Positions 1 to 17,176 of a DNA stretch of 17,176 bases are shown here, in pieces; position 1 is the stretch's first letter, and each line of letters opens with the position of its first letter. The notes under the pieces were generated by a model. The model saw only the letters and a program-made list of their open reading frames with translations, was not told the origin of the DNA and made no database searches. The position numbers and the translations under genes were made by a program. The stretch is taken from contig JANKJI020000004.1 of assembly GCA_024626585.2 (NCBI GenBank), positions 118,805,316 through 118,822,491 of the forward strand, given 5' to 3'. This stretch comes from Ginkgo biloba. Its lineage: Eukaryota > Plantae > Ginkgophyta.

Positions 1-870
1 TTATATCTTTCAATTTCGAGAATATTGTATTTTATATATTTTTGCATAAAAAATATATATTTTACATTCGGTGTCCATTCTTAATTTTTATTTGCTAACT
101 TATATTTCCAAGCATTTTCGACATGCGGTTCATGTTTTCAAGCTTTTTGTGCTTTCTATCTGCAAGTTTTTTCTTTTTTTTTTTTTTGACTTGCAAGAAA
201 TCTTTCTATACACATGTTCTTCATTTTTCTGCATGTATGTATTTTTTGGATTGTCAAGCTTTTTATTGTTATATTTGACTTCCAAGCATTTTAATTAGGA
301 ACGCGTTTCTTGCATATGTTTTTCTTCGTCCAATTTCCCCAGCATTTCCACGTGTTGACTTTGCTAGCGTTCTTATATAATTTGTTTCAAATTTCACTGT
401 TATGAATTTTCTTCTTTTTGCTGTTACTTGAGTTTATTTTGATTTTTTCTTAGCATCTTTAAATCTTCTATTAGCTTTTTGCAAGCATTCTTTTCCTAAT
501 TGCAAACTTTTCTAGGTAGACAATGCACAAATCGCAGCAATATTTTTTGGCATTTTGCAAGCATGTTTTGGCAGAAAATGCACAAAATATAGCAAGAATT
601 CAGTTTCATTTGTAGCTTGCATGCATGTTTGGAAAATTTTCATTTATGCAGGCATTGGTTTGCTTATTTTATAATCAGCTTGTTGACACACAATGCACAA
701 AATACAACAGTAACAGCAATGAAGCACAAAAAAGACTTCAATATACTAAGTGGAAAATCTCTTCTTTCCCAAGTACAATCTACTAGAATTCTGGACATCT
801 TTTATGGATCTAAGTTCAATTGTGGCATCTGTTTTGTGCAAACACAATGACTGGAAGCAATTAGCACCTG

Positions 871-993
871 CTGTATGTTACAGCAAACATGCCTTGTCCA
901 CATCTTAGCTGAGTCATAAATGCCAACTTCTGTATATTAGAGCAAACATGCCTTGCCCACATGTGAGCTTAATCATTAATGTACCAAGTTGTG
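871..993. repeat. Diverged tandem duplication, period 59 bp
   Basis: ctgtatgttacagcaaacatgccttgtccacat at 871 aligns with ctgtatattagagcaaacatgccttgcccacat at 930. Confidence 0.85.
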
Positions 994-3356
994 AAGGTGC
1001 AGAAATGGCAAGTTGAATGAAGCAATAATCTACGTGCTAAAATAGATTTCTTCCTTACATAGAAAGAGCTTATCGAAGTTGAACATTCCTTCACTCATGT
1101 ATCTGGTTGATGAATGTATTCTCTTTGTTTTTTTTGTGTATCTGACTCATAGGTTCTTTTCCTTCATTTGATTTATGATGTTTTCTGTCTAATATTTCCT
1201 ACTTTATTGCTGGATCCTGCTGGTTTCTCTTACAGATCGTTATGGATTCATCTGAGTGCATGCGCAATCGAGACTAGGAAATTACAGACTGTGTTGTTTC
1301 CTTGAGAGGGTGTTTAGCATTTACTAATCATCATGTATTGTCATATTGTGTTGTTGTTTCTTTAGTCATTACGGTTAATAAATCAGCCAATGACAGTATC
1401 TTTTTCAGTCCTAAACAGTTCTGTTCAACCACATTCCTTTGTTTTGAAGATATAGTTATCACATGCGCAGGAATACGTTTTTCAAGATGTGGTTATAAAT
1501 GTTCGAGAAGGAGATCACTCCTGTCTCTCTGGGAGGAACAAATCCTTCAAATAAAGTAATGATTAGCGAACAAATCCTGTCTCTCTTAGTACACCAATAA
1601 TACCCTCGTATGGTCATTAGCGACCTTTTAGCCCTGAAATCTAGAATCAACTGTGAGAGTGGCCTCTGCACTAAGATTATGGATGATCAATGTCACTTCT
1701 TTGTGTCCAGGCAGAAGTTGATCGGTCTCTGGTCCACATTCTCTTGAAATCCACCAGCAGATGGATGATGATTCAGCAAAGCAACTGTCCCTGCCATGAA
1801 GTATATTACTTTTGGTAACTTGTTATTGGCTGGACCAGTCAGGCACATTATATATGGGGGACAACTGTTATGAGTGGCTGATACATTCAATTGGCATTGC
1901 AAAGAGTTGAAGCTTTCTAATTAGACCTATTTAGTGTACAAAATTAGGATACTTCTCTCTTTCCTTCATATTTATTTTGGCTGCAGATGCCTTGTAAATC
2001 TCAGCTTTTTATTACTAGCAGTTAGGAATTCACCCTTTATTTTGCTGATGTTATTCTCTCAAGGAAGCAACAAACAAACACATGAGATGAGGTTGGATTT
2101 AATGAAGGAGAGTCCTGTTAAGTCAGTGTTGATGGCGGAGAAATACTCTTGCTAGGAGGAATAATGAGANNNNNNNNNNNNNNNNNNNNNNNNNNNNNNN
2201 NNNNNNNNNNNNNNNNNNNNNNNNNNNNNNNNNNNNNNNNNNNNNNNNNNNNNNNNNNNNNNNNNNNNNNNNNNNNNNNNNNNNNNNNNNNNNNNNNNNN
2301 NNNNNNNNNNNNNNNNNNNNNNNNNNNTGGCAAGAGCTATTTTTAGGTAATGGAGACAAAATAGGAGTAGCAACATTATCTGCAAAATTTGTACTAGCAT
2401 TAGCTGAGTTTTATGTACCTATTTCTTAATGATTTGTGTTCATCTGGAAAAGAAGGAAAATTAGCCTTTTTTATTTATAGAATATGAGGATGTTTCTAAA
2501 CTCCTACCAAGCAGGAAAAAACAAAACACTTTTAGAACTTTGAACATTCACTTTTATAACTTCCGGATTCAAACATGCTCCTATTGAAGACCCACCCAGC
2601 CACTTTCATGTATCAGGTGGCATATTTTCCTGAGGTTCTGCCTGGTTTGTTTCTAGTACAAGCCTTTCTGTGGCAAATTGGCCATCTTCTTCAGAATATT
2701 GAAGCAGTTGGCATTCTTTCTGGAAGCCTGTTGGGCTGATTTGTCATTTTTTTGTTCATGCACATCCTTATATTAACAAATCTTGAATGCCTACAAAATT
2801 CTGTTCCGAAAAATCAGACAGGATCTCTAAATGGTACTATTTCTATGAAAAGTACAAGTAGATGAATAAGTAAAGGATCCTAATCTGGCAGAGTTAGAAG
2901 GGTTTTATATTTTGTGTGGTATTCATCCATCTCATTTTTACATACTATTCCTTCTTTGACTCTAGAAAGGATAGACTCGACTTGTATTTTAAGGAGTCAT
3001 TGTGCATTTCCTTTGGAGTAGATCCTGTTTGAGTGTTGGAAGAGGAGTGGTAGAGAAATTGGAGGTGGGGCACAGGGCAAGGATTGGGTTATGAAGCACC
3101 CTTTCTTGCTGGTCGCACTCCTTGTCACTTTTTCTCCTTAGTTTGGTGTTCTCCTCCTTGGTCCAGAATGCTGTCTTAGGTTTGCCTGTCCAGAAGTGCT
3201 TATGCAAGTGGAATTTGAATCTGGATGTTTTGCCTTCAAATGTAAAACTGTGTTGAGGGTGGTCCTCGCGTCTATAATGAGGTCCTTGAGAACTTCTGTA
3301 TATGCTTGGCCTGGATCCGTGTCTCCTGACTTGTTCAAGCACATCTTCTCATCAAT

Positions 3357-3595
3357 CATGCATTTCCTAAGTTTCCAGGAAATAGGATCGGGGACGGGAT
3401 TGGGGATAGGGCCAGGTATAGGAAATGGCACTTTTCAAAATTCAAAGATATACAGGGAGTGGTGAATTTTAGGGTTTTAAAAAAATATATATATAAAAAA
3501 TATATGGATACAAAAAATATGGAACTTATGAAACTTGTTATGTCACCCAAATGATAAAATGCTTAAACTCTATGAACATATACTATATTAGTATA
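3357..3595. mobile_element. Possible terminal/subterminal fragment of a DNA transposon (hAT/MITE-like)
   Basis: There is an abrupt switch to TTTCC...GGAAA and repeated GGGAC/GGGAT motifs, followed by an AT-rich tract that ends in a gap. No partner TIR or target-site duplication is visible. Confidence 0.3.
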
Positions 3596-4684
3596 NNNNN
3601 NNNNNNNNNNNNNNNNNNNNNNNNNNNNNNNNNNNNNNNNNNNNNNNNNNNNNNNNNNNNNNNNNNNNNNNNNNNNNNNNNNNNNNNNNNNNNNNAAACA
3701 AGAATCTGTAATTACTGACATTGGGAGATTTTGACTCACCCACTAAAACACTGATCAATACTAGGGACCCATTACTAATCAACAATCATGTTGAGATGAA
3801 ACAAGTTGAAAAGCAAATGGCAGTACTAGTCAAGACAACAAAGCAACATGGAGTTCCAATTCCACGAAAACTCAACCTTGACACAAAGTACATATGCCAT
3901 GGCTGACAAGGAGCAATTTGCAGTTTCAGCCATAAAAGTCCCAAGGGGAAATGCTTGATAGAACAACATTTTTGAAAATTTTACGTTATAGCCTACATTT
4001 TTGACAATTTTGATGAATGTGACTTGAGCAAGGACATTGGAGGCTTGTGTGCGGTGAGATTCATGTTTAGTAACTGACTCTTTGGCAAGTCTAAGAATGG
4101 ATTATGGCATAAGTAACTCTACTTTAGACACAAGAAAACATGCAACTTGGGAAGACACGGCAAGAGACTACAAGTTAGAAGCCTGGTGATAGCAATAACA
4201 TGTTGATTACAATAATAACAAGCTGGTCATATGCAGGAGTTACAGGTTGTTAGTCATAGCTTTAGTTGTAGTTTCCATAATCTTGATATGAGCCAATCAC
4301 AACATGTAATTGTTGGAACCTGATGCCTTGCCATGAATGCATTATGATGATTGGGCATTGGTTTGAAGTCGATATGAGTACAAAGAGTTGTTAGGCCTGA
4401 ATGAAGAGTCATGTTGTGACAAAAGGATGTGTCTTTAGAAGATGAAGGGTTGCATACTATCCTTTTCAATTGTATAAATATGCCACCATTTGGGCATATC
4501 AATCATCTACGTATTTGTATCCCAACCAAGTAGGCATATACATTGTACTTGCTGGGAAGTAAAAGATGTAATGGAGAGACAATTACACATGCTATCCTAA
4601 TTGTTTGCTATGAGAAATGCTAATCAATTTCAATCTTGTTTATGTTACTTTCTTTTGCATATGAGCATAAATGAGAGCATGTGA

Positions 4685-4990
4685 GGACATCTACGTGCAT
4701 TTTCTCATTAGTAGCTCACAATATAGTGTTGGGAACTAGAAGAGACCTGTTTTAGCAGACAAAACCATGTTTCAAGGGTGCAAATTTGTAGGGGGAGAGA
4801 CATGCTAGGAACACCAATTGATGAATTAAACTCTGGTTAAATAAGTTATTAGGTTAACCTTAGTTTGTATGTGTAAGCGTGTCATTTTATGAGATTGTGT
4901 TGAGGTCTTGAGAAGGTTGGTTCCAACCTAATCCACACTTTTCGATTATGTTATTGAGGTCTTGTTTTGCAACATGAAATGGCATCTATG
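4685..4990 (+). mobile_element. Possible decayed 3' end of an LTR retrotransposon (chromodomain-like remnant, PPT, short TG...CA segment)
   Basis: YVHF and WELEE (4730-4744) occur in different frames. These are followed by a purine tract AGGGGGAGAGA at 4790-4800, TG at 4803 and ...CAACA ending at 4974. All motifs are short and no second LTR is present. Confidence 0.3.
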
Positions 4991-5889
4991 TTTTCTTTTG
5001 TAGGTATTACTGTGTATTGAATCTATCGTGGACCATTTATTCAACTTATTTGGAGAGGATCCTTTTGGAGAGCAAACTTTTGTGATCATTTAGTGCAGGA
5101 GCTCTTGATATTTCACACCTATTGTGGATTATTGTTATTGCTTGATAAATTACAGCTATACGATGGTCTCATCAACCTATTTGGTTTGATGATTTAGTAG
5201 TAGTAGAACCATCAAGTTTTTCTACAAGCTTCATTTAATGTTAGTAATGCCATGCCATTGTCAAATCCCAATTTAAACACAAGCACGTAAGGTAAGCAGT
5301 CTCATACCTTATGTCTTGTGCATCTCAAGGTCTACTTTTAAACACTTCAGGCAATGCTTTTTCCTGCTATTTGTTTGCTCCATGCCAATCTTGAATGCTG
5401 GGGTTGCTTCTATGGAAACCTTCCATGTAGTCACCCTCTCTTTAATGCCAACCTTTTCTATTGTTTTCTTGTCCTTATGTAACTATTTCTTTTCCTTTAT
5501 CGTGCCTTTACATGAGANNNNNNNNNNNNNNNNNNNNNNNNNNNNNNNNNNNNNNNNNNNNNNNNNNNNNNNNNNNNNNNNNNNNNNNNNNNNNNNNNNN
5601 NNNNNNNNNNNNNNNNNNNNNNNNNNNNNNNNNNNNNNNNNNNNNNNNNNNNNNNNNNNNNNNNNNNNNNNNNNNNNNNNNNNNNNNNNNNNNNNNNNNN
5701 NNNNNNNNNNNNNNNNNNNNNNNNNNNNNNNNNNNNNNNNNNNNNNNNNNNNNNNNNNNNNNNNNNNNNNNNNNNNNNNNNNNNNNNNNNNNNNNNNNNN
5801 NNNNNNNNNNNAATGAGATCATAACAATTTACCCAGTCCTATTTGAAGTATCTCCAAGGCCGTAATCTGTCCTTGCAGACTTTGACTAT

Positions 5890-6036
5890 AATCATTTGCC
5901 CAAAGAAACATTTTGTAGCAATTAATTTAAAGGTTCTTATTTTTCTATCTGATACATAAATGGAATCGTTTGCCGAAAGAAACATTCTGTAGCAATCAAT
6001 TTAAAGGTTTCTTCTTTTTTTTTTTTTTTTACATCA
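5890..6036. repeat. Tandem duplication, period 74 bp
   Basis: aatcatttgcccaaagaaacattttgtagcaattaatttaaaggtt at 5890 aligns with aatcgtttgccgaaagaaacattctgtagcaatcaatttaaaggtt at 5964. The second copy has an expanded poly-T. Confidence 0.85.
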
Positions 6037-6699
6037 NNNNNNNNNNTTTTTCTGTTCGATAAACATCATTGTGTATGACAGAGAACTGAGACACGGACCA
6101 TTATTCAAACCAGTGTTGCTTCTAGAAATACTAAGAGACTTTCTAGCAAAGGGCATGTTCATACTCATTAGTAGAATTCGCCATCTGCTTTTATAGTCAT
6201 GTCAATAAAATTTTTCATTCTTTTCAGAAAGGTACTGGGGCACTAAACTTTTTGTGCTCTTCTATGAGTAGCAAAGCCAGTACCATTGTAAACAGAATAG
6301 TTGTCTGATGAAGCTTAATGACCTGTTTCCATTCTTAACATAATTATGTGGGATTTCCAAAAGAAAAAACTTAAATTTTTTTTCATGAATTTCTTATATG
6401 CATCTAAGTTGGTCCTACTTTCAGGAAGTAGTTAGAAGCATTATCTCCCAACTTGCTTTCATAAGCCTTCGAACTGCATCTATTGGGAAACACATTAAAA
6501 ATCTTCAAAATTTCATTTCTTTTCTTTTTTTTTTTTATTTGAAATGCATGGGCTATTGGGACACACATAAAAAAACTTGAAAATTTAATTTCTTTTCTTT
6601 TTTTTTTTTTTTTTTTTTTCATGGGCTGTATTTCTTCTGTATGTTTGTATGTGTGCACATGCATGTGCTTGTGAGAACTAATTCTGTGAATGTTTACAG

Positions 6700-6882
6700 T
6701 TCTAAGGACAGGCACAACACAGCATAAGGCAGCAAGCGAGGTCTATGAACTTCCCATTACTGCCAACCGTATTCAACTTCCAGATGGAAGGTACATTGCA
6801 TACCGGGAACAAGGGGTTTCAGCAAGCATAGCTAGACACTCGGTTTTGGTTGTCCATTCATTTCTTTCTTCTCGTCTAGCAG
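6700..6882 (+). CDS. Internal coding exon of a plant alpha/beta-hydrolase fold protein (Abhydrolase_1; resembles the Arabidopsis At3g09690/At5g02970 type), start of the hydrolase domain
   Basis: Translates as xLRTGTTQHKAASEVYELPITANRIQLPDGRYIAYREQGVSASIARHSVLVVHSFLSSRLAG. The LPDGRYIAY-x-E-x-G and HSFLSSRLAG motifs are characteristic of this family (recalled, not searched). Acceptor tttacAG ends at 6699, with a branch-like actaat at ~6677. Donor is GCAG|GTGAGT at 6882/6883. The exon is 183 bp, phase 1-1. Confidence 0.9.
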
Positions 6883-7212
6883 GTGAGTCAAACTTTTCAT
6901 TGTCAAATATTATTTGCCTGAGTTATTAAGATTACAAATTTGGTATATTTTTATGGTAGGTTACCTTTGCCTTTTCAGAAATCACGTTGCTGTGCTTTTA
7001 CATAAAAACAGCTCAGTGACACATTCAACCCTTTGTAGTTGCTGCTGAAGATCGAAAAATACGTTGAAGAGATAGGGCATTCTTGTTTGAAAAACATCAT
7101 TGTTAGTAGACANNNNNNNNNNNNNNNNNNNNNNNNNNNNNNNNNNNNNNNNNNNNNNNNNNNNNNNNNNNNNNNNNNNNNNNNNNNNNNNNNNNNNNNN
7201 NNNNNNNNNNNN

Positions 7213-7384
7213 TTTTTCTTTTGACAATCTCTTCTTATTGGTTCTGGTTTTGCCTCTTTTCCTATCACTAAGTCTGAACACTCCTTGTGTGTGAGAATGA
7301 TCCCCATCTTGTACTTCCAAGCCGAGTAGTTTTTCCCATTTACCTATGGGCATCTAGCATCATCAAATTTTGAATACTCGACAT
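7213..7384 (-). mobile_element. Ty1/copia gag N-terminal fragment, degenerate and cut by a gap
   Basis: The minus strand reads MSSIQNLMMLDAHR / (frameshift) NGKNYSAWKYKMGIILTHKECSDLVIGKEAKPEP. This matches the copia gag start pattern LNGxNYxxWKxKMxxxL...V.G.E..P. It ends at the N gap 7113-7212. The CpG-containing stretch 7385-8100 may be its leader, but no LTR or PBS was recognised. Confidence 0.6.
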
Positions 7385-8629
7385 TATTACACATTTGTTG
7401 CAAAAAAAAAGTGTTTTGATAACCTTGCACCTCAATGCTGAACAAAAATCATTAATCTTAATTAATTTTGAAGTTTGTGCTTTATTTTCCCTATTTTCTA
7501 CTATCTGACGTGAATTATGAAGGTTTTTACACTTTCCGTCAAGAAACGTGAATGTCTATCAAAAGACATGAATTCTTAATTTGAAATATTCGTCATTGAA
7601 TAATGTGGATTCCAAAAAAAATTGCTTTGATTAAATTAAAAAATTTAACTTTAGGAAAAAATCACTCGCTTGGAACCACCACGCGACTTCACTCCTCGAT
7701 TGGGTTTTTCTTCTGATTGTGCTCGATTGGGATTTCTTCCTTCCGCAAACATTTTGACTATTGCACTATCCGTGCTCTTCTCGTTTTTTATTGCGTTTTC
7801 TAAGTCACAGACTTTGATGCTCCTTCATGTTTGCTTCAGACTTCATGGGGTTCTCACCAATCTTCCACTGCGTTGGGGGTTCTTCAGAGATTTTTCAATA
7901 GTTGTGGGTTTGACGTCGATTCTTCAGTTCTAGTCTGCGAACTATGGCAACTCCTGTTTGTGTGTTTTCTTCTCACACTTTTGTTTCACAGGGATTTAAA
8001 CCAACGCGTTCTATGGTGGTGCAGTTCTTCCACATGTAAATTCTTTACTACTTCTCTTGGCCACGTACCACGTACGATGAACACTTGCTTCCCACTGTAA
8101 TGTAACCTAGCTTCAATCATTCAACGGTTACGTTTTTTCTACAGGAGTCTTTGTTATTTTCTCAACGAATGACCAACTACTCTTTCTACCTATTGCTTGG
8201 TTTGTTTGCATGAAACGAGCATTTTTTACATGCAAACAAATGACTAATGCTTATTTGTTGACCTCCTCCACTTTTTTTTTTTAATATTTATTCAAATTTG
8301 CAACGATAAGGATTTAACCAGCTATTGTTGACTAATTTAGAAAGGGGCACTCCATCTAATTGATTTAACTATACTGCCTCATTATCAAATATTTGTTGAA
8401 TTATATAAGGCCCCAACCATCAAATTTTTAACTTTTCAGGTTTTATCTTAAATTTGTGGTCGTATAAAAGTACAAGATCCTCATTTGTAAACTTTGGTGT
8501 CTATAAGTGGCGATCATGCCATGTTGCTTNNNNNNNNNNNNNNNNNNNNNNNNNNNNNNNNNNNNNNNNNNNNNNNNNNNNNNNNNNNNNNNNNNNNNNN
8601 NNNNNNNNNNNNNNNNNNNNNNNNNNNNN

Positions 8630-9915
8630 CATCAACTCTCTACCTGAAGGGTTCTACTTCGAGCTTCTACTCTGTCTTCTATAATAGTGAAGTCTCCACA
8701 AATAACCCTAGAGGCAATGGAGAACTCTTCACCTATCCATTGCTAGAGTTGGGTTTTTCCTCAAGTGTATTGGGAGCATATACTTTGGCAAGGCCTGACA
8801 TAGTATTGTTTATGTTTATAGTGACTCACACCATCCCAATAGTGGAATCCCCTCCCCTAGACACAATTATTTTTCTAAGGAAGACACAATGAGAGTTGAT
8901 GCTCCTCACTTTTCCTCAGTGTGATTTGAGCTAGACACTAAAGCACCTAACCATATGACATGCAGGGTTGTCCCAAGCTTGAATCCAGTAATTTTGACTT
9001 CTCTCAAGCAAAAGACGTCTATCTGACTGCACCCACTTTGTATATTTTTGATAGTGCCTTTTTGAAAGAGATCTGTCAGGTCTTTTACATTCAAGGTAAG
9101 GCAACTAGTTGTTAAAAATAGAGTGTTTTTCTCATCCAACCCATCTCCATCATCATAATGAGTGATAGCATCACGATCAAAACCATTACTGGTCTCCATA
9201 ATTCTTTTGAATCGTTTGCCTCAACTTTCAAATTATCAGTCAAGGTCATTGGGTATTTACCACCTTGAGAAGGAGTTGAGAATAAGGTTATACTATACTG
9301 AAGCGGCAAAGGCAAGGATTTGGCCTTACCCTTTGGATTCTAGCACCAACAATACTAGGAGCAGATTCCTTGGTGGCATTGGCCGTGCTTGTACTAAAAA
9401 TGGCTTGTTTGGTCACTCTTGTTTCATGCTTGTTAATCCTGGTATTGACCACTTAGTTGGTTGCAGTAGGTTTGCTACTGTTTTGTCTACCTTTGGATCT
9501 ACTAACTTGTTGCCACCTTTTTTCCTCCACAGCTTGAGATATTGCATTTATAGTTGGTTGGGCATTTTTCTCAAAGTTCTCAGGTTTTCTAGCTCACTGT
9601 GCTTTAATAACTATATCCTTGGCCATGAGAAAGCAACCTCTGATCGCATTCTCAGAACTTCAACATTGAAAATGGGTATGGACACTTTCATGTACTTGAC
9701 TGGTTGCATAAATGCAATGTTGCCACCAGGGATCTCAAGTTTTGATCTGAGTTCTTTAGAAAGGTCTACTTCCACATACACCCTTTTGTTGGTTTTGGGG
9801 TTGAATAACCTCTGATGCTCATCCCAGACATGTGTACCAAGGGAAGCAAGAACTGACCAAGAAAGTCCGAATAAGGCATTAGGAGCTTGGGAAACTTAAC
9901 CCACATAGGACAATG
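8630..9915 (-). mobile_element. Degenerate L1-like LINE: C-terminal half of ORF1 and the APE endonuclease domain of ORF2
   Basis: ORF1 motifs on the minus strand are PMWVKFPKL (~9885-9909), KRVYVEVDLSKELRSKLEI...FMQPVKY (~9690-9790) and a decayed zinc knuckle (HFQC*SSENAIRGC). Endonuclease motifs follow in the expected order: CLTLNVKDL (cf. SWNVRGL), DVFCLREVKI (cf. DxxCLQETK), KVYAPN (~8770-8787) and ICGDFT (~8687-8704; cf. GDFN). It carries several frameshifts and stops and is truncated by gap 8530-8629. Confidence 0.85.
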
Positions 9916-11743
9916 AAAGGGCCACAATAAGGTACACTTATTTCAACAAGGTTGGAAGATAGTACATACCAAGGGAGATGTTGTGTAAATAAACAACAAG
10001 GCTTAAAAATCCCATTTATGGCCTCATATAGGCCCTAGACTAAGGAACCCTTAATTAAATCCAAAATAAGGCTCAAAGTCTTAATAACCACTTAATACGG
10101 AAATNNNNNNNNNNNNNNNNNNNNNNNNNNNNNNNNNNNNNNNNNNNNNNNNNNNNNNNNNNNNNNNNNNNNNNNNNNNNNNNNNNNNNNNNNNNNNNNN
10201 NNNNGTAGAACCCTTCGGATGGATATCAGGTTGAAACAATTCTCCCTAATCCATGTTGGGGGACGACCAAGAATGTAACCCATGAATATCTCAGATGCAG
10301 TATAAAAGATTGGTATTAAGAGTAAACGAGGAGATGAGGAGTCACACTTTCAGGACAAATTTCCTTCTTTTTTGGGTGCTCAGCTGTGTAACTTGGCTAC
10401 TTAGAGTATCAAACTGTCTAGAATGCATAATGTGCCCAGAATGAGACACTGCAGTGATTTTAACCACCTTTCAAGGTAGAATGATGGTTAAATTAGGTCA
10501 AACACTTCAGCAAGATTGGAAGGGCATGGTATTAACTCCAGCTGAGAAATAAGATCTTAACTATTGACCTAAGCAACCATATTTTCTTAACCCTGACAAA
10601 TCATATTCCAAACACTTCAGGATTTGATATTCCAAAATTTCGACTTTTACACAGAGTGCTTAGTAGGGACTCATCATAACTGTGTCTTGTGGATCACATC
10701 AGAACACACAATAAATTTACCCCGATGTTGTGAAAATGAGCAGCTAATGAGAGAAGTATGCATAGCATGAGTTAAGAGAGATGATATGGGTCATTTTGTC
10801 TGCAAAAACCATTTTTGAAGGTCACAAAGTCTTTGTGGAGAATCAAAAGAAAAAATCAATTTTCAATTGCTAAAATTGGATTAAAACTCCACCGTTTGGG
10901 GAGTTGGTTTAAAAGTCACAGATCTATTTTGCACGAAATTTACTAACATACCCTTCAAGAGATGTTTATCCTTAACTGGATTTACGAACAATAAGGGCAA
11001 GTTATGTTTTGAATTTCACAGTTCTGCCAGTTGACAAAAGATCAATTTTAATATGGTTTTCAAGAATTTATCACTGACAATATCATGGCTCACTTTCAGC
11101 ACACTACCATATCTATAGAATGCTTACCTTCTACTTCTCGCCGTGTCTTTTGGAAATAACTTTTTATAAGGGAATCATGATGAATATAGGGGTTATTGTA
11201 TACAATCCAAGAGCATTTATATATTTCTAACCATGGTTATTACAAATGAATTTCCCTATGGAGTAGCTAAAGTTGATGGAGCATGTCTCAAAATTTGATA
11301 AAATGAGTAGTAGGGGGTGGATAATAAGAGGTTCCATAGATAAGTAGAGGAAGGTGTTATTTAAATATGTAGAAGTGGTTAAATCCAAAGTTAAGTATAG
11401 ATGGAGGATTTGGGCTAATAGAAGGTTAAATGTAGTAGGATATAAATGATTGATAATATCATGGTTGAGATAATTCAAATATATTTAANNNNNNNNNNNN
11501 NNNNNNNNNNNNNNNNNNNNNNNNNNNNNNNNNNNNNNNNNNNNNNNNNNNNNNNNNNNNNNNNNNNNNNNNNNNNNNNNNNNNNNNNATTTCTAGAAAG
11601 GATAAAATTGTGACAATAATAAGAAGAACAGAATCAATGGCCCTTATACTGGTACAGGCTGATTGGGTCTGCTTGTCATTTTCTATATTCAAGTAGAAAT
11701 AATCAGAGACATTTCTGTTAAATGTTGGCTTCATTGTGTGCAG

Positions 11744-11830
11744 GTTCGCATGGCTGTTTTTAGTCAGCATCATGTTGATGGGCTTGACTTATCTTCGAAT
11801 CCTCTCCTGTATATGATGCGATGCTATCCT
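11744..11830 (+). CDS. ABCF3: Isolated exon of an ABCF3/GCN20-type soluble ABC ATPase (Q-loop region of the second nucleotide-binding domain)
   Basis: Translates as VRMAVFSQHHVDGLDLSSNPLLYMMRCYP (29 aa, no stops), nearly identical to the plant ABCF3 segment ...SAK-VRVAVFSQHHVDGLDLSSNPLLYMMRCYP-GVPEQKLR as I recall it. Similarity starts and ends exactly at tgtgcAG| and |GTGAGT. The exon is 87 bp, phase 0-0. No neighbouring ABCF3 exon was found in the window, so it may be a non-functional fragment. Confidence 0.85.
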
Positions 11831-13109
11831 GTGAGTTTTACAATGCTGTGTTCTAAACCAATATCTTTTTCTTGTCTTCATTGTGTTGATGAGAGATGTT
11901 TAATAAAAATGTAACCTAGACATAGGGATTGAATCATTGAACTCTAACATGTAGTTCCCCAAACTGGTAAATCAATCTAATAATTGTGAAAATAGACAAC
12001 ATGCATTGTTACACATATTATCTGTTGTAATTGTACTATCAAAACTTGTTTACAACTGACATGATTTTTTAATTATTTGATTTTGATTATACCCAATTTG
12101 AAAGCACATCTGGGTTGTAAATTAGTGCATATACTATATCTAAGGACTCCAAGAGTGCTAATAATGTCCACGTGTTTAGTGCGTTTTTACACATTGAAGG
12201 GTTTCGTTTTCCATGTTGGGTTCTGTTGCTCCTTAAAATGTTGTGCATCAAATAATTTTGGAATTTCATTTTTCTTCTCAGAACATTGATTTTTCAGCCA
12301 TCTGGAATTTCATTTTACTCTGTATTTGAATAATATGTTGCTGCCTTCTTTATCAAGTCACTAATATTCAGGTTCATTTTGATCTGCTGGCAGGTTCGTT
12401 TTGATCTACCAGCAATTCGCCAGAATTTTACCAAAGCAGGATTGGAAAGTGATTGTGTGGCCAATGGGCACTTGGGTGTTTGCATGATATCTACTTGTCT
12501 TTCATATTGATGTTTTTCGTGCTATTGCATTTTATTTACCCTTGCGTGTTCCCCACCCCTCTCAGTTGTTCTTTTCATTTCTCTATCGTGTGTTTTTTAT
12601 GTTTGTATTTATGCGTCATCCCCTTGATTCCCTGTGGCCTCTTGTTGTGACCTTCCATTCCCATTGTGTCATTTGGTCTTTCCATTGCATTTGTCTCACA
12701 TCTTCAGTTTGGTGTATGCAGTTTCCCTTGTCCACACTTACCTGGCCTCAAAGCAGTGTTTCACAATAGTGTCATGTTTTTGTTCATTGAATTTCTTGCC
12801 ATCTAATCTTAGGCAGTGTCCAATGCTTTTGTTGTCAGTTCCACTCTCATGAGCAGTGCATCTGGGAAGTTGTGTGGCATTTCCCGGGGGTTGTTTGAGG
12901 TTTGCTCAATTCTGTTTAGTAATGAGGGCAAAATGCCGTGGGGTCAGCCAAGAAGTAGAAAAAGAAAGTATCAGATATTTTGTTTTGTAATGTTTTGTCT
13001 TAGACAAGTTATTATTGTGGAAATTATTGCATGAAGACCTTGTTAGGTTAATGCCCTTTTCATTGGTGTAGCTTACTTTTGTATCTCTTTTGCATTGTTG
13101 TTATTGAAG

Positions 13110-13324
13110 GTGCTGCATTGCTTGCTCCGATGGGGAATCCATATGATCCAAATTTGACCAAGGAAGAAATTCATAAAATTTGGGAAAAGTGGACGTTGAG
13201 AAGGAAGCTGGGTTTCATTCTCGCTAAGCGGGCTTCCTCCCTTCTTCCATCTTTTTATAAAAGAAGCTTTCTAAAAGAAATGGATCATCCCAATAAAGCT
13301 CTATCATTTGGTCTTGGGAAGAAG
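13110..13324 (+). CDS. Downstream internal coding exon of the same alpha/beta-hydrolase family (post-nucleophile strand and cap region)
   Basis: Translates as GAALLAPMGNPYDPNLTKEEIHKIWEKWTLRRKLGFILAKRASSLLPSFYKRSFLKEMDHPNKALSFGLGKK, matching the family pattern GAAMxAPxxNPY...WExW...LARR...FYRRSFL. Acceptor gaAG at 13108-13109 follows a T-rich tract. Donor is AAG|GTGTGT at 13324/13325. The exon is 215 bp, phase 1-0. The rest of ORF 13079-13549 is T-rich intron read-through. Confidence 0.9.
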
Positions 13325-13585
13325 GTGTGTTTGTTCTACTCTATAGGCTTCCTTATGTTATTGTGTATTATTGTTATAAGCCCAAATAAAGAATTTACTT
13401 TGTGCATAATTTGTTTCTTTCTTTCTGAATTCTTTTTGCTCTTTTATCTGCTATGTATATGTTCGTATGTTGCTCAAGATATTGTTGAAGTAGCTGGAAT
13501 GAAACCACTAAACAAAGAAATTACAAAGATGACAACTTTAGCTGTCTAGTAATGAAATTTTGAAAAAGTGCTATATGCGTGGGGG

Positions 13586-13587
<2 letters not shown>

Positions 13588-13641
<54 letters not shown>
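13588..13641. repeat. Perfect (GA)27 microsatellite
   Basis: Uninterrupted GA dinucleotide run read directly from the sequence. Confidence 0.97.
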
Positions 13642-13650
<9 letters not shown>

Positions 13651-14290
13651 TGTGAGAGAGAGGGAGTAAGAGGGAGTATGAGGGAGAGAGAGTGAGAGGG
13701 AGGGAGTAAGAGGGTGAGAGAGGGTGAGAGAGAAGGAGTATGAGGGAGAGAGGTTAAGAGGTAGAGAGGGTGAGAGAGATGGAGTAAGAGGGAGAGAGAG
13801 TGAGAGAGGGAGTAAGAGGGAGAGAGGGTGAGAGAGAGGGAGTATGAGGGAGAGTATGAGGGAGAGAGGGTGAGAGAGAGTCTGTATGAGCGAGAGTATG
13901 AGGGAGAGAGGGTGAGAGAGAGTCTGTATGAGCGAGAGAGGATGAGAGAGAGGGAGTATGAGAGATTATGAGGGATTATGAGTTAAAGAGGATGAGAGAG
14001 AGGGAAAGAGAATGAGATAGAGCGAGTAAGAGGGAGTATGAGGGAAAGACGGTGAGAGAGAGGGAGTATGAGGGAGAGAGGATGAGAGAGAGGAAGTAAG
14101 AGGGAGAGAGCGTGAGAGAAAGGGAGTAATAGGGAGTATGAGGGAGAGAGAGAGGGAGTATGAAGGATAGAGGTTGAGTAAGAGGTAGTAAGAGGGAGTA
14201 TTAGGGAGTATGAGGGAGAGAGGATGAGAGAGAGGGAGCATGAGCAAGAGAGAATGAGAGAGATAGAGAGAGTATGATCAAGAGAGGGAG
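13642..14290. repeat. GA-rich minisatellite built from ~10-bp subunits, often in ~30-bp units (consensus AGGGAGTATG AGGGAGAGAG GGTGAGAGAG)
   Basis: For example, 14061-14090 and 14091-14120 are adjacent 30-bp variants. The + strand is almost entirely purine. Confidence 0.9.
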
Positions 14291-14412
14291 TAAAATGGAT
14301 TCCTTGCAAAATTTTACACAAGATTGACTATTCATTTGCAAAAAAAGGCCTTTATATGGCTTAGCTATGGCCATTTTATTAAGTGTAACTTTCCCAAACT
14401 TTGTGTGTGTGT

Positions 14413-14471
<59 letters not shown>

Positions 14472-15494
14472 GAGAGAGTGAGAGGGAGTAAGAGGGAGAG
14501 AGGGTGAGAGAAAGGGATTAAGAGGGAGTATGAGGGAGAGAGGGTGAAAGAGAGGGAGTATGAGGGAGAGAAGGTGAGAGAGAGGGAGTATGAGAGAGAG
14601 AGGATGAGAGAGAGGGAGTATAAGAGAGAGAGAGAGAGAGAGGGAATAAAATGAATTACTTGCAAAATTTTACCTAAGATTGACTATTCGTTTGCCCAAA
14701 AAGGCCTCCGTATGGCTAAGATATGGCAATTTTATTAAATGCCAACTCATTATTAAAGGTCGTGAAAATTTCCTAAACTTTGTGTGTATTATGTTAAAGA
14801 GAGGGAGTAAGAGAGAGTATGAGAGAGAGAGAGAGAGGGAATAAGAGGGAATATAAGGGAGAGAGAGTGAGAGAGAGGGAGTAAGAGGGAGAGAGGGTGA
14901 GAGAAAGGGAGTAAGAGGGAGTATGAGGGAGAGAGGGTGAAAGAGAGGGAGTATGAGGGAGAGAGGGTGAGAGAGAGGAAGTATGAGCGAGAGAGGATGA
15001 GAGAGGAGTATGAGAGAGAGAGAGTACAATGGATTCCTTACAAAATTTTACCCAAGATTTACTATTTGTTTGACAAAAAAGTCCTCCTTATGGCTGAGAT
15101 ATGGCCATTTTATTAATTGCCAACTCACAATTAAAGTTCATGCAACTTTCTTAAACTTTGTTTGTGTACTGTGTTAAAGAGAGGGAGTAAGAGGGAGTAT
15201 GACAAAGAGAGAGAGGGAGTATGAGGGAGAGAGAGTGAGAGAGAGAGAGAGTAAGACGGAGTATGAGGGAAAGAGAGTGATAAAGAGGGAGTAAGAAGGA
15301 GAGAGGGTGAGAGAAAGAGAGTAAGAGGGAGTATGAGGGAGAGAGGTTGAGAGAGAGGGAGTATGAGGGAGAGAGGGTGAGAGAGATGGAGTATGAATGA
15401 GAGAGGATGAGAGAGAGGGAGTATGAGAGAGAGAGAAAGAGGGAGTAAAATGGATTTCTTGTGAAATTTTACCCAAGATTGACTATTCGTTTGC
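14291..15494. repeat. Higher-order tandem repeat: conserved AT-rich core (~110-150 bp) alternating with variable-length GA-rich minisatellite; at least 4 copies
   Basis: Cores with consensus TAAAATGGATTCCTTGCAAAATTTTACCCAAGATTGACTATTCGTTTGC... start at 14291, 14647, 15025 and 15446 (spacings 356, 378 and 421 bp). The fourth is cut by gap 15495-15594. Confidence 0.92.
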
Positions 15495-15594
15495 NNNNNN
15501 NNNNNNNNNNNNNNNNNNNNNNNNNNNNNNNNNNNNNNNNNNNNNNNNNNNNNNNNNNNNNNNNNNNNNNNNNNNNNNNNNNNNNNNNNNNNNN

Positions 15595-16250
15595 GCCAAG
15601 TTTATCCCTTCTAGAATGTCTCATAAAGGGAAGGATATATTTAAAATCCTAACAGATAAAATATTTACTATGAGGTACCAAGGAGTATTGTGAGCAATAA
15701 AGATTTTAAGTTCAAGTGCCAATTGTGGAAGGATTCTTCCAAAGCTTGAGAAGATAGTTAAATTTCAGTACCAGTGATAACCCTTAGACACATGGACAGA
15801 CAAAATGAGTTAATCAGATCATGGAGGACATGCTGAAGTTGTACGTAGTGACCAAGTAGACAAGTTGGGAAGATAAGCTTCCCTTTGTGGAGTTTGCATA
15901 CAATAACAATAAGCGTTCAACTACAAGTATGACACCTTCCAAAGCAATATATGGTTATGAGACTCTTATCCCTTTAGACATGTACTTGAAAAAATTTAAA
16001 GGGAAAACTCAAGTATCAATGGAATGCTTGAGCAAATGCAAAAGAAGCTAAAGTAATGTCGAAGAAACATAGAAAGGGAACAAGCACATGAGAAAGTGTA
16101 TCCAAAAAAGCATAGATTGCCAAGGTCATTTGAGGTGGGAGCCATGGTGTATATGAGGGACAAGCTCAATACTTCCTTTCCTATAGGAAGATGTGCAAAC
16201 TCTCCTTGAGATACTACAAAACGTTCCAAGTGTCGAAAAAGATAAATGAA
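15595..16250 (+). mobile_element. Degenerate Ty3/gypsy integrase fragment
   Basis: Interrupted frames give AKFIP, VPRSIVSNKDFKF (cf. PxxIVSDRDxxF), NFSTSDNP*THGQTK*VNQIMEDMLKLYV (cf. STAYHPQTDGQTERVNQxLEDMLR), WEDKLPFVEFAYNN, MTPSKAIYG and RSFEVGAMVY. There are many stops and the catalytic residues are mutated. Confidence 0.9.
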
Positions 16251-16829
16251 TTAGAGATCTTATAGATTATAGATGCAAGCGAATGTATCTAAGCTGAAAT
16301 TCAAGTGGTCCAACTCATAGGTGCACAACTTATCCTCTAAGATGTCATGCATTAGGTTCTAAATATTCTTATATGGTTGTTAGCAAGATATTAGTGACAT
16401 AGTGAGGAATAGCAAAAAAACCCAACAATTGACAAAAATTCCAAGACAGACAAGGAGAAATTCCAATAGTCAAATAAGACTTGAACAAGTCAAAAGCAAG
16501 ACCCTAGAACAACCCTAATGATATGGTACTGATGTGACAACTTAGAAAAATTGGCTTGGCAATCCCTAATGACGTGACAACAACCTAGCGATGAAGTTGT
16601 GTCATAACCCACAAAACAACACAAATAAAATAAAGATGATGTCAATAGAATGTATAGACTGCTCATACAACTGTCTATATAGAGTACAAACAACCCGTAC
16701 GTCTGCACACCTGTATGTGCTATACGAATTCTAGACAATACAACTAAGTTTAATAAAGGATAGAAAAATGGGAAAAGGGGCATTAAAAATGACATTAAAT
16801 GTCATAAAGGTAAAGTCTACAAGAGGAGG

Positions 16830-17176
16830 TCAGGAGGTGGGAGGGCGGGGGTGTGAAGATTCATAATATTGCTTAAGGTGGCCAAGTTGGTGAGAACATA
16901 ATCTACCATGCTAGCTCCCCGCCACATGGAGGTGGCGGGGATGTTATGTGGAGATTCACAATATTGCATAAGGTGTTATGGAGGACATAGTCCACTGTGT
17001 TAGCTCCATCTACATGGAGGTAATAAGTGTATGCATCAAATCCAGGGAATCTTGAGAGATTATTCAGAATAAATAACTCATGTGACGCACAAGGTCCAAG
17101 AGGTGTCATCTATAAGAAGTGATCAACTATGAATCCTTTGACCACCTGTCCAAGTCAAACTTTGAGTGATCCAACT
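16830..17176 (-). mobile_element. Degenerate non-LTR retrotransposon endonuclease fragment (C-terminal part of the APE domain), continuing beyond the window end
   Basis: The minus strand gives LDRWSKDS...HLLDL / SHELFILNNLSRFPGFDAYTYYLHVDGANTVDYVL, resembling the LINE endonuclease segment L.ILNG....FT.....G.SxVDY. Stops and frameshifts are present. Confidence 0.65.

What the first reader, a model, noticed from the sequence alone, without database searches (positions are those of the whole stretch)
11744..11830. Pristine orphan ABCF3/GCN20 exon between two exons of an unrelated alpha/beta-hydrolase gene, on the same strand
Seen: an 87-bp stop-free segment bounded by cAG and GTGAGT, encoding VRMAVFSQHHVDGLDLSSNPLLYMMRCYP. 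It lies 1.28 kb upstream of hydrolase exon 13110 with no N gap between them (contig 11589-15494). Known: this peptide is the NBD2 Q-loop region of plant ABCF3 (Arabidopsis At1g64550, recalled). The flanking ABCF3 peptides (...GTVFRSAK and GVPEQKLR...) were not found in the window. Inference: retained splice sites imply a DNA-level copy rather than a retrocopy. Options are (a) gene-fragment capture by a Helitron or Pack-type element, or double-strand-break filler DNA, (b) two same-strand genes interleaved through giant introns, which would be highly unusual, or (c) a chimeric contig. It looks far less decayed than every TE fragment around it, so it is either recent or under selection.
Basis: partly seen in the sequence, partly recalled or inferred. 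Interest (0 to 1): 0.78.

Follow-up and report, generated by a model that had tools for sequence, protein, structure and literature searches.

The report
Real ABCF3 exon, probably misassembled
An 87-base exon of the ABCF3 translation-factor gene lies next to an exon of an unrelated hydrolase gene in this gymnosperm-like scaffold and matches the exon in the ABCF3 messenger RNA letter for letter; it is likely there because the assembly joined pieces of two separate genes, which would make it an ordinary error.

Summary
In detail: 11744-11830 is an intact ABCF3 exon with the usual intron positions, 1.28 kb upstream of a hydrolase exon. It is not a decayed orphan. Spliced contigs from three studies carry it with 0 differences inside ABCF3 mRNA. 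Two independent DNA runs give it one unbroken context, from 514 bases upstream to 469 downstream. The hydrolase side (12394-13324) is also expressed. What is not shown is that the two sides touch. No independent contig listed covers 12331-12389, and one low-depth RNA contig leaves the window at 12330. The only bridging run, X1, behaves like a copy of the assembly. In Taxus and Cryptomeria the two genes lie on different chromosome-scale records. Best reading: an assembly misjoin near 12330 (0.55). Rivals: a very young exact copy of 1.1 kb or more of ABCF3 in the hydrolase intron (0.37), and true same-strand interleaving (0.06). Unlisted RNA pieces in 12232-12684 could overturn this. The scan's earlier notes held nothing on this DNA.

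The parts
11744..11830 (+). ABCF3/GCN20 coding exon, 87 nt, phase 0/0, in NBD2
   Evidence: 0 differences from the exon in spliced ABCF3 contigs of X14, X17 and X15
11589..12330 (+). Block carrying the exon with its intron flanks; inferred to be the ABCF3 locus itself (or an exact copy of it). In real DNA it goes on upstream of 11589 with letters not in the window
   Evidence: X11 contig 11589-12299 and X5 contig 11589-12035, 0 differences, with 103 and 359 further letters upstream; X15 contig 12001-12330; low-depth pieces in X14 and X17
12300..12393 (.). Suspected join; best single position 12330|12331 (inferred)
   Evidence: 12331-12389 is covered by no listed independent contig; X15 record 5 has 23 unlike letters beyond 12330 (letters not printed)
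12394..13109 (+). 3' part of the hydrolase intron; kept in a minor isoform that uses an alternative acceptor at 12393|12394
   Evidence: 772-nt contigs covering 12390-13137 with 24 other letters in front, in X14, X17 and X15; that these letters are the preceding hydrolase exon is inferred from the k-1 overlap
13110..13324 (+). alpha/beta-hydrolase coding exon, 215 nt, expressed
   Evidence: 0 differences from spliced contigs in X14, X17, X15
6700..6882 (+). Earlier exon of the same hydrolase family gene, expressed; the exon that follows it in the mRNA is absent from the window
   Evidence: tblastn and motif search; RNA pieces 6694-6884 with a loose end into the missing exon
11489..11588 (.). 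100-N gap whose two sides are not adjacent in real DNA
   Evidence: X3 goes on for 685 other letters after 11488; X5 and X11 have other letters before 11589

Best explanation
The 87-base segment is identical to the exon in the spliced ABCF3 mRNA and is likely the working exon of the ABCF3 gene, and its position beside the hydrolase exon is likely an assembly misjoin near position 12330. Shown: the exon is ABCF3, it has one visible genomic context over about 1.07 kb, and 12394-13324 belongs to the expressed hydrolase gene. Inferred: 11589-12330 is the ABCF3 locus; the assembler or a gap filler attached it to the hydrolase intron in place of that intron's true upstream sequence; the scaffold was placed by its hydrolase half. 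Each gene would then splice normally at its own locus, and there is no new mechanism.
For: (1) Exon identical to mRNA in 3 of the 3 contig runs with spliced sequence, and no difference in any listed piece within 11589-12330; a misjoin gives zero divergence for free. (2) One exon-bearing contig each in X11 and X5, none in X3, and no diverged second version at 82% likeness. The chance of missing a diverged copy in all three is about 0.06 from the shares read, ignoring filters and dropouts. (3) No listed independent contig crosses 12331-12389. (4) X15 record 5 follows the window to 12330 and then has 23 unlike letters. (5) The 11 large runs X2-X12 (7 samples, 4 studies) hold 0.95-0.98 of the words, none more. 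One absent junction costs about 3 words, giving 0.985, and the only stretches not verified by listed independent contigs are 12331-12389 and 13326-13560. (6) The only bridging run, X1, closes four N gaps with no letter between and a fifth with 3 bases lost, has 0 other letters in its listed long pieces, and is contradicted at 11489-11588 by X3, X5 and X11; so it is not independent. (7) The scaffold is poor here: 9 gaps, and one hydrolase exon missing. (8) The genes lie on different large records in Cryptomeria (1,007.6 vs 746.4 Mb) and Taxus (1,051.4 vs 995.0 Mb).
Against: No read or contig was seen that shows the hydrolase intron's alternative upstream sequence, so the misjoin is inferred from absences. 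The DNA runs were read only in part (81%, 46%, 42%) and the tool warns that a hole proves nothing. X15 record 5 is one contig at depth 3.2; its 23 letters were not printed and may be poly(A) or an artefact, and a natural copy predicts the same divergence. The X5 exon contig has depth 19.6 against 14.5 pooled over four other contigs. Under Poisson noise this fits 1.5 copies (z about -1) better than 1 (z +2.6 to +3.4) or 2 (z -2.9 to -3.8), though three of the four comparison contigs are other loci and the tool says depth is no copy number. X14 and X17 hold unlisted pieces in 12232-12684 that could be a hydrolase cassette exon crossing 12330; there is a strong acceptor at 12280-81. The 0.98 ceiling could also come from ordinary SNPs (about 1.2 expected per query, P(0) 0.30 per sample).
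Confidence: 0.55

Rival explanations
1. A very young, exact DNA-level copy of 1.1 kb or more of the ABCF3 gene (exon plus intron flanks) is really inserted in the hydrolase intron, with its right breakpoint at about 12330; it may be present in only some individuals or on one haplotype. It would have come by transposon capture or break-repair copying and is normally spliced out with the intron. The mirror case, a hydrolase segment copied into the ABCF3 intron, is counted here too.
For: The assembly contig is continuous. X5 depth fits 1.5 copies best. X15 record 5 would be the parent intron leaving at the breakpoint. The unlisted RNA pieces could be a cassette across the join. Exon capture is common in gymnosperms: on average about 400,000 fragments per genome (PMC13477047, abstract and section 12).
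Against: It needs 0 differences over 742 compared bases and an unbroken contig over 359 more; with assumed rates of 0.7-2e-9 per site per year (recalled, not sourced) that means younger than about 0.7-2 My, whereas the same paper calls gymnosperm capture more ancient than in angiosperms. Two fixed loci are disfavoured by depth (z about -3). No Helitron end at the boundary: the one CTRR|T at 12361 has no hairpin and the motif occurs 3.3 times per kb. No independent bridge was seen.
Confidence: 0.37
2. ABCF3 and the hydrolase are truly interleaved on the same strand: the single working ABCF3 exon lies in a hydrolase intron, the hydrolase exon lies in the next ABCF3 intron, and each transcript skips the other gene's exon.
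For: Both exons match expressed mRNA exactly and no second copy of the ABCF3 exon was seen, which this reading predicts as well as a misjoin does. Joining the two exons would shift the frame and stop 15 codons after the junction, so mis-spliced products would likely be degraded.
Against: Simple nesting is excluded, because no other exon of either gene lies between 11831 and 13109; only true interleaving remains. The genes are on different records in Taxus and Cryptomeria, so it would need several lineage-specific rearrangements. X15 record 5 leaves the window at 12330. In Drosophila, same-strand nested genes with introns are depleted (PMC3814207, passages).
Confidence: 0.06

Closest known systems
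Plant ABCF3 / GCN20 (ABC-F translation factor)
   Same: 29 of 29 residues in 31 of 194 held proteins, and 26-28 of 29 in the gymnosperm-type proteins; same two intron positions; the next exon in the mRNA reads GVVEQKLRAH, as in Cryptomeria and Taxus.
   Different: Only this one exon is in the window.
Chimeric contig or gap-fill error in a short-read draft assembly
   Same: Two expressed, apparently single-context pieces of different genes joined at a point that no listed independent contig crosses, next to a gap with wrong neighbours and a missing exon.
   Different: The alternative continuation of the hydrolase side was not seen and no shared repeat at the join was found. How such errors arise is from my own knowledge; one search gave a listing only.
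TE-captured gene fragments in gymnosperms (PMC13477047); Helitron and Pack-MULE capture
   Same: A single exon with intron flanks, away from the rest of its gene.
   Different: No element end at the right boundary, no divergence from the donor, and an internal late exon, whereas the paper reports a preference for first and second exons.
Same-strand nested genes (Drosophila, PMC3814207)
   Same: An exon of one gene inside an intron of another on the same strand.
   Different: Nesting means the whole gene lies in one intron, which fails here. 72.53% of same-strand nested genes in that paper are single-exon.

Membership tests
ABCF3/GCN20 exon | Sequence match to ABCF3 NBD2 | tested here: met
ABCF3/GCN20 exon | Conserved phase-0 introns on both sides | tested here: met
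   cAG/GTGAGT; 20 of 27 short database proteins read Q before and V after
ABCF3/GCN20 exon | Sequence found spliced to the neighbouring ABCF3 exons in RNA | tested here: met
   X14 record 9, X17 record 17, X15 record 4; 0 differences. Contigs cannot tell this copy from an identical one elsewhere.
Processed retrocopy | Introns lost, neighbouring exons fused | tested here: not met
Helitron-captured fragment | CTRR 3' end with hairpin, TC 5' end, A|T target | tested here: not met
   Right boundary 12230-12400 only: one CTRR|T at 12361, fold energy -0.1 kcal/mol. Left boundary not in the window.
Pack-MULE / TIR element capture | Terminal inverted repeats and target-site duplication around the fragment | tested here: inconclusive
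   No inverted pair of note in 11589-13590; the left end lies 359 or more bases outside the window
Duplicated gene fragment (any route) | A second genomic copy exists | tested here: inconclusive
   No diverged copy in X11, X5, X3; an exact copy over 1.07 kb would be invisible; depth fits 1.5 copies best; no whole genome held
Nested gene | Whole gene inside one intron of the other | tested here: not met
   No further exon of either gene in 11831-13109
Interleaved same-strand genes | Physical continuity between the two exons in independent data | tested here: inconclusive
   No listed independent contig over 12331-12389; runs read in part
Interleaved same-strand genes | Linkage conserved in relatives | tested here: not met
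   Different records and distant locus tags in Cryptomeria (SUGI_0290430 vs SUGI_0849910) and Taxus (KI387_002538 vs KI387_005432/005434)
Assembly misjoin | No raw molecule spans the join, and each side has another continuation | tested here: inconclusive
   Left side: one RNA contig continues otherwise at 12330. Right side: not seen. No raw DNA reads were offered.

The most novel reading that the evidence does not exclude
Two expressed, multi-exon genes, the housekeeping gene ABCF3 and an alpha/beta-hydrolase, are interleaved on the same strand in a gymnosperm. Each transcript would skip a splice-competent exon of the other gene, although the genes are unlinked in yew and cedar.
Probability: 0.06. 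Interest if true: 0.85.

Novelty: not a real feature. Interest (0 to 1): 0.2.

Why it matters
If it is a misjoin, it matters only as a caution. Draft gymnosperm scaffolds can place real exons of one gene inside another, and a public run that looks like perfect support (X1) can be a copy of the assembly. Counts of 'captured fragments' with zero divergence may include such errors. If it is a young exact copy, it is a new member of a common kind, of some use for asking how fast a foreign splice-competent exon is ignored. If the genes are truly interleaved, it would be a natural test of how the plant spliceosome assigns exons to transcripts across long introns. My searches (listings only) showed no title or abstract start reporting such a case in plants.

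Tried and rejected
No whole genome is held, so the whole-assembly tblastn could not be run. Pfam on the 29-residue peptide and on three short window pieces: 0 families in 4 of 4, too short. The PDB sequence search with the peptide gave 2 chance leucine-rich-repeat hits. No RNA holder is on record, where kinds are guesses; I rely on spliced joins instead. X23 raw RNA (about 2% read): 25 reads laid, none on any exon, not informative. X1 was rejected as independent support. Metagenome scans: an exact 32-nt pattern gave 0 matches; the hydrolase exon gave 324 pattern matches, none confirmed. Exact look-up of 10 window ORFs (1 across the join, 9 controls): none in the collection, so uninformative. 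The composition change-point in 11831-13109 is best at 12164, not 12330, and 4 of 9 control stretches score higher, so it was rejected as evidence. A model with a shared 61-bp repeat at 12270-12330 (X11 ends at 12299) was considered and set aside: it predicts four more X11 contigs, none was laid, and X11's depth of 4.6 makes a dropout likely. Rfam: 0 matches. Earlier findings: nothing by place or sequence; 7 loosely related notes by words, none used. Paper searches were seen as listings only. 8 of the 24 listed runs were laid; 16 were not.

Full report
Observation. The window is a scaffold of 10 contigs and 9 N gaps; 11589-15494 has no gap. No whole genome is held. A 43-residue query around it found 440 proteins at E<=0.01; 120 were listed, the named ones mostly ABCF3. 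31 of 194 held ABCF3 proteins over 400 aa match all 29 residues. 20 of 27 short database proteins with the motif have Q before it and V after it, which shows the same two introns in other plants. The peptide lies in NBD2 between Walker A and the signature motif. tblastn with four ABCF3 and four hydrolase proteins finds in the window only this ABCF3 exon and two hydrolase exons, 6700-6882 and 13110-13324; the hydrolase exon between them is missing. The hydrolase exon's 6 hits are gymnosperm where named (Taxus, Cryptomeria, Welwitschia; 68-80% identity).

RNA. 20 of 24 listed runs hold half or more of the words of 11589-13560; I laid 8 of the 24. X14, X17 and X15 come from three studies. Their kinds are guessed, but they contain spliced contigs. 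Each carries 11742-11831 with 0 differences inside a long contig (2246, 2970, 1552 nt) whose loose ends are the preceding and following ABCF3 exons. The same runs carry 13108-13325 with 0 differences, spliced onward to the next hydrolase exon. X14 and X17 also carry 6694-6884 spliced to the exon missing from the window. All three hold a 772-nt contig over 12390-13137 with 24 other letters in front; by the k-1 overlap these are inferred to be the end of the missing exon, spliced to an alternative acceptor at 12394. So 12394-13324 belongs to the expressed hydrolase gene. Low-depth pieces (3.2-4.9) lie at 11867-12169, 11915-12159 and 12001-12330; the last has 23 unlike letters beyond 12330, which were not printed. 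No joint between the ABCF3 exon and a hydrolase exon was listed, but 9 joints were not shown.

DNA. X1 holds every word and has one 3362-nt contig across 10206-13580. I do not count it as support. It closes the gaps at 2170, 5518, 6037 and 7113 with no letter between and the gap at 11489 with 3 bases lost, and its listed long pieces have 0 other letters. Three other runs contradict it at 11489-11588: X3 goes on for 685 other letters after 11488, and X5 and X11 have the same other letters before 11589. X1 is therefore inferred to derive from the assembly. In the independent runs the exon lies in one contig each in X11 (11589-12299 plus 103 letters upstream) and X5 (11589-12035 plus 359), with 0 differences; X3 showed none. 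No diverged version was laid at 82% likeness. Any second copy must therefore be exact over about 1.07 kb, or have been missed (about 0.06 from the shares read). Within 11589-13560 the listed independent pieces leave only 12331-12389 and 13326-13560 uncovered. The 11 large runs X2-X12 top out at 0.98 of the words, which is what one absent junction gives (0.985); SNPs could do the same.

Results against my reading. X5's exon contig has depth 19.6 against 14.5 pooled, which under Poisson noise fits 1.5 copies better than 1 or 2; the comparison contigs are few and mostly other loci. Bin arithmetic shows unlisted pieces in X14 and X17 within 12232-12684 (1776 and 1025 depth x bases). There is also an excess in 12685-13137 (2573 and 2385), which a 30-base junction piece like X15 record 8 would explain, and none in the other three bins. 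The 12232-12684 pieces may be ABCF3 intron ending at 12330. They may instead be a hydrolase cassette from the acceptor at 12282 or 12298 to a donor at 12372 or 12394, which would cross 12330 and prove a natural join. X15 shows no such piece. The runs were read in part, so the missing bridge is weak evidence. Composition gave no support for a join at 12330.

Relatives. In Cryptomeria the hydrolase (SUGI_0290430) is on a 1,007.6-Mb record and ABCF3 (SUGI_0849910) on a 746.4-Mb record. In Taxus they are KI387_002538 on 1,051.4 Mb and KI387_005432/005434 on 995.0 Mb. The genes are therefore not neighbours in these two conifers. Nesting fails because no other exon of either gene lies between the two exons.

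How it most likely works. Shown: two real pieces, an ABCF3 exon with its flanks and an expressed hydrolase intron-exon. Inferred: they are joined near 12330 only in the assembly (0.55). This explains the zero divergence, the single visible context, the RNA contig that leaves at 12330 and the 0.98 ceiling, and it fits a scaffold with wrong gap neighbours and a missing exon. A very young exact copy (0.37) explains the same data if it is large and recent or private, and it fits the X5 depth better; no Helitron end was found at the boundary. True interleaving (0.06) needs continuity that only X1 shows.

Known comparisons. PMC13477047 (passages and section 12 read, supplements not read) reports about 400,000 TE-captured gene fragments per gymnosperm genome, more ancient capture than in angiosperms, and a preference for first and second exons. 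A natural copy here would thus be a new member of a common kind. PMC3814207 (passages) reports that same-strand nested genes in Drosophila are scarce and mostly single-exon. Searches for interleaved same-strand genes gave nothing relevant in the listings. How gap fillers make chimeras, and the substitution rates used, are from my own knowledge.

Verdict. Observation confirmed; interpretation partly supported. The exon is real and ordinary; its neighbourhood is probably not real. Interest 0.2. One more lay of the RNA runs on 12200-12450, or one BLASTN against a long-read assembly, would settle it.

Noticed in passing
window 12394-13109: The hydrolase uses an alternative acceptor 716 nt upstream of the normal one in three runs (contig depths 44.5, 8.18 and 7.11 against 226.8, 147.3 and 35 downstream). 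By inspection the frame stops at the fourth codon, so it is likely a decay target. The site lies in a 22-nt tandem duplication with two AG|GTTC motifs.
   Followed up: partly
window 12232-12684: Unlisted RNA contig pieces in X14 and X17; they could decide between a misjoin and a natural join.
   Followed up: partly
run X1 on window 1-13580: The best-holding public run behaves like the assembly with its N runs removed: flat depth near 77, gaps closed with no letters, contradicted by three other runs.
   Followed up: yes
window 6883-13109: A hydrolase exon of about 79 codons present in the mRNA is missing from the scaffold. Cryptomeria model P0124 (isoform X3) lacks the same exon.
   Followed up: partly
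P0254, P0255 (Taxus): Taxus ABCF3 is annotated as two partial genes, KI387_005432 and KI387_005434, with one locus number between them.
   Followed up: no
window 13588-15494: GA-rich degenerate tandem array with periods of 10-70 nt, interrupted by four related AT-richer spacers seen by eye.
   Followed up: no
window 9614-9895 (-) and 15860-16250 (+): Decayed frames that resemble a LINE ORF1 and a Ty3/gypsy integrase end (resemblance recalled); Pfam gave no hit for 7 of 7 such window pieces.
   Followed up: partly
window 3550-3760 and about 9970-10050: Short very high-copy repeats next to gaps (X1 summed depth 47,538 and 6,523 in those bins).
   Followed up: no
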